Notes under the pieces: model-generated
Database searches by the model: none
What the model saw: only the letters and a program-made list of their open reading frames with translations
Told to the model about the DNA's origin: nothing
In this document: one piece after another, positions 1 through 59,914 of the stretch
Layout: every line of letters starts with the position of its first letter
Position numbering within the stretch: position 1 is the stretch's first letter
NCBI GenBank assembly: GCA_944363705.1
Contig: CALVUY010000001.1
Coordinates: forward strand, 1-59,914
DNA: 59,914 nt
Direction of reading: 5' to 3'
Origin: an uncultured Bacilli bacterium
GTDB lineage: Bacteria; Bacillota_I; Bacilli_A; RF39; UBA660
Made by a program: the position numbers and the translations under genes

Positions 1-1388
1 CCTCTAATAATATTTAATCTTTGTTTTTGACCAGTAGATAGTCTTATACCTTTTTCACCAACTATAGTATCAAGACCATGTTCTAGACTATTAATCCAAG
101 AAAGAAGTCCTGCGTCATTTAAATATTCATTTAATTTCTTATCACTTATATTTTTACCTAGTAAGAGATTATCTCTAATAGATAAATCAAAGAGGTCTGT
201 TTCTTGAGAAATATAAGCGACATCTGGAGCTTTACTGCTTTTTTTACCATTTACTAAATATTTATTATCATCTATCTTATAAAATCTACAGAATAGATTA
301 AGAAAAGTAGATTTACCTTGACCAGATTCTCCCATTATACTTACTTTATCTTTTTTATCTACCTTGAAGTAAGGTATATTTATAACATTTTTACTTTTCT
401 TACTATATTTAAACTCTATATCTTTTAAAGTAATATTATTAAAGTTTTTAAATTTAGGTTGTTTTTCTTCTTTAGTTAAAACTTTTTCTATTTGATTATT
501 AGCAGATTTAAATTTATTAAGATGTAAGAATAGATAACCAACACCTTTTAATTCTGTGTTAAGTCCAGTAAACATTGTAGTATAAAAAACTACATAACTA
601 AATACATTTTCACCATTTTTCATTTGAATAAATAAACTGATTAACAAAATTGCATACATTATAAATATTAAAGCACTTGTTCCATCAAATCTTAAAGAAC
701 CAAAGATATTAACTTTTCTTAAAGGCTTTCTCACTATGTCGAATTCTTTATTAATTCTTTTAGTTGCAAAGAAAAGTCCATCATAATTTTTTACTACTTT
801 AACATTTTCTAGAAAGTCGACATTAGTAGCATTATATTTAGCATTTTTACTGTTATAATCTTCTTGAGCCATTACATTAAATTTAGTAATGATTATATTA
901 TAAATTACTATAAAGATTATAAATACTATACAAATAGCAAATACGAGTTTACTTTGTGTAAAAACTTGAATTAGAAATATAGAAATTGCAATAACAAAAC
1001 CATTAATTGTTGTCATGAATTCGTTTAATAAATTTACTGTTTCATCACTAACTATGTCTATTTGTTTCTTTAAAAAACCAGTATGAGTATTATTAATTTT
1101 AGTAATGTTCATATCACATATTCTTCTAAAATAAGCGAGTTGTAAATCTTTTTTTGTTTCTTCTAAAAAATATACTGCTTTTATATTCCAAATAGAATTA
1201 AATATTATCTCTAAAGTTTTAAGGGTAATGGTAAGTATGATTAATATTTTAAATTTATTTAAAGTAAAGGGAGTAGTTAAACATATAGATATTATGACTG
1301 GCATGATATAGATACAAATGTTTTCTACGAAAGCATTAAGAAAATATAAAGAATATTTCTTTTTATTTAATATTTTAAATGGATACAT
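1..1388 (-). CDS. ABC transporter, fused transmembrane + ATP-binding protein (partial; C-terminus runs off the window start; absent from the supplied ORF track)
   Basis: Hand translation of the minus strand is open from ATG at 1388 down to position 3 (MYPFKILNKKKYSLYFLNAFVEN...). The N-terminal half is hydrophobic. Walker A GESGQGKST is encoded at 306-332 and ABC signature LSTGQKQR at 18-41. The start lies 8 nt after the pyrH stop. Confidence 0.85.
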   Translation of the reverse strand, partial: MYPFKILNKKKYSLYFLNAFVENICIYIMPVIISICLTTPFTLNKFKILIILTITLKTLEIIFNSIWNIKAVYFLEETKKDLQLAYFRRICDMNITKINNTHTGFLKKQIDIVSDETVNLLNEFMTTINGFVIAISIFLIQVFTQSKLVFAICIVFIIFIVIYNIIITKFNVMAQEDYNSKNAKYNATNVDFLENVKVVKNYDGLFFATKRINKEFDIVRKPLRKVNIFGSLRFDGTSALIFIMYAILLISLFIQMKNGENVFSYVVFYTTMFTGLNTELKGVGYLFLHLNKFKSANNQIEKVLTKEEKQPKFKNFNNITLKDIEFKYSKKSKNVINIPYFKVDKKDKVSIMGESGQGKSTFLNLFCRFYKIDDNKYLVNGKKSSKAPDVAYISQETDLFDLSIRDNLLLGKNISDKKLNEYLNDAGLLSWINSLEHGLDTIVGEKGIRLSTGQKQRLNIIR

Positions 1389-1395
1389 AATACAC

Positions 1396-2094
1396 CTACT
1401 TTACAATAGAACCTATATCATCAGTAATAAGAGCTTGTTTTAACATACCAGGTTTATTTATATTGAAGACAATAATAGGAATTGACTCTTCCATGCATAG
1501 AGTAATTGCTGTCAAGTCCATTACTTTTAACTTTTTATTTAACACTTCATTATATGTTGTTTCTTTAATTAATTTAGCATCTTTATACTTTTTAGGATCT
1601 TTATCATAAATACCATCTACATTAGTTGCTTTTACTAAAATATCAGCATTAATCTCTGCTGCTCTTAAAGCTGCTGCCGTATCAGTTGAAAAGAATGGAT
1701 TACCTGTACCACAACCAAATATTACAACTCTACCTTTTTCAAGATGTTTCTCACATTTTTCACGTAGATAGAACTCGGCAACTTTTCTCATTTCAATAGC
1801 AGTTTCAACACGAACTGGAACACCTATTTGTCTAAAAGCATCTTGCAAAGCTAGAGCATTCATAGTAGTTGCAAGCATGCCTATATAATCAGATGTTTGT
1901 CGCTCCATAAAGTCATTTGCTTTACCTCTCCAGAAGTTTCCTCCTCCTACAACTATTGCAATAGAAAAGCCCATATCAAGACAATCTTTAACTTCTTTAG
2001 CAATTTCTATAACTCTTTCAAAGTCAATACCATTATCTTTAGAACCACTTAAAGCTTCTCCTGATACCTTTAATAAAATTCTTTTTTTATTCAT
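1396..2094 (-). CDS. pyrH: UMP kinase
   Basis: 232 aa. Has KVSGEAL, VVGGGNFWRG and GTGNPFFSTDTAAALRA motifs typical of the PyrH amino-acid-kinase fold. Confidence 0.9.
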   Translation of the reverse strand: MNKKRILLKVSGEALSGSKDNGIDFERVIEIAKEVKDCLDMGFSIAIVVGGGNFWRGKANDFMERQTSDYIGMLATTMNALALQDAFRQIGVPVRVETAIEMRKVAEFYLREKCEKHLEKGRVVIFGCGTGNPFFSTDTAAALRAAEINADILVKATNVDGIYDKDPKKYKDAKLIKETTYNEVLNKKLKVMDLTAITLCMEESIPIIVFNINKPGMLKQALITDDIGSIVK

Positions 2095-2207
2095 AGTCTC
2101 ACTTCCTTGCTATTAGTATATCATGTCGTATTTTTAGTAGCAATTTTTTCTTTAAAAAATAAATTATCTTTGTTATACTTGTTTTATAGCGAAAGGATAG
2201 TGATTAA

Positions 2208-4826
2208 ATGAAATATGTTTATGCCTTTAGTGAAGGCAATAAGGATATGAGAGAGTTGTTAGGAGGAAAAGGAGCTAATCTTGCCGAGATGACAAGAATT
2301 GGACTACCTGTACCTCGTGGGTTTACCGTAACAACTGAAGCTTGCTTAAAATACTATGATGATAATGAAGAGATTAGTGAGGATATTAAAGAAGAAATCT
2401 TTAAAGAATTAGCTAATCTTGAAAAGTTAACTGGTAAGACTATGGGAGATGATAAAAATCCATTATTAGTATCAGTTAGAAGTGGGGCAAGAAGCTCTAT
2501 GCCAGGAATGATGGATACCATCCTTAATCTTGGTATGAATGATGAAGTAGTAGAAACACTTGCAAGACTTACAGATAACAAAAGATTTGCTTATGACTGT
2601 TATCGTCGTTTTATTCAAATGTTTGCAGATGTAGTTATGGGCTTTCCAAAGAGTTCTTTTGAATATTTATTTGAAGATATTAAGAAAGAAAAGAATGTAG
2701 AACTTGACACTGATTTAACTGCTGATGACTTAGTTGAAGTTGTAGATAGATACAAAGAAGAATATAGAAAACATGCAGGAGAAGAGTTCCCACAAGATGC
2801 TAAAGTGCAACTAATAGAAGCGGTAAAAGCTGTCTTTAGAAGTTGGAATAATGATAGAGCGATTACTTATAGACGTCTTAATGATATTCCAGGTGACTGG
2901 GGTACTGCTGTTAATGTTCAAGAGATGGTTTATGGTAATATGGGTAATACTAGTGGAACAGGTGTTGCCTTCACAAGAAATCCTGCTACTGGAGAAGCTA
3001 AGTTATATGGAGAATATTTAATTAATGCACAAGGAGAGGATGTAGTGGCAGGTATTAGAACTCCACAGTCTATTGATACTTTAAAAGAAGTTATGCCAGA
3101 GTGTTTCGAGGAGTTTGTTAAGATATGTAAAACTCTAGAAGACCATTATAAAGATATGCAAGATATGGAGTTTACTATTGAAAATGGTAAGTTATTTATG
3201 CTTCAAACTAGAAGTGGTAAAAGAACGGCAGAAGCTGCTCTTAGAATTGCTGTAGAACTTGTAGAAGAGGGTAAGATAACTAAAGAAGAAGCTCTTTTAA
3301 GAGTAGAGCCTAAACAGTTAGAACAATTATTACATCCTGCTTTTGATAAAGATACTTTAAGTAAAGCTAAAGTTATTGGTAAAGGTTTAGCTGCTTCACC
3401 TGGGGCTGCTACAGGACATTTATATTTTAGTGCCGAAGATGTTATGAAAGCTAACGAAGAGGGAGTAGAAGATATAATATTAGCAAGAGAAGAAACATCT
3501 CCAGAAGATATTGAAGGTATGAATATCGCTCGTGGTATTTTAACAGTTAGAGGTGGAATGACTTCACATGCTGCTGTTGTCGCTCGTGGTATGGGTACTT
3601 GTTGTGTATCAGGTTGTTCTGATGCAATAGTTGATGTTAATAAGAAAACTTTAACTACTAAAGATGGTAAAGTATTTAAAGAAGGAGACTACCTTAGCTT
3701 AGATGGTTCAACTGGTAATGTTTATGGAGAAGAGATAAAAACAGTTCCTGCATCTATTAGTGGAAACTTTGAAACATTCATGAACTGGGCTGATAAGATA
3801 GCAGACCTAGAAGTTAGAACTAATGCTGATAATCCAAGGGATGCTAAAGTTGCAAGAGACTTTGGTGCTAAAGGTATTGGACTTTGTCGTACAGAGCATA
3901 TGTTCTTTGATAGTGAGAGAATCTTTAACTTTAGAAAGATGATAGTCGCTCCAACATTAGAAAAACGTGAAGAAGCACTAGATAAGATTTTACCTTATCA
4001 AAAAGATGACTTTAAAGAGTTATTTAAAGTAATGGACGGTTATGAAGTAACTATTAGATTCTTAGATCCACCACTACATGAGTTCTTGCCTCATACTGAT
4101 GATGAGATTAAAGCTCTTGCAAAAGACCTTGATATGGATTTTGTTTCTTTAAAGAATAAAGTAGAGTCACTAAAAGAATTTAATCCAATGATGGGTCATC
4201 GTGGATGTCGTCTTGCCGTTACTTATCCTGAGATTGCTGTTATGCAAACAAAAGCTGTTATAAATGCTGCTTTAGAAGTAGAAAAAGAGGGTATTAAAGT
4301 AACACCTGAAATTATGATACCTTTAGTAGGAGATGTTAATGAGTTAAAATATGTTAAGAATATAGTAGTTGAAACAGCTGATGCTATTATTAAAGATAAT
4401 AACAGTGATTTAAAATATAAAGTAGGTACTATGATAGAAATACCAAGAGCTGCCATTCTAGCAGATAAAATAGCAGAAGAAGCAGAGTTCTTCAGTTTTG
4501 GTACTAATGATTTAACCCAAATGACTTATGGATTCTCAAGAGATGATGCTTCTAAGTTCTTGAGTGATTACTATGAGAAGAAAATATTTGTAAATGATCC
4601 TTTCGCAAGCCTAGATACTGTTGGTGTAGGTAAATTAGTAAAAATGGCTTCTGAACTTGGTAGAAGTACAAGAAGTGATATCAAACTAGGCATCTGTGGA
4701 GAACATGGAGGAGATCCTAAGAGTATAGCTTTCTGTCAAAAAGTTGGTCTTAACTATGTTTCTTGTAGTCCATTTAGAGTGCCTGTGGCAAGACTTGCTG
4801 CTGCTCAGGCTAAATTAGAGAATTAA
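2208..4826 (+). CDS. ppdK: pyruvate, phosphate dikinase
   Basis: 872 aa. N-terminal ATP-grasp (GGKGANLAEM), phosphohistidine swivel motif GGMTSHAAVVARGMG, C-terminal PEP/pyruvate barrel (GICGEHGGDP). RBS AAAGGA upstream. Confidence 0.92.
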   Translation: MKYVYAFSEGNKDMRELLGGKGANLAEMTRIGLPVPRGFTVTTEACLKYYDDNEEISEDIKEEIFKELANLEKLTGKTMGDDKNPLLVSVRSGARSSMPGMMDTILNLGMNDEVVETLARLTDNKRFAYDCYRRFIQMFADVVMGFPKSSFEYLFEDIKKEKNVELDTDLTADDLVEVVDRYKEEYRKHAGEEFPQDAKVQLIEAVKAVFRSWNNDRAITYRRLNDIPGDWGTAVNVQEMVYGNMGNTSGTGVAFTRNPATGEAKLYGEYLINAQGEDVVAGIRTPQSIDTLKEVMPECFEEFVKICKTLEDHYKDMQDMEFTIENGKLFMLQTRSGKRTAEAALRIAVELVEEGKITKEEALLRVEPKQLEQLLHPAFDKDTLSKAKVIGKGLAASPGAATGHLYFSAEDVMKANEEGVEDIILAREETSPEDIEGMNIARGILTVRGGMTSHAAVVARGMGTCCVSGCSDAIVDVNKKTLTTKDGKVFKEGDYLSLDGSTGNVYGEEIKTVPASISGNFETFMNWADKIADLEVRTNADNPRDAKVARDFGAKGIGLCRTEHMFFDSERIFNFRKMIVAPTLEKREEALDKILPYQKDDFKELFKVMDGYEVTIRFLDPPLHEFLPHTDDEIKALAKDLDMDFVSLKNKVESLKEFNPMMGHRGCRLAVTYPEIAVMQTKAVINAALEVEKEGIKVTPEIMIPLVGDVNELKYVKNIVVETADAIIKDNNSDLKYKVGTMIEIPRAAILADKIAEEAEFFSFGTNDLTQMTYGFSRDDASKFLSDYYEKKIFVNDPFASLDTVGVGKLVKMASELGRSTRSDIKLGICGEHGGDPKSIAFCQKVGLNYVSCSPFRVPVARLAAAQAKLEN

Positions 4827-4827
4827 T

Positions 4828-5265
4828 ATGTCATTATATGATAGAATGCTTAATATTGCTAATATAGATAAAGAATCTATTATTAGAAAAGCAATAGAAA
4901 ATACTAAAAGTGACTTAGATGGATTAGAGTATGAGAGAATGTGTTTAGTATATAATTGGTACTTATATGAAAATCTAAAAGATATGTCATGTCTTGCTTA
5001 TATAGTAGATACTGATGATTTAGAATTTCATTATAAACATAGATTTGTTTTAGTACCAGATGATGATGGTAATTATTATTTAGCAGATTTAACCTATGAA
5101 CAATTTGGTACAGATGATGAAGTGCTAAATAAATTATATAATGATGGTTATGAAAAGATAGATAATGATAAATACCGTTACTATTTGAGTAAGGTAACTG
5201 GTAGTGATAAAGATATAACAATTGATGAAAGCCTGTTTAGGGAAGCAAAGGGACTTGGTAAATAA
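4828..5265 (+). CDS. hypothetical protein, translationally coupled to ppdK
   Basis: 145-aa ORF. ATG lies 1 nt after the ppdK TAA. No family recognised by eye. Confidence 0.55.
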   Translation: MSLYDRMLNIANIDKESIIRKAIENTKSDLDGLEYERMCLVYNWYLYENLKDMSCLAYIVDTDDLEFHYKHRFVLVPDDDGNYYLADLTYEQFGTDDEVLNKLYNDGYEKIDNDKYRYYLSKVTGSDKDITIDESLFREAKGLGK

Positions 5266-5278
5266 TATCAAGTCCTTT
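5251..5278 (+). terminator. conserved terminator-like hairpin, copy A (GGACTTGGTAAATAATATCAAGTCC)
   Basis: 10-bp stem (one G-U) with 5-nt loop AATAA. Overlaps the last codons LGK-stop of the 4828..5265 ORF. Short T-run. Confidence 0.55.
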
Positions 5279-5347
5279 AGTTACTATTTTAACTATAAAA
5301 ACAGTTATATTTCTTAAGCATGTGAATATAATATAAATGTATACTTA

Positions 5348-5376
5348 TTGACATTTATGTCAAAATATAGTATATT
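5348..5376 (+). promoter_or_regulatory. sigma-A type promoter for the repeat RNA (TTGACA - 17 nt - TATATT)
   Basis: TTGACA at 5348-5353, 17-nt spacer, TATATT at 5371-5376. The -35 sits inside the perfect palindrome TTGACAtttaTGTCAA (5348-5363). Confidence 0.6.
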
Positions 5377-5406
5377 ATTATTGCATTTAAGAAATGTAAT
5401 ATGTAC

Positions 5407-5510
5407 ATGTTAGCCGCTTATGGATGGTGCGGGTTATAAATGATTCCAATCGCGAAATGTTAGTCGCTTCCGAGTGGTGCGAGTTATAAATGATCTCGGT
5501 CGAAAATGTT
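5407..5510 (+). ncRNA. tandem-repeat RNA, putative type III antitoxin (ToxI/antiQ/CptI-like): 2 full units plus 5 nt of a third
   Basis: Units 5407-5456 (50 nt) and 5457-5505 (49 nt) both start ATGTTAG, and ATGTT recurs at 5506. The point substitutions between units fall in two predicted helices and keep pairing (pseudoknot). They lie between a promoter and a terminator, just upstream of a ToxN-like ORF. Confidence 0.7.
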
Positions 5511-5511
5511 T

Positions 5512-5547
5512 GAAAACTTTATTCTTTTGAATAGAGTTTTCTTTTTT
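5512..5547 (+). terminator. rho-independent terminator between repeat RNA and toxin ORF
   Basis: GAAAACTTTATTC / GAATAGAGTTTTC forms a 13-bp stem (one G-U) with loop TTTT, followed by TTTTTT. Confidence 0.8.
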
Positions 5548-5638
5548 CTAAAAAATAGAACTTTTGTACTTGCAAACAAAGTTATAATTTGATATATTTT
5601 AGTTACAAGTTATATTTGTTATTGGGGGTGCTTATAAA

Positions 5639-6109
5639 ATGAAAGTTAAAACGGGATATATTTATCATATTAAAGATGAATTTTTTGATAAGATTAATGA
5701 CAAAGGTTTAATGATAAATCATGAAAATGGACGAGCAAGACCTACTTACTTTACGATTAAAGATAAGGATATATTATGGTTTATTCCATTAAGTAGTAAA
5801 GTTTCTAAGTATCAACCTATAATAGATAAAAAGATTAAGAAATATGGAGATTGCCGTTCTATAATGATAAGAGAAATTGCCGAAAAGAAATCGGTTATAT
5901 TATTGCAAAATGCTTTTCCTACATTAGAAAAATATATAGATCATCCGCATACAATAAATGGTGCCCCTGCTAGGGTTGCGGATAATTTAAAAGATGAGAT
6001 TTTACAAAATTTTAATTCATTATTAGCTTTAAAGAAACAAGGAATTAATTTGTTTTTCACTGATATTGATAAAATTAAAGAGATGATGCTTGAAGAACTT
6101 GGCAAATAA
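5639..6109 (+). CDS. ToxN/AbiQ/CptN-like endoribonuclease toxin (type III TA)
   Basis: 156 aa. The N-terminal pattern GYIYHIKDEFFDKIND...RPTYFTIKD...WFIPLSSK resembles ToxN-family toxins. RBS GGGGGTG. The context (repeats plus terminator upstream) is diagnostic. The family call is by eye only. Confidence 0.65.
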   Translation: MKVKTGYIYHIKDEFFDKINDKGLMINHENGRARPTYFTIKDKDILWFIPLSSKVSKYQPIIDKKIKKYGDCRSIMIREIAEKKSVILLQNAFPTLEKYIDHPHTINGAPARVADNLKDEILQNFNSLLALKKQGINLFFTDIDKIKEMMLEELGK

Positions 6110-6124
6110 TGTCAAGTTATTTTC
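6096..6124 (+). terminator. conserved terminator-like hairpin, copy B (AACTTGGCAAATAATGTCAAGTT)
   Basis: 9-bp stem (one G-U), loop AATAA. Overlaps the last codons LGK-stop of the toxin ORF. Confidence 0.55.
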
Positions 6125-6249
6125 TTATGAAAAAAATTTTCATTATAGATTGCTTATTGAAGCAACTTGAAAAAATGATTAATAAAAATAGATAATTAAC
6201 TAGGATTTTTAATTTATTTTTGATAAAATAATTTTAGGAAGGTGATTAT

Positions 6250-7254
6250 ATGAAATTTTTAATTACAGGAGGAGCAGGATTTATTGGAAGTAATTATTTA
6301 CATTACGTTACTGATAAATATAAAGATGATTATTTTGTTTGTTTAGATGCTCTAACTTATGCTGGTAATTATAATAACATTAAAGATTTAGAGGGGAAAG
6401 ATAATTATAAATTTGTAAAAGGAGATATTACTGATAGAGATTTTATCAATAAACTATTTAGTGATGAAAAGTTTGATGTTGTAATTAATTTTGCAGCAGA
6501 GTCTCATGTTGATAATTCTATTAAAAATCCAGAAATATTTTTAACTACTAATATTATTGGTACTGAAGTATTAATGGATGCATCACTTAAATATAATGTT
6601 AAAAGATATCATCAAATATCAACTGACGAAGTATATGGAGATTTACCTTTAGATAGGCCAGATTTACTATTTACAGAAAATACTCCACTTCATACATCTA
6701 GTCCATATTCTACTAGTAAAGCAAGTGCAGATTTATTAGTCATGGCATATCATCGTACTTATGGATTACCTGTTACTATTAGTAGATGCTCTAATAATTA
6801 TGGACCATATCAATTTCCAGAAAAATTAATACCAGTTGTTATATCTAAAGCATTAAATAATGAAAAAGTACCTGTTTATGGAACTGGGGAAAATGTAAGA
6901 GATTGGATTCATGTACATGATCATAATGTTGGTGTTGACTTAATTGTTAGAAATGGTAAGGTAGGAGAAGTATATAATTTAGGTGGACACTCTGAAAGAC
7001 ATAATATTGATATAGTTAAAACTATATTAAAACAAATGGGTAAGAGTGAAGATTTAATAACATTTGTTGAAGATAGAAAAGGTCATGATTTAAGATATGC
7101 AATAGATTCAAGTAAAGTAGAAAAGGAATTAGGATGGGAACGTACTTATACTTTTGAAGATGGTATTAAAGAAACAATAGATTGGTACTTAAATAATGAA
7201 GAATGGATTAATGATATAAAAAGTGGTGCTTATAAAGAAGCATATAAAGATTAA
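6250..7254 (+). CDS. rfbB: dTDP-glucose 4,6-dehydratase
   Basis: 334 aa. TGGAGFIGSN Rossmann motif, YSTSKASAD catalytic YxxxK, overall RmlB-like sequence. Confidence 0.88.
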   Translation: MKFLITGGAGFIGSNYLHYVTDKYKDDYFVCLDALTYAGNYNNIKDLEGKDNYKFVKGDITDRDFINKLFSDEKFDVVINFAAESHVDNSIKNPEIFLTTNIIGTEVLMDASLKYNVKRYHQISTDEVYGDLPLDRPDLLFTENTPLHTSSPYSTSKASADLLVMAYHRTYGLPVTISRCSNNYGPYQFPEKLIPVVISKALNNEKVPVYGTGENVRDWIHVHDHNVGVDLIVRNGKVGEVYNLGGHSERHNIDIVKTILKQMGKSEDLITFVEDRKGHDLRYAIDSSKVEKELGWERTYTFEDGIKETIDWYLNNEEWINDIKSGAYKEAYKD

Positions 7255-7279
7255 CTTGGCAAAATATGTCAAGTTTTTT
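7253..7279 (+). terminator. conserved terminator hairpin, copy C (AACTTGGCAAAATATGTCAAGTT + T6)
   Basis: 9-bp stem (one G-U), loop AAATA, T-run 7274-7279. Starts inside the rfbB stop codon. Confidence 0.7.
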
Positions 7280-7362
7280 AAAATATTATTGTTGAAAATT
7301 ATTAGATATTTAGTTATTATAATGATATATCATTGGCAGAATTATGCAGTTGGAGGAGTAAA

Positions 7363-8322
7363 ATGAAAACAGTTGGTTTTGTAATTCCTGTTAAGGAAAA
7401 TGAGAAAAGAAGAGTTTTATTACCTAAAGATATAGAAAAAATAAAAGAAAAAGATTGTTTATATTTTGAAAAAGGCTATGGAAAAATATTAGGAATTTCT
7501 GATAGTGAATTTGAAAAAGTTGGGTGTAATGTTGTTTCTTTTGATGAGGTATTAAAGCAAGATATAATTTGTGATCCTAAAATTGGAGATGCTAATTATT
7601 TAGATAAATTAAAAGAAAAACAAATTATTTTTGGATGGGTGCATGCTGTTAAAAATAAAAAGTTAACAGATTTATTATTAAACAAAAAAATAACTGTTAT
7701 TGCTTTTGAAGATATGTTTTATAAAAATAGGCATATTTTTTATAAGAATAATATTTTAGCAGGAGAAGCGGCTTGTTATAATGCAATTAATTATTTAGGA
7801 AGACTTCCTGATAATCTAAATGCTGCTATTATTGGAAATGGTAATACTGCTCATGGTGCATATAAGGCTTTATCAAAATTAGGAGTTAGTGTAGATATAT
7901 ACACAAGAGATTTAGAGGAATTATTAAGGGAGAATTTATATAAATATGATTTAATCGTTAATTGTGTTTTGTGGGATGTAAAAAGAAGGGACCATATAAT
8001 ATACCGAGAAGATATTAAAAAAATGAAAAAAGGTAGTATGATTATTGATGTGAGTTGTGATGAAAAAGGTGCGATAGAGACTAGTCATCCTACAACTATA
8101 GATAATCCTATATATTTAGTAGATAATATTATTCATTATGCAGTAGATCATACACCAAGTATATTCTATCAAACATTTAGTCTAGAGTGTTCTAAAACCA
8201 TAACTGAATATATAAATGATTTAGTTTTGGAGAAAGATAATGAAGTTTTGAAAAATGCTACAATTATTGGAAATGGAAAAATTTTAGATCAAAAAATAAA
8301 AATTTATCAGAGAAGGAGTTAA
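7363..8322 (+). CDS. AlaDH/PNT-family NAD(P) enzyme, N5-(carboxyethyl)ornithine synthase (opine synthase)-like
   Basis: The ATG at 7363 (MKTVGFVIPVKENEKRRVLLP...) follows RBS GGAGGAG. The track ORF begins at an upstream TTG (7333). Has an internal GNGNTAHGA dinucleotide-binding loop. Size and N-terminus resemble CEOS-type proteins. Confidence 0.5.
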   Translation: MKTVGFVIPVKENEKRRVLLPKDIEKIKEKDCLYFEKGYGKILGISDSEFEKVGCNVVSFDEVLKQDIICDPKIGDANYLDKLKEKQIIFGWVHAVKNKKLTDLLLNKKITVIAFEDMFYKNRHIFYKNNILAGEAACYNAINYLGRLPDNLNAAIIGNGNTAHGAYKALSKLGVSVDIYTRDLEELLRENLYKYDLIVNCVLWDVKRRDHIIYREDIKKMKKGSMIIDVSCDEKGAIETSHPTTIDNPIYLVDNIIHYAVDHTPSIFYQTFSLECSKTITEYINDLVLEKDNEVLKNATIIGNGKILDQKIKIYQRRS

Positions 8323-8325
8323 TTT

Positions 8326-9186
8326 ATGGATATTTATGAAAGTAAATTTAGAAATTTTATTCCAAGTAGTTTCTTTATTAAACATTATTATTATAAATTT
8401 ATGGGAAAAAAATTAAATTTGCATAATCCAAAAACTTTTCAAGAAAAACTCAATTGGTTAAAATTGAATTATTATGTTCCTATTATGTCTCAAGTAGTAG
8501 ATAAGTATGCTGTTAGAAGTTACGTTAAAGACAGGATTGGTAAAAAGTATTTAATTCCTTTAATTGGTGTATATGATAAATTTGATGATATTGATTTTAA
8601 TAAATTGCCAAATCAGTTTGTTATGAAATGTAATCATGATAGTGGTAGTTATATTATTTGTGAAGATAAAAATAAGTTAGATATAAATGCTGCTAAAGAA
8701 AAGATTAATTATCATATGTCTAAAAATTATTATTATCAATGGAGAGAAAAGCCTTATAAGAAAGTAAATCCTAAAATAATTATTGAAAAATATATGTGTG
8801 ATAAGGCAACTAATAGTTTTGATGATTACAAATTTATGTGTTTTGATGGGATTGTGGATAGTGTTATGGTTTGCACCGATAGGAAAAGTGGACATACTAA
8901 GTTTAGATTTTTTGATAGGGATTGGAATTTAAAGAAATATAATAAGTCTTCTTTAAATGATGCTCCTAATACTTATTATCCTAAACCTAAACGAATAAAA
9001 GAAATGTTTGAAATAGCATCTAAGTTGTCAAAGGGATTTCCTTTTGTGAGGGTTGATTTGTATTGTGCTAATAATAAAATATATTTTGGGGAATTAACCT
9101 TTTTCCCACAAGCAGGTTGGGATCCTAATATTGTAGAAGAGGCAGATAAATTATTAGGGGATAAATTAAATATAAAGAAAAAATAA
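8326..9186 (+). CDS. TupA-like ATP-grasp amidoligase
   Basis: 286 aa. NLHNPKTFQEKLNWLKL, VDKYAVRSYV, FDDIDFNKLPNQFVMKCNHDSG and DYKFMCFDG are the characteristic ATPgrasp_TupA sequence blocks. Confidence 0.75.
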   Translation: MDIYESKFRNFIPSSFFIKHYYYKFMGKKLNLHNPKTFQEKLNWLKLNYYVPIMSQVVDKYAVRSYVKDRIGKKYLIPLIGVYDKFDDIDFNKLPNQFVMKCNHDSGSYIICEDKNKLDINAAKEKINYHMSKNYYYQWREKPYKKVNPKIIIEKYMCDKATNSFDDYKFMCFDGIVDSVMVCTDRKSGHTKFRFFDRDWNLKKYNKSSLNDAPNTYYPKPKRIKEMFEIASKLSKGFPFVRVDLYCANNKIYFGELTFFPQAGWDPNIVEEADKLLGDKLNIKKK

Positions 9187-9199
9187 ATTACTAGTTTTT

Positions 9200-9226
9200 G
9201 ATTGGTAAAATATGTCAAGTTTTTTT
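9200..9226 (+). terminator. conserved terminator hairpin, copy D (degenerate: TTGGTAAAATATGTCAA + T7)
   Basis: 6-bp stem with two G-U pairs, then a T7 run at 9220-9226. Confidence 0.5.
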
Positions 9227-9283
9227 CTTTTCACTTTTCAGTAGTTTGATTTGATGTTATACTCATATTGATGTAAAGAGGGG

Positions 9284-10099
9284 ATGTTGATGGGTAATAA
9301 GACTTCTAAGAAAAGAAAAAAGAAAAAATATAGTACAAGAATTGAGAAAAATAAAAATATATACTATAAAAACAATTCTGTACTATCTAAAAAAGATAAT
9401 AAAAAACAGTTATTAGTATTGATTTTGGTAATTAGTATAATATTAAACAGTGTTTTATTACTAGTAATTAATAGTAAAAATAGTTCTATCAATAAATTAA
9501 ATGATAGTTTAGAAGAAGAAAAGAGTAGTTATGATAAAGAAATAAAAACTATGACAGATAATTATCATAACTATTTATTTTTAGGCGATTCTATTACGGA
9601 ATTCTATGATTTAGATAAATATTTTCCTAACATGCCGGTTGTGAATAGTGGAATATCAGGTAATACTACAGAAGATATTTTAAATGATATGAAAAATAGA
9701 GTTTACAATTATAATCCATCCAAGATTTTTCTTTTAATAGGGACTAATGATTTAAGAGATGAAAAAAGTGTGGATGAAGTAGTTGACAATATAAAGAAAA
9801 TTATAGAGGAAATTAAGATAAATAGAAAAGGAGCCGAAGTGTATTTAGAGAGTATTTATCCTGTTAATGAAAAAATCAATAAAAAGGTAGTTGAGTTAAG
9901 AAATAATCCAGATATTAATGAAATAAATGATAAAATAAAAAAATATTCTGAAGAAGAAAATATAACATATATTGATTTGCACAAAAAGTTAATTAACGAT
10001 GAGGGGGACCTAGATAAAAAATATACAAAAGACGGTTTGCATTTAAATGAAGAGGGGTATAAAGTTGTTACAGAAGAATTAATGAAATATTTGAAATAG
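9284..10099 (+). CDS. membrane-anchored SGNH/GDSL hydrolase (putative glycan O-acetyl esterase/transferase domain)
   Basis: 271 aa. Basic N-terminus plus one TM helix. SGNH blocks GDSITE, GISGNTT, GTNDL and DGLHLN. Alternative start at 9290. Confidence 0.75.
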   Translation: MLMGNKTSKKRKKKKYSTRIEKNKNIYYKNNSVLSKKDNKKQLLVLILVISIILNSVLLLVINSKNSSINKLNDSLEEEKSSYDKEIKTMTDNYHNYLFLGDSITEFYDLDKYFPNMPVVNSGISGNTTEDILNDMKNRVYNYNPSKIFLLIGTNDLRDEKSVDEVVDNIKKIIEEIKINRKGAEVYLESIYPVNEKINKKVVELRNNPDINEINDKIKKYSEEENITYIDLHKKLINDEGDLDKKYTKDGLHLNEEGYKVVTEELMKYLK

Positions 10100-10184
10100 T
10101 AAATTAATTTAAATTAGTATATAGATTTTATAGTAAAGTTTTTGCTATAATTATAATAACAAAAAGGTAGGAGGAATTTGTTTT

Positions 10185-13100
10185 ATGAAAAAGTTTGGAT
10201 ACATTATAGTACTTGTTTTATCAATTTTTATTTTTAAAGCATTTTATCAAGTAAATGCGTCACAATTTACTACAATGCTAGAAATAGATAGCCCATATAG
10301 TAATCAACCAGTAATGGGAGAATTATATTTTAGAGGTTGGGTAATGAGTGAAGATGAAAATCATAAAGTTAAGATATTAATAGATGGAAAAGAAATAGAA
10401 GATAGTTTAATAAAAAGGGTAGAAAGAGAAGATGTTTTAAATGCGATAGAAGGTTATGGGGGAAGAGAAAAGAATAAGACTCCAGGATATGAAGGCAGTG
10501 TAGATGTAAGTGGTTTAAGCCTTGGAACACATCAATATAAAGTAGAAGTAGTATCAAATGAGGGGGTAGTAATAGGAGAAAAACTAAGTAGTTTTACTAT
10601 AAAAAATTATGGAGGTAAAATACAAATAGATGAACCAACTTGGGGAAAGAAAGTAAAAACTTCATTAGAGTATGATGGTTGGGTAATGAGTGAAGATCCA
10701 AATAGTGAAGTAGAAATATATATAGATGGAGAAAAACAAGACGAGGTAAAAAGATACGAAAGAGAAGATGTCTTAAGTGCAATAAAAGATTATGGGGGAA
10801 GGCAAACAAATAAAAAGCCAGGATTTAAAGGAACAATAGATACAAGTGGATTAAAAGATGGAAGTCATACAATAACAGTAAAATTAGTTTCAGGAACTGG
10901 TAAAGTAATAAGTGAATTATCAACACAGTTTGAAGTACATAAATATGATGTAATGATGGATATAGATAGCCCATATAGTAATCAACCAGTAATGGGAGAA
11001 TTATATTTTAGAGGTTGGGTAATGAGTGAAGATGAAAATCATAAAGTTAAGATATTAATAGATGGAAAAGAAATAGAAGATAGTTTAATAAAAAGGGTAG
11101 AAAGAGAAGATGTTTTAAATGCGATAGAAGGTTATGGGGGAAGAGAAAAGAATAAGACTCCAGGATATGAAGGCAGTGTAGATGTAAGTGGTTTAAGCCT
11201 TGGAACACATCAATATAAAGTAGAAGTAGTATCAAATGAGGGGGTAGTAATAGGAGAAAAACTAAGTAGTTTTACTATAAAAAATTATGGAGGTAAAATA
11301 CAAATAGATGAACCAACTTGGGGAAAGAAAGTAAAAACTTCATTAGAGTATGATGGTTGGGTAATGAGTGAAGATCCAAATAGTGAAGTAGAAATATATA
11401 TAGATGGAGAAAAACAAGACGAGGTAAAAAGATACGAAAGAGAAGATGTCTTAAGTGCAATAAAAGATTATGGGGGAAGGCAAACAAATAAAAAGCCAGG
11501 ATTTAAAGGAACAATAGATACAAGTGGATTAAAAGATGGAAGTCATACAATAACAGTAAAATTAGTTTCAGGAACTGGTAAAGTAATAAGTGAATTATCA
11601 ACACAGTTTGAAGTACATAAATATGATACAAAATTTGATTTAGACAACTTCCCATCTGATTATTTAGATAAAGAAGATATATATATTAGAGGCTGGGTAA
11701 TGAGTGAAGATGAAAATCATAAAGTTAAAATATTAATAGATGGAAAAGAAATAGATGAAAGTCTAATAAAAAGAGTAGAAAGAGAAGATGTTTTAAATGC
11801 GATAGAAGGTTATGGGGGAAGAGAAAAAAATAAAACACCAGGATTTGAAAGTACTATTGATATTAATAGTCTAACAGAAGGAAGTCATAGTATAGCAATT
11901 GAAGTTATTACCCCCAATACTAATGAAATATTATCTAGTTATTCGAAAACTATACTTATAAAGAGATTTGCTACCAAAATAGAAATAGATTCACCTATGG
12001 ATTCACAGACTAAAAAAACATCTATTGATATTCAAGGCTGGATAATGAGTGAAGATGCTAATGGAAGATTAGAATTATATATAGATGATACCAAAATAGA
12101 TGATAGTTCTATTGAAAGATATGAAAGAGAAGATGTCTTAAATGCAATAGAAGGTTATGGAGGAAGAGAAACTAATAAGTTACCAGGATATCGGACTACT
12201 TTTGACTCAAGTAATATGAAAGATGGGTTACATAAATTTACAGTTAAATATATTTCTAGTGAGTCAGATAAAATAGTTTCAACTGTATCAAGTGAATTTT
12301 ATATAAAAAAGTATGATGGAATGGTATATTTAGATTCACCAATTTCTAACAATTTTAATGATTCAGTTAAAGTCAGTGGTTGGGGAATGTCAGAGTTAGA
12401 TGGCTCATATATTAAAGTTTATATAGATGATTATGAAACTCCTACAAATATTATAAGAACAGAACGTTCAGAGATTATAGATGCTTATGGTGATAAATAT
12501 GGTGGTATAGAAATAAATCCATTACCAGGATTTGAAGGAGATGTTGACCTATCTGCTATTAGTGAAGGTAGACATATAATTAATATAAGACTTTATACAA
12601 AATTAAATGAGCTTATAGATAGTACTTCTAAAGAAATATTTGTTTATAAGAATAAGTTTTTTGGAATTGATGTATCATCACACAATACAATAGTAGACTG
12701 GAATTCTGTTAAAAATAATGGCTATAGCTATGCAATGATTAGAGCTGGAGTTAGAGGATATGGTATTAATAGTCAAGGAATAGATGGAAATTTATTAGCA
12801 GATGAAGATTTTTATAATAATGTAAGAGGGGCTACTTCGGCAGGTATGAAAGTAGGGGCCTATGTTTTTTCCCAAGCTATAAATGAACAAGAAGCAATTG
12901 AAGAAGCTAATCTTGTAATAAGCATGGTAAATGCAGCTGGTGGTAAAAACACTTTTGCAATGCCAATTGTTTTTGATAGTGAATTTTCTAGTTGTAAAGT
13001 TAATGGAGTTAGATGTGGTAGAGCTGATGGTTTATCAAAAGAGCAAAGGACTAATATTGCCATTGCATTTCTTGAGACTGTTAGAAATGCCGGATATACT

Positions 13101-13304
13101 CCAATGATATATGCAAGTTCTAGTTTTCTTAAAGATCAACTTGATATGGGTAGACTAACAAATTATGAAGTCTGGGTTGCTCATTATGGTGTTTCTGCAC
13201 CTTCCTATAATGGTTCTTATCAAATGTGGCAATTTACTTCTACTGGTAGTGTACCTGGTATTAGTGGTAATGTTGATTTAAACGAAATATATAAGCAATA
13301 TTGA
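10185..13304 (+). CDS. secreted GH25 muramidase (lysozyme) with seven N-terminal ~113-aa repeat domains
   Basis: 1039 aa. Signal peptide (MKKFGYIIVLVLSIFIFKAFYQVNA). Seven repeats each carry a GW.MSE... (E/Y)ERED(V/I)L.AI..YGG ... PG(Y/F) pattern. C-terminal FFGIDVSSHN...MWQFTSTGSVPGISGNVDLN is a typical GH25 domain. Confidence 0.85.
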   Translation: MKKFGYIIVLVLSIFIFKAFYQVNASQFTTMLEIDSPYSNQPVMGELYFRGWVMSEDENHKVKILIDGKEIEDSLIKRVEREDVLNAIEGYGGREKNKTPGYEGSVDVSGLSLGTHQYKVEVVSNEGVVIGEKLSSFTIKNYGGKIQIDEPTWGKKVKTSLEYDGWVMSEDPNSEVEIYIDGEKQDEVKRYEREDVLSAIKDYGGRQTNKKPGFKGTIDTSGLKDGSHTITVKLVSGTGKVISELSTQFEVHKYDVMMDIDSPYSNQPVMGELYFRGWVMSEDENHKVKILIDGKEIEDSLIKRVEREDVLNAIEGYGGREKNKTPGYEGSVDVSGLSLGTHQYKVEVVSNEGVVIGEKLSSFTIKNYGGKIQIDEPTWGKKVKTSLEYDGWVMSEDPNSEVEIYIDGEKQDEVKRYEREDVLSAIKDYGGRQTNKKPGFKGTIDTSGLKDGSHTITVKLVSGTGKVISELSTQFEVHKYDTKFDLDNFPSDYLDKEDIYIRGWVMSEDENHKVKILIDGKEIDESLIKRVEREDVLNAIEGYGGREKNKTPGFESTIDINSLTEGSHSIAIEVITPNTNEILSSYSKTILIKRFATKIEIDSPMDSQTKKTSIDIQGWIMSEDANGRLELYIDDTKIDDSSIERYEREDVLNAIEGYGGRETNKLPGYRTTFDSSNMKDGLHKFTVKYISSESDKIVSTVSSEFYIKKYDGMVYLDSPISNNFNDSVKVSGWGMSELDGSYIKVYIDDYETPTNIIRTERSEIIDAYGDKYGGIEINPLPGFEGDVDLSAISEGRHIINIRLYTKLNELIDSTSKEIFVYKNKFFGIDVSSHNTIVDWNSVKNNGYSYAMIRAGVRGYGINSQGIDGNLLADEDFYNNVRGATSAGMKVGAYVFSQAINEQEAIEEANLVISMVNAAGGKNTFAMPIVFDSEFSSCKVNGVRCGRADGLSKEQRTNIAIAFLETVRNAGYTPMIYASSSFLKDQLDMGRLTNYEVWVAHYGVSAPSYNGSYQMWQFTSTGSVPGISGNVDLNEIYKQY
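10272..12650 (+). repeat. in-frame array of seven ~339-bp (113-aa) domain repeats (approximate bounds)
   Basis: The motif R.ERED(V)L.AI..YGG occurs seven times in the translation. The last copy is diverged (RTERSEIIDAYGDKYGG). Confidence 0.7.
10284..11627 (+). repeat. tandem duplication with 678-bp period (10284-10949 = 10962-11627)
   Basis: The spurious antisense ORFs 10369..10557 / 11047..11235 and 10597..10809 / 11275..11487 are identical and offset by exactly 678 bp. The protein segments are identical. Identity breaks at 10283/10961 and at 10950/11628. Confidence 0.9.
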
Positions 13305-13318
13305 TTTATAAATTAAAG

Positions 13319-13354
13319 GACAAGTAGATTTTAAAGTTCTATTTGTCTTTATTT
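13319..13354 (+). terminator. rho-independent terminator after the GH25 gene
   Basis: GACAAGTAGA / TCTATTTGTC forms a 10-bp stem (one G-U) with a 9-nt loop, followed by TTTATTT. Confidence 0.7.
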
Positions 13355-13395
13355 GTGAAAATTTAGTATCCATATTTTACTTCTTTAATTATATT

Positions 13396-13404
13396 TGATA
13401 TAAT
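13396..13404 (+). promoter_or_regulatory. extended -10 element (TGATATAAT)
   Basis: TGnTATAAT match about 24 nt upstream of the 13428 start. Confidence 0.4.
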
Positions 13405-13427
13405 TGTTTTGAGAAAGAGGAACAAAA

Positions 13428-14462
13428 ATGAAAAATAAAGTGTGTGTCTATACCTGCATTACTGGTAATTATGATGATTTAAAAGATGTTGAAGTAGAAG
13501 AAGGAATAGATTATATTTGCTTTACAAATAATAAAGATATTTCTTCTAATACTTGGCAAGTTATTTATATTGATGATAAACTATCTAATATTGAACTAGC
13601 CAGAAAAATAAAGATACTTGGGCATCCTATGGTTAACAATTATGATATTTTGTTGTGGATGGATGGTGCTATTAAATTTAAAAAGAAAATAAAAGAATTT
13701 ATTGAATTTTATTTGGGCTTTGATGATGTATTTGTTGCTTTTAAACATAGTAAAAGAAGTACTATAAAAGAAGAAGCAGAGGCATGTATAGCTCATAATA
13801 AAGAAAAACCTATAAGAACGAAAAAATTATTTGATTTTTATAAAAAAGAAAAATATCCTAATAATAATGGACTTATTGAAAGTACAGTATATATTAAAAG
13901 ACCTAAAGAGAGAATAGTGCAAGAAACAATGAAATTATGGTTTTCTATGATTATTAATTATTCAACAAGGGATCAATTATCATTCAATTATTGTATTTAT
14001 AAAACAGGTATGAAAGTAAAGTGGATTAATGATAGCGTTTTCTCTAATGAGTGGTTTTTATGGATTAGACATAATAGTGATATTTTTAATAATAAATATA
14101 AAATATATTTTGATTATGGCAATGGCTTTGAAGAAAAAAATAGTATAGAAAAAAGTTATGGGAATTTAGATGAAAAGAAAGAAATAGTTATTGATATCCC
14201 TCAGAAAGTAAAAAACATAAGAATTGATCCCACAGATTGTTATTTTATGCATTTAGAAAATATGAAAATTAGTGATACGGATTTAAAAAGCTGTTATTTT
14301 CAAAATATTATCATGATGGGTAAGGTTTATTGTTTTCTTAATGATGATCCATATATCGTTATAGGAAATAATAATTTTAAAACTTTAAAAATAAATTTTG
14401 AATTATATGAAAATGATGGTGAATTTAATAAAAAAATGATAAAAAAATTAGTGCTTTATTAA
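13428..14462 (+). CDS. DUF616 (TOD1/MUCI70-type) glycosyltransferase-like protein, C-terminally truncated by a frame break
   Basis: 344 aa. VCVYTCITGNYDDLKDV...IDYICFTNN is the DUF616 signature. It is a paralog of 32208..33359 but lacks that protein's C-terminal STSWKVTKPLR motif in frame. Confidence 0.75.
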   Translation: MKNKVCVYTCITGNYDDLKDVEVEEGIDYICFTNNKDISSNTWQVIYIDDKLSNIELARKIKILGHPMVNNYDILLWMDGAIKFKKKIKEFIEFYLGFDDVFVAFKHSKRSTIKEEAEACIAHNKEKPIRTKKLFDFYKKEKYPNNNGLIESTVYIKRPKERIVQETMKLWFSMIINYSTRDQLSFNYCIYKTGMKVKWINDSVFSNEWFLWIRHNSDIFNNKYKIYFDYGNGFEEKNSIEKSYGNLDEKKEIVIDIPQKVKNIRIDPTDCYFMHLENMKISDTDLKSCYFQNIIMMGKVYCFLNDDPYIVIGNNNFKTLKINFELYENDGEFNKKMIKKLVLY

Positions 14463-14617
14463 ACGATTATTCTGATAAAATAACAAGCCTAAATAAGAAT
14501 TTAGAACAAAAAGATACAGAAATAGCTAAGTTAAATTGTGATATAAGAAAGATTTACGAAAGTACGAGTTGGAAAATAACTAAACCATTAAGGTGTTTGA
14601 AAGAGAAGGTGAAGTAA
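14432..14617 (+). other. out-of-frame (-1) continuation of the DUF616 gene encoding the missing C-terminus
   Basis: The frame is open from 14432: KNDKKISALLNDYSDKITSLNKNLEQKDTEIAKLNCDIRKIYESTSWKITKPLRCLKEKVK-stop. It matches the paralog tail LEKILNSTSWKVTKPLRYLSSKLRK. Two A7 runs (14430-14436, 14441-14447) lie in the overlap. Confidence 0.75.
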
Positions 14618-15355
14618 ATGAAAAGTAGTAATATTGCTATTAAAGTAGAAAATATGACCAAATCATTTAAATTATTTTATGATAAACCTAATACTTTAAA
14701 AGAAAGATTGGTATTTTGGAATAGAAAAAAAGCAGATACTAGGACAGTTTTGGATAATATAAATATTGAAATAAAAAAGGGTGATACTGTTGCCTTAATA
14801 GGAACGAATGGTAGTGGGAAATCAACACTATTAAAATTAATGACTAAGATAATTTATCCTACTTTTGGAAAAATTACGGTTAATGGTAAATTAACTTCAT
14901 TATTAGAGCTTGGTGCCGGTTTTCATCCTGATTTTACTGGAAGAGAGAATATTTATTTTAATTCTTCTATTTTTGGCTTAACTGCAGCTGAAATTGATAA
15001 GAGAGTTGATAAAATTATAGAGTTTTCTGAGTTAGAGGAATTTATTGATAGCCCTGTTAGAACTTATTCTTCCGGAATGTATATGCGTTTAGCATTTTCT
15101 ATAGCAATTAATGTTGATGCAGATATTTTATTGATTGATGAAATATTAGCAGTTGGAGATCAACATTTTCAAGAAAAATGTTATAAAAAATTACAACAAT
15201 TAAAAGATAATAAAAAAACTATTGTAATTGTTAGTCATAGTTTAGATTCAGTAAAGAAGCTTTGTGATAGAGCAATATGGCTATATGACGGTAAAATAAA
15301 AATGGATGGTAATACATCCGAAGTGATAGAAGAATATTTAAAAAAATGTGGGTAG
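14618..15355 (+). CDS. polysaccharide/teichoic-acid export ABC transporter ATP-binding protein (Wzt/TagH/RgpD-like)
   Basis: 245 aa. Walker A GTNGSGKST, signature YSSGMYMRL, Walker B LLIDE. Confidence 0.85.
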   Translation: MKSSNIAIKVENMTKSFKLFYDKPNTLKERLVFWNRKKADTRTVLDNINIEIKKGDTVALIGTNGSGKSTLLKLMTKIIYPTFGKITVNGKLTSLLELGAGFHPDFTGRENIYFNSSIFGLTAAEIDKRVDKIIEFSELEEFIDSPVRTYSSGMYMRLAFSIAINVDADILLIDEILAVGDQHFQEKCYKKLQQLKDNKKTIVIVSHSLDSVKKLCDRAIWLYDGKIKMDGNTSEVIEEYLKKCG

Positions 15356-16135
15356 GTGTTTTATATGTTGAAAAATTTATATCAATATAGACAATTATTA
15401 AAAAGTAATGTACAAAAAGAAATAAGAGGTAAATATAAAGGTTCATTTTTAGGAGTGCTTTGGTCTTTTGTCAATCCTTTATTGCAGGTTTTAGTTTATG
15501 CCTTAGTTTTTCCTTTTATAATGAAGAACACTCAGGAAAATTATGTTGTTTTTCTTATTATTGGAATACTTCCATGGACATGGTTTGTAACTTCTATTTC
15601 TCAAGGAACATCTTGTATATTAGCTAATGCAGGAATTATTAAGAAAGTTTATTTTCCTAGAGAAATACTACCGATTTCTGTAGTAACTAGTGGGTTAGTT
15701 AATTTTCTAATATCATGTATTATTATTGTTATATTCTTACTATTAAGTGGTATAGGTTTTAGTATAAATTTAATATTTATTCCTATTATAATTATTATTC
15801 AATACATTTTATCTTTAGGAATTTTATTAATAACTAGTTCTATAAATGTTTATATCCGTGATGCTGAATATATAATTAACTTTTTAGTTAATATGTTGTT
15901 TTATGCTACACCTATTCTTTATTCACCTGAAATATTTGTTAATACGCCAATTAATTTTATCTTTAAATTAAACCCGTTGTCAGTAATAATAACAGCTTAT
16001 AGAGATATATTTTTCTATAAAACATTACCAGACTTTCTTTCCTTGTTTGTCGTATTTATTTTAAGTTTATTAATTTTATTTATTGGTATCTTAATCTTTA
16101 GAAAACTTGAAAAAGGCTTTGCAGAGGAGGTTTAA
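15356..16135 (+). CDS. ABC-2 type polysaccharide export permease (Wzm/TagG/RgpC-like)
   Basis: 259 aa with about 6 TM helices. The N-terminal block (RGKYKGSFLGVLWSFVNPLLQ) is typical of ABC-2 permeases. The start may be ATG 15365 rather than GTG 15356. Confidence 0.85.
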   Translation: MFYMLKNLYQYRQLLKSNVQKEIRGKYKGSFLGVLWSFVNPLLQVLVYALVFPFIMKNTQENYVVFLIIGILPWTWFVTSISQGTSCILANAGIIKKVYFPREILPISVVTSGLVNFLISCIIIVIFLLLSGIGFSINLIFIPIIIIIQYILSLGILLITSSINVYIRDAEYIINFLVNMLFYATPILYSPEIFVNTPINFIFKLNPLSVIITAYRDIFFYKTLPDFLSLFVVFILSLLILFIGILIFRKLEKGFAEEV

Positions 16136-16136
16136 T

Positions 16137-18335
16137 ATGAATAAATGTGATATTATAATTCCTATATACAATGCTTATGATTGTGTAATTGAGTGTATTG
16201 ATTCAGTAATAAAGAATACAACTTTTGATGGCACTATATTGTATTTAATCGATGACAAAAGTCCTGATGATAGAATATTACCACTTTTAAAGAAATACCA
16301 AAAAAAATATAAGTTTATAAAAGTAATTGAAAATGAAGAAAATTTAGGATTTGTAGGTTCTGTTAATAAAGGAATGAAAGTGTCTAAACATGATGTTGTT
16401 TTATTAAATAGTGATACTGAAGTAACACCACATTGGTTAGAAAAAATTATTAAATGTGCATATAGTGAAAAGATGATTGCTACTGTAACACCATTATCTA
16501 ATAATGCTACTTTAGTTTCTATGCCTAATGGCTTACAAGCTAATGAATTACCTGAAAATATGACATTAAATGAATATAGTAATTTGGTAGAACTAAGTGC
16601 CTATAACAAAAACTTCCAATTACCAACAGCACATGGCTTTTGTATGTTTATTAAACGAGAAGTATTAGATTTAGTTGGTTATTTTGATGAGGAAACATTT
16701 GGTAAAGGATATGGTGAAGAGAACGATTTTTCATTTAGATGTTTAGATTATGGTTATAAAAATATTCTTTGCGATAATACTATTATTTATCATAAAGAAA
16801 AACAATCATTTTCAGAAAAAAGAGATGAATTAATTAAACAAAATTTAAAGAAATTGCACGAAAGATATCCAATATATTCTAGGAGAATAGAACTTTGGTG
16901 TGAAAATTTTCCAATTAAGATGATTTGTGAAAATATAGACTATCAAATAGAACTTCATAATAGAAAGAATATTTTGATATTAATTCATGATTGGACCGAT
17001 GTAAACAATAATGTGGGTGGCACTACTTTACATGTTTTAGATTTAATTAATTCAATGCGTAATGAGTATAATTTCCATGTTTTGGCTCCGGCTAATGGTA
17101 TATATATGTTGACCTCATATTTTAAAGATAAAGAGAAAGTTACAAAATTTCCAGCAGTAGAAAATTGTAATTTATTTGGATATTATAATAGTGAGTATAG
17201 AAAAATGATAGAAGATATTATTATTGGTTTTCGTATTGACTTTATTCATATTCATCATATGATATGTCATTTCTTTGATGTAATTGATGTTGCAGAACAG
17301 TACAAAATAAAAAGAATGATTACTTTACATGATTTCTATTGTTTATGTCCAACAATTAATATGTTATATAAGATGGAAAAATATTGTCCTCGTCTAGAAG
17401 AAAAAAACTGTAAAGAATGCTTGGTTTATAAAACAGGATTAAAAAACAATGTAATTCCATTATGGCATAGACAGTGGAATGAATTTTTGAAAAAATTTGA
17501 TAAAATAGTTGTTCCATCTGTTAGTACTAAAGAAGAAATAAATAGTATATATAGTGATATTAACATTGAGGTTATAGAACATGGAATAAATATTGAAAAG
17601 ACTGATTATTTAAGTTCTATAGATGATAAAGATACATATAATGTTGCTTTTGTTGGTGTAATGAGTGTTCATAAAGGTGGCAAAATTTTATTAGATTTGC
17701 TAAAAAAATCAACAGATAAAAAAATAGTATTTCATTTGTTTGGAACAACAGAGTTTGAAGAATTAGAACATAATAGAAAAAACTATATCTATCATGGCAA
17801 GTATAAAAGAGAAGAATTACCAAAATTGTTAGCTGAAAACAATATTAATTTAGTTTGTTCATTTTCTATTTGGGCTGAAACATATTCATATACACTTACA
17901 GAAGAAATAGCTAGTGGAGTTCCTGTTTTGAGTTTTGATGTTGGTGCTGTAGCTCAAAGATTGAAAGCTTCTAAGTGTGGATATATAATTAAATTAGATA
18001 GTAATACTGATGAGATTATGAAGAAAATAGAGGATATTTTTAATAATAAAATTGAATATCAAAAGATTATTAATAATATAAAAAATTATAAAATTAAAAG
18101 TGTTAAAGAAATGTCCAATGATTATAGAAAGATTTATAATATAACAGATAAAATAACTATTAATGAAAATAATGCGAATTATCTAAAGATGATTATTAAA
18201 GAAAACTATCAAGTTAAAGAATCAGTTAATAATGCTGAAACAACTTGGATTTTAAATTCATTAAAATGGAAAATTGTTTCTAAAATAAAGGTTCCAAATG
18301 CTATAAAAAAAGTTGTAAAAAAGGTTGTGAGGTGA
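16137..18335 (+). CDS. bifunctional glycosyltransferase (N-terminal GT2 + C-terminal GT4/GT1-like), GacG/RgpF-type polymerising enzyme candidate
   Basis: ATG 16137 (MNKCDIIIPIYNAYD) follows GGAGG. The track ORF starts at 16107 inside the upstream gene. Has a GT2 DDKSPD/NSD motif set and a C-terminal GT4-like E(x7)E region (ETYSYTLTEEIASGVPV). Confidence 0.7.
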   Translation: MNKCDIIIPIYNAYDCVIECIDSVIKNTTFDGTILYLIDDKSPDDRILPLLKKYQKKYKFIKVIENEENLGFVGSVNKGMKVSKHDVVLLNSDTEVTPHWLEKIIKCAYSEKMIATVTPLSNNATLVSMPNGLQANELPENMTLNEYSNLVELSAYNKNFQLPTAHGFCMFIKREVLDLVGYFDEETFGKGYGEENDFSFRCLDYGYKNILCDNTIIYHKEKQSFSEKRDELIKQNLKKLHERYPIYSRRIELWCENFPIKMICENIDYQIELHNRKNILILIHDWTDVNNNVGGTTLHVLDLINSMRNEYNFHVLAPANGIYMLTSYFKDKEKVTKFPAVENCNLFGYYNSEYRKMIEDIIIGFRIDFIHIHHMICHFFDVIDVAEQYKIKRMITLHDFYCLCPTINMLYKMEKYCPRLEEKNCKECLVYKTGLKNNVIPLWHRQWNEFLKKFDKIVVPSVSTKEEINSIYSDINIEVIEHGINIEKTDYLSSIDDKDTYNVAFVGVMSVHKGGKILLDLLKKSTDKKIVFHLFGTTEFEELEHNRKNYIYHGKYKREELPKLLAENNINLVCSFSIWAETYSYTLTEEIASGVPVLSFDVGAVAQRLKASKCGYIIKLDSNTDEIMKKIEDIFNNKIEYQKIINNIKNYKIKSVKEMSNDYRKIYNITDKITINENNANYLKMIIKENYQVKESVNNAETTWILNSLKWKIVSKIKVPNAIKKVVKKVVR

Positions 18336-18339
18336 CAAG

Positions 18340-19215
18340 ATGAAGATAGCTGGTGTAGTAGTTTTATATAATCCAGATAAGAATGTAAGGAAAAATATTG
18401 ATTCTTATATTGATGATTTAGATATGTTATATGTTGTTGACAATAGTCCTGAGCCTAATGATAATTCTAAATATTATAAAGGTAAAAAAATAAAATATAT
18501 TTCAAACCATGGAAATAAAGGTATTGCCTATGCTCTTAATGTTGGTGCTAAGGAGGCTATAAAAGAAAAAGCAGAATGGTTACTTACAATGGATCAAGAT
18601 AGTTCCTTTAAAGATGATTCATTAAATAAAATGATTGGTTTTTTAAAAGAGTTGAAAACAAATAATATAATGAGTTCAGCATTAAATTTAAAGTATGATA
18701 ATCTAGGTGTTATATCAGCCCTTCAAAGGACTATGTTAAATAAAGATGAGAAACTTAAAGGAATTGATTATCCACTAGTAGTTATGACTTCTGGCAATAT
18801 TATAAATTTAGCTACATATAAAAAAGTGGGTGGTTTTAAAGATTGGTTATTTATTGATGCCGTTGATTTTGAGTTTTGTTTAAATGTAAAGAAACATAAA
18901 TATGATATTATTCAGTATAATGAGGCAGAATTAAATCATAATTTAGGTCATATTAAGGAATATAATTTTCTAGGTAAGACAGTATATGTAACAAACCATA
19001 GTGCCATTAGACGTTATTATATAACAAGAAATAGACATTACTTGTATGATTTATATAACGAAGACTTTCTTGATTACTGTAGCATTGAATTAAGTAGAAC
19101 TAAGAAAGAATTATTAAAAATTATTTTATTTGAAGACAATAAATGGAATAAGATAAAAGCAATTTATAAAGGATATAAAGATTATAAGAGAGGTATTAAA
19201 GGTGAGATGAAATGA
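18340..19215 (+). CDS. GT2 glycosyltransferase (rhamnosyltransferase-like)
   Basis: 291 aa. AGVVVLYNPD...VVDNSP...MDQD pattern. Confidence 0.7.
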   Translation: MKIAGVVVLYNPDKNVRKNIDSYIDDLDMLYVVDNSPEPNDNSKYYKGKKIKYISNHGNKGIAYALNVGAKEAIKEKAEWLLTMDQDSSFKDDSLNKMIGFLKELKTNNIMSSALNLKYDNLGVISALQRTMLNKDEKLKGIDYPLVVMTSGNIINLATYKKVGGFKDWLFIDAVDFEFCLNVKKHKYDIIQYNEAELNHNLGHIKEYNFLGKTVYVTNHSAIRRYYITRNRHYLYDLYNEDFLDYCSIELSRTKKELLKIILFEDNKWNKIKAIYKGYKDYKRGIKGEMK

Positions 19216-21284
19216 GCAAACAGAAAAAAGCATTTATTTTTAGTTCATTAGCTATTATTTTTCCAATTTTAGTAGAAAAATTTATTTTCTATAATGAAGC
19301 TTTTTCTTTTGATCGCTTTCTATTATTATTTTTAGTCTTAATTTTTGCTTTTTCTTTCCTTGTATTTGACAGAAAAAAAGAATTAGAGTTTATTTATAAA
19401 AAAAGATATATATTAGGTATTTGTTTATTTGCTTTTTTAGTAATTATGGGCTATCATGGTTCTTCAATTTCAATTTATAATCAAATTATTGAACCAGAAT
19501 ACAACATTGAATCATCTAAACCTATTTTAGGACAGGAAAGAGTTATTCGAGGAGATGAGTGGGGGGTATCAACTCCAACTTTATTATCTCAAGTTTATAA
19601 TGATTTCAATGAGAAAAGCAGTATATTAATGGCTACAGATAATAATGTTACTTTATATCCTAAAATAGTAGCACGAACTCTTTCTGCTATATCTATTCCA
19701 AATCAGTTAGGTTTTCTATTTTTACCAACTGAGCAAGCTTTTTCCTTTTCTTGGTTTTTCGGCTATTTCCTACTATTTTTTGCCAGTTTTGAACTATTAA
19801 TGATAATAACTCAAAAGAATAAATTTTATTCATTACTAGGATCTTTATTAATTACTTTTTCTCCTGCTGTGCAGTGGTGGGAATTTTGGAATGTGCTTGC
19901 CTATGGTGAAATTGCAATGATTTTATTTAACTTTTATTTAAAAGAAAAAAATAAAGTAAAAGAGATATTATATTCTATAGGAATAGGTATCATAGGAGCT
20001 TGTTATATTATGTGTTTATATCCAGCTTGGCAAGTTCCTTACGGCTTCTTATTTTTATTACTTGCTATATGGATTATGAAACAAAACAAAGAAGATTGTA
20101 ATTTAAAGAAAATGCTATTATTAATAACTGTTGCTATCGCTGTTATTTGTGCAATTATTATTCCAATATTTTTAAATTCTTATGATATTTATTTAACTAT
20201 AACTAATACTGCTTATCCAGGTAAAAGATTTATGACTGGTGGAGATGGTTGGCAAAATTTATTTAATTATTTCTCTTCCATTTTTAATACATATAAAGAA
20301 AGTAGCAATGCTTCAGAAATGGCTCAATTTATTTCTTTATATCCAGTACCTATTATAATGGGATTATATTATTGGCATCAAAACCGAAAAAAATATAAAA
20401 AAGACTTTTTACTAGTAGCTTTAACTTGTTTAGCTATTTTGTTAACAGTATGGAATTATGTTGAATTACCAGAATTTTTAGCTAAAATTAGTCTTCTTTC
20501 ATTCTCAACTCCTAATAGATGTTCACTAGTAGCTAGTTTTGTGTGTTTGCTTCTTTTAATAGTATGCCTATCACGTTATAGTGAGAAAAATATTAAATAT
20601 ACAGTTAAATTTCAAAATTTTATAATTGCCTTTTTATTAGTTTGGTTAGGAATATATGTAGTAAAAGTTCATTATCCTGATTATATTGATAATTCAATTA
20701 TTATTATTGATTTATTATTATATGTACCTGTAATCTTCTTAGTTTTAATAAATCATGCAAAATTAAATAAGATTGCCTTTTTAGTTCTTACTCTTGCAAC
20801 AGTATTTAGTGGGATTGGGGTTCATCCATTAAATAAAGGTTTAGATGTAGTATATGAAAAGCCTATAGCAAAAGAAGTGCAAAAGATAAATGAGAATGAT
20901 AAAGATGCAACTTGGGCTACAGTTGAAACTGTACCATATGTTCAAAATTATTTAGTGGCAAATGGAGCTCATACATTGAACTCTACGAATTTTTATCCAA
21001 ATTTAAAAATGTGGGATAAACTTGATTTACCTTCCGAATTAGAGAATATTTATAATCGCTATTCTCATATTAATATAAATATTACAAATTCTAAAACAAC
21101 TGTTAGTTTAAAATATGAAGATCAACTTAATCTAGAATTAAATTCTAGTGATGTTTGTTTATTAGGAATTGATTATCTAGTTACGGAAGATGAGCTTAAT
21201 AGCTATGATAATAATCAGGTAACATTTAATAATATATATGATAAATATTCAATGAAAATTTATTCTGTAAGGTGCAATAGCTAA
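19212..21284 (+). CDS. large polytopic membrane protein, putative GT-C-type glycosyltransferase (GacL-like role)
   Basis: 690 aa with more than 10 predicted TM helices plus a soluble C-terminal domain. Positioned beside a GT2/DUF2304/flippase trio. Function inferred from context only. Confidence 0.4.
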   Translation: MSKQKKAFIFSSLAIIFPILVEKFIFYNEAFSFDRFLLLFLVLIFAFSFLVFDRKKELEFIYKKRYILGICLFAFLVIMGYHGSSISIYNQIIEPEYNIESSKPILGQERVIRGDEWGVSTPTLLSQVYNDFNEKSSILMATDNNVTLYPKIVARTLSAISIPNQLGFLFLPTEQAFSFSWFFGYFLLFFASFELLMIITQKNKFYSLLGSLLITFSPAVQWWEFWNVLAYGEIAMILFNFYLKEKNKVKEILYSIGIGIIGACYIMCLYPAWQVPYGFLFLLLAIWIMKQNKEDCNLKKMLLLITVAIAVICAIIIPIFLNSYDIYLTITNTAYPGKRFMTGGDGWQNLFNYFSSIFNTYKESSNASEMAQFISLYPVPIIMGLYYWHQNRKKYKKDFLLVALTCLAILLTVWNYVELPEFLAKISLLSFSTPNRCSLVASFVCLLLLIVCLSRYSEKNIKYTVKFQNFIIAFLLVWLGIYVVKVHYPDYIDNSIIIIDLLLYVPVIFLVLINHAKLNKIAFLVLTLATVFSGIGVHPLNKGLDVVYEKPIAKEVQKINENDKDATWATVETVPYVQNYLVANGAHTLNSTNFYPNLKMWDKLDLPSELENIYNRYSHININITNSKTTVSLKYEDQLNLELNSSDVCLLGIDYLVTEDELNSYDNNQVTFNNIYDKYSMKIYSVRCNS

Positions 21285-21310
21285 TTTTATATAGAAATGG
21301 AGTACATATA

Positions 21311-22036
21311 ATGAAAAACTTACAAAAAAAAATTTTATTAATTATTCCAGCTTATAACGAAGAAGATAATATATTAAAGATATATAATTCTCTAAAAGAG
21401 TTTAATAAAAATAATAAAACTAATTATGATGTTATTGTTATAAATGATGGCTCTAAAGATAAGACTGGAGAAATTTTAGATAAAGAAAAAATTCCTCATA
21501 TTGATTTAATACATAATTTGGGAATTGGAGGAGCGGTTCAAACAGGTTATAAATATGCATTTTATAATAATTATGATATAGCTATTCAATTTGATGGAGA
21601 TGGACAACATGATATTAACTATGTTTCTAAACTAATAGATCCAATTTTAAAAAATAAAGCAGATTTTGTTATAGGTAGTCGTTTTATTGATAATACTAGT
21701 GCTTTTAAGACTTCTTTTAGTAGAAGAATTGGTATTAGGATTATTTCTTCATTTATTCATCTGTTTGCTAGAGTTAAGGTCTATGATACTACTAGTGGAT
21801 TTAGAGCATGTAATAAAGAAATAATTAATCTATTTGCAATTTCTTATCCATTAGAGTATCCTGAACCAATAACAACTGTTGAACTTGTTAAAAGAGGCTA
21901 TAGAATAAAAGAAGTAGGTGTTAATATGAATGAAAGACAGGGTGGTGTTTCTTCTATTCATGCTTGGAAAAATGCCTATTATATGCTTAATGTTTGTTTG
22001 TCTATTATAGTTGCTAGTACTAGGAGGTATAAGTAA
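21311..22036 (+). CDS. GT2 polyprenyl-phosphate sugar synthase (GacI-like)
   Basis: 241 aa. IIPAYNEE...INDGSKDKT...FDGDGQHD motifs. Followed by a DUF2304-type partner with an overlapping stop/start. Confidence 0.7.
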   Translation: MKNLQKKILLIIPAYNEEDNILKIYNSLKEFNKNNKTNYDVIVINDGSKDKTGEILDKEKIPHIDLIHNLGIGGAVQTGYKYAFYNNYDIAIQFDGDGQHDINYVSKLIDPILKNKADFVIGSRFIDNTSAFKTSFSRRIGIRIISSFIHLFARVKVYDTTSGFRACNKEIINLFAISYPLEYPEPITTVELVKRGYRIKEVGVNMNERQGGVSSIHAWKNAYYMLNVCLSIIVASTRRYK

Positions 22037-22380
22037 TGAATGATAAATTAATTATAACTGTTGTTATTTTTGCTCTTGTTTTATTTTTCTTTGTCTTTCA
22101 ACTATTAAGAAAAGGAAGAATCCCTGTTAAATATGCTTTAGTATGGCTTTTTGCTGTTATTATCATTTTTATAACTTCAATTATTCCTGATTTAATGGAA
22201 AATTTAGCTGAAATGTTAGGTTTTGAACTTTTATCTAATATGGTGTTATGTATATTTATAACAGTCTTAATATTTGTAACAATTATCTTAACTGTTATGA
22301 TGGCAGGTCAAAAAAAGAAAACTACACTTTTAATTCAAGAGCTTTCTATTCTTAAAGCTGAACTAGAAAAAAAGAAATAG
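22036..22380 (+). CDS. small DUF2304-type membrane protein (GacJ-like GT2 partner)
   Basis: 114 aa with 3-4 TM helices. Translationally coupled to the upstream GT2. Confidence 0.6.
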   Translation: MNDKLIITVVIFALVLFFFVFQLLRKGRIPVKYALVWLFAVIIIFITSIIPDLMENLAEMLGFELLSNMVLCIFITVLIFVTIILTVMMAGQKKKTTLLIQELSILKAELEKKK

Positions 22381-22399
22381 AAGTAAATGAGGTGATGTA

Positions 22400-23677
22400 A
22401 TGAAGAGTAATAAAAATAAAGACTTTATTTGGAATCTTTTAGGGTTAACAATCAATTCATTTAATTCTTTTTTCTTTTTAATTGTTGTAAATAGAATAAA
22501 TGGTAGTGAAAGTGGTGGAGTTTTTACTTATGCTTATTCGCTAATCTGTTTATTTTATATGATTGGTATTTTCTATACAAGAACATATCAAGTTTCTGAT
22601 ACTTCTAATAAATATACTAATAAAGAGTATATCTGTAGTAGAGCTTTTAGTTGTACTGCAATGTTATTAGTAACTATTATTTCATTATTAATATTTAGAT
22701 ATGATTATTTTAAAACAAGTATAATAATTTTATTATGTCTATATCGATTAATAGAAGCTTTTGCAGATGTGTTTTTGGGTATTTTACAAAAAGAAGGTTT
22801 TTTATATAAAGCAGGTTTTTCACTCTTTGTAAAAGGAATAGTTGGACTTATAGTATTTATATTAGTTGATTACTTTACAAAGAATTTAATAATTTCTTGT
22901 GTTTCTATTGTTTTAGTGAATATAATAATATTTTTAATATATGATTTACATAATACAAAAAAATACATAGAAAAATCATATAAATTAAAAAATGCTTTTG
23001 CAATATTAAAGACAAGTTTTCCTGTTTTTATCTTTACATTTTTAAATATATATTTAGTTAATGCCTCAAAATATATATTAGATATATTTGATAGTGCAAG
23101 TATTCAAAATGTATATGGAATTATTTTAATGCCTGGTACTGTTTTAAGTTTATGTGCTCAATATATTTTAAATCCTTATATTGTTCCATTAACTAATTTA
23201 TATAAAGATAAAAAGTTTAAAGAATATGATAAATCAATATTTAAAATAATAGCAATAATATTTATTTTGGGTATAGCTTGTGAATTTGTAGTTGCAATTA
23301 TTGGTATACCTTTGTTAAACTTAGTTTATGGAATAGATTTATCAGATTATAAGATAGAATTATTAGTAATTATATTTGGCTCTATTTTTGTAGCTTTGAT
23401 TGCTGTTATATCATCTGGCTTAACTATTATTAAAAAGAATTATATTCAAGTATATATATATATTGCTAATTGTATTTTAACAACTATAATAGCAGTATTA
23501 CTTATAAATAAGTTTTCTATAATGGGAGCTTCACTTACGTATACAATTTCTATGATTATACAGTTTTGTAGTTCTTATTTATTTTATAAAAATTATATTA
23601 ATGGAGGTATAGATAATGAAGGAAGTAATAAGAAGAGTATTAGAAGAGGAAAAAGAAAATTTAGAGTCGCTATCTAA
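22400..23677 (+). CDS. MOP-superfamily polysaccharide flippase (Wzx/GacK-like)
   Basis: 425 aa with about 12 TM helices. The 3' end overlaps gmhA by 62 nt. Confidence 0.65.
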
Positions 23678-24203
23678 AAATGACTTTGCAGATAAAATTA
23701 TAGATATGTCTAATATCATAATTAAATCTTTAGAAAACGATGGCAAGATTTTAATTGCAGGAAATGGTGGTAGTGCTGCTGATGCTCAACATTTTGCGGC
23801 AGAAATTGTAGGAAGGTTTGTATTAGAGAGAAGTGGTTATCCCGCTATTGCTTTAACAACTGATACTTCAATTTTAACTGCTGTTGCTAATGATTATGGT
23901 TATGATAAAGTTTTTTCAAGACAAGTAGAGGCTTTAGGAAATAAAAATGATGTTTTTATTGGTATTTCTACTAGTGGAAATTCTAAAAATATTATAGAAG
24001 CGATTAAGGAAGCCAAAAATAAAGGAATGACTGTTTTAGGGTTAGTAGGTAAAGATGGAGGACTTATGAAAGATATTTGTGATGTTTGCTTAGTATTTAA
24101 CTATAAAGATACTGCTAGAGTTCAAGAGCATCATATTATGTCAATACATATTATTTGTGAGATAGTAGAAAGAAGTTTAAAAGATTATTATGAAAAACAA
24201 TAA
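23616..24203 (+). CDS. gmhA: D-sedoheptulose-7-phosphate isomerase
   Basis: 195 aa. SIS domain with [15 protein letters not shown] and ISTSGNS motifs. RBS GGAGG. Confidence 0.88.
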
Positions 24204-25419
24204 AACTTATATTCCATCTTTATTCAGTAAATTAACTAATTTAACACAAAAATATTCTTTATTTAGAAAAATGAAGGCTTTGATGTATTATAGTGATGCA
24301 GTATTATCTTTATTTATTAAAAAGCCTAAGTATAAGCATTCTAAAAAAAAGAAAGTCTTAATAATATATAATTTAGCATTTGGTGATGGAGTTATTTTTA
24401 GATGTTCTCTTATCTATCTTAGAAAAATATATCCTAAAAATAAATATGATATTACTCTTATCTGTCAAAAAGGTATAGATAAATTATATGGTAAGGATGA
24501 TATTTTTGATAAGATAATTGCTATAGATTGTAATAAGGCTACAGTTAATTTGAAAGAAAGAATTAAAAATTTTAAGATTATTAGAGAGAATTATTATGAT
24601 ATTATAATTGATCCTGTTGGTATATTTGAATATACTACTAATGTTTTATATACAAGATTTGCTGTTGGTAATAAAAAGATTGGTTATATAGATAATAATT
24701 CTAAAGTTTATATTAGTAAAAGAAAGATTAAGAAAATATATAATAGAATTATAGAACTTGATAAGAAGGATGTTTCACTTCTTGAGTATTATAATATTTT
24801 CTTTAATAAGTTAGCAGGTAAAGAGAATAAAATACCATTAGGATTTCAAAAGCTAAAGACAACTCCTACAAAGTTAGAGCTTCCAAAAGAATATTTTATA
24901 ATCTTTCCTAGTGCTAGTATTGGACTTAAAAGATGGCCTATTAATCGGTTTGCAGAACTAACGAAAAAAGTTTATCAAAAGACTAATATGACATTAGTAT
25001 TAGTTGGAACACAAACTGATTTAGAAGCGATAAATGAGTTAGTAGAACAACTTGATTCTTCTATTCCTTATTTAAACTTAGTATTGAAGACTAGTTTAAA
25101 TGATTATATAGATATAATTAAGAAAGCAAAGTTAGTTATTACTAATGATACGAGTGCTTATCATATCGCTGTTATTGAAGAAGTGAACTGTGCTCTTATT
25201 GCAGGTGCTTATACTTATGATAGATATGCTTTATATGATTTTCCTAATAAAGAGAAATATAAAAGACCATGTGTTATTGTAAAAGATAAAAAATGTAAAA
25301 ATTGTAATAATAGATGTCCATATTTAAATAAAGATGATAAAACATGGCCATGTCTTAATGAAATTACAGTTAATTATGCTTTTAAAAAGATTGAGAAATT
25401 ACTTGATGAAAATAATTAA
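24190..25419 (+). CDS. glycosyltransferase family 9 (heptosyltransferase-like)
   Basis: 409 aa. [12 protein letters not shown]...LVGTQTD...[11 protein letters not shown] blocks are typical of GT9. Has a Cys-rich C-terminal segment (CKNCNNRCP...WPC). Confidence 0.7.
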
Positions 25420-25442
25420 TATATTTAGAAAGGAAAAGACGT

Positions 25443-26891
25443 ATGGATATAGAAAAATTAGAAAAAGTTAAAGATGTTAAGATTTTAGTATTTGGAGATT
25501 ATATAGTAGATAAATATATTTTTGGTAGTGTTAAAAGAATTTCTCCTGAGGCTCCGGTTCCTGTTATTAACTATGAAAAGAGCCAAGTAAAACTTGGAGG
25601 AGCAGGAAATGTTATAAATAACTTAATTTCATTAGGGGCAAAAGTTAGGGCTCTTGGTTGTACTGGATATGATGAAGCAGGTAACTTTATTTATAATACT
25701 TTTTTAGATAAAGGTGTTGATACTACTTTTTTTAAACAATATCCAGAGATTAAAACTATTCAAAAGATAAGAGTTGTTTCTAAGACTCATCAGTTTATGC
25801 GTATTGATGAAGAAGAAGTTAAAGATTTACCTAGTCCTTATTATCTTTATTTAAAAGATAATATAGCAAATATTTTAGAAAATATTAATGCTATTATTAT
25901 TTCTGATTATGCTAAGGGATCAATAAATAAAGAATATGCTAGTTTAATTATTGAAAATGCTAAGAAAAAAAATATTCCTGTTATAGTTGATCCTAAAGGT
26001 AATGACTATAGTAAATATAGGGGCGCTACTTTATGTACACCAAACATGAAGGAGTTTATGGAAGCAGTGAAAGTACCTGTTAAGAGTGAAGATGATATCC
26101 TTAAAGAAGGAGTTAAACTTGCTAAAGCTTTAAATTTAAAGTATTTGATTGTTACTAGATCTGAAAAAGGTTTAAGTCTAATAGAAAATGATACTAAAAG
26201 GGATTTTCCTGCTCAGGCAAAGGAAGTTATTGATGTATCTGGAGCAGGGGATACTGTTATATCAACAATGGGAATATTACAGGCTCTTAAATTCGATATT
26301 GATGAGACATGTGTACTTGCTAATTTAGCAGCATCTGTTGTTATTTCTAAGTTTGGTACTAGTACTTTGACTATGGATGAGTTAATTTCTAAAGAGCTAG
26401 ATGATACTAATTTTAAATTATTAGATGTTTCTACTATTAGAAATGTTGCGGAAGAATTTAAACAAAAAGATAAAAAAATAGTTTTTACAAATGGTTGTTT
26501 TGATTTATTACATGCAGGACATATTTCATCATTTGAACAAGCAAAAAAAATGGGAGATATATTAATAGTCGCAGTTAATAGTGATAAATCTGTTAAAGAT
26601 AATAAAGGAGATTTAAGACCTATAATATCTGAAAAAGATAGAATAAAAATGCTTTGTTCTTTAGAAGTTATAGACTATGTTGTTTTAATGGATGATAAGA
26701 CTCCAGAAAGATTAATTAGTTTAATTCAACCAGATATTTGTGTTAAAGGTGATGATTGGAAAGGTAAGGAGATACCTGAGAAGAAAATTATAGACTCATA
26801 CGGTGGTGAATTAAAGTTCATTGAACTAAAAAAGAATTTATCCACTACGAAAATTATAGAAAGAATTTTAAAAGTATATGAAAAAAAATAA
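25443..26891 (+). CDS. hldE: bifunctional D-beta-D-heptose 7-phosphate kinase / heptose 1-phosphate adenylyltransferase
   Basis: 482 aa. The N-terminal ribokinase-like domain (RISPEAPVPV, GAGDTV) and the C-terminal cytidylyltransferase domain (NGCFDLLHAGH) are as in RfaE/HldE. Confidence 0.88.
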   Translation: MDIEKLEKVKDVKILVFGDYIVDKYIFGSVKRISPEAPVPVINYEKSQVKLGGAGNVINNLISLGAKVRALGCTGYDEAGNFIYNTFLDKGVDTTFFKQYPEIKTIQKIRVVSKTHQFMRIDEEEVKDLPSPYYLYLKDNIANILENINAIIISDYAKGSINKEYASLIIENAKKKNIPVIVDPKGNDYSKYRGATLCTPNMKEFMEAVKVPVKSEDDILKEGVKLAKALNLKYLIVTRSEKGLSLIENDTKRDFPAQAKEVIDVSGAGDTVISTMGILQALKFDIDETCVLANLAASVVISKFGTSTLTMDELISKELDDTNFKLLDVSTIRNVAEEFKQKDKKIVFTNGCFDLLHAGHISSFEQAKKMGDILIVAVNSDKSVKDNKGDLRPIISEKDRIKMLCSLEVIDYVVLMDDKTPERLISLIQPDICVKGDDWKGKEIPEKKIIDSYGGELKFIELKKNLSTTKIIERILKVYEKK

Positions 26892-27384
26892 AGCAGTGTT
26901 TTTAGATAGAGATGGTACTATTAATTATGACTTTGGATATGTTTATGAGAAAGATAAATTAAAGTTTTTGCCAGGTGTTATTTCATCATTAAAAAGATTA
27001 AGTGAAGCTGGTTATCTTTTAATTATTATTACTAACCAATCTGGTATTGGAAGAGGGTATTTTACATTAGATGAATATAATGAATTTAATAATTATATGC
27101 TAAAACAACTAAAAGATAAGGGAGTAAATATTACTAAAGTTTATTATTGTCCCCATACTGATTTAGATGGTTGTAATTGTAGAAAGCCTAAATTAGGTTT
27201 GTTTTATCAGGCAATAGATGAATATAATATAGATTTAGATAAGTCTTTTGCTATTGGTGATAATGAAAGAGATCTTGCTATTTGCATGAATTCGCCAATT
27301 TGTGGTATACTTCTAAATAAGGATAGTAAAAAGTTTGTTAGTAAAAAAGATTTTAAAGATGCAACGGACTTTATATTGTCTTGA
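26878..27384 (+). CDS. gmhB: D-glycero-D-manno-heptose 1,7-bisphosphate phosphatase
   Basis: 168 aa. HAD motifs FLDRDGT and ITNQSG, and the Zn-binding CPH...C.CRKP signature. Confidence 0.85.
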   Translation: MKKNKAVFLDRDGTINYDFGYVYEKDKLKFLPGVISSLKRLSEAGYLLIIITNQSGIGRGYFTLDEYNEFNNYMLKQLKDKGVNITKVYYCPHTDLDGCNCRKPKLGLFYQAIDEYNIDLDKSFAIGDNERDLAICMNSPICGILLNKDSKKFVSKKDFKDATDFILS

Positions 27385-27408
27385 AATTAAATTTTGGGGG
27401 GCAATATT

Positions 27409-28524
27409 ATGAAAATAAGAGAGTCAAATTATGAGTTACTTCGTATAATTTCTATGTTCTTTATTATAGTATGGCATGTTATTACCCATAGTGGACTTGA
27501 AGTTAATTCTATAGGTGCAACTAATTTCTTTATAAATTTATTGTTACTTTTATCAATTTTTCATGTTAGTGTATTTATGATTATAACAGGGTATTATCAA
27601 AGTAAGTCAAAGTTTAAATTAAGGAAGCTTTTATCTTTACTATTAGAGATTGGATTCTATAATTTTGTTATAAATACGTTTTTTTATATAACAGGAATAG
27701 TAGAATATACTAATATTGATTATTTAAAAAGCATATTGTTTTATAATTTTAGTGCTTTATGGTATATTCAGTGCTATATAATCGTTTATTTATTAAGTCC
27801 ATTTCTTAATAGGTTTATAGCAAATGTTGATAGAGTTACATTAAAAAAATTAATAATAGTTTTACTACTTTGTTTTTCAATTTTTCCATTTTTATCTAGT
27901 GGTTTAACATTTAATACCAATGGTTTTACAGTATATCAATATGTTACACTATATTTTGTTGGAGCTTACATTAGAAAATACAATTTGAATAGTGAATTTT
28001 TAAATCGGTTTAATAAAAGCCAAAAACAATTAATCTATCTTAGTATTTTTATAGTTTCTTGGTTATCTAATGTAATGTTATATTATTTTGCTAATTACTT
28101 AACTCAATTAGATAGTAATATTTTAAATTATATAGGTAATAGTTTAGTTGTATATAAATATTACTATAGTAATCCTTTAGTAATTATTCAATCTATAAGT
28201 TTATTTATGCTTTTTGGAACTTTTAAATTTACTAATAGATTTATTAATTATATTGCCTCTTTAGTATTGGGAGTTTATATTATTCATGAAACAGATGTTA
28301 TAAAAAATAATCTTTATAATTGGTTTAACTTAAGTGTAGATATAGAGTCTGGAAAAATTATTATTATTAAAATTATATTATTTACTATTATTATATTTGC
28401 CGTTTGTATATTGATAGAGATAGTTAGAAGATTGATTTTTAAACTTATTTATAAAATTAAAACAGTTAGGTCTATAGATGGAAAGCTTGTTAATTTTATA
28501 GATAATCTTATGAAGGTCAATTAG
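27409..28524 (+). CDS. acyltransferase family 3 membrane O-acyltransferase
   Basis: ATG 27409 (MKIRESNYELLRIISMFFIIVWHV) follows a G-rich RBS. The track ORF begins at TTG 27394. About 10 TM helices. Confidence 0.75.
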   Translation: MKIRESNYELLRIISMFFIIVWHVITHSGLEVNSIGATNFFINLLLLLSIFHVSVFMIITGYYQSKSKFKLRKLLSLLLEIGFYNFVINTFFYITGIVEYTNIDYLKSILFYNFSALWYIQCYIIVYLLSPFLNRFIANVDRVTLKKLIIVLLLCFSIFPFLSSGLTFNTNGFTVYQYVTLYFVGAYIRKYNLNSEFLNRFNKSQKQLIYLSIFIVSWLSNVMLYYFANYLTQLDSNILNYIGNSLVVYKYYYSNPLVIIQSISLFMLFGTFKFTNRFINYIASLVLGVYIIHETDVIKNNLYNWFNLSVDIESGKIIIIKIILFTIIIFAVCILIEIVRRLIFKLIYKIKTVRSIDGKLVNFIDNLMKVN

Positions 28525-28580
28525 AATTTTAAGAAAGGAAGTATATACTAGCTCTTTGAGTAGTGTAGAAAAGTGATATT

Positions 28581-29378
28581 ATGAAACATGTATTTGTGGT
28601 TTTGGCTTATAAAGAGTCAGATAAATTAGAGTCTTGTATTAAATCAGTTTTGAATCAGAGTATTAAGACAAATATTGTAATTGCTACTTCAACTCCTAAT
28701 GATTATATAAGTAACATGGCAAAAAAATATAAGTTAAAAGTTATTAAGAATAAAGAATCTAAAGGAATAGGGTATGATTTTGATTTTGCTTCTAATTGTG
28801 TTAAAGCAGATTTAGTTACTATTGCTCATCAAGATGATATTTATGAATATAATTATGCTGAATCAGTTATTAATGCTTATGATAAGTGTAAAGATTCTAT
28901 TATAATATTTACTGATTATTTTGAAGTAAAGAATGAAGTTAAGGAAATGACTAATTTAAATATTAAAATTAAGAGAATCTTGTTATTTCCTTTACGATTT
29001 AAAGCTTTAAATAAATATAAATTCTTTAAACGAGGAGCGTTGAGATTTGGATGTGCGATATGTTGTCCTGCAGTTACGTTTGTTACTAAAAATGTTCCTA
29101 AAGAGAAGTTTAAAAGTGATATGAAAGCTGATATAGATTGGCTTGCTTGGGAGAAATTATCAAAACTTAAAGGTAGATTTATTTATATACCTAAAAAGTA
29201 TATGGGGCATAGAATACATGAAGAGTCTACTACTACTGAAATAATAAAAGAGAATACTAGAACTAAAGAAGATTTGGAAATGCTAAAAAAGTTTTGGCCA
29301 GAGCCTATTGCAAAGTTTATAAATAAGTTTTATGTAAAAGCTGAAATTAATAATAATGTAAAAGAGGATAGTAAGTGA
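28581..29378 (+). CDS. GT2 glycosyltransferase
   Basis: 265 aa. VFVVLAYKES...SVLNQS N-terminus and an HQDD motif. Coupled to a GtrA-family gene. Confidence 0.65.
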   Translation: MKHVFVVLAYKESDKLESCIKSVLNQSIKTNIVIATSTPNDYISNMAKKYKLKVIKNKESKGIGYDFDFASNCVKADLVTIAHQDDIYEYNYAESVINAYDKCKDSIIIFTDYFEVKNEVKEMTNLNIKIKRILLFPLRFKALNKYKFFKRGALRFGCAICCPAVTFVTKNVPKEKFKSDMKADIDWLAWEKLSKLKGRFIYIPKKYMGHRIHEESTTTEIIKENTRTKEDLEMLKKFWPEPIAKFINKFYVKAEINNNVKEDSK

Positions 29379-29818
29379 TTATGGATAAATTTGTTAGGAG
29401 CATGTTAAAAATATTTCATATAGAACTATCAAAAAAACATGAAGATTTGTTTATTCAAATTTTTAAATTTGCTATCGTTGGTGGAATAGCGACAGTTATT
29501 GATTTTGTTTTTCTTTATATATTTAGAGAATTTTGTCATTTTCCAATACTTGTTTCTAATACTTTGTCATTTTGTATTTCTGTTATATATAACTATATTG
29601 CAAGTGTTAAATGGGTATTTGATGTTAATAAAGAAAAAGATGCTAAAAAACAATTTATCATTTTTATTGTATTTAGTGTAATTGGGCTTTTATTAAATGA
29701 TTTAATTATGTGGATTAGTGTAGACTTCTTAAGTATATATTATCTACTTGCTAAAATAATCGCTACATCTATAGTTATGATATTTAATTTTGTGACTAGG
29801 AAAATGTTTTTGGAATAG
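29375..29818 (+). CDS. GtrA-family membrane protein (lipid-linked sugar translocation)
   Basis: 147 aa with 4 TM helices. FKFAIVGGIATVIDF ... NFVTRKMFLE is typical of GtrA. Start is GTG 29375 (overlapping the upstream TGA) or ATG 29381. Confidence 0.75.
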   Translation: MIMDKFVRSMLKIFHIELSKKHEDLFIQIFKFAIVGGIATVIDFVFLYIFREFCHFPILVSNTLSFCISVIYNYIASVKWVFDVNKEKDAKKQFIIFIVFSVIGLLLNDLIMWISVDFLSIYYLLAKIIATSIVMIFNFVTRKMFLE

Positions 29819-29831
29819 TATAATTGCTATA

Positions 29832-29865
29832 ATAACTTGTGAAAGTTTAGACAAGTTATTTTTTA
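29832..29865 (+). terminator. rho-independent terminator (ATAACTTGT / ACAAGTTAT + T6)
   Basis: 9-bp perfect stem, 10-nt loop, T-run. The arms share AACTTG/CAAGTT with hairpin copies A-D. Confidence 0.7.
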
Positions 29866-29927
29866 ATTTATAAAAATGTGTTAGAATATAATTGTTTGTA
29901 TAGTATTTATTGAGGAAGGATTTGTTT

Positions 29928-30911
29928 ATGGAAAAAATATTAGTTACTGGTGGAGCCGGTTTTATTGGTTTTCATTTAACTAAACGATTATTAGATTTAA
30001 ATTATGAAGTTATGGCAATTGATAATCTTAATGATTATTATGATGTTAAATTAAAAGAGGAACGTCTTAGGATATTAGAGAAAAACAGTAGTTTTTCTTT
30101 CAGAAAGATAGATATATCTAATAAAGAGGAATTAGAAAATATTTTTAAGGAAAACAACTTTGATATAGTAATTAATTTGGCTGCTCAAGCCGGTGTTAGA
30201 TATAGTATAGATCATCCGGATTCTTATATTGTCTCTAATATTATAGGTTTTTATAATATATTAGAGTGTTGCAGAAATTATCCTGTTAAGCATTTATTGT
30301 TTGCATCATCTAGTTCTGTTTATGGTAAAAATAAGAAAGTACCATATTCTACTGATGATAAAGTAGATCAACCAGTTAGTTTATATGCAGCGACTAAGAA
30401 AAGTGATGAGTTATTAGCTTATGCTTATAGTAATTTATACGATATAAAAGTAACCGGCTTAAGATTTTTTACAGTTTATGGTCCTTATGGTAGACCTGAT
30501 ATGGCTTATTTTTCTTTTACTAAAAATATTATAGATGATAAAGAGATAAAAGTATTTAATAATGGTGATATGTATCGTGATTTTACTTATATTGATGATA
30601 TTGTAGAAGGAATAATTGAACTATTAGATAAAGTCCCTTTAAAAGATGAAAATGGTGTTTCTTATAAAATATATAATATAGGTAATAATCATCCTGTTAA
30701 AATTAGTAAGTTTATTGAAATATTAGAAAAAGAAATAGGTAAAGAAGCTAAGAAGGTTTATTTACCTATGCAACCTGGTGATGTTTATCAAACCTATGCG
30801 AATATTACAGATTTAACTAAAGAAACAGGATTTGTTCCTAAGACATCTTTAGAAGAAGGGTTAAATAAATTTGTTAATTGGTATAAAGAGTTTTATGGTG
30901 GTGATAGATAA
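29928..30911 (+). CDS. NAD-dependent epimerase, UDP-glucuronate 4-epimerase-like
   Basis: ATG 29928 (MEKILVTGGAGFIGFHL) follows GAGGAAGGA. The track ORF starts at TTG 29910. Has DNLNDYYDVKLKEERL and YAATKKS motifs of the Cap1J/GlaE-type group. Adjacent to ugd. Confidence 0.7.
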   Translation: MEKILVTGGAGFIGFHLTKRLLDLNYEVMAIDNLNDYYDVKLKEERLRILEKNSSFSFRKIDISNKEELENIFKENNFDIVINLAAQAGVRYSIDHPDSYIVSNIIGFYNILECCRNYPVKHLLFASSSSVYGKNKKVPYSTDDKVDQPVSLYAATKKSDELLAYAYSNLYDIKVTGLRFFTVYGPYGRPDMAYFSFTKNIIDDKEIKVFNNGDMYRDFTYIDDIVEGIIELLDKVPLKDENGVSYKIYNIGNNHPVKISKFIEILEKEIGKEAKKVYLPMQPGDVYQTYANITDLTKETGFVPKTSLEEGLNKFVNWYKEFYGGDR

Positions 30912-32206
30912 TGAAAGTAGTAGTAGCAGGAACTGGTTATGTAGGATTAATTACAGGTGTTGTTTTAGCATATACAGGTAACAAAGTAACTTGTATTGAT
31001 GTTGATAGTAATAAAATAAATTTACTAAATAGTGGTAAAAGCCCAATATATGAAAAAGATTTAGATAAATATTTATCTTTATCTAAAGATAATTTAAATT
31101 TTACAACAGATAATAATTGTTATGCTGATAGTGATGTTATTATAATAGGAGTTGGTACTCCTGAGAGAAAAGATGGTAGTGCTAATTTAGATTATGTATA
31201 TAATGTTTGTGATAATATTATTAAATATATTACTAAAGATGTAGTAGTAGTTATTAAGTCTACTGTTCCTATTGGTACAAATGATGATATCGAAAAATAC
31301 TTTTCTACAAAAAAATCTGATATTAAAATAACAGTTGCTAGTAATCCAGAGTTTTTAGCACAAGGTACGGCAATACATGATACTTTATATGCTAGTAGAA
31401 TTGTTGTGGGTGCAGAAGATGAAAAGACTTTTAGTATTATGAGAGAGTTATATGAACCATTAACTAAAGAACCTTATAATGTTCCTTATCTTGAAATGGA
31501 TAGAAGAAGTGCTGAGATGGTTAAATATGCATCAAATGACTTTTTAGCTTTAAAGATATCATATATCAATGAGATAGCTAACTTATGTGGTAAAGTAGGT
31601 GCTAATATCGATGATGTTACTAAAGGTATGAGTTATGATAAAAGAATAGGTTCATTATTTTTAAAACCAGGAATAGGTTATGGTGGTAGTTGTTTTCCAA
31701 AAGATACTAAAGCTTTACACTGGCTTAGTAAAATAAATGATTGTGAATTAAAACTTGTAAAAGATTGTATTGAAATTAATAAGAAACAAAAGTTAGTACT
31801 TTTTGATAAATTAAGAGAAGATTTTGAATCATTAAAAAATTTAAAAGTAACTATACTAGGCTTATCTTTTAAACCTATGACAGATGATCTAAGAGAAGCA
31901 CCTTCTCTTGTGAATATAGATATGTTATTAGATTATGATGCAATTATTACAGTATATGATCCTATTGCAATATCTAAAGTAAAAGCTATTTATGGTGATA
32001 AGTTAAATTATGCTAAGACAATTGATGATGCGATTAAAGATAGTGATGCAGTTTTAATAATGACAGAGTGGAAAGAAATAAAAGATTATAATGTAGACAA
32101 CTATTTAAAATACATGAGACATGCCAATGTTTATGATGGTAGAAACTGTTATGATTCAAAAGTTATGAAAGAAAAGAAAATTAATTATTATTCAATAGGG
32201 AGATAA
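30911..32206 (+). CDS. ugd: UDP-glucose 6-dehydrogenase
   Basis: 431 aa. GTGYVGL N-terminus and catalytic GYGGSCFPKD motif. Confidence 0.88.
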   Translation: MKVVVAGTGYVGLITGVVLAYTGNKVTCIDVDSNKINLLNSGKSPIYEKDLDKYLSLSKDNLNFTTDNNCYADSDVIIIGVGTPERKDGSANLDYVYNVCDNIIKYITKDVVVVIKSTVPIGTNDDIEKYFSTKKSDIKITVASNPEFLAQGTAIHDTLYASRIVVGAEDEKTFSIMRELYEPLTKEPYNVPYLEMDRRSAEMVKYASNDFLALKISYINEIANLCGKVGANIDDVTKGMSYDKRIGSLFLKPGIGYGGSCFPKDTKALHWLSKINDCELKLVKDCIEINKKQKLVLFDKLREDFESLKNLKVTILGLSFKPMTDDLREAPSLVNIDMLLDYDAIITVYDPIAISKVKAIYGDKLNYAKTIDDAIKDSDAVLIMTEWKEIKDYNVDNYLKYMRHANVYDGRNCYDSKVMKEKKINYYSIGR

Positions 32207-32207
32207 A

Positions 32208-33359
32208 ATGGAGAAGATTTGTGTATATACCTGTATTACTGGAAATTATGATGATTTAAAAGAAGTAAGAATAAATGAAGGAATAGATTATATATGTTTT
32301 ACTAATAATAAAAAAATTAAATCTGAAACTTGGAAAATAATTTACATTGAAGATAAAAAATTAGATAATCATTATTTATCAAGAAAGATTAAAATGTTAG
32401 GTGATTCTTATTTAGATAAGAACTATACATTAAGTATTTATGTAGATGCTTCAATTATATTTAAAAAAAGTGTAAAAGAATTTTTATCCAATTATTTTGA
32501 TTTAGAAAAAGACTTACTAGCTGCCTGTAAACATAGTGTTAGAAATTCTATAAATGAAGAAGCTATAGCTTGCATTGAGCAAAAAAAAGATAATGAAAAA
32601 ACTATTAGAAGACAACTAAGCTTTTATCAAGAAGAAAATTTTGCTGATAATTTAGGATTGTTAGAAATGACTTTAATTATTAAAAGACATAATAATCCTT
32701 TAGTTAGAAAAACAATGAAATTATGGTTTGAAATGATTTTAAAATACAGTAAAAGAGATCAACTAAGTTTCATGTATTGTCTTTTTAAAACAAAATTGCC
32801 ATTTAGAGTTATACCTTTAAATGTTTGGAGTAATGAATATATAGAATTTACTCCACATAAGAAAAATAATTTTGATTATACATACAAGATATACTATGAT
32901 TTTGGAGATGGTTTTAATGAAAATGATAGTGATAATTTTGTATATATAACTAAAGAAAATAAATTTTTATTAAGTTTCATATTAAAAAAAGATGTAAACA
33001 GGTTAAGAATAGATTTAACAGATATTAGTGGTGTTTCTTTTGAAATAATAGGTATAGAGGGTATTTCAAAGGAAGAACTAATATGGGAAGACTTTATATT
33101 TTATAATAACAAATATATTTCAAATAGCGCTGATCCAAAAATTATTATAAATAAGAATATTAAGGCAAACAATAAAATAATTATGACGATGAATATTAAA
33201 GAACTGGAGAAAAAAGATTTTTTAAATATTATAAACTATGCTATAAAAGAAGAAGAAGAAAAGAAACAATTACAGCAAGAATTAGAAAAAATCTTAAATA
33301 GTACTTCGTGGAAAGTTACTAAACCATTAAGATATTTAAGTTCAAAATTAAGAAAATGA
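32208..33359 (+). CDS. DUF616 (TOD1/MUCI70-type) glycosyltransferase-like protein, full length
   Basis: 383 aa. ICVYTCITGNYDDLKEV...IDYICFTNN, with a C-terminal coiled-coil and STSWKVTKPLR motif. Confidence 0.75.
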   Translation: MEKICVYTCITGNYDDLKEVRINEGIDYICFTNNKKIKSETWKIIYIEDKKLDNHYLSRKIKMLGDSYLDKNYTLSIYVDASIIFKKSVKEFLSNYFDLEKDLLAACKHSVRNSINEEAIACIEQKKDNEKTIRRQLSFYQEENFADNLGLLEMTLIIKRHNNPLVRKTMKLWFEMILKYSKRDQLSFMYCLFKTKLPFRVIPLNVWSNEYIEFTPHKKNNFDYTYKIYYDFGDGFNENDSDNFVYITKENKFLLSFILKKDVNRLRIDLTDISGVSFEIIGIEGISKEELIWEDFIFYNNKYISNSADPKIIINKNIKANNKIIMTMNIKELEKKDFLNIINYAIKEEEEKKQLQQELEKILNSTSWKVTKPLRYLSSKLRK

Positions 33360-33377
33360 TTTAGAGTAGGTGATTAT

Positions 33378-34313
33378 ATGGATAAAATATCAATAATTGT
33401 TCCTTGTTATAATGAAGAGGCTGCTATTCCTCTTTTTTATAGAGAAATTAGTAAAATTATTAATAAAATGAATCAAGTAAAATTTGAGTTGGTATTTATT
33501 AATGATGGATCTATTGATAATACTTTGAAAGAAATAAAAGTTCTTGCTAAGTCTAAAAAGGAAGTTAAATATATTTCTTTTTCTCGTAACTTTGGTAAAG
33601 AAGCAGCGATGATGGCAGGACTTGATTATGTTACAGGAGACTTTGTCGCTATTATGGATGTAGATTTACAAGATCCACCTGAAAAGTTAGAAGAGATGTA
33701 TAGAATTATTAAAAACAATGATGAAATAGATTGTGTAGGACTTAAGACAAATAGTCATGATGATTATGGCTTTATTAGAAAGTTTTTTACTAATCTTTTT
33801 TATAAAATAATTAGTAAGATGTCTAAGACAGAAATGGTTCCTGGGGCAAGGGATTTTAGATTAATGACAAGGCAGATGGTTGATGCTATTAAATCTTTAA
33901 GAGAATATAATCGCTATTCTAAAGGATTATTTAGTTTTGTTGGTTTTAATACTAAATGGTTAACTTATAAAATACCAGAACGTAAAGCAGGGGAAACTAC
34001 TTGGAATTTCTTTAAGCTTTTTGCTTATGCTATAGATGGTATTCTTGCTTTTACAACTACACCTTTAACAATTGCTGCTTTCGTTGGTGTTATATTCTGT
34101 TTATTCTCAGTAATTGCCATTATCATCATCATTATTAAAACTCTTATCTTTGGAGATCCAGTAGATGGTTGGCCATCATTAGTATGTATTATGTTTTTCT
34201 TAAGTGGTATCCAACTATTTTGTACAGGAATAATGGGAGCCTACTTATCTAAAACATATACAGAAGTAAAAAAACGTCCTATTTATATAATTAAAGAAAC
34301 TAATTATAAGTAA
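33378..34313 (+). CDS. GT2 undecaprenyl-phosphate glycosyltransferase (GtrB/CsbB/ArnC-like)
   Basis: 311 aa. IIVPCYNEE, FSRNFGKEAAMMAGLD, DVDLQDPPE, and two C-terminal TM helices. Confidence 0.8.
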   Translation: MDKISIIVPCYNEEAAIPLFYREISKIINKMNQVKFELVFINDGSIDNTLKEIKVLAKSKKEVKYISFSRNFGKEAAMMAGLDYVTGDFVAIMDVDLQDPPEKLEEMYRIIKNNDEIDCVGLKTNSHDDYGFIRKFFTNLFYKIISKMSKTEMVPGARDFRLMTRQMVDAIKSLREYNRYSKGLFSFVGFNTKWLTYKIPERKAGETTWNFFKLFAYAIDGILAFTTTPLTIAAFVGVIFCLFSVIAIIIIIIKTLIFGDPVDGWPSLVCIMFFLSGIQLFCTGIMGAYLSKTYTEVKKRPIYIIKETNYK

Positions 34314-34316
34314 AAT

Positions 34317-34341
34317 TGTCAAATTCTTGGCATTTTTTTTT
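34317..34341 (+). terminator. rho-independent terminator (TGTCAA attc TTGGCA + T9)
   Basis: 6-bp stem (one G-U), 4-nt loop, T9 run. Uses the same arm words as hairpins A-D but in swapped order. Confidence 0.75.
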
Positions 34342-34401
34342 AATTCCTTTTTTCTTAGGTCATTATATGATATTATAAATGTAGTTAGAAAGGTTTAGGC
34401 T

Positions 34402-35658
34402 ATGAAGAAAAATATTATAAAATTAATAGAATTATTCTTAATACTAAGTCCACTTTTGGATATGTTAACAGCATGCATGATACAAGCTTTAAATATTAAT
34501 TTTACTATTGGAATGGTGGTTAGATTTATAATTATTTTAATATGTGCTTTTTATCTTGTATTCATATATAAAGGTAAAGATAAGAAGTATTTATTATTAA
34601 TATTAGGAAGTATTTTTATATATCTTCTTATTTTTGGAATATTAACTATTGTTAATAAAGATATATCTGTTTTATTATATGAAGGTCAAAATGCCTTAAA
34701 GACCTTTTATTTACCAATTTTATTACTTAGTTTTTATGCTATTGTAAAAGAAAATAAAACCTTTATTACTAATAAGACTATAGTTACTGTTTATATCATT
34801 TATCTTTTAGGTATCTTTATTCCAGATATTTTAGGGATAGGTTTTGATAGTTATGCAATTAGTAAAGAAGGAAGTATTGGTTTTTTTAACACAGCTAATG
34901 AGATTAGTGCCATTATTTCAATTTTAATGCCTTTCTTTTTACTTTATCTTTATGAGAAAAAGAACTTTATTTTAACCGTATTATTGATAGGTATCTTAGT
35001 CTTTGATATCTTAAGTATAGGTACAAAAGGACCATTACTTGCTTTTGTTCTTATACTAGGAGTTATTCTATTTATTTATATAATCTATTTAGCAAAAGAA
35101 AAGTTATATAAAATACTTTCTGTTCTTGTAATAACATTATTTATATTCATTTTATTTATAAGTTTTTATTTACCTAGAACTGCTTTCTATAAAAACATAG
35201 AAATACATTTAGACTTTTTAGGTGTTGATAATGTTATGGAAGTATTTACTGATTATGAGTTATTTGATCATTTTGTCTTTAGCTCTAGGCTTAAATTCTT
35301 GGGTAATATCTTTAATAGTTATAAAGATTCTAGTACTTTAGAGAAGATATTTGGTATTGGTTATATTGAAAATTATGGTACAGATGATGATAGTACTAAG
35401 ATGATTGAGATGGATTATTTTGATATTTTATTTAGACATGGTGTAGTTGGTTTTATTATTTATATGGGAGTATTTATCTATTTCCTTTATAAAGCATTTA
35501 AATTTACTTATGGTATAAAAGATAATTCTTATAAGATATGTAATTATTTATCACTTACATTAATTATATTATTATCACTAATTACAGGTCATGTCTTACT
35601 AGCACCGTCTGTTAGTATCTTTGTCGCACTTATTTTAACTAAAAGGGAAGTGGTATAA
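34402..35658 (+). CDS. O-antigen ligase/polymerase-like (Wzy_C-type) polytopic membrane protein
   Basis: 418 aa with about 11 TM helices and one larger loop. No soluble domains. The call comes from topology and context. Confidence 0.5.
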   Translation: MKKNIIKLIELFLILSPLLDMLTACMIQALNINFTIGMVVRFIIILICAFYLVFIYKGKDKKYLLLILGSIFIYLLIFGILTIVNKDISVLLYEGQNALKTFYLPILLLSFYAIVKENKTFITNKTIVTVYIIYLLGIFIPDILGIGFDSYAISKEGSIGFFNTANEISAIISILMPFFLLYLYEKKNFILTVLLIGILVFDILSIGTKGPLLAFVLILGVILFIYIIYLAKEKLYKILSVLVITLFIFILFISFYLPRTAFYKNIEIHLDFLGVDNVMEVFTDYELFDHFVFSSRLKFLGNIFNSYKDSSTLEKIFGIGYIENYGTDDDSTKMIEMDYFDILFRHGVVGFIIYMGVFIYFLYKAFKFTYGIKDNSYKICNYLSLTLIILLSLITGHVLLAPSVSIFVALILTKREVV

Positions 35659-36524
35659 TGAGAAAATTAGTTTTTATTATTATTAACTATAATGATTATA
35701 AGACTACTAAAAGATTACTTGATAATATTAAAGATTATAAAGTAATAGATAAGATTTATGTAGTTGATAATCATTCAACAGATGATTCTTATGAAAATTT
35801 GAAAAAATTAAAGATTAAGAGATATGAAGTAATAGAAACACCTAGTAATAGAGGTTTTGCCTATGCTTTAAATATTGGTGCAAAAAAAGCGATAGATGAC
35901 CTTGGTAATGTCGATATTATATTTTCTAACTCTGATATTATTATTAATAGTAATGAAGATTTAGAAGATTTAAAGAAGACTTTAGATAAAAGAATAGTAG
36001 GTCTTGTAGGTCCTGTTGTAGTTCAAAATGGAAAACTAAATAGAGGATGGCATTTACCTAGTCCAAAGAATGAGATACTTAGCAATTTACCGGGAATAGG
36101 GAAGAGGTTTAATAAAAAAATCTATTATGATGATTCCTATTATAAAGGTGATAGTAGTGAAGTAGAAGTTATATCATTTTGTTTTTTCTTAATTAAAAGT
36201 GAAGTCTTAAAAGAAATTAATTATTTTGATGATAATACATTTCTATACTATGAAGAAAATATTACAGCATCTAAGTTAAAAAGAACTCAGTATAAAACAT
36301 TAATTAATAATAATGTAACTATTATTCATGATCATTCTGTTAGTGTTGATAAGAATATTAGTTATATTAATAAATATAAAATATTAAAACAAAGTCAAAT
36401 GTATTTTGAAACTAATTATAATAATGCTAATAGTATAGAAAAAATTTTATTAAAAGTGACAATTAGATTAACACTTTTGACATTATATGTTAGAATATTT
36501 TTAAGAGGAGGTTTAAAGAAATGA
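35658..36524 (+). CDS. GT2 glycosyltransferase
   Basis: 288 aa. VFIIINYND...[10 protein letters not shown]...NSD motifs. Confidence 0.7.
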
Positions 36525-37396
36525 AAGGAATTATTTTAGCAGGAGGTAGTGGAACTAGACTATATCCATTGACAGAAGTTACAAGTAAGCAGTTGATGCC
36601 TATTTATGATAAACCAATGATTTATTATCCTTTGTCAGTATTAATGCAAGCAGAGATTAAAGATATTTTAATAATATCAACTCCTAAAGATTTACCTAGA
36701 TTTATGGAATTATTAGGTGATGGTTCTAAGTTTGGAGTTAATTTTTCTTATAAAGAACAACCTAGTCCGGATGGTCTTGCTCAAGCTTTTATTTTAGGAA
36801 AAGAATTTATTGGTAATGATACTTGTTGTATGGTATTAGGAGATAATATTTTCTATGGTCCTAATATAAGAGGTGAATTATTAAAAGCTAAAGAAGATGC
36901 TAGTAAAGGTAAAGCTACTGTTTTTGGTTATCATGTTCATGATCCTGAACGTTTTGGGGTAGTTGAATTTGATAAAAATGGTAAGGTATTAAGCGTAGAA
37001 GAAAAACCAGATAATCCTAAGAGTAATTATGCAATTACAGGACTTTATTTCTACGATAATTCTGTAGTTGATAAAGCTTCAAAATTAAAGCCATCTAAAA
37101 GAGGAGAGTTAGAAATAACTGATTTAAATAAAGTATATTTAAAAGATGCTAAATTAAATGTTATTACTTTAAATGAAGGTTATGGATGGTTTGATACAGG
37201 AACATTTAAAAGTTTATTTGATGCTACTAATTTTGTTGCCACTATTCAGGAACATCAAAATATTACTATATGCTGTCCAGAAGAAATAGCTTATAAAAAT
37301 GGATGGTTAAGTAAAGAAAAAGTACTAGAAGCTGCTAAATTAATGAAAAAGAATACTTATGGGAAACATTTAATGGAAATTGTGGAGGAGAGATAA
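36521..37396 (+). CDS. rfbA: glucose-1-phosphate thymidylyltransferase
   Basis: 291 aa. [18 protein letters not shown]...[17 protein letters not shown] is canonical RmlA. Confidence 0.92.
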
Positions 37397-37397
37397 T

Positions 37398-37970
37398 ATG
37401 AAAAAAATTGAAACTAATTTATTAGATTGTTATATTTTAGAACCAGATAAATTTGGAGATGAAAGAGGATATTTTTCACCTTATTATATAGAAGCTAATT
37501 TAAAAGAATTAGGTTTTCTTGGTGTAAAACAGGCAAACAGAAGTAAAAGTGCTAAAGGAGTAGTTAGAGGACTTCATTTCCAAGAAGATCCAAAGTGTCA
37601 AGCTAAGATAGTTGAGGTTATTAAAGGTTCTGCTATTGATGTAGTTGTTGATATTAGAAAAGATTCAGATACTTATGGAAAATATACTGCTGTTAAACTA
37701 ACAGAAGATAATAATAGACAGTTATTTGTTCCTCGTGGTTTTGCTCATGGATTTATCTCATTAGAAGATGATACAATATTTCAATACTTAGTTGATAATG
37801 ATTATGCTCCAGATAAAGAAGGAGGAATCCTTTGGAATGATCCTGGCCTTAATATTAATTGGGATGAGATGTTTAAAGAAAATAATATAACTGAGCCAAT
37901 ATTATCTGAGAAAGATGGGAAGCATCCAACATTAGAAGAATCTAAAGTGCTATTTTTAAGGAGGAAATAA
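37398..37970 (+). CDS. rfbC: dTDP-4-dehydrorhamnose 3,5-epimerase
   Basis: ATG 37398 follows GGAGGAG. FGDERGYF, RGLHFQ and PRGFAHGF are RmlC motifs. Confidence 0.9.
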   Translation: MKKIETNLLDCYILEPDKFGDERGYFSPYYIEANLKELGFLGVKQANRSKSAKGVVRGLHFQEDPKCQAKIVEVIKGSAIDVVVDIRKDSDTYGKYTAVKLTEDNNRQLFVPRGFAHGFISLEDDTIFQYLVDNDYAPDKEGGILWNDPGLNINWDEMFKENNITEPILSEKDGKHPTLEESKVLFLRRK

Positions 37971-38857
37971 TGAAATATTTAATTACAGGTTATAAAGGAC
38001 AATTGGGTTATGATGTTAAAAGAGAATTACTAAAAAGAGGAGTTAGTGAAGAAAATATTCTTCCTCTTGATAAGGATGAAATGGATATTACTAATAAGGA
38101 AGAAGTAAATAGAGTTGTAAAAAACTTTGTACCTGATGTTATTTTTCATTGTGCAGCATGGACTGCAGTTGATAAAGCAGAAGAGGCTGAAGATGCTTGT
38201 TATAATGTTAATGTAGTTGGTACAAAAAATGTTGTAGATGCTTCAATTGAAGTAGGTGCTACTACTATATATATGTCAACTGATTATGTTTTTGATGGCA
38301 CAAAAGAAGGATTATATACTGAAGAAGATAACGTTAATCCTAAGAGTGTTTATGGTAGAACTAAATTTTTAGGAGAAGAGGAAGTTAGACGTAATCCTAA
38401 ACACTTTATTACTAGAATATCTTGGGTGTTTGGAATTAATGGGCACAATTTTATTAGAACAATGCTAAAATTATCAGAGAATCATAGTGAATTAAATGTT
38501 GTAGATGACCAAATAGGTAGTCCTACATATACAGTTGATCTTGCTAAAATCTTAGTAGATATGTCTAATAGTGATAAATATGGTACTTACAATGTTACTA
38601 ATAGTGAATATTGTAGTTGGGCTGAGTTTGCAGAATATATTTTTGAATCTAATAAAAAGAGTGTTAAAGTAAATAAAGTTACAACGGAAGAGTATTTAGA
38701 AATTACTGGTACTAAACAAGCTTATCGTCCTAGAAATTCTAGACTTGATAAATCTAAATTAGAAGAGAACTTTGAATTATTACCAACTTGGAAAGATGCA
38801 GTTAATCGTTATAATATTGAACTTGAGGAAGAAAAAAAGTTAGTTAAGAAAATATAA
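37970..38857 (+). CDS. rfbD: dTDP-4-dehydrorhamnose reductase
   Basis: 295 aa. ITGYKGQLG, STDYVFDG, YGRTK and GSPTY are RmlD motifs. Confidence 0.9.
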   Translation: MKYLITGYKGQLGYDVKRELLKRGVSEENILPLDKDEMDITNKEEVNRVVKNFVPDVIFHCAAWTAVDKAEEAEDACYNVNVVGTKNVVDASIEVGATTIYMSTDYVFDGTKEGLYTEEDNVNPKSVYGRTKFLGEEEVRRNPKHFITRISWVFGINGHNFIRTMLKLSENHSELNVVDDQIGSPTYTVDLAKILVDMSNSDKYGTYNVTNSEYCSWAEFAEYIFESNKKSVKVNKVTTEEYLEITGTKQAYRPRNSRLDKSKLEENFELLPTWKDAVNRYNIELEEEKKLVKKI

Positions 38858-38874
38858 TACTTAAGGAGAAAACT

Positions 38875-39771
38875 ATGCTTGAAGTTAAACATATTACAAA
38901 ATATTATGGTAAAAATAGGGCAGTGTCTGATTTGTCCTTTACTGTTAAAGATGGAGAAATATTTGGATTACTTGGAGAAAATGGTGCAGGTAAGACCACA
39001 ACCTTTAGAATTATTATGGGTTTAATTGATTCTAATAAAGGAGAAGTTTTACTTGATGGTAAGAAAATCGACTATAACTTAACTGATAAAATAGGTTTTG
39101 TTACAGAAGAGAGAAGTTTACTTACTAAACTTACTGTTTTAGAACAACTTACATTTTATGGAGTATTAAAAGGTCTTGATGAGAGAACTATAGAAAAAGA
39201 TATAGATAAATGGTTAGAAAAGTTTGAGATTTCTAGTTATAAAAATAGAAAGATTAAAGAACTTTCTAAAGGTAATCAACAAAAAATACAATTTATTTCT
39301 GCTATCATTAATCATCCTAAACTATTAATATTAGATGAACCTTTTACAGGTCTTGATCCTATTAATGTTAAGATGATGAAAGATGCTATATATGATTTAC
39401 AAAAAGAAGGTACATCTATTATCTTTTCATCACATCAGATGGAATATATTGAAGACTTTTGTGAGAAATTAGTAATTCTTGTAAAAGGAAAGCCTGTTGT
39501 AAGTGGTGATTTAAAGACCATAAAGGAAGAATTTGGTATTAAAAATATTATGTTAAGAGGAGATGATTTACCTCTTGATAAAATAAAGAAAGTAAAAGGT
39601 GTATTAGGTGTTTCTAAAGTAAGAGGAGAAATAGAAGTAAAAATAGAAGATAAAACAGTCGCTCCTAAGATATTCTCTTTAGTTAAAAACTGTAATATTA
39701 CTAAATATGATGTAGTTGAACCTACACTTAATGAAATATTTATTGCGAAAGTAGGGGGTATCCATGAATAG
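38875..39771 (+). CDS. ABC transporter ATP-binding protein (ABC-2/NatA-like)
   Basis: 298 aa. Walker A GENGAGKTT, signature LSKGNQQK, Walker B LILDEP. Confidence 0.85.
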   Translation: MLEVKHITKYYGKNRAVSDLSFTVKDGEIFGLLGENGAGKTTTFRIIMGLIDSNKGEVLLDGKKIDYNLTDKIGFVTEERSLLTKLTVLEQLTFYGVLKGLDERTIEKDIDKWLEKFEISSYKNRKIKELSKGNQQKIQFISAIINHPKLLILDEPFTGLDPINVKMMKDAIYDLQKEGTSIIFSSHQMEYIEDFCEKLVILVKGKPVVSGDLKTIKEEFGIKNIMLRGDDLPLDKIKKVKGVLGVSKVRGEIEVKIEDKTVAPKIFSLVKNCNITKYDVVEPTLNEIFIAKVGGIHE

Positions 39772-41080
39772 AAAGTTCCTTTATCTAACTAAAGTTAGTT
39801 TAAGAAAAAAGTTTAAAACTAAATGGTTTGTTATTACTAATATAATACTTGCAGTAGCGATAGTTCTTTTCCTAAATATAAATTCTATTGTCTCTTTCTT
39901 TGGAGGAGATTTTGATAGTAAGACTAATATAATTGTTGTAGATAATGATACTGATAGTTATTCATTATTTGAAAAGAATATAGAAAGTTATTCAAGTACT
40001 TTAAATAATGATGAAGATGAAGTAAAAGTAACAGTTAAAAAGAGTAATAAGAATGCTAATGAATTAAAAGATAATCTAAAAGATGATGAGATATTAGTGG
40101 AGTTAAATAGTGATAATAAAGAATACTTGAAAGCAAAAGTGACTTCTAATGAGAAAATAGATACACTAACTTATCAGGTTTTATCTCAGAGCCTAAACTC
40201 TACTAAAACTACTATTGGTATGGCTATTAATAATATAGATGCTAATACGTTAAATAATATTTCTAGTCCTGTAACAATAGATAGAGTAGTTCTTAATGAA
40301 GATAATAATGTTGATGAGAATATGGGACTTATTATGAGTAGTGTATTTCCAACTATTATCCTACCATTCTTCATGTTAACTATGATTTTAATTCAAATGG
40401 TTGGAGGAGAAATATGTGAAGAAAAAACAACTCGTAGTATGGAGATAATTATATCTAATGTTTCTCCTAAACAGCATTTAATGTCTAAGATACTTGCTAG
40501 TAATATATTTGTTATAGTACAAGGCTTACTTTTAGTAATTTATGCTGTAATAGGTCTATTAATAAGTACAAATATGCTTAGTAGTGGAATGGCTTTACCT
40601 AGTGAAATTACATCTATCTTTGATAGTTTAGTAGCATCTGGTTTTATCGAGAAATTAATCTACGTAATACCTTTAACTTTAATATTAATTGTATTATCAT
40701 TCTTAGCATATTCAATAGTAGCAGGAATTCTAGCCTCTATGACTGTTAATATGGAAGACTTTTCACAGTTACAAACACCTTTAGTATTTCTTTCTTTAGG
40801 AGGATATTATTTAGCGATGATGGCAGGTATGTTTAATGGTTCACTTCTTATTAGAATATTATCTTATGTACCATTCTTATCATCATTTGTTAGTCCCAGT
40901 CTTTATATGATGGGAGAGATAGGTTTAATTGATATAGTTATTTCTATTATAGTTTTAATTATCTTTATCTATTTAATATTACATTTTGGTATTAAAGTAT
41001 ATAAAGTAGGAATACTTAATTATTCTAATGAGAAAGCATGGAGTAAGTTTTTTAAAGCATTTAAGAGTAAAGATGTATAG
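39764..41080 (+). CDS. ABC-2 family transporter permease (NatB/YhaP-like)
   Basis: 438 aa. N-terminal TM helix, large extracytoplasmic loop, then 5 TM helices. Overlaps the ATPase gene by 8 nt. Confidence 0.75.
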   Translation: MNRKFLYLTKVSLRKKFKTKWFVITNIILAVAIVLFLNINSIVSFFGGDFDSKTNIIVVDNDTDSYSLFEKNIESYSSTLNNDEDEVKVTVKKSNKNANELKDNLKDDEILVELNSDNKEYLKAKVTSNEKIDTLTYQVLSQSLNSTKTTIGMAINNIDANTLNNISSPVTIDRVVLNEDNNVDENMGLIMSSVFPTIILPFFMLTMILIQMVGGEICEEKTTRSMEIIISNVSPKQHLMSKILASNIFVIVQGLLLVIYAVIGLLISTNMLSSGMALPSEITSIFDSLVASGFIEKLIYVIPLTLILIVLSFLAYSIVAGILASMTVNMEDFSQLQTPLVFLSLGGYYLAMMAGMFNGSLLIRILSYVPFLSSFVSPSLYMMGEIGLIDIVISIIVLIIFIYLILHFGIKVYKVGILNYSNEKAWSKFFKAFKSKDV

Positions 41081-41093
41081 ATTCTTCAAGCTA

Positions 41094-41122
41094 TTGATAA
41101 AATATTAGCATTATGTTAATAT
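41094..41122 (+). promoter_or_regulatory. sigma-A type promoter (TTGATA - 17 nt - TAATAT)
   Basis: Hexamers at 41094-41099 and 41117-41122, upstream of the lipoprotein gene (RBS AAGGAGG). Confidence 0.45.
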
Positions 41123-41142
41123 AAGTCACAAGGAGGTTTGGC

Positions 41143-41595
41143 ATGAATAAGGTTATTAAAAAGTTAGCTTTATACTCAACAGTAGGACTATTGGGAACTT
41201 TTTCTTTAACAGGTTGTGGTTCTTCTGATAGTGAAAGTAAAGAAGAAGTCATTGTAGAAGAAGATAATAGTAGTAAAGATGAGCAAGTTGAAACTAAATA
41301 TTTCGATGTTGGAGAGCATGTATTTTGTCAAGGTTTTCTTGTAGAATGGTTTTACTACGACTTTGAAAATAGTGGTCGTTCTATAAATGTTCCTACTGGT
41401 TATCATATCTTTGATGTTGAAGAGCGAGATAGAATTGAAGATAAAATTTATTATATGGCATTTTATGTTAATGATGTTCCTGTTGAAGTAGAAGCAGTTT
41501 ACAATGGAGAAACTGAATCGTACGATTATAGTAATCCTGGAACGCCTGTATTAGAAAATATTACTGAATTAGAAGAAAATGAGAAGACGAGATAA
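41143..41595 (+). CDS. lipoprotein, function unknown
   Basis: 150 aa. Lipobox LTGC at residues 22-25, followed by an acidic Ser-rich linker. Confidence 0.7.
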   Translation: MNKVIKKLALYSTVGLLGTFSLTGCGSSDSESKEEVIVEEDNSSKDEQVETKYFDVGEHVFCQGFLVEWFYYDFENSGRSINVPTGYHIFDVEERDRIEDKIYYMAFYVNDVPVEVEAVYNGETESYDYSNPGTPVLENITELEENEKTR

Positions 41596-41617
41596 TTTAT
41601 GTATCGTCTTTTTCTTT
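41584..41617 (+). terminator. rho-independent terminator overlapping the lipoprotein stop codon
   Basis: AAGACGA / TCGTCTT forms a 7-bp stem, followed by TTTCTTT. Confidence 0.55.
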
Positions 41618-41659
41618 ATAAAAAATTAATTCTGTGATAGACTAATAATAGAAGGATTG

Positions 41660-42580
41660 ATGAAGATGAAGAGAATTGTAATTATAGGTTGTGGTAATGT
41701 AGGTTTAGAATACTTAAAGAAACTGTGTATGACTAATATAACTTTAGATATAAGCTTAATTGATATTGATGAGGAGAAACTTGAAGGTGAAATTCTTGAT
41801 TTAGAACATTCTTTAGTCTATAGAAATAGTAATATTAATTTAAAGCTTGGTAGTTATAGCGATTGTGATAATGCAGATCTAGTTGTAATAAGTGCAGTTA
41901 TTCCTCAATCTACTAAAGATAGAATGAGTGATTTAGAGAAAGCTAATGAGATAGTAGTAGATATTACTAATAAATTAAGAGAAACATCTTTTAGTGGTAT
42001 TATCTTAGTCGCTTGTAATCCTTTGGATGTTATTACTGAACTTATCGCTCATTATACAGATTATTCCTATAATAAAGTAATAGGTACTGGAACTATGCTT
42101 GATACTGCAAGATTAAAGTCATTAATTAGTAAAAAGATTAAGGTAAAACCTAGTGATATAAATGCTTATGTTTTAGGAGAACATGGTAATAGTCAGTTTG
42201 TCGCTTGGAGTAATGCTAATATAGGTTTAGAAAACTTAAGCCATTTTTTATCACTTGATGATAAAGAAGAGATAGAAGATGAGACTAGACACATGGGTGG
42301 TGTTATAGTTAAACATAAAGGTTATACTAGTGATGGAATAGCATCTTGTCTTTTAGAACTTACTTTATGTATTCTTAACGATTTAAAGAAAGTATATCCA
42401 GTATCAAATTATAATACTACTTATGATGTATATATATCTACCCCTTGTATAATAGGTAAAAAAGGAATAGAGAAAGTTATTAATATAAAATTAACTGAGG
42501 AAGAAGAAGAAAAATTAGAAAGCAGTGCTGAAGTAATCAGTGAAGCACTGTCTAAGATATTACCAAAAGAATTGTATTAG
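41660..42580 (+). CDS. ldh: L-lactate/2-hydroxyacid dehydrogenase family protein
   Basis: About 306 aa. IIGCGNVG Rossmann loop, the Q-type specificity position (IPQSTKDRMSDL), GTGTMLDTARL, and catalytic GEHGNSQF. Start 41660 or 41666. Confidence 0.65.
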   Translation: MKMKRIVIIGCGNVGLEYLKKLCMTNITLDISLIDIDEEKLEGEILDLEHSLVYRNSNINLKLGSYSDCDNADLVVISAVIPQSTKDRMSDLEKANEIVVDITNKLRETSFSGIILVACNPLDVITELIAHYTDYSYNKVIGTGTMLDTARLKSLISKKIKVKPSDINAYVLGEHGNSQFVAWSNANIGLENLSHFLSLDDKEEIEDETRHMGGVIVKHKGYTSDGIASCLLELTLCILNDLKKVYPVSNYNTTYDVYISTPCIIGKKGIEKVINIKLTEEEEEKLESSAEVISEALSKILPKELY

Positions 42581-42594
42581 GAGGTATTGATTTT

Positions 42595-42906
42595 ATGGGT
42601 AATTATTTGTTTTTAGTAATAATATTTTTATTTATGGCAATTGAAGCAGTTAGTTCTTATAAGTTTTTTAGGCTAAAAAAAATTAAATTAGGTATTTTTT
42701 CAGCAATATATTTTCTTATTACTTTAATACTTACTTTAAGTTACTTTGGAAGTCGTGATGTAGCTGTTGAAAATGAATTAGAAAGTCTTATTAATGGAAT
42801 TACTGATATTAATCTTTTTGCAATATTAGTTTTAATTCTTAATATAGGTATGCTAGTGATTAGTATTATTAGTTATGTTAAAATAATGAAATTGTGTAGG
42901 AGATAG
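42595..42906 (+). CDS. small membrane protein (3 TM), unknown function
   Basis: 103-aa hydrophobic ORF sitting tightly between the ldh-like and PEP-utilising genes. Confidence 0.5.
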   Translation: MGNYLFLVIIFLFMAIEAVSSYKFFRLKKIKLGIFSAIYFLITLILTLSYFGSRDVAVENELESLINGITDINLFAILVLILNIGMLVISIISYVKIMKLCRR

Positions 42907-42910
42907 TATT

Positions 42911-44695
42911 ATGAGATATGGAGGTAAAGCAGATTCTTTATTATATTTGACTAGTAATAATATTTTAGTACCTAAATTTTTTGTTGTGAGTAAAGATGAT
43001 TATATTCAATTTTTAACAGATAACAATATTTACAAAAAAATTGAAGAGTTATTTATTGATAAGAAGTACAAAGACATAAAAGATTTGCTTATGAATCAAG
43101 ATATAACTTATAATTTATCTAAAAAATTGGATTTTGAATTATCTAAGATGAATTCTAATTTTTTTGCTATTAGATCTTCTGCTAGTAATGAGGATGGAAA
43201 GAATAAATCATTCGCTGGACAGTACGATACTTTTTTAAATGTAAAAAAAGAAGACATCTTTTTAAATATAAAGAAGTGTTTCTGTTCTTTATACAATGAT
43301 AATGTTATTAGTTATAGTGATGATTTTGATATTTATGGTATTAATGTTATTATACAGGTTATGATTGATTCAGACTATTCCGGTGTTGCCTTTACAGTTG
43401 ATCCATCAAGTGAATCTGATAACTATATTTTAATTGAAATGACTGAAGGACTAGGGGAAAAATTAGTATCTGGAAAAGTGATACCTAATAAGTTTTTTGT
43501 TAGAAAAGAAACAGGAATGATTGATTTGAAGATAGGAGAACTTTCTTTAGATGAAGTTATTTTTAATCGCTTAATATTAGAAATAGAGAAGACAGAAAAA
43601 ATATATAAATGTCCTATGGATATAGAATATGCAATTAAAGATAGAAAAATATACATTTTACAAGCTAGGCCTATTACTGCTAGAACTATTTTACCTAAAT
43701 CGTTTAGTTTAACTTTAACTAGACAAAAATCTCTTATAGATATAGAGTTATATTATAAAGGAGAATATTTTGGTATTAAAAATATTACTAAAAATTTATA
43801 TTATTTTAAGCCTTTATTCGTTTATAATAATGTAGATAATAATGTTTCTATCTATTATAATAATACAGACTTAGAAGAATTACCAAATCCTATGTATTAT
43901 TTATTAGATATATATTTTGATAAGACATTAAAATATTATAGAAAAATAAAAAAAGATATAGAATATTTAAATAATACTATTAATAATAAGTTGGAAATAG
44001 ATTATAGAACTTATATAGATAAAATAATAGAAATATATCCATTCACTAGTTTAGGACAATTAGCAGGGCATTTTAATGACACTAGTAAAAGAGTAAAGGA
44101 TTTATTAATAGAATTTAGAGAAAAGTATGATTATATTATTTATAAAGCTGTTGACTATTTAGTTTTTAAATTTAAAGCGATATTACCGGATAATTATAAA
44201 GAATATATAGACTTTTTACTTATAGATGAAATAATAAATAGTAAGTTACCTAGTATAGAAAGTTTAGAAAATAGAAAGCTTGGTTATATTTATTATAATA
44301 ATAGTCTTTATGTTACTACTGACTATGATAAATTTTTTGGAGATAATAATATTAATATAGAAGAAGCTAGTAACAGCTTACTAAATGGAACATTTGCATA
44401 TTCATCTAACACTAATATAACTGGTAGAGTATGTGTTATATTAAGTGATAAAGATTTTAATAACTTTAAAAGAGGAGATATTATCGTTACACCTATGACT
44501 TCACCTAAATTTCTTAGTCTTATTAAGGAATGTAAAGCAATTATAACAGATGAAGGTGGAACTTTGTCTCATGCTGCTATAATATCAAGGGAGTTAAAAA
44601 TACCATGTTTGGTAGGGTGTACTAATGCTACAAAGAATTTATCTACAGGTAATATGATTGAAATAAATAAAAGAGGAGAAATAATTATTTTATAA
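42911..44695 (+). CDS. PEP-utilising-enzyme family protein (PPDK_N ATP-grasp + C-terminal phosphohistidine swivel domain; no PEP/pyruvate barrel)
   Basis: 594 aa. N-terminal YGGKADSL..., FAIRSSASNEDG and FAGQYDTFLNV, and C-terminal TDEGGTLSHAAIISRELKIPCLVG. Confidence 0.7.
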   Translation: MRYGGKADSLLYLTSNNILVPKFFVVSKDDYIQFLTDNNIYKKIEELFIDKKYKDIKDLLMNQDITYNLSKKLDFELSKMNSNFFAIRSSASNEDGKNKSFAGQYDTFLNVKKEDIFLNIKKCFCSLYNDNVISYSDDFDIYGINVIIQVMIDSDYSGVAFTVDPSSESDNYILIEMTEGLGEKLVSGKVIPNKFFVRKETGMIDLKIGELSLDEVIFNRLILEIEKTEKIYKCPMDIEYAIKDRKIYILQARPITARTILPKSFSLTLTRQKSLIDIELYYKGEYFGIKNITKNLYYFKPLFVYNNVDNNVSIYYNNTDLEELPNPMYYLLDIYFDKTLKYYRKIKKDIEYLNNTINNKLEIDYRTYIDKIIEIYPFTSLGQLAGHFNDTSKRVKDLLIEFREKYDYIIYKAVDYLVFKFKAILPDNYKEYIDFLLIDEIINSKLPSIESLENRKLGYIYYNNSLYVTTDYDKFFGDNNINIEEASNSLLNGTFAYSSNTNITGRVCVILSDKDFNNFKRGDIIVTPMTSPKFLSLIKECKAIITDEGGTLSHAAIISRELKIPCLVGCTNATKNLSTGNMIEINKRGEIIIL

Positions 44696-46015
44696 TATTT
44701 CATCCTCTTTTAATTGTTCTTTATTATTTACTGATGGTGTTATTATTTCATTTTTAGTATTTTTATTATTGTTTTTCTCATAAGTAATACCTCTAATTTT
44801 ACAGTATACGTCTAAATCATCATCAACATCTATAATTCTATAAATTTCATCAAAAGAAGTAGAACCATCTAATACTTTTAATAATCCATCTTGTAACATA
44901 GTTATAACATCTGATGTATAAACCATTTTATTTAAATCATCTTTTTCTAAATTTTCTTCATTTAAAGCATTTCTAATTTCATCATTAATCATTAATACTT
45001 CTTGAATTGCAACTCGTCCATGGTAACCTTTATTACATTTATCACATCCTTTGGGATTAGCATTATATATTTCATCAACATCTTTATCTAAAGCTAGTTT
45101 AAATACTTTTTTCTGATATGGAGTAGTTTCTTCTTTAATACGGCAATGTGGACATACCATTTTGGCAAGTTTTTGAGAAATAATACCAGATAGGGCACTA
45201 GATAATAAATATCTTTCAACATTCATATCAAGGAGTCTTTCAATAGTACTTAATGAGTTATTAGTATGGATTGTTGATAAAACTAAGTGACCTGTAATAG
45301 AGGCTCTTACAGCAATTTTAGCAGTTTCACTATCACGAATTTCTCCAATAAGAATTACATTGGGATCTTGTCTTAAAATAGATCTTAAAACAGTTGCAAA
45401 ATCAAGGCCTATTTCACTATTTACTTGAACTTGATTTAGTCCCTCTAGATTCATTTCTATTGGATCTTCGACAGTAATAATATTAGTCTCTTTCTTGTTT
45501 AATACTTGTAGAATAGAGTAGACAGTAGTACTTTTACCACTACCAGTCGCTCCAGTTATTAGAATAATACCATTTGGTTCTGAAATCATTTTTTTTAATT
45601 TTTTAAAGTTATCATTATTGAAACCAAGAGCATCAATTCCTTGTAAACTTCTAGTATAATCAAGAATACGAATAACACATTTTTCACCTTCGTTAGTGGG
45701 TAATGTTGATACACGAGTTTCTAGGTTAAGACCTTTAATAGTTCCTTTAATAGAACCATCTTGAGGTAATCTACTTTCGGTAATATTCATATTGGCAATA
45801 AGTTTAATTCTGGTTATTAAATTTCTCTCATATATTTTAGGGATTTGTGTATAATCCTGTAAATCTCCATCAACTCTAATTCTAACCATTAAACAGTCTT
45901 CTCTAGGATCAAAATGAATATCACTAGCTCCTTTTTTAGATGCATTAGCGATTATATCATCAACAACATTAACAATAGGTGTTTTTGTCAAATCATAGGT
46001 TACCAAAAGTATCAA
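44690..46015 (-). CDS. type II/IV secretion-family ATPase (PilB/GspE-like)
   Basis: 441 aa. Walker A GATGSGKST, Asp box, His box (STIHTN), tetracysteine CPHC...CDKC. Lacks a long N-terminal domain. The true start may be TTG 46006, with better spacing from AGGGG. Confidence 0.8.
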   Translation of the reverse strand: MILLVTYDLTKTPIVNVVDDIIANASKKGASDIHFDPREDCLMVRIRVDGDLQDYTQIPKIYERNLITRIKLIANMNITESRLPQDGSIKGTIKGLNLETRVSTLPTNEGEKCVIRILDYTRSLQGIDALGFNNDNFKKLKKMISEPNGIILITGATGSGKSTTVYSILQVLNKKETNIITVEDPIEMNLEGLNQVQVNSEIGLDFATVLRSILRQDPNVILIGEIRDSETAKIAVRASITGHLVLSTIHTNNSLSTIERLLDMNVERYLLSSALSGIISQKLAKMVCPHCRIKEETTPYQKKVFKLALDKDVDEIYNANPKGCDKCNKGYHGRVAIQEVLMINDEIRNALNEENLEKDDLNKMVYTSDVITMLQDGLLKVLDGSTSFDEIYRIIDVDDDLDVYCKIRGITYEKNNNKNTKNEIITPSVNNKEQLKEDEIL

Positions 46016-46093
46016 CCCCTTTACTTTATTCTATTCTTTTACTATAATATATTATATAGTAAGAATAACTTAATTACAAGAGGGAGCTTAAAA

Positions 46094-46636
46094 ATGAAAA
46101 GTAAAATAAAGTTAAATAACAAAGGTTTTATATTAGTAGAAACTTTAATAGTTGGTGTTTTTATTATGGGAATATTTTCTTTGCTTTATACTAACTTTTT
46201 TCCTCTTATTGGTGAATATGAAAGATATAAAGATTATGATACAGTAGAATCCACATATATTGCTCATTGGGCCAGAATGATAGCTTTAAAAGGTTTACCT
46301 GATTCTAGTTATAATCTTGCTAATAGTGCAGGCTATGCAGACATTAGTGATTGTTCTTTATATACAAAATCTGATGGAATAAACTCATGTGCTGCTTTTA
46401 TGACAATGAATAATATTTCTAAACTTTATTTAATACCTTATTCTACATCTGTCTTTAAAAACCATGTTAAAGATAATACTAATTTTACTAGAAGTTTTAG
46501 AGAGTATATATCTTATTTACCAACCTATAGTAAAAATACTAACAAAACACCAAGTACAGGTTATTATAGAGTAATAGTCGAATATATTTCAAATAATACT
46601 TATAAGTATGGTACTATTGAGGTACTAAAGGGATAG
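46094..46636 (+). CDS. type IV pilin-like (prepilin/pseudopilin) protein
   Basis: ATG 46094 follows AGAGGGAG. Class III signal KGFILVETLIV (G|F with Glu at +5). The track ORF from 45914 is an antisense-overlapping extension. Confidence 0.75.
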   Translation: MKSKIKLNNKGFILVETLIVGVFIMGIFSLLYTNFFPLIGEYERYKDYDTVESTYIAHWARMIALKGLPDSSYNLANSAGYADISDCSLYTKSDGINSCAAFMTMNNISKLYLIPYSTSVFKNHVKDNTNFTRSFREYISYLPTYSKNTNKTPSTGYYRVIVEYISNNTYKYGTIEVLKG

Positions 46637-46646
46637 GTGATACTGT

Positions 46647-47153
46647 ATGAATTTAAATAAAAAAGGAATAACCTCAGTTGAACTATTAGTATGTTTTATT
46701 ATTATTTCAACTATAGTTGTTAGTATGTATAATTTAATACTAAATTATCGTAACAGAGAACAAATAGAAGAAATTAATAATGAAGTAATATCTTATAGTA
46801 ATAACTTACAAGAGATTATTCAATCTGATTTAGTTATGGGACATTTAGTAAATGTTACTAGTGTAAGTGATGATGGATATAGTGCCACCTTTGCTTTTGA
46901 TAATCCTAATAGTTACACAACAACATTAGAAATTGATCCAGATAGAGGTGTTATTAGTTATGGAAAAAGCGGAGAAATAATAGATTATGAGATACCAAGT
47001 ATTGCAGATTTAATGTTAAGCCCAGAATCTAGTATAGAATATCTTCCTGCTACTAATGGGTATGTAAAAATTACTATTATTTTAACTCATCCTAATTTTG
47101 AAGATGAAACATATTCTTTTATGATAAATTGTCCTGTTAATTATGTTTATTAA
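46647..47153 (+). CDS. type IV pilin-like (pseudopilin) protein
   Basis: 168 aa. KKGITSVELLV prepilin-type N-terminus with Glu at +5 and a hydrophobic helix. Confidence 0.7.
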   Translation: MNLNKKGITSVELLVCFIIISTIVVSMYNLILNYRNREQIEEINNEVISYSNNLQEIIQSDLVMGHLVNVTSVSDDGYSATFAFDNPNSYTTTLEIDPDRGVISYGKSGEIIDYEIPSIADLMLSPESSIEYLPATNGYVKITIILTHPNFEDETYSFMINCPVNYVY

Positions 47154-48061
47154 AAGATTGTATATAGAAGTAAGGCAATGGCAGTTTCTATGATTCTTCC
47201 AAAGAAGAAGTATTTATATTCTAAATCTTCTTCTTTTATATTATTTAGAACCTGTAAGTGAACTGAAAAACTACCAAAGGTTATAAAGGTTAAGACAATT
47301 AATCCTCTTATATAGTTAGTAGTATTAATACTAGGTACTAAACTAATACCACTAGTCATATCAAGTATTCCTGTAATGATAGTTTCAAAGAATGGGTTTA
47401 GTGATAGAAAAGATGTAAGTAGTTTACTAAAAAACATAAAGAAGGTAATACTTCCTAACATAAATAAAAGTAATTTAATAGCATCATTTATCGCTTTAGG
47501 TAATGCTTCTAGAAAAGATTTATTTTGATAATTATTTATTTTTTTAGAAGAGATAATCTCTTTAGGCCTTAAAATAATACCAAGAATTAGATTAGATATA
47601 ATCTGTATTATTAATATTTTATAAGCAAGGGATAGACTATTTAAAATAAGACCACATGTTCCTAAGATAAAAAGGGGATTAGCAAAGTGGGTAAAGGTTA
47701 AGAGGTAATTTGCAGTAAATCTATCAATAGTTTTATTTTTATAACTTTCTACAACATATTTAGAACCACTAGGAAAGCCTGATATTATACTAACTAAAAT
47801 AATAAAAGAACTATTACCTTCGACATGGAATAATCTTTTAAAAATAGGATTTAATTTATTACTTATTTTAGTGGCAATACCTAGTTCTAGTAATAATGAT
47901 GCTAGGACAAAGAAAGGAAATATTGAGGGGAATAATTTAGTTTTAAAGATATTAATACTAGAGATACCACTTTCTATAATTAAAGAGGGATTAATAAAAA
48001 TACCTAGGTAAAGAAATAAAATTATGAGTACGGCAAATAATTCTTGATATTTTTTTTTCAT
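47150..48061 (-). CDS. YlbJ-like nucleoside-recognition (Gate) domain membrane protein
   Basis: 303 aa, polytopic. The N-terminal region resembles the sporulation membrane protein YlbJ family. Adjacent and divergent to a YlbL-like gene. Confidence 0.55.
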   Translation of the reverse strand: MKKKYQELFAVLIILFLYLGIFINPSLIIESGISSINIFKTKLFPSIFPFFVLASLLLELGIATKISNKLNPIFKRLFHVEGNSSFIILVSIISGFPSGSKYVVESYKNKTIDRFTANYLLTFTHFANPLFILGTCGLILNSLSLAYKILIIQIISNLILGIILRPKEIISSKKINNYQNKSFLEALPKAINDAIKLLLFMLGSITFFMFFSKLLTSFLSLNPFFETIITGILDMTSGISLVPSINTTNYIRGLIVLTFITFGSFSVHLQVLNNIKEEDLEYKYFFFGRIIETAIALLLYTIF

Positions 48062-48076
48062 ATTATTACCTTCTTT

Positions 48077-48085
48077 TGGTATAAT
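48077..48085 (+). promoter_or_regulatory. extended -10 element (TGGTATAAT)
   Basis: TGnTATAAT match about 22 nt upstream of ATG 48107. Confidence 0.4.
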
Positions 48086-48106
48086 GTATTAGTAAGGTGT
48101 GATGAT

Positions 48107-49126
48107 ATGCTCAATAAAGTTTATTTAAGAATAAAAAAATTTATGAAAGATTATTATAAGACTATTATATTTTTAATAATTTGTTACTTTGTCTTTACTT
48201 TTCCTTTACCATATTATATTTATGCTGGAGGAGGCACTATTAATATTAATGATAGAGTTGTTGTTGATGGGAGTTCTGATAGTTCTGGGTCTTTAAATTT
48301 CGCTTATGTAAAAGAACTTGAAGGTAATGTAGCATCCTTCATATTAGGTAATATTATTCCAGGATATGATATAGAAAAACAAGAGGATGTAGAGTTAAAT
48401 GAAGAAGAGACTAGTGAAGATATTATGTTTAGGAATAGAATATACTTAGAAAATGCTAATCAAACTGCTATCATGCTAGCTTACCAAAAAGCAGGTAAAG
48501 AGGTAAGTATAAGAGATAAACATTTCTATGTTATTTATGTAGAAGAAAAAGAAGAAGATGGCTTAAGAGTAGGTGATGAGTTAGTAAAAGTTAATGGTAA
48601 AGATATTGAAAATGTTGAAGATTATACTAATGAAATTCAAAACTTTGAAGTAGGAGATAAGATTAATGTAACTGTTATTAGAGATGATAAAAAACGTGAA
48701 GTAACTGCAACTGTTAAAGAAGGGGTAGATTATAAAGTAACAGGTGTTTCTGTTAGTACTATTTATGAATATAAGACTAATCCTAAAGTAGAGCTTAAGT
48801 TTAAAGATAGTGAAGGTGGTCCTAGTGGAGGTTTAATGTTAACACTTGCTATTTATGATAAATTAACTGATGGAGATTTAACTAATGGTCTTAAGATAGT
48901 TGGAACTGGTACTATAAGTAGTGATGGTTCTGTTGGAGAAATTGGTGGTGTTAAATATAAGTTAAATGGAGCGGTAAAAGCTGATGCAGACTTGTTTTTG
49001 GTGCCTAAAGGAGATAATTATAAAGAAGCATTAAAGGAAAAAGAGAAGAACGATTATGATATTGAAATTAAAGCGATAGGGACATTTGATGAAGCGATAT
49101 CTTATCTAGAAAGTTTAGAGTCTTAA
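48107..49126 (+). CDS. PDZ + Lon-protease-C domain membrane protease (YlbL/SepM-like)
   Basis: ATG 48107 (MLNKVYLRIKKFMKDYYKTIIFLIICYF). PDZ segment (GDELVKVNGKDI). Lon_C-like serine motif (GPSGGLMLTLAIYD) and K in GGVKYKL. Confidence 0.75.
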   Translation: MLNKVYLRIKKFMKDYYKTIIFLIICYFVFTFPLPYYIYAGGGTININDRVVVDGSSDSSGSLNFAYVKELEGNVASFILGNIIPGYDIEKQEDVELNEEETSEDIMFRNRIYLENANQTAIMLAYQKAGKEVSIRDKHFYVIYVEEKEEDGLRVGDELVKVNGKDIENVEDYTNEIQNFEVGDKINVTVIRDDKKREVTATVKEGVDYKVTGVSVSTIYEYKTNPKVELKFKDSEGGPSGGLMLTLAIYDKLTDGDLTNGLKIVGTGTISSDGSVGEIGGVKYKLNGAVKADADLFLVPKGDNYKEALKEKEKNDYDIEIKAIGTFDEAISYLESLES

Positions 49127-49130
49127 AAAG

Positions 49131-49164
49131 TCACGGAATAAAATTACGAAATCTCACGGAATAA
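49131..49164 (+). repeat. direct repeat TCACGGAATAA x2 (period 23), flanked by CTTAAAAAGT x2
   Basis: TCACGGAATAA at 49131-49141 and 49154-49164. CTTAAAAAGT at 49122-49131 and 49169-49178. Confidence 0.6.
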
Positions 49165-49259
49165 TTTTCTTAAAAAGTGTCCACTGAAATCCTTAAAAAT
49201 TGTTCATTTGATTTAATAAATTTAAAAATATAGTAAGTTAATAATAGGAGAAGTAAACT

Positions 49260-50171
49260 ATGAGCTTAAGAGACAAAGATTATATGGAAACAATGAGTCT
49301 TTATGAATCAGGTGATTCTACTGGTGTTGTTTCTATAACTGATATGTTAGATAATAAGAATATTAATAAGAATACTGGAGAAGTAAAAATTAGAGAACTT
49401 GCTACTCTCTTGATAAGAGGAGGCTGGAAAGAAAGTTTAAAAGTAAAAAAAGAAAGTTATCCTTTAATACCAAAGAGTTATATCGACTCAATATTAAATG
49501 TAAAACTAGATGAAGAAGAAAAAGTAAGAGATAAGAATAAAATGAATATGTTATTAAAATCTTTAGCAAGAAATGAATCTAGAATAATAAGTAATAAAAC
49601 ACTTATAAGAGATATTAAAGAACATGAAATTAAAAGTAATATTTTATCTAGTAGAACTACACTTTTAGATTATCTAGATTTTTTTGAAAGAATGCATTTA
49701 ATAGAAAATCAAGAGCCATATAGTTCTAATTATCATTCTCCAGAAAGAGTAGGGAAATCAGCTAAAAGACATTTTGTTGATCCCTCTCTTGCTTGTTCTA
49801 TTTTAAATCTCAATGTTGATAAATTAATAGGTGATTTAAACACATTTGGATTTCTCTTTGAAGCTCTTGTAGAAAGAGACTTAAGAATTTATATGGATTA
49901 TTTAGATGGTAAAATATATCATTTTAGAGATAATGTTAGTGGTTTAAAAGTAGATACAATACTAGAATTCGAAGATGGAGAATATGCTGCAGTTGAAATA
50001 AAACTAGGGTATAATGAAGTAGATGATGCCATTAAAAATTTAAAAGAGTTTTATAATAAAATGATTAAAAAACCTAAGTTTATGTGTGTTATAGTTGGAA
50101 TCTTAGAAGCTGCTTATAAAGATCCTGATACTTCTATTTATGTAGTACCAATAACAGCTTTAAAACCATAA
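49260..50171 (+). CDS. DUF4143-containing protein, apparently lacking the N-terminal AAA ATPase domain of its family (possible 5'-truncated remnant)
   Basis: 303 aa. Begins at the family's internal MSLYESGDS block. KRHFVDPSLA and FGFLFEALVERDLRIY are typical of COG1373-type ATPases. No Walker A is present. Confidence 0.55.
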   Translation: MSLRDKDYMETMSLYESGDSTGVVSITDMLDNKNINKNTGEVKIRELATLLIRGGWKESLKVKKESYPLIPKSYIDSILNVKLDEEEKVRDKNKMNMLLKSLARNESRIISNKTLIRDIKEHEIKSNILSSRTTLLDYLDFFERMHLIENQEPYSSNYHSPERVGKSAKRHFVDPSLACSILNLNVDKLIGDLNTFGFLFEALVERDLRIYMDYLDGKIYHFRDNVSGLKVDTILEFEDGEYAAVEIKLGYNEVDDAIKNLKEFYNKMIKKPKFMCVIVGILEAAYKDPDTSIYVVPITALKP

Positions 50172-50175
50172 GAAA

Positions 50176-50203
50176 AAGAGATAAGTTTGTTTGCTTATCT
50201 CTT
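50176..50203. terminator. bidirectional terminator between convergent genes
   Basis: AAGAGATAAG / CTTATCTCTT forms a 10-bp perfect stem with an 8-nt loop, an A-run on the left and a T-run on the right. Confidence 0.75.
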
Positions 50204-52228
50204 TTAAGATGTAGTACTTGGAGTACCAGGAATAACTTCAGTTATATCATCTTCATCTGGTGGTGTTTCTTCAGGAGTATCTGGCTCTATAGGTTCTTCT
50301 GGTTCTGTTGGTACTTCATCTGGTTCTTCAGGTTTAGTGTTCGATGTTGGTGGTTTAGTAGTTGTAGTATTATTGCTACTATCATCTTCAGGTTCAGTAG
50401 AACTAGTTCCACCTGATAATGTTAATACAACGCTACCACTTATTAAGTCTATTCTCTTATTAGCAGGAAGACTTTGACTAACTACATAGCCACTGTTTCC
50501 TTTAAATGTAACTCTTATTCCATGAGCATTTGCATAACTTTCCGCTTGACTCATACTATCTCCAGTAAAGTCAGGTAATAAATCATAGGTAAATGCTGTT
50601 TTGTAAGGACCTGTTCCAGTTACAGTTTTCTCATAATCTTCATCGTTAATAGAGAAAGAGAATTCTTTAATCATTTCAGGTTCTTCTTGTTCAAGATTAA
50701 CTTTCATCGCTTTTACAATATCATCTCTACTTGCAGTATTTGGTACATAATCCCATAAAACCATTCTACTTCTCTCATCATAAATCATTTGACCAGTACC
50801 ATCTAAATATAATTGTTCAATATTAATAAGATCAGCATCATCTTTTTGTAAAGAATTATTCATTATGTCTTTAGCAATATCATAGAATGATAAAATTTGT
50901 TGTTCTGTAAAGTTGGTATCAAGATTATTAGTAACAGTATTTAATACATCCATAACTTGATTAATACTCTTCATATCTTTAACTTTATTTAATATTCCCT
51001 CGATAACTAATTGTTGATTTAAGCCTCTATCTAAATCTCCTGCTGCAAGTTGTTTTCTATTTCTTGCAAGGACTAAAGCTTGTTCTCCATTCAATGTTTG
51101 AACTCCTGCATTGATACAAACTTGTCCTTCACGGTTAGAATTATCAGTACATAAGTCTTGAGGAACTTCTACAGTAATACCGCCTAATGTATCAACTAAA
51201 CTAACTAAACCTTTAAAATTAATTTTAGCATAATAATCAATTGTAACATCAAAATAGTTTTCAATGGTATCCATCATACAGTCAGTACCATAAGCGGCAG
51301 CATGGGTTATTTTATTTTCAGGAGTACCACTCCAACATGCTATTGGAACATAACTATCTCTTGGAATACTTAACATTGTAGCATTTAAAGTATTAGGATT
51401 AAAAGTAACTAATATTAAACTATCACCATTTGCAACAGTATTCTTAGATAAACCTTCTTCAGCAGAGTCAACACCCATTAAAAGAATAGTAAATGGTTCT
51501 GTTACAGATTTACCAGCAGAAGATTCTCTATTACTAGTACTTGCTTTTTTCATTTCTTTTTCTTTAGTTAAGATAATTTTTGTATCATCTTTAATAGTTT
51601 GATATGTTTCAATACTAGCAAACATAGAAGGATAATCAGTTGGAACAAAGATTGAATCAACTTCACCTTCATATAAATCTGCCATTGCTGTAAAGTAATC
51701 ATCATATTCAACAATTTCATTTTCATCTTTTAGATTATTTTCATCAATTACTTCATTTGGAATAATATTTCCTTCAGGGGATGATTCATCAGAAAGTATT
51801 CCTATTGTATTATCTTTTAAGTCTTTAATATCTGCTATTTCACTACTACTTGGTACAATTAAACTACTAGAGTAGGTAACAGTATCTCTATTAATACTAG
51901 AAAGTGTACCATAAGCATACATTATCAAACCACTAATTGCACAGTTTATAATTAGATATAATATTAAAAAGAATGTTAATAATCTTGCTTTTTTTTCTTT
52001 ATGTCGTCTTTTAGATCTAACTTTAAAAATAATTATTAAATCAAAAACAACAAATATTCCTATAATAATATATCTTATTACTTCTTCAATCGGTCCTAAT
52101 AAAAGGATATTATATATGGCAAAAAGATTACTTAATATAACAATAATACTTAGTATCGCAAGCCATAATCTACATTTCTTCTTTTTCTTATCTTTTTTTT
52201 CTTCAGTATTCTCTTTATTCTTTCTCAT
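50204..52228 (-). CDS. LytR-CpsA-Psr (LCP) family cell-wall glycopolymer ligase with PASTA-like domain and Pro/Thr/Glu-rich tail
   Basis: 674 aa. Basic N-terminus plus TM helices. LCP blocks FTILLMGVDS, GDSLILVTFNP, SIPRDSYV and LARNRK. C-terminal low-complexity PEEPDEVPTEPEEP. Confidence 0.85.
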   Translation of the reverse strand: MRKNKENTEEKKDKKKKKCRLWLAILSIIVILSNLFAIYNILLLGPIEEVIRYIIIGIFVVFDLIIIFKVRSKRRHKEKKARLLTFFLILYLIINCAISGLIMYAYGTLSSINRDTVTYSSSLIVPSSSEIADIKDLKDNTIGILSDESSPEGNIIPNEVIDENNLKDENEIVEYDDYFTAMADLYEGEVDSIFVPTDYPSMFASIETYQTIKDDTKIILTKEKEMKKASTSNRESSAGKSVTEPFTILLMGVDSAEEGLSKNTVANGDSLILVTFNPNTLNATMLSIPRDSYVPIACWSGTPENKITHAAAYGTDCMMDTIENYFDVTIDYYAKINFKGLVSLVDTLGGITVEVPQDLCTDNSNREGQVCINAGVQTLNGEQALVLARNRKQLAAGDLDRGLNQQLVIEGILNKVKDMKSINQVMDVLNTVTNNLDTNFTEQQILSFYDIAKDIMNNSLQKDDADLINIEQLYLDGTGQMIYDERSRMVLWDYVPNTASRDDIVKAMKVNLEQEEPEMIKEFSFSINDEDYEKTVTGTGPYKTAFTYDLLPDFTGDSMSQAESYANAHGIRVTFKGNSGYVVSQSLPANKRIDLISGSVVLTLSGGTSSTEPEDDSSNNTTTTKPPTSNTKPEEPDEVPTEPEEPIEPDTPEETPPDEDDITEVIPGTPSTTS

Positions 52229-52406
52229 TAAATGACCTCCACGTAAACAAAAAACTATACCTTATAATTATAGACTATAATTTTCTATCTTTCAACCTCT
52301 ATACTTTTGTTTGTATTGTAAAGTTGACGGTTAATTGTATCTTTTTTAGAGAAATTTGTAGAATATTCTGTTATAATGTAAATAGAAGGATAGGAGTTGA
52401 TAGTGT

Positions 52407-54224
52407 ATGAAGAAGTTAATTAGTATTTTACTCATCTTTGTTATGCTTTTTACTTTTATTCCTGTTGTTAATGCAAGTAGTTATATAGTGTTAAATACTA
52501 ATAAATATTTTAGAGAGAAACCTGGTGGTTCTTTAATTACAGGTGTTACGGATGGAGTATTAGTAGCAGGTACTAAAGTTGATGTGATTAGTACTGATGG
52601 TAAGAGTGGTCATGGTTGTAAGAATGCTTGGTATAAGGTTAGGTATAATGACTTAGAAGGATATATTTGTTCAAGTGACCAGGCAATTATTGATGTCGCT
52701 GATGTAGACCTTAATGGGGATTTTGAAAAGGAAATGTTAAGTAAAGGATTTGGGGAGAGTTACCTACCTTATTTAAAGGCAATACATGAAAAGCATCCTA
52801 ACTGGATATTTACTCCTATATCTATTGGTGTTTCTTTTGATGAAGCGGTTACTAATGAGAGTTATGGAGAGATTAGTTTAGTAGATGGAACTGATGAGAC
52901 TTTAAGAAGTAAAGAATGGCCATATTATCAAAATGGTACATATAAACAAATAGAACCAGGTTGGTATGTGGCAAGTAGAGATACAGTATCTTATTATTTA
53001 GATCCTAGAAACTTTTTATCAGAACAATATATCTTTATGTTTGAAAACTTAAAATATAATTCATCTATTCAAACAGAGGATGCTGTTAGAGGGGTTACTA
53101 GTGGAACTTTCTTAAATACTAATGAATACATAAATATCTTAATGAAGACTGCTAGAACTTATAATGTTAGTCCAGTATACCTTGCTAGTAGAATTAGACA
53201 AGAAAAGGGTAGTACTGATAGTATTTCTACAACAGGAGGTAGTTTTACTTTCTCAGTTGATAATAGTTGTTTAAATAATTTAGGTTATGCAAGTAATCCT
53301 GATAGTTGGAATGCCCTTAACTCTTGTGGTAATGGTAAGACTTATAGTGGTATTTATAACTACTTCAATATAGGTGCTTATAGTTCTTATCAGTCTCCAC
53401 AAATTAGAGGCTTGATATGGGCAAATGGAGGATATGATGCTTCTGTTACTAGTTATTTAAGACCATGGAATAGTAAAGAAAGAGCAATTATGGGTGGTAC
53501 TAAATATATTGCAAGTAAATATATTAATGCTAATCAAAATACTCTATATTATCAAAAGTTTAATGTATCACCTGATGCAGTTTACCCTATGTATACACAT
53601 CAATATATGACTAATATAAGGGCTCATTCACAGGAAGCATATAGTATTTATAAAAGTTATAAGAATAATAATCTTTTAAATAATGCTTATGAATTTCTAA
53701 TACCTGTTTATAATAATATGCCTAATGATAATGAAGTGATTTTACCTGATGATGATAATGAAGAAGAAATAGTTACAACTCCTGATATTGATGTAAATAC
53801 TGGTGTTGTTGCATCTGGTTTTAAGATAGATGGAGATGTTATTTCTAATATTTCTTTTAATACTAATATAGATACTATTAATAGTAAGTTAAGTAGTATT
53901 AATGCTAATTTAAAAGTTACTAGTTACTTAGATAGATATGGAAATAAGGCTAGTGGTAATGTTGGCACTGGAGATACTTTAGTAATTAGTAATGGTTCTA
54001 CTACTAAGTCTTATAGAGTTGTTATCTATGGTGATAATAATGGTGATGGTAAGACTAGTATTGTTGATTTATTAAGAGTTCAAAAAGATATTTTAGGAAG
54101 CAGTAATTTATCTACATATGATAGACGTGCTAGTGATACTAATAAAGATGGCAAAGTTGATGTAGTAGACTTATTAAGAGTTCAAAAACAAATACTTGGT
54201 AATAGTACAATAGAACAGGGGTGA
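52407..54224 (+). CDS. secreted peptidoglycan hydrolase (SH3b + glucosaminidase/GH73-like) with C-terminal dockerin
   Basis: 605 aa. Signal peptide, SH3b-like WYKVRYNDLEGYICSS, central glucosaminidase-like region (ASRIRQEKGS, YNYFNIGAY). Duplicated calcium-binding dockerin segments GDNNGDGKTSIVDLLRVQKDILG and DTNKDGKVDVVDLLRVQKQILG. Confidence 0.65.
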   Translation: MKKLISILLIFVMLFTFIPVVNASSYIVLNTNKYFREKPGGSLITGVTDGVLVAGTKVDVISTDGKSGHGCKNAWYKVRYNDLEGYICSSDQAIIDVADVDLNGDFEKEMLSKGFGESYLPYLKAIHEKHPNWIFTPISIGVSFDEAVTNESYGEISLVDGTDETLRSKEWPYYQNGTYKQIEPGWYVASRDTVSYYLDPRNFLSEQYIFMFENLKYNSSIQTEDAVRGVTSGTFLNTNEYINILMKTARTYNVSPVYLASRIRQEKGSTDSISTTGGSFTFSVDNSCLNNLGYASNPDSWNALNSCGNGKTYSGIYNYFNIGAYSSYQSPQIRGLIWANGGYDASVTSYLRPWNSKERAIMGGTKYIASKYINANQNTLYYQKFNVSPDAVYPMYTHQYMTNIRAHSQEAYSIYKSYKNNNLLNNAYEFLIPVYNNMPNDNEVILPDDDNEEEIVTTPDIDVNTGVVASGFKIDGDVISNISFNTNIDTINSKLSSINANLKVTSYLDRYGNKASGNVGTGDTLVISNGSTTKSYRVVIYGDNNGDGKTSIVDLLRVQKDILGSSNLSTYDRRASDTNKDGKVDVVDLLRVQKQILGNSTIEQG

Positions 54225-54229
54225 TTAAC

Positions 54230-55555
54230 TTGAAAAAAATATTATTTATATTAGGACTTAGCTTCCTTTTCTTTTGCCCTCATGTAGTAGAGGCTGCCTC
54301 TATTTCTGTGGCGGGGACTACTGCAACTGGAACAGTTGGAGGCAATATTACAGTAGGGGTTACTATAAGTGAAAGTAGTGGTTTAGGAAGTTGGGAATTT
54401 AGTTTAGATTATGATAGTAATAAACTACAACTTTTAAGTGGTAATACCCATGTAGTTGGTTATGTCGATGGACAAGGTCAAACTAGTCAAAGCTATACTT
54501 ATACTTTTAGAGTTAAAGGTACTGGTTCTACTACTATATCTGTAGTAAATACCTCTATCGCTTCATGGGATGAAGTAGTTACTAGTCCAACTGATAGTAC
54601 AACTATTAATTTAATTAGTAGACAAGAAGTAGAGAAAAATTATAGTAGTGATAACAATCTTGCTAGTCTTGAAGTAGAAGGCCTTACTTTAAGTCCAGAA
54701 TTTAATAAAAATACAACAAGTTATACAGTGGAAGCAGAAGCTGGAACTACTAATGTTACGGTTAATGCTAAAGCAAGTGATAGTAAAGCTAGTATAAGTG
54801 GTACAGGAGATGTAGAAGTTCATGAGGGTGCTAATACTATAAATGTTGTGGTAGAAGCAGAAAATGGTTCTACTAAAACTTATACAATAGTAGTTAATGT
54901 TAAAGAAAAAGATCCTATAAATGTAAAAGTTAATAAAGATAACTTAAGTGTCGTTAGAAAAACTGATGAGTTAACAGACTTAATTAAAGATTATTATGTA
55001 GATACAACTGTTAAAATTAATGATGAAGAAGTTCCTGCTTATAAAATAGAAGCCTTAGATATTACTTTAGTCGCTTTAAAAGATGAGAAAGGTAATATTA
55101 AGTTTTATATCTATGATGATGGAGAATATACTTTATATCAAGAGTTAGGTAGTGATTTACTTACTATTCATCTTTTAGATAATGGTAAAATTCCTCCTAA
55201 CTATAAAAAATATACAGTTAATATAGATGGAGAAGAATATACAGTTTATAAACTAAATAAAAAGTCTAAATACTATTTAGTATATGGTGAGAATGTAGAA
55301 ACAGGTAAAAAAGGATTATATTTATATGATAGTGTTGATAAGACTATACAAAGATATTATACTGAAGATGCAGATAGTTTAAAAGATGAGTTAACAATTA
55401 ATTCTTATATAATAGTTGGTCTTACTTGTTTAATAGTTTTATTATTAATAATTTTCTTAATAGCTTTACATACTAAGAATAGTGATAAAAGAAGAAAAAG
55501 AAAAGAAATTAAAAAAAGATTAAAACAAGAAAAGAATGATTTTTTGAAAGATTAG
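54230..55555 (+). CDS. membrane-anchored cohesin-domain protein with cadherin-like beta-sandwich domain
   Basis: TTG 54230 (MKKILFILGLSFLFF..VEA signal) sits 7 nt after GGGGTG. The track start is GTG 54221. Cohesin-like block GGNITVGVTISESSGLGSWEFSLDYDSNKLQL, the NNLASLEVEG...TYTIVVNV cadherin-like module, and a C-terminal TM plus KRRKRK anchor. Confidence 0.65.
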   Translation: MKKILFILGLSFLFFCPHVVEAASISVAGTTATGTVGGNITVGVTISESSGLGSWEFSLDYDSNKLQLLSGNTHVVGYVDGQGQTSQSYTYTFRVKGTGSTTISVVNTSIASWDEVVTSPTDSTTINLISRQEVEKNYSSDNNLASLEVEGLTLSPEFNKNTTSYTVEAEAGTTNVTVNAKASDSKASISGTGDVEVHEGANTINVVVEAENGSTKTYTIVVNVKEKDPINVKVNKDNLSVVRKTDELTDLIKDYYVDTTVKINDEEVPAYKIEALDITLVALKDEKGNIKFYIYDDGEYTLYQELGSDLLTIHLLDNGKIPPNYKKYTVNIDGEEYTVYKLNKKSKYYLVYGENVETGKKGLYLYDSVDKTIQRYYTEDADSLKDELTINSYIIVGLTCLIVLLLIIFLIALHTKNSDKRRKRKEIKKRLKQEKNDFLKD

Positions 55556-55565
55556 GAGTGTAATT

Positions 55566-56204
55566 ATGGAAGTTAAACATCATAGTAAAAAGTTAGGAAT
55601 AATGATACTTATTGGTTTTTTATTAATTGTTATAGGAATTATATCCTATATTATTATAAATTATAATAGTGATCAAGCTGAAGTTAAGAAGAGAATGGAA
55701 ACGGTTAGAGATTCTTATGAGGCTTTTAAAACAAATGTAGAATCTTTTAATAGTATTAGAGATAATATTTATACTAATGTTTTCACAGATGATATGTATT
55801 ATCAAACTCTAAAAGATAATGATGCTAGTTTTAAAGAGTTATTTAATAATTATAAGGATAATTTAGATAAAATTGATAAAGATTATGATGATGTAAAAGA
55901 TAAATGCATTAATGTTTTACATCCTGAAGCAGATGTTAATAATAAGTGTGAAGCGATTGTTTCTTCTTATGAAGAAGTTGTTAATACTTATATAAGTGAT
56001 GTTAATAATTATAATAACTTAATCACTTCTTATAATAAATGGTTAAGTGATACTAATAGTAGTGATACTAAATTAGAGGAAATAAAGTTAGATAGAGACT
56101 ATATAGATATAAATGGTGATAGAGAGTATAATGGTAAAAAAGATGTAGAACAAGAAATAAGTGATGAGGAAGAGGATAATACAGGAGTGGTACCTGATGA
56201 ATAA
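55566..56204 (+). CDS. single-pass membrane protein with Asp/Asn-rich helical ectodomain, unknown function
   Basis: 212 aa. One N-terminal TM helix. No recognised motif. Confidence 0.5.
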   Translation: MEVKHHSKKLGIMILIGFLLIVIGIISYIIINYNSDQAEVKKRMETVRDSYEAFKTNVESFNSIRDNIYTNVFTDDMYYQTLKDNDASFKELFNNYKDNLDKIDKDYDDVKDKCINVLHPEADVNNKCEAIVSSYEEVVNTYISDVNNYNNLITSYNKWLSDTNSSDTKLEEIKLDRDYIDINGDREYNGKKDVEQEISDEEEDNTGVVPDE

Positions 56205-57282
56205 GAATGACTTAGATAAGACAATTCTAATGCCTAGTATTGCTAGTGAAATAAAAAAAGAAAAAAGAAAAGAGAAGAAATTAGTTACAAAAATAATAAT
56301 TGCTCTATTTATAATAGGAAGTTCTTTTTCTTTGTTTCTTTTTTATGGTCCAATTGATGGTTTTCGTAATTTTTGGATAACTTCAGCGATGACTTCTATG
56401 TCTCATCAATACTTGGCTACTTGGTTTTATAATGATGATGTTATTAATGAAGTACTATCTAATAATCACATAATTGAAGTAGATGAAAATACTAATCCTG
56501 ATTTAATTAATTTTAAAGATTATGATTCTGATGCTAAGATTTATAAAAATGAATATGAAAAACAAATATTAACAAAGGACCCAGGTAACGATTTATATAA
56601 AGTTATTGAAGTTAGTGGTAGTGGTTATCAAGGTTATTTAGTAGCGATATATGATCCGTCAAGAGTTTCTATTGCGACAACTGCTTATCTTGGTAAAAGA
56701 GGAGAAGCGATTACAACGGTTGCAAAGAGGGAAAATGCTATAATTGCTATTAATGCTGGAGGCTTTTATGACCCTGATTGGAATAGTAATGGAGCCTTAC
56801 CTCATGGAACAGTTATTAAAAATGGAAAGATTGTAAGCGACTATGAAGATGCTGCTATGGGTGGTGGCTTTGTAGGATTTACTAACGATAATAAACTAGT
56901 ACTTGGTAAGATGAGTGCAGAAGAAGCACTTGCTATGGATATTAGAGATGCCATTGAGTTTGGACCTTTCTTAATAGTTAATGGTAAGAGTAGTTTTGTT
57001 AAAGGTAATGGTGGTTGGGGTATTGCACCTCGTACTGCTATTGGTCAAAGAGAAGATGGTATAGTATTATTCTTAGTAATTAATGGACGTCTTGCAACAT
57101 CTATTGGTGCTGATATGGGCGATTTAACAGAGATAATGGAAAACTATGGTGCTGTTAATGCTGCTAATATGGATGGTGGAAGTTCTAGTGCTTTAGTTAT
57201 CAATAATGAAATTATCAATACACCAGTTGCAGGTGGTGACAATGGTTTAAGAGATATACCAACATTTTGGATAGTTAAGTAA
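56197..57282 (+). CDS. phosphodiester glycosidase (NAGPA/DUF2233) family protein
   Basis: ATG 56197 follows AGGAG and overlaps the upstream stop. N-terminal TM helix. AINAGGFYD, PRTAIGQREDG and NMDGGSSS blocks. Confidence 0.75.
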   Translation: MNKNDLDKTILMPSIASEIKKEKRKEKKLVTKIIIALFIIGSSFSLFLFYGPIDGFRNFWITSAMTSMSHQYLATWFYNDDVINEVLSNNHIIEVDENTNPDLINFKDYDSDAKIYKNEYEKQILTKDPGNDLYKVIEVSGSGYQGYLVAIYDPSRVSIATTAYLGKRGEAITTVAKRENAIIAINAGGFYDPDWNSNGALPHGTVIKNGKIVSDYEDAAMGGGFVGFTNDNKLVLGKMSAEEALAMDIRDAIEFGPFLIVNGKSSFVKGNGGWGIAPRTAIGQREDGIVLFLVINGRLATSIGADMGDLTEIMENYGAVNAANMDGGSSSALVINNEIINTPVAGGDNGLRDIPTFWIVK

Positions 57283-57298
57283 ATTAACTATCCTTTAT

Positions 57299-57385
57299 GC
57301 AGGAATGGCGGAATAGGTAGACGCACTATCTTGAGGGGGTAGTGATTAATTAATCGTGCGAGTTCAAATCTCGTTTCCTGCACCA
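57299..57385 (+). tRNA. tRNA-Leu (anticodon GAG), CCA encoded
   Basis: Acceptor GCAGGAA/TTCCTGC. D arm GCG..CGC. Anticodon stem CTATC/GGTAG with loop TTGAGGG (GAG at 57333-57335). Long variable arm GATTA-at-TAATC. T arm GCGAG-TTCAAAT-CTCGT. Ends ACCA. Confidence 0.9.
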
Positions 57386-57427
57386 AATTTATAATATATA
57401 ATAATCTTTAAGCTTGAGGTGATTTAG

Positions 57428-57949
57428 ATGATAGATAATGAAAAAATTAAAATAATGCTATATGAACAAAAATATGCAAAGGAAATGTCTGAAATTATAT
57501 TAAGTAATTTATATACTATTAATATTAAAGACTATGGAAAAGAAACAATTGATAAAATAGCAAGACATTTTACAGAAGATGAAATAAAGAAAAATTTTCC
57601 TAATAGGGTTAAATGCTTTGTTGCCTTAAAAGATGGAAAAGTTGTAGGAACAGCAAGCATTGACAGAATTAAAGAGATGTATGGTGTTAAAATTGAAAAC
57701 AATGAAAATAAATATATAATATTAACAGTTTTTATTAGTCTAGAAAATCAACATCAAGGAATTGGAAAAATGCTAATTCAAAAAATAGAAGAATATGCAT
57801 CACAAATACAAGCTGTCGAATTATTAATTCCTGCTTCAATTTATGGGTGCGAGTTTTATAAAAAATTAGGTTATGGTTATTACGATGGAATAAAAGAACT
57901 TAATGAAGATGGAGAATATGTATTATCTAAACATATAATAAAGAAATAA
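57428..57949 (+). CDS. GNAT-family N-acetyltransferase
   Basis: 173 aa. The acetyl-CoA motif region is QHQGIGKMLIQKIEEYA. RBS GAGGTGA. Confidence 0.75.
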   Translation: MIDNEKIKIMLYEQKYAKEMSEIILSNLYTINIKDYGKETIDKIARHFTEDEIKKNFPNRVKCFVALKDGKVVGTASIDRIKEMYGVKIENNENKYIILTVFISLENQHQGIGKMLIQKIEEYASQIQAVELLIPASIYGCEFYKKLGYGYYDGIKELNEDGEYVLSKHIIKK

Positions 57950-57981
57950 TTAATGTTAGTTTAGTAAAGTAGGTGATAAAA

Positions 57982-58827
57982 ATGACTATACAAGAGCAAT
58001 ATATTGAATTACAAAAATGTAGAAAACAACAATCTTCTGATATTTTAAATAATAAAAAAAGAATTGCTTGGGAATATTTTAGAAGTCTTACTGATGTTAG
58101 TAATTTAGAAAAAAATTTAAGTTCTAACTTCATGTTATATTTTGCTCCCTTAAAGCAAATAAGAGGAACAAATATGGTTAGTTGGCAAGTTGGAGATAAC
58201 AAAGAAATATATGTAGATGAATCGTTTGCAATAACTAATCCAGAATTAACTAATATTCAACTTCAACATGAAGTATTACATGGATTAACTTCATTTAAAG
58301 AAAATCAACAATACTTCTTTGGACATCGATATGATGGTTCTGGTAAATCAATTTATATGGGTTTAGATGAAGCATCTACCCAAATGTTTGCAGAAGATAT
58401 GAGTGGTGTAAGACTAGATGAAAACACCGATTATTTATATACAATTAAAAATGTTATGAGAGTAATGAAGTCTATATTTAGTGCAGATACTATAGCAGAA
58501 CAATTTTTAAATAATAGTAATAGATTTGAAGAACAATTTAATGAGGCAACAAGTTTTAAATTTGAACCTTTTGCTTTATTAATGAATGATGTTTATACTT
58601 TATCTAAAAGTTATCACTATAGTTCATTAACTCAAGAACAAATTCAAGAATTAACTGCTAAAAAAAATAAGTTATTTAGATTTACATCAAATTTAATTAA
58701 TCAATTTGCACAAGATAATCCAACAATTATAGATAAGATTTGTGATGAATTAAATGATGAAAATATGCAGCAAAAATTAAATATAAGAAGAACAGAATTG
58801 TCTGATTCTAGTATTCATAGGAGGTAA
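57982..58827 (+). CDS. hypothetical HExxH (gluzincin-like) protein
   Basis: ATG 57982 follows AGGTGA. Has HEVLHG, then GLDEASTQ 36 residues downstream. No family recognised. Confidence 0.5.
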   Translation: MTIQEQYIELQKCRKQQSSDILNNKKRIAWEYFRSLTDVSNLEKNLSSNFMLYFAPLKQIRGTNMVSWQVGDNKEIYVDESFAITNPELTNIQLQHEVLHGLTSFKENQQYFFGHRYDGSGKSIYMGLDEASTQMFAEDMSGVRLDENTDYLYTIKNVMRVMKSIFSADTIAEQFLNNSNRFEEQFNEATSFKFEPFALLMNDVYTLSKSYHYSSLTQEQIQELTAKKNKLFRFTSNLINQFAQDNPTIIDKICDELNDENMQQKLNIRRTELSDSSIHRR

Positions 58828-58829
58828 TT

Positions 58830-59267
58830 ATGAAGCTATATGAAAGTAAAAATTGGAAAGTAGTATTTGTTAAATGGTGCCAAGAATTTCCTGGGGATTG
58901 TATTATATCATCAAAAAAGGAATCGTTAAGCGATTTAACAAATGAAGAATGGATAGAATTAGGTGAATTGGAAAAAGAATTAGAAAGAATTACTAAAAAA
59001 TTATTTGATGCAACAATGTTTAATTTTGCTTGTTTAATGAATAATGCTTACAGAGATAAAGAAACTCCACATGTCCATTTTCATTTCATTCCTAGATATG
59101 ACGGCAAAAGGATAATTTTGGGTAAAAAATATAAAGATAAACATTTTGGATATAATATGTGGAAATGGTCATTAAGTAAGTTTAAATGTCAAAAAGATAT
59201 TTTTAGCAGAGAAGAAAAAGAACAAATATATAAAATGATGAAAGATGAGTGGAACTATTATAAATAA
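58830..59267 (+). CDS. HIT-family nucleotide hydrolase/transferase
   Basis: 145 aa. Histidine triad HVHFHFIPRY. The ATG lies 2 nt after the upstream stop. Confidence 0.75.
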   Translation: MKLYESKNWKVVFVKWCQEFPGDCIISSKKESLSDLTNEEWIELGELEKELERITKKLFDATMFNFACLMNNAYRDKETPHVHFHFIPRYDGKRIILGKKYKDKHFGYNMWKWSLSKFKCQKDIFSREEKEQIYKMMKDEWNYYK

Positions 59268-59280
59268 ATATGTAAAAGTA

Positions 59281-59667
59281 ATGTATTGAACAACAAGTGG
59301 AGCAAAAAGTGATTTTGAATACAAATTAAATAAAATAAATATTAGCAATAATTGGAATTCAAATGCAGATAATCCAAAAGATTTTGGATGATTTAATTAC
59401 TGTGCTGAAGAATGTATTTTAAGATGGTTGCATAGAGTAGATACAATTTATGATGTAGAAATACCAGAAGATGCAGAAAATGTTAAATTGGAGGGTTCTA
59501 CTGTAATTTATAGAGCTAACAAGATTATTATTAAGAATCTAAGAAAAGTTGATGATGAATTAGCACTTTATTTTTATCAGATATCTAAAATACCTGAAAA
59601 ATCATATTATAAAGCTTTAGGCGTTGTAACTATAATGAATTATGAAAAGACGTCATATCAAATTTAA
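59281..59667 (+). pseudogene. disrupted ORF with two in-frame TGA codons (59287-59289, 59389-59391); the track reports only the 3' part 59428..59667
   Basis: A single frame reads MY*TTSGAKSDFEYKLNKINISNNWNSNADNPKDFG*FNYCAEECILRWLHRVDTIYDVEIP...YQI-stop. A further start-less fragment in the +1 frame (59681-59806) follows an A7 run. Confidence 0.55.
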
Positions 59668-59844
59668 AGGATAAGGTTAACAAAAAAACATTGATTTAGT
59701 ATTAGAAGAATGGAATAATTTTATTGAACATGGAGATAAAAATGACAGAAGTAATTTAAATGGGTTAGTAAAAGAGATTAATGATGAATTATATAAAATT
59801 AAATAATTAAAATAATCAGTGTTAATTTTATAAAATGTTGTGAT

Positions 59845-59899
59845 TTATCAGGGAAAATGTTACAAAAATAGTATGTCAATTATCAGGAAAAATGTTACA
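59845..59899 (+). repeat. 20-nt direct repeat TTATCAGG(G/A)AAAATGTTACA x2, period 35
   Basis: Copies at 59845-59864 and 59880-59899 with one mismatch, at the window edge. Confidence 0.6.
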
Positions 59900-59914
59900 C
59901 CTTATTTTGAATAG

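Follow-up and report, generated by a model that had tools for sequence, protein, structure and literature searches.

A probable CptIN-family type III toxin-antitoxin module on the chromosome of an uncultured gut Bacilli bacterium

Is the 373-nt gap between the open reading frames (ORFs) that end at 5265 and start at 5639 an ordinary intergenic spacer, or does it form, together with the gene that follows, a complete toxin-antitoxin (TA) locus, and if so, of which family? We addressed this question in the window, i.e., the whole 59.9-kb stretch of DNA analysed, which has a G+C content of 26.6%. The initial annotation had called this gap the largest intergenic one, which is probably right; our rough map of the genes shows two bigger gaps, at 23678-24189 and at 46016-46646, but both are occupied by overlapping ORFs. 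It had further described a promoter, two repeats followed by ATGTT, a terminator with a 13-bp stem, a ribosome-binding site (RBS) and a 156-aa ORF, and we found each of these elements exactly where it had placed them. These are the elements that the layout criteria of type III TA systems call for (PMC5086642); the families of such systems are defined by toxin sequence (PMC3401426). We consider it very likely that the region 5348-6109 is a complete chromosomal type III TA module of the CptIN family. The type III layout proposed at the outset is borne out by the match of the toxin to the CptIN model of NCBIfam, by the covariation of the repeats and by the conservation of the cassette across many genomes, all of which, like the anatomy of the locus and the family membership of its toxin, are directly observed.

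The toxin gene and its active site

The ORF, here termed cptN, runs from 5639 to 6109 on the forward strand, as do the other parts of the module described below. It starts with ATG and encodes a 156-aa protein that belongs to the CptN family of endoribonuclease toxins by its matches in NCBIfam and the PDB. A profile search against type III toxin families, as had been suggested for this protein, matched the CptIN equivalog model NF047359.1 over profile positions 1-150 of 150 with 157.2 bits and E = 2.5e-46, the curated cut-off of this model being 90 bits. The protein also matched E. rectale CptN (CptN-Er, PDB 4RMO) over residues 5-149 with E = 1.7e-18, or 6.4e-22 when a profile was used. Both the single-sequence and the profile searches of the PDB returned the CptN chain only, ToxN and AbiQ chains being absent, and no Pfam family matched at E <= 1. 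Of the resemblance to ToxN, AbiQ and CptN noted initially, the CptN part is thus upheld by NCBIfam and 4RMO, whereas the ToxN/AbiQ part finds no counterpart among the Pfam families or in the PDB profile search. With regard to TenpN, the sole NCBIfam match at E <= 1 was the CptIN model, which is telling only if the library includes TenpN. PADLOC returned no match for the toxin. The expectation that standard annotation would report a hypothetical protein fits these results, since Pfam and PADLOC are silent, the protein is unnamed in the public collections searched, and its plasmid-borne relatives (see the last section) are called hypothetical. The current NCBIfam release would name the window's toxin.

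When aligned with CptN-Er, the toxin keeps the active-site residues Ser52, Ser53 and Ser85, whereas the Arg of the Ser-Ser/Thr-Arg triad is replaced by Lys54, Asp81 by Glu82 (a variable position) and Tyr104 by His104. We compared these residues in 80 related loci that we fetched, 77 of which had enough upstream DNA to show a repeat unit. The active-site context IPLSS(K) is present in 74 of the 80 relatives and His104 in all 80, while Ser85 is invariant and Lys54 near-invariant. Since both Lys54 and His104 are conserved in this clade, and a Lys is known from the active site of ToxN (PMC5086642), the two residues more likely reflect a variant active site than inactivation. An AlphaFold2 model computed from a 24-sequence alignment had a pLDDT of 43.8, which is too poor to confirm the fold.

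The predicted antitoxin RNA

The putative antitoxin RNA would be transcribed from a sigma-70-type promoter at 5348-5376, with a -35 element TTGACA (5348-5353), a 17-nt spacer and a -10 element TATATT (5371-5376). It agrees with the consensus at 11 of 12 positions and is the best-scoring site in the region. Since promoter-like sites are frequent in DNA of this composition (12 found versus 8.2 expected), its real support comes from conservation: the pattern TTGAC/T-N16-18-TAnnnT occurs at the same place in 73 of the 77 related loci, and the -35 element and the block TATAGTATAtT are near-invariant when 21 diverse cassettes from relatives are aligned. At the predicted transcript start lies a 5' leader hairpin of 7 bp (5382-5398; UGCAUUU-AAG-AAAUGUA; ViennaRNA -2.9 kcal/mol). 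Of 73 related loci, 66 have a hairpin of 4 bp or more in this position, with compensatory variants such as UGCACU/AGUGUA, UGUACU/AGUACU and UACAUU/AAUGUA, and its role may be in RNA stability.

The array itself (5407-5510) comprises 2.1 copies of a unit spaced 50 nt, namely, unit 1 (5407-5456, 50 nt), unit 2 (5457-5505, 49 nt) and the truncated start of a third unit, AUGUU (5506-5510), which restores, on the 3' side of unit 2, an A-rich junction of the sequence AAAUGUU. Tandem Repeats Finder reported no array at the locus, since two copies with about 77% identity fall below its score; the repeats were confirmed instead by a repeat search and by a covariance model built from related units, which scored unit 1 at 72.9 bits (E = 2e-17) and unit 2 at 76.0 bits (E = 3e-15) and detected no further copy in the window. 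Related cassettes likewise keep an AATGTTT stub behind unit 2, and the AAAUGUU junction is presumably the processing site, where cleavage would occur by analogy with E. rectale CptI (CptI-Er). The two units are 84% identical over their first 38 nt and 77% identical over a 44-column core. Eight of their 12 differences make up four fully compensatory pairs, and two others convert an A.A mismatch to a C-G pair. Judged by sequence, the units are position-specific paralogues, about 77% identical, that differ mostly by compensatory changes.

Each unit is predicted to contain two helices. In unit 1, helix S1 would pair 5414-5417 (CCGC) with 5429-5432 (GCGG) and helix S2 would pair 5421-5424 (UGGA) with 5445-5448 (UCCA), leaving an A-rich loop L2 at 5433-5444; in unit 2, the corresponding elements are 5464-5467 (UCGC) with 5479-5482 (GCGA), 5470-5474 (CCGAG) with 5495-5499 (CUCGG), and L2 at 5483-5494. 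We computed the covariation of these helices on 96 distinct repeat units. S1 is 100% paired, its pair 9-27 being C-G in 49 units, U-A in 47 and broken in none; all five pairs of S2 vary on both sides, as do six of the nine pairs of S1 and S2 taken together. Over the 96 units, 95.8% of the cells are paired; the corresponding value is 84.5% for shuffles, and slid controls reach 25-55%. The covariation score of 0.411 (versus 0.197) was attained by none of 500 shuffles. L2 holds invariant A residues. Since the two covarying helices interleave, we take each unit to fold, like E. rectale CptI, as an H-type pseudoknot whose loop is A-rich. RNAalifold recovers S1 only, being unable to predict pseudoknots. 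Lengthening the helices by the pairs 7-29, 8-28 and 14-45 was considered and rejected, as these positions are mostly unpaired. The best Rfam matches (E >= 0.25) were unrelated sRNAs that mostly align with the terminator, and at gathering thresholds Rfam finds only a tRNA in the window. Applied to distant CptI arrays, the RNA model of this clade gave a marginal match in Megamonas (14.9 bits, E = 0.023) and no significant one in C. perfringens.

Toxin expression, conservation and alternative readings

The array is followed by an intrinsic terminator at 5512-5547, which consists of a 13-bp stem (5512-5541) with the loop UUUU, then U6. Its free energy is -14.7 kcal/mol (z = -6.1), and none of 200 shuffles was as stable. 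A stem of at least 7 bp followed by a T-run is found in 76 of the 77 related loci, the stems differing from locus to locus. Between this terminator and the toxin gene lies a candidate toxin-own promoter (5570-5598), composed of TTGCAA (5570-5575), a 17-nt spacer and the TG-extended -10 element TGATATATT (5590-5598), which scores 9 of 12 with TG. The motif TGnTAnnnT occurs between the terminator and the RBS in 60 of 71 distinct related spacers, compared with 9.7 +/- 2.7 in shuffles. In most cases it is located about 9 nt past the stem of the terminator and 17-28 nt upstream of the ATG. This conserved extended -10-like motif suggests that the toxin has a promoter of its own. Since the motif follows the terminator, leakage through the latter may not be the route of toxin expression at the window's locus; with the upstream promoter conserved and a second promoter-like motif past the terminator, it is not assured that a single promoter ahead of the repeats controls a bicistronic operon, as is the rule in the CptIN family. 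The RBS, GGGGGUG (5624-5630), lies 8 nt before the ATG, and a GGAG or GGGGG element occupies this place in related loci. The module probably ends at a terminator-like hairpin over the cptN stop codon (6096-6126), in which a T-rich tail follows a 9-bp stem (6096-6118). It is succeeded by a dTDP-glucose 4,6-dehydratase-like ORF, the next gene, starting at 6250. On the other side, the upstream 145-aa ORF (4828-5265) was rejected as a part of the module, for it accompanies the TA genes only in syntenic relatives. Its only match, weak and partial, was to a Cas8b model (E = 3e-4), and we regard it as chance.

Relatives of the toxin are encoded in 355 species genomes, the hosts being uncultured low-G+C gut Bacilli; we found no relative in the phage collection. 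Nearly all of the 80 fetched loci share the cassette. Exactly two units are present in 73 of the 77 informative loci, spaced 50 nt in 69 of these 73, and four loci of the clade carry near-identical units. Some copies of the module lie beside ppdK and others in unrelated surroundings, a distribution that one would expect if the cassette is self-contained and mobile.

This conservation bears on whether the module is still functional. If the locus were a decayed or domesticated remnant, with a CptN homologue devoid of nuclease activity, relic repeats and nothing toxic or regulatory left, the changes from Arg to Lys and from Tyr to His relative to CptN-Er would be accounted for, and decay does occur among the relatives: toxin genes are damaged in 5 of the 80 loci by loss of the start codon or a premature stop, and relative L001 carries a 55-aa fragment that is the remnant of a second cptN. 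Occasional damaged toxin genes and remnants are typical of TA loci. We nevertheless hold such a remnant to be very unlikely here, as both substitutions are fixed across the clade in the proportions given above, and the toxin ORF is intact in 75 of the 80 loci at 71-98% identity. Along with these intact ORFs, the compensatory changes that maintain the RNA helices and the conservation of both promoter and terminator point to continuing selection on the whole cassette.

The same features bear on what the repeats do. Lying upstream of a gene and followed by a terminator, they resemble an attenuation leader, and as no Rfam family was matched, the RNA bears no independent label; one could thus imagine a cis-acting 5' leader (an attenuator, a riboswitch-like element or a protein-binding site) in front of a stand-alone RNase instead of a trans-acting antitoxin. 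However, such upstream repeats are the antitoxin in the CptIN family, where a single unit neutralises the toxin (PMC4627078). Moreover, the unit is duplicated, each copy being a self-contained pseudoknot with its own covariation; an alternative anti-terminator pairing was not seen; and the conserved promoter-like motif past the terminator would make the gene independent of a leader, which together make a cis-acting role highly improbable. We give next to no credence to the notion that the repeats act through functional 10-aa peptides and not as RNA, although a mini-ORF from ATG to TAA is present in the same register in both units (MLAAYGWCGL in unit 1, MLVASEWCEL in unit 2) and in many relatives. 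These mini-ORFs lack a ribosome-binding site, radical changes (YG to SE, G to E) occur where the RNA pairs are kept, and in some relatives the mini-ORF is broken by an internal stop or a frameshift, e.g., MLAAY*WCGV and MFSRLWMVRVI. We rejected the mini-ORF reading on these grounds and on the substitution pattern, which is that of helices, not of codons.

As a CptIN module, the locus would work as follows, if processing, complex formation, toxicity and biological role are carried over from the characterised members of the family. [quoted passage not shown] CptN, presumably an endoribonuclease of the ToxN/Kid fold, would be produced at a lower level than the RNA, through terminator read-through, the weak extended -10 promoter just upstream, or both. 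It would release single units by cutting the precursor at each invariant A-rich AAAUGUU junction, and stay on the cut units as part of an inactive RNA-protein ring that is closed. The E. rectale complex, the only one of the family for which this is known, was solved as a 2:2 heterotetramer, in which CptI-Er ends in an A45 2',3'-cyclic phosphate (PMC4627078). If the locus were lost or its transcription halted, the labile RNA would decay, and the freed CptN would cleave cellular RNAs and arrest growth. The anti-phage role initially suggested for the module is an assumption: to our knowledge, such activity has been demonstrated for ToxIN-Pa and AbiQ, and for no CptIN. So far, two CptIN loci have been tested in E. 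coli, and neither made the host resistant to phages (PMC3401426, PMC4627078).

We tentatively raise the possibility that this clade rewires CptIN by combining a toxin-own extended -10 promoter past a strong terminator with two long-kept, distinct paralogous units, A and B. If the toxin does have its own promoter, antitoxin and toxin would be separate transcription units, with their ratio set by promoter strengths and not by terminator leakiness. If the A and B units are kept distinct, an asymmetric CptN2:CptI-A:CptI-B ring or different roles of the two units would be possible; an obligate heterotypic complex is disfavoured, because four loci of the clade have near-identical units.

These findings expose an annotation gap, in that a widespread RNA-protein TA module in hundreds of uncultured gut Bacilli species escapes Pfam, PADLOC and Rfam. 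CptI sequences could not be aligned in 2012 (PMC3401426); the 96 natural variants provide comparative support for the CptI pseudoknot that was unavailable then, and could seed an Rfam family. The modest departures of this clade, i.e., the diverged position-specific units and the promoter-like element past the terminator, are relevant to the question of what sets the antitoxin-to-toxin ratio in type III systems. None of this amounts to a new class of system.

Comparison with known type III systems

ToxIN of Pectobacterium atrosepticum and Bacillus thuringiensis and AbiQ/antiQ of Lactococcus lactis share the operating principle, in which a repetitive pseudoknot RNA is cut in an A-rich sequence by the toxin it inhibits, with a terminator between the RNA and the toxin (PMC5086642). 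However, their toxins have no detectable sequence similarity to the window's, their units are 34-36 nt long in 2.8-5.5 copies, and their complexes are 3:3 and triangular. TenpIN of Photorhabdus luminescens and relatives is similar in having about two long (39-57-nt), often non-identical units, each with a conserved run of A residues in its second half (PMC12283969), but belongs to a different toxin family.

The closest known systems include the CptIN loci of E. rectale (PDB 4RMO; Rao et al. 2015, PMC4627078), the toxin of which is in the same family as the window's, and those of Coprococcus catus and Ruminococcus torques (Blower et al. 2012, PMC3401426). Like the window's module, these are chromosomal loci of gut Firmicutes, with promoter, about two tandem repeats, Rho-independent terminator and toxin in the same order. 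Compared with CptI-Er by its published description, the window's units agree in an S1 that starts at nt ~7-8 and whose 3' arm extends to nt 26, in a long A-rich L2 from nt 27, and in an A-rich unit junction. They differ in their length (49-50 versus 45 nt), in L2 (12 versus 9 nt), in the S1-S2 gap (2-3 nt in the window's clade versus a single G), in an invariant UGGU between the 5' arm of S2 and the 3' arm of S1, and in that the helices backed by covariation are only 4-5 bp. The toxin differs from CptN-Er in the Lys for the triad Arg and the His for Tyr104. Furthermore, whereas published CptI repeats are described as near-identical (PMC3401426, PMC12283969), as in E. rectale, C. catus and R. 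torques, the window's units are paralogues with about 77% identity, and unlike these three systems the window's clade has a conserved extended -10-like motif past the terminator.

The initial annotation had taken the unit length and the non-identity of the units as a sign of a possible new subfamily, a view that our results do not support. Since the toxin is an equivalog-level CptIN member and the unit length is just beyond the range published in 2012 for CptIN (1.9-3.4 copies of 40-48 nt; PMC3401426), we class the module, from its sequence, as a new member of the described family. The units do depart from the characterised families in being 49-50 nt long and non-identical, but this is only 1-2 nt beyond the CptIN range, and the non-identity recurs elsewhere. 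Two distant plasmid-borne loci, on Megamonas funiformis plasmid NZ_CP048628 and Clostridium perfringens pCP346-91 (NZ_CP075965), encode toxins annotated as 'hypothetical protein' that pass NF047359 (185 and 192 bits, respectively) and are only 31-40% identical to the window's toxin. Neither locus shows an evident extended -10 motif past its terminator. The Megamonas locus has the same layout as the window's, with two 47-nt units and the similar core AUGUCUACCGCU...GCGGGAUAUAAAA. The C. perfringens array, at about five units versus two in the window, alternates as A-A-B-A-B, an arrangement that would fit long-kept A and B units. Its two different types of unit, A (47 nt) and B (50 nt), have compensatory stems, so that non-identical CptI units are not unique to the window's clade.

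Cassette anatomy and genomic setting

We recovered all the elements that the initial annotation had proposed for the gap between positions 5265 and 5639 and for the ORF behind it, at the coordinates it had claimed. A putative promoter with a -35 element TTGACA (5348-5353) and, after a 17-nt spacer, a -10 element TATATT (5371-5376) is followed by a 7-bp hairpin, additional to the proposed elements, at the 5' end of the predicted transcript (5382-5398), two head-to-tail repeat units of 50 nt (5407-5456) and 49 nt (5457-5505, then ATGTT), and a 13-bp terminator hairpin (5512-5541; -14.7 kcal/mol, z = -6.1) with a T6 run behind it. The sequence GGGGGTG lies 8 nt upstream of the ATG of a 156-aa ORF (cptN, 5639-6109). 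Tandem Repeats Finder did not detect the repeat array, because the array consists of just two diverged copies. The promoter at 5348-5376 matches at 11 of 12 positions and is the top promoter-like site of the region, while such hexamers are frequent in DNA of 26.6% G+C (12 observed versus 8.2 expected); taken alone, the predicted promoter counts for little, and what supports it is its conservation in relatives. The gap was also said to be the largest intergenic gap in the window, which is probably true since overlapping ORFs fill the two bigger gaps of the crude gene map.

Upstream of the gap, a 145-aa ORF (4828-5265) overlaps the stop codon of ppdK and carries a terminator-like hairpin of its own (5248-5278). 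It belongs to no Pfam or NCBIfam family, matches a Cas8b model only weakly and in part (E = 3e-4), and is kept beside ppdK in related genomes, unlinked to the toxin-antitoxin module. On the other side, the rfbB-like gene directly follows the module in the window, with the stretch 6110-6249 between them, whereas two loci from close relatives carry a block of about 2.4 kb in this place (L001 3510-5858 and L012 3531-5789), encoding GDSL-lipase-like, GtrA-like and family-2 glycosyltransferase-like proteins as judged by eye from the translations. The region 3' of the module, which borders a surface-polysaccharide cluster, is variable. Elsewhere, the stretch 44690-47153 of the window harbors a ComGA/PilB-type gene resembling secretion ATPases on the minus strand, followed by ORFs with prepilin-type N-termini by eye (e.g., KGFILVETLIV and KGITSVELLV), and a tRNA-Leu (GAG) is found at 57299-57385.

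The toxin and conservation of the cassette in relatives

The 156-aa ORF has no match in Pfam or PADLOC, and a single one in NCBIfam, namely NF047359.1, 'type III toxin-antitoxin system CptIN family toxin' (E = 2.5e-46), an equivalog model with a curated cut-off of 90 bits, which it matches with 157 bits along the entire profile (positions 1-150 of 150). Among solved structures it hits 4RMO alone, CptN of Eubacterium rectale (CptN-Er; E = 1.7e-18, residues 5-149; E = 6.4e-22 when a profile built on 24 relatives was the query), and no ToxN or AbiQ chain was matched in these searches with either the single sequence or the profile. Hence, of the resemblance to ToxN/AbiQ/CptN suggested initially, the CptN part stands, while ToxN and AbiQ have no match at the sequence level. 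The alignment with CptN-Er shows that the WxIPLSS motif is retained and places Ser52-Ser53-Lys54 at the Ser-Ser-Arg triad of the CptN-Er active site (PMC4627078); Ser85 is kept, whereas Tyr104 is replaced by His104. Both Lys54 and His104 are fixed throughout the clade. A structure predicted from a shallow alignment (pLDDT 43.8) was not used as evidence.

We found 2,703 relatives of the toxin in a metagenome-scale collection at E <= 1e-3, the best 120 of which are 83-100% identical to it and none of them (0/120) named. Among species-representative genomes, 355 encode a relative; the best 80 of these show 71-98% identity, and their hosts are without exception uncultured Bacilli from the gut, carrying the labels 'Tenericutes', Clostridium sp. 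CAG:302/914/628 or Candidatus Onthousia. In the 77 loci whose upstream DNA suffices to show a repeat unit, exactly two units are present in 73, with 50-nt spacing in 69 of these 73; the promoter pattern TTGAC/T-N16-18-TAnnnT is found in 73 of the 77, and a terminator separates the units from the toxin gene in 76. When 21 diverse cassettes were aligned, the -35 and -10 blocks proved near-invariant and the two units plus an AATGTTT stub were common to them, with terminator stems that vary from locus to locus. The leader hairpin, which recurs in 66 of 73 loci and varies there by compensatory changes, may serve as a 5' stabiliser of the antitoxin transcript.

Of the 80 loci, 75 have an intact toxin ORF; the other five have lost the start codon or gained a premature stop (L012, ATG to ATC at position 3001; L020 and L065, premature stops; L041; L063), and all five retain the repeats. 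About 430 nt ahead of its intact module, L001 has a 55-aa ORF (2404-2571) that is what remains of a second and different cptN allele, a hint that one allele has replaced another here or that a tandem copy has decayed. In about 30 loci the module follows ppdK, mostly together with the 145-aa ORF; in the remaining loci it lies in unrelated contexts with variable insertions around it. These varied contexts and insertions fit a small mobile cassette.

Between terminator and toxin RBS, the extended -10-like motif TGnTAnnnT occurs in 60 of 71 distinct spacers (9.7 +/- 2.7 in shuffled ones), usually about 9 nt past the terminator stem and 17-28 nt upstream of the ATG. The spacer is about 53 nt longer in the window subclade, where the candidate element is TGATATATT (5590-5598), with TTGCAA at 5570-5575. 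This pattern suggests that cptN may have its own weak promoter after the terminator.

Structure of the repeat RNA and its two units

The two units in the window differ at 12 positions, eight of which form four fully compensatory pairs (CCGC/GCGG versus UCGC/GCGA; UGGA/UCCA versus CGAG/CUCG), and a further two replace an A.A mismatch by a C-G pair. We aligned 96 distinct units taken from the window and its related loci. Every cell (100%) is paired in helix S1 (columns 9-12 with 24-27), whose pair 9-27 is C-G in 49 units, U-A in 47 and broken in none; in helix S2 (columns 15-19 with 40-44), 92.5% of cells are paired, with changes on both sides at all five pairs. We also tested longer versions of both helices and rejected them. 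Together, the helices are paired in 95.8% of cells, compared with 84.5% in shuffles and 25-55% in controls whose 3' partners were slid by 1-3 columns. The covariation score of 0.411 (0.197 shuffled) was equalled by none of 500 shuffles, a count that is not a probability because the sequences are related; stronger evidence comes from the slid controls and from how many independent pair types there are. As the arms follow in the order S1 5', S2 5', S1 3', S2 3', the helices interleave, and the unit has the arrangement of an H-type pseudoknot, to which RNAalifold is blind, returning S1 alone. A covariance model of the units scored the window copies at 72.9 and 76.0 bits and found no further hits in the window.

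Like the E. rectale antitoxin CptI-Er (PMC4627078), the unit has a 5' tail of about 7 nt, an S1 3' arm ending at nt 26 and a long A-rich loop L2 from nt 27; however, L2 is 12 nt long with invariant A residues in the window clade and 9 nt in CptI-Er. The invariant unit junction AAAUGUU is likely the processing site, by analogy with CptI-Er, whose 3' end is A45 with a 2',3'-cyclic phosphate (PMC4627078).

Published cptI repeats are described as near-identical (PMC12283969). In this clade the two units are paralogues specific to their position. First units mostly have C at column 9 (64 of 73) and U at column 16 (65 of 73), and second units mostly U at column 9 (57 of 73) and C at column 16 (69 of 73); first units across genomes are more similar (0.866) than the two units within one genome (0.808). 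The differences between the two units lie in the helices and 3' tail, with tails and L2 conserved; read most simply, both units are functional and their helices drift through compensatory change. Four loci (L064, L067, L070 and L073) carry near-identical units, so heterotypy is not obligatory.

Proposed mechanism and comparison with known CptIN systems

The anatomy, the CptN homology and the RNA covariation support the core reading of a type III toxin-antitoxin module, and these alone are demonstrated for the window locus. By analogy, the best-supported mechanism is the CptIN family's own: an abundant CptI precursor would be cut by CptN into pseudoknot units, which would keep CptN inactive in a ring, and loss of transcription would set free the more stable CptN nuclease. 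A phage-defence role is an assumption. Neither the E. rectale nor the R. torques system protected against the coliphages tested, although CptIN-Er stabilised a plasmid (PMC3401426, PMC4627078, PMC5086642); no toxin relatives were found in a phage collection.

CptIN loci are operationally defined by tandem repeats, then a terminator, then a toxin homologue (PMC5086642), and the 33 loci surveyed by Blower et al. in 2012, all chromosomal, carry 1.9-3.4 copies of a 40-48-nt repeat and encode toxins 45-213 aa long (PMC3401426). The window locus fits the published features save for unit length, which exceeds that range by only 1-2 nt. Distant loci passing NF047359 show a range broader than that tabulated in 2012. 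The proposed 'new subfamily' is therefore not upheld, as the match is to CptIN at the equivalog level; the novelty left is two testable variant features within this known family. Plasmid-borne modules also exist, whereas the 2012 survey had none. The Megamonas funiformis plasmid NZ_CP048628 (L086 523-616) carries two 47-nt units with a core resembling that of the window clade, AUGUCUACCGCU...GCGGGAUAUAAAA, and the clade-specific RNA model matches its unit marginally (14.9 bits, E = 0.023). In the C. perfringens plasmid pCP346-91 (NZ_CP075965; L087 382-640), 47-nt and 50-nt units alternate as A-A-B-A-B, with stems that are wholly different yet compensatory. Both plasmid toxins are annotated 'hypothetical protein' despite passing NF047359. 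The window locus is therefore a further member of the CptIN family.

Follow-up and report, generated by a model that had tools for sequence, protein, structure and literature searches.

Results

Layout of the locus

The stretch analysed here (the window) comprises 59 914 nt of DNA from an uncultured Bacilli bacterium (contig CALVUY010000001.1 of assembly GCA_944363705.1), and the parts of the toxin–antitoxin locus described below lie on its plus strand. An ORF at 5639–6109, encoding 156 aa, matches the NCBIfam CptIN equivalog NF047359.1 with 157.2 bits against a cutoff of 90 (E = 2.5e-46) and, over residues 5–149, the CptN toxin of E. rectale (PDB 4RMO; E = 1.7e-18), with the IPLSS (Ser-Ser) motif aligned. 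Judged by this homology the ORF is the cptN toxin gene, which identifies the repeats ahead of it as a cptI type III antitoxin array. In a preliminary description of this DNA the repeats had been likened to ToxI-type antitoxins; the likeness holds for the H-type pseudoknot but not for the family, which is CptIN and not ToxIN. A Pfam search of the toxin with E values up to 1 returned no family, and hence no ToxN match, and an Rfam search at a permissive threshold (E up to 10) returned no ToxI, only matches at chance level, mostly to the terminator; membership of ToxIN was rejected on these grounds. The toxin was not recognized by PADLOC.

The locus consists, in order, of a promoter, about 2.1 repeat units, a terminator and the toxin gene, the start of which lies 133 nt past unit 2. 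[quoted passage not shown] The antitoxin-array promoter (5348–5376; TTGACA, a 17 nt spacer and TATATT) agrees with the consensus at 11 of 12 positions and is kept upstream of the array in related loci. At the predicted transcript start there is a 5' leader hairpin (5383–5397; GCAUUU-AAG-AAAUGU). Unit 1 (5407–5456, 50 nt) has its first stem, S1, at 5414–5417/5429–5432 and its second, S2, at 5421–5424/5445–5448, with an A5420/A5449 mismatch, an A-rich loop L2 at 5433–5444 and the 3' tail UCGCGAA; unit 2 (5457–5505, 49 nt) has S1 at 5464–5467/5479–5482, S2 at 5470–5474/5495–5499 and the 3' tail UCGAAA. The start of a third unit (AUGUUU, 5506–5511) supplies the junction for a predicted cut at the 3' end of unit 2, and in nearly all loci unit 2 is followed by AAAUGUU. 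No further units were found anywhere in the window beyond 5407–5511. The intrinsic terminator (5512–5547), a 13 bp hairpin followed by a T run, is the sole terminator-like site in the region, with 0.1 expected by chance. A candidate second promoter (5570–5598; TTGCAA, a 17 nt spacer and TATATT, with a TG), recognized by its consensus match only, lies between the terminator and cptN.

The nearest relatives are metagenome-assembled genomes from uncultured Bacilli/‘Tenericutes’ of the gut, Candidatus Onthousia among them. Immediately after the pyruvate phosphate dikinase gene, and ahead of the array, there is an ORF (4828–5265, 145 aa) that has no Pfam or NCBIfam family. A C-terminus homologous to it precedes the array in one related locus (L063), and there is no sign that this ORF belongs to the toxin–antitoxin system.

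The two repeat units of the window

Over a common core of 46 nt the units differ at positions 8, 14, 15, 17, 18, 26, 39, 40, 42 and 43, and their 3' tails differ by one indel and one change; on re-reading, all of this proved to be exactly as first described. The ten changed core positions are the two sides of five complete base pairs in two interleaved helices (8–11/23–26 and 14–18/39–43). From unit 1 to unit 2, pair 8:26 goes from C-G to U-A, 15:42 from U-A to C-G, 17:40 from G-C to A-U, 18:39 from A-U to G-C and 14:43 from A-A to C-G, while 9:25, 10:24, 11:23 and 16:41 are the same in both, such that eight of nine standard pairs are formed in unit 1 and all nine in unit 2. It had been claimed that every substitution is compensatory, which is correct for 8:26, 15:42, 17:40 and 18:39 but not for 14:43, where a pair is gained rather than compensated and where A14 is always unpaired. 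Were ten of the 46 positions changed at random, the probability of their forming five whole pairs among the nine would be about 3e-8. A Monte-Carlo criterion that at least eight of nine pairs still be standard was set aside as uninformative, since 6% of random ten-substitution sets pass it, most such sets rarely touching the stems. Calculated helix strengths are −6.0 kcal/mol for S1 and −2.1 kcal/mol for S2 in unit 1, and −4.0 and −5.3 kcal/mol, respectively, in unit 2.

A repeat search recovers the array as two copies at 50 nt spacing with 84% identity across the first 38 nt. Tandem Repeats Finder misses it, as a pair of copies with about 80% identity does not score high enough.

Fold and covariation

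A scan of one genome per species yielded 80 loci with toxins 71–98% identical to that of the window; together with the window these provided 158 units and 94 unique cores, of which 93 were aligned without gaps and one, a unit with a deletion, was left out. In this alignment the proposed structure is formed by standard pairs in 96.1% of cells, as against 84.8% in shuffled alignments (none of 500 shuffles reaching the observed value), and in slid registers pairing is at most 55%. Six pairs in total change on both sides. Pair 8:26 is U-A in 47 units and C-G in 46, and is broken in none; 15:42 is C-G in 52, U-A in 38, U-G in two and unpaired in one; 18:39 is A-U in 68 and G-C in 25; and 16:41 and 17:40 also vary on both sides. 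When mutual information was computed for all pairs of columns, with no structure assumed, 18:39, 8:26, 15:42 and 14:43 ranked first, with 16:41 and 17:40 close behind. The 93 units contain 23 distinct S2 helices, of which only one has an internal mismatch, and A14 is unpaired in every unit that has an A there. The G-U intermediates fit an RNA transcribed from the plus strand. Although the controls applied to the covariation remove shared ancestry only in part, the number of different helices makes the conclusion safe. The search of related genomes for covarying examples, which the preliminary description had proposed, has thus lent support to its pseudoknot, both helices covarying strongly in 93 unique units from about 80 species, and the alignment supports the view that each unit would fold as an H-type pseudoknot with two stems, in agreement with the crystal fold of CptI from E. 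rectale, CptI(Er). Extensions of the helices to 7:27 and 13:44 were rejected, being paired in only 16 and 11 of the 93 units, respectively.

Columns 13 and 36 (5419/5442 and 5469/5492 in the window) covary in a non-Watson–Crick manner, with C13/U36 in 47 units and U13/G36 in 33. These columns correspond to the site at which, in crystallized CptI(Er), G13 of loop L1 stacks on G35 of L2 (PMC4627078), and 13:36 may be a conserved tertiary contact; shared ancestry is a possible cause, as position 13 also couples with its neighbour 14.

Alignment with CptI of E. rectale

The 45 nt CptI(Er) sequence, taken from a primer in Rao et al. 2015 (PMC4627078), aligns with the window unit on a shared numbering (z about 3.3; six of 2000 shuffles reach the score), in the order 5' tail, S1, S2 5' arm, S1 3' arm, UAUAAAUG loop and S2 3' arm. 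CptI(Er) is an H-type pseudoknot in the crystal, and its A-rich loop makes an A-minor twist along S1, in which A29 and the kink base U30 are essential, their mutation abolishing antitoxicity (PMC4627078). The UAUAAAUG segment aligns with A27–G35 of CptI(Er); across the 93 units A30, A32 and A33 are invariant and U31 nearly so at the sequence level, and it is A30 and U31 that fall on A29 and U30 of the E. rectale RNA. A14 of CptI(Er) falls, by alignment only, at the position of the unpaired A14.

Lineages set by array position

Exactly two adjacent units are present in 73 loci, representing 55 distinct arrays. The cores are identical in none of the 55, and the two units have the same S2 helix in few. 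For 102 of 110 units the nearest relative occupies the matching array position in a different genome, and for about two it is the unit's own neighbour. The typical unit 1 has C8-G26 and U15-A42 and the typical unit 2 has U8-A26 and C15-G42, pairs 8:26 and 15:42 being anticorrelated, and the 3' tails also differ by position, NYGNGAA in unit 1 and NNGAAA in unit 2. The earlier notion of two distinct antitoxin units is in this way supported, unit 1 and unit 2 being lineages set by array position. Their conservation is nearly equal, with a mean entropy of 0.39 in unit 1 and 0.45 in unit 2 and the same invariant positions. Position-specific lineages under nearly equal conservation indicate, therefore, an old duplication with very little homogenization since, both copies having been selected for the fold. 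Among the 26 loci with toxins at least 88% identical to that of the window there are five different unit-2 S2 helices, and the toxin therefore tolerates change of the helix sequence.

A few arrays have come close to homogeneity, with 0–1 stem differences between their units (L064, L067 and L070/L073). Among relatives of the E. rectale array the units differ at two to four positions, one of these loci (L086) having a compensated change from A10-U23 to G10-C23. CptN clusters number 988 at E values up to 0.001, and a wider metagenome sample of CptN loci forms a spectrum in which many arrays match at 38–40 of 40 positions and several clades have diverged. In a clade with 46 nt units, one locus (L153) has S1 as CGCC/GGCG in one unit and CGCU/AGCG in the other, and the units of its relative L139 are identical.

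Variant loci

Several loci depart from the common arrangement. L028 has a single chimeric unit at −182 from the toxin start, in which a unit 1 5' half continues into a unit 2 3' half and U15 wobbles with G42, and its toxin ORF is intact; such a chimera indicates that recombination between units occurs. L062 has lost both units along with part of the promoter, its leader running into the terminator some 140 nt ahead of the toxin start (1501), and the toxin ORF (155 aa) is still intact; this could be explained by an assembly artefact, by a point mutation that inactivates the toxin or by cover from another locus. The toxin genes of L020, L045, L063 and L065 are interrupted by stops or truncated with the array present (a single unit being detected in L063), and these look like decaying loci that are losing the toxin first.

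An additional array or single unit of a different unit type is found, at positions counted from the toxin start, in L042 (−420/−371), L075 (−447/−397) and L064 (−384). These orphan elements and the toxin-proximal array are 200–250 nt apart, the orphans upstream, and no toxin gene intervenes. In L060 an insertion of about 230 nt, with promoter-like sequence and a structured-looking G+C-rich stretch, separates the terminator of the array (−407/−357) from the toxin gene. An Rfam search of the extra upstream arrays and the insertion in L042, L060 and L075 returned nothing. The only viral match for the clade of the window is L088 (IMG/VR UViG_3300011008_002676), a predicted viral contig of 63 kb that carries cptIN with two 49 nt units and a toxin 73% identical to that of the window.

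Leader and candidate toxin promoter

Hairpins in the leader have stems of 7–14 bp in most of 60 distinct related leaders, as against mostly 4–6 bp in shuffled ones, and the stem sequences vary. Such a hairpin could stabilize the antitoxin transcript. The base preceding unit 1 in the window is a C (GUAC^AUGUUAG, 5403–5410), in contrast to the A that precedes the predicted cut at the other two junctions and at the E. rectale site; a C is found there in about one-fifth of related arrays, and in these unit 1 may keep the 5' leader.

In the spacers of L001–L080, which separate terminator from toxin gene, 66 of 73 loci have an extended −10 motif (TGnTAnnnT), at a median of 32 nt ahead of the toxin start codon; of shuffled spacers 31% have one. 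Type III loci are described in reviews as being transcribed from a single promoter, and a promoter-like element before the toxin gene would mean that the toxin may be transcribed independently here. The candidate toxin-proximal promoter may be new.

Discussion

We consider it probable that the array is the antitoxin half of a CptIN system, composed of CptI-type pseudoknot units that are old, unhomogenized paralogues, both kept functional and both accepted by the same toxin. Our working model is that the promoter at 5348–5376 drives a short transcript with two pseudoknot units and an incomplete third, which would end at the terminator (5512–5547). Each unit would fold with S1 at 8–11/23–26, S2 formed by 14/15–18 with 39–42/43, and the A-rich loop lying along S1. 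CptN is known to cleave its repeat precursor after an adenine, leaving a 2',3'-cyclic phosphate, and in CptI(Er) the cut is at A45^A1 (PMC4627078); by analogy, the toxin of the window would cut at the A-rich junctions, the predicted site being GAA^AUG. The CptIN(Er) complex is closed, with two toxins and two RNAs, and the 3' tail of the RNA sits in the toxin active site (PMC4627078). In the same manner CptN would stay on the single-stranded tails of its products, presumably giving a closed and inactive 2:2 assembly of toxin and RNA in which the units would act as antitoxins, and the presence of two units at nearly all loci is compatible with a two-RNA complex. The units would have persisted as old paralogues without homogenization, and as selection on the fold keeps both functional, changes in the helices survive only if compensated. 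Since the invariant parts are common to both units, the same toxin should accept both, and as both RNAs come from a single transcript and two are present in the known complex, mixed complexes are likely to be the default, with no special role for either unit. A complex of the toxin with both kinds of RNA is plausible, and, given the location of the 3' tail in the E. rectale active site and the position-specific tails found here, some functional asymmetry is possible.

It is tempting to carry this asymmetry further and to suppose that the units are specialized, forming an obligate asymmetric complex of two toxins with one unit 1 and one unit 2, probably assembled in cis from one transcript, in which differing 3' tails or helix stabilities correspond to different roles, for example those of a labile sensor and an anchor. 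Position identity persists across toxins 71–98% identical to that of the window, the tails are 7 nt in one position and 6 nt in the other, the strengths of S1 and S2 are reciprocal (−6.0/−2.1 kcal/mol in unit 1 and −4.0/−5.3 kcal/mol in unit 2), the anticorrelation of 8:26 and 15:42 points the same way, and nearly all arrays have two units, matching the two RNAs of the CptIN(Er) complex (PMC4627078). Yet homogenized arrays exist (L064, L067 and L070/L073, with 0–1 stem differences, and L139, with identical units), the crystallized E. rectale system itself has identical units, a single E. rectale repeat is fully antitoxic if overexpressed (PMC4627078), L028 has one chimeric unit beside an intact toxin gene, and the 5' tails and all invariant positions are common to both units. 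We regard obligate specialization as quite improbable, and are more doubtful again of the proposal that the units are not interchangeable, with an asymmetric two-toxin complex in which tails and helix stabilities tune the cutting, holding or release of each RNA. Were that true, and were the toxin to have its own promoter as well, this would be a type III system activated via two different RNA antitoxins. An alternative that we judge unlikely, without dismissing it, is that divergence has itself been selected, either because unlike helices avoid mispairing in the precursor or because lower identity guards against deletion by slippage or recombination. Inter-unit recombination does occur, as the L028 chimera and the loss of both units in L062 illustrate, and the S2 arms pair less well between units (3.15 and 3.82 of five) than within them (4.47 and 4.64), with cross-unit arm duplexes in the window that are essentially nil (+0.3 and +0.5 kcal/mol). 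The same cross-pairing, however, is obtained between unrelated loci (3.15 vs 3.17 and 3.82 vs 3.90), and the test for co-adapted non-cross-pairing of the two units of a locus, resting on this comparison of within-locus with between-locus values, was negative. The nested fold of the real array (−38.4 kcal/mol) is also no different from those of artificially homogenized versions (−37.1 and −39.7 kcal/mol), in a method that cannot model pseudoknots, and in E. rectale and in ToxI identical units are no bar to a working array. We found no evidence of specialization or co-adaptation beyond compensated drift.

That only one unit is a working antitoxin, the other being a decaying copy, we consider very unlikely. 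The S2 helix of unit 1 is weak, with four pairs and an A-A mismatch (−2.1 kcal/mol), and the same question has been left open for the non-identical repeats of tenpI (PMC12283969), but in both positions S1 is paired in 100% of cases and S2 keeps about 4.5 of its five pairs through independent compensatory changes, the entropies are near-equal and the invariant loop and junction bases are the same; in the alignment, A14 of CptI(Er) moreover shares its unit position with the A14 that is unpaired here. There is hardly any likelihood that the repeats are small peptide ORFs or DNA operator sites rather than an RNA element. Each unit does have an in-frame ATG...TAA of 10 codons, but the predicted peptides differ non-conservatively (MLAAYGWCGL and MLVASEWCEL) and no ribosome-binding site precedes the ATGs, nor is any peptide sequence seen to be conserved across loci, and against either version of this reading the changes sit exactly at RNA-pairing partners, G-U intermediates occur on the plus strand only and the RNA is homologous to one that has been crystallized. 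The array is best understood, in our view, as a pair of old paralogous pseudoknots that are both kept functional.

This reading gives an evolutionary answer to the open question on non-identical type III repeats, in that both copies are clearly held to the fold in the clade of the window. A 2025 survey called toxI and cptI repeats nearly identical (PMC12283969). The units of the window differ at 10 of 46 core positions and do not conform to that account of cptI, which is a descriptive generalization and no defining mechanism and fails for a large clade of gut Bacilli and for at least one other CptIN clade. The preliminary description had likewise stated that characterized arrays have near-identical units, and this is true of E. 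rectale, where the units are identical, but non-identical repeats had already been described for tenpI (PMC12283969). The failure of Tandem Repeats Finder on this array means that loci of the kind are probably under-counted in surveys based on that program. An RNA family model, which Rfam lacks for CptI, could be built directly on the alignment of 93 units, and natural variants are at hand with swapped helices, homogenized arrays, a single chimeric unit and a toxin gene without an array.

Comparison with known systems

The locus resembles CptIN of E. rectale in its toxin family, in its layout of promoter, about two repeats, terminator and toxin gene, and in the numbering of the RNA unit with its stems S1 and S2. 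It differs in the length of the units, which are 50 and 49 nt here as against 45 nt in E. rectale and 40–48 nt in the family range (PMC3401426), and in the segment joining the S2 5' arm to the S1 3' arm, which has four bases here (an invariant UGG and mostly U22) and three in E. rectale. It also differs in the ten core differences between its units, those of E. rectale (L081–L083) being identical, and in the position-specific 3' tails and the conserved promoter-like element between terminator and toxin gene. With ToxIN of Pectobacterium atrosepticum and Bacillus thuringiensis it has in common tandem H-type pseudoknot repeats which, in those systems, are processed by the toxin and inhibit it in a closed ring (PMC4627078, PMC5086642), but ToxI has identical repeats of 34–36 nt, base triplexes and 3:3 hexamers, and the window has no database match to ToxN or ToxI. 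The tenpIN system (Sci Rep 2025, PMC12283969) also has two non-identical repeats, each capable of forming a pseudoknot, and in that report too it is asked whether both are functional; the toxin is of another family, however, and the folds were predicted there with no covariation reported. The system, its fold and its mechanism are thus known ones, and the long-kept, diverged and position-specific units are a new twist that has not been described before.
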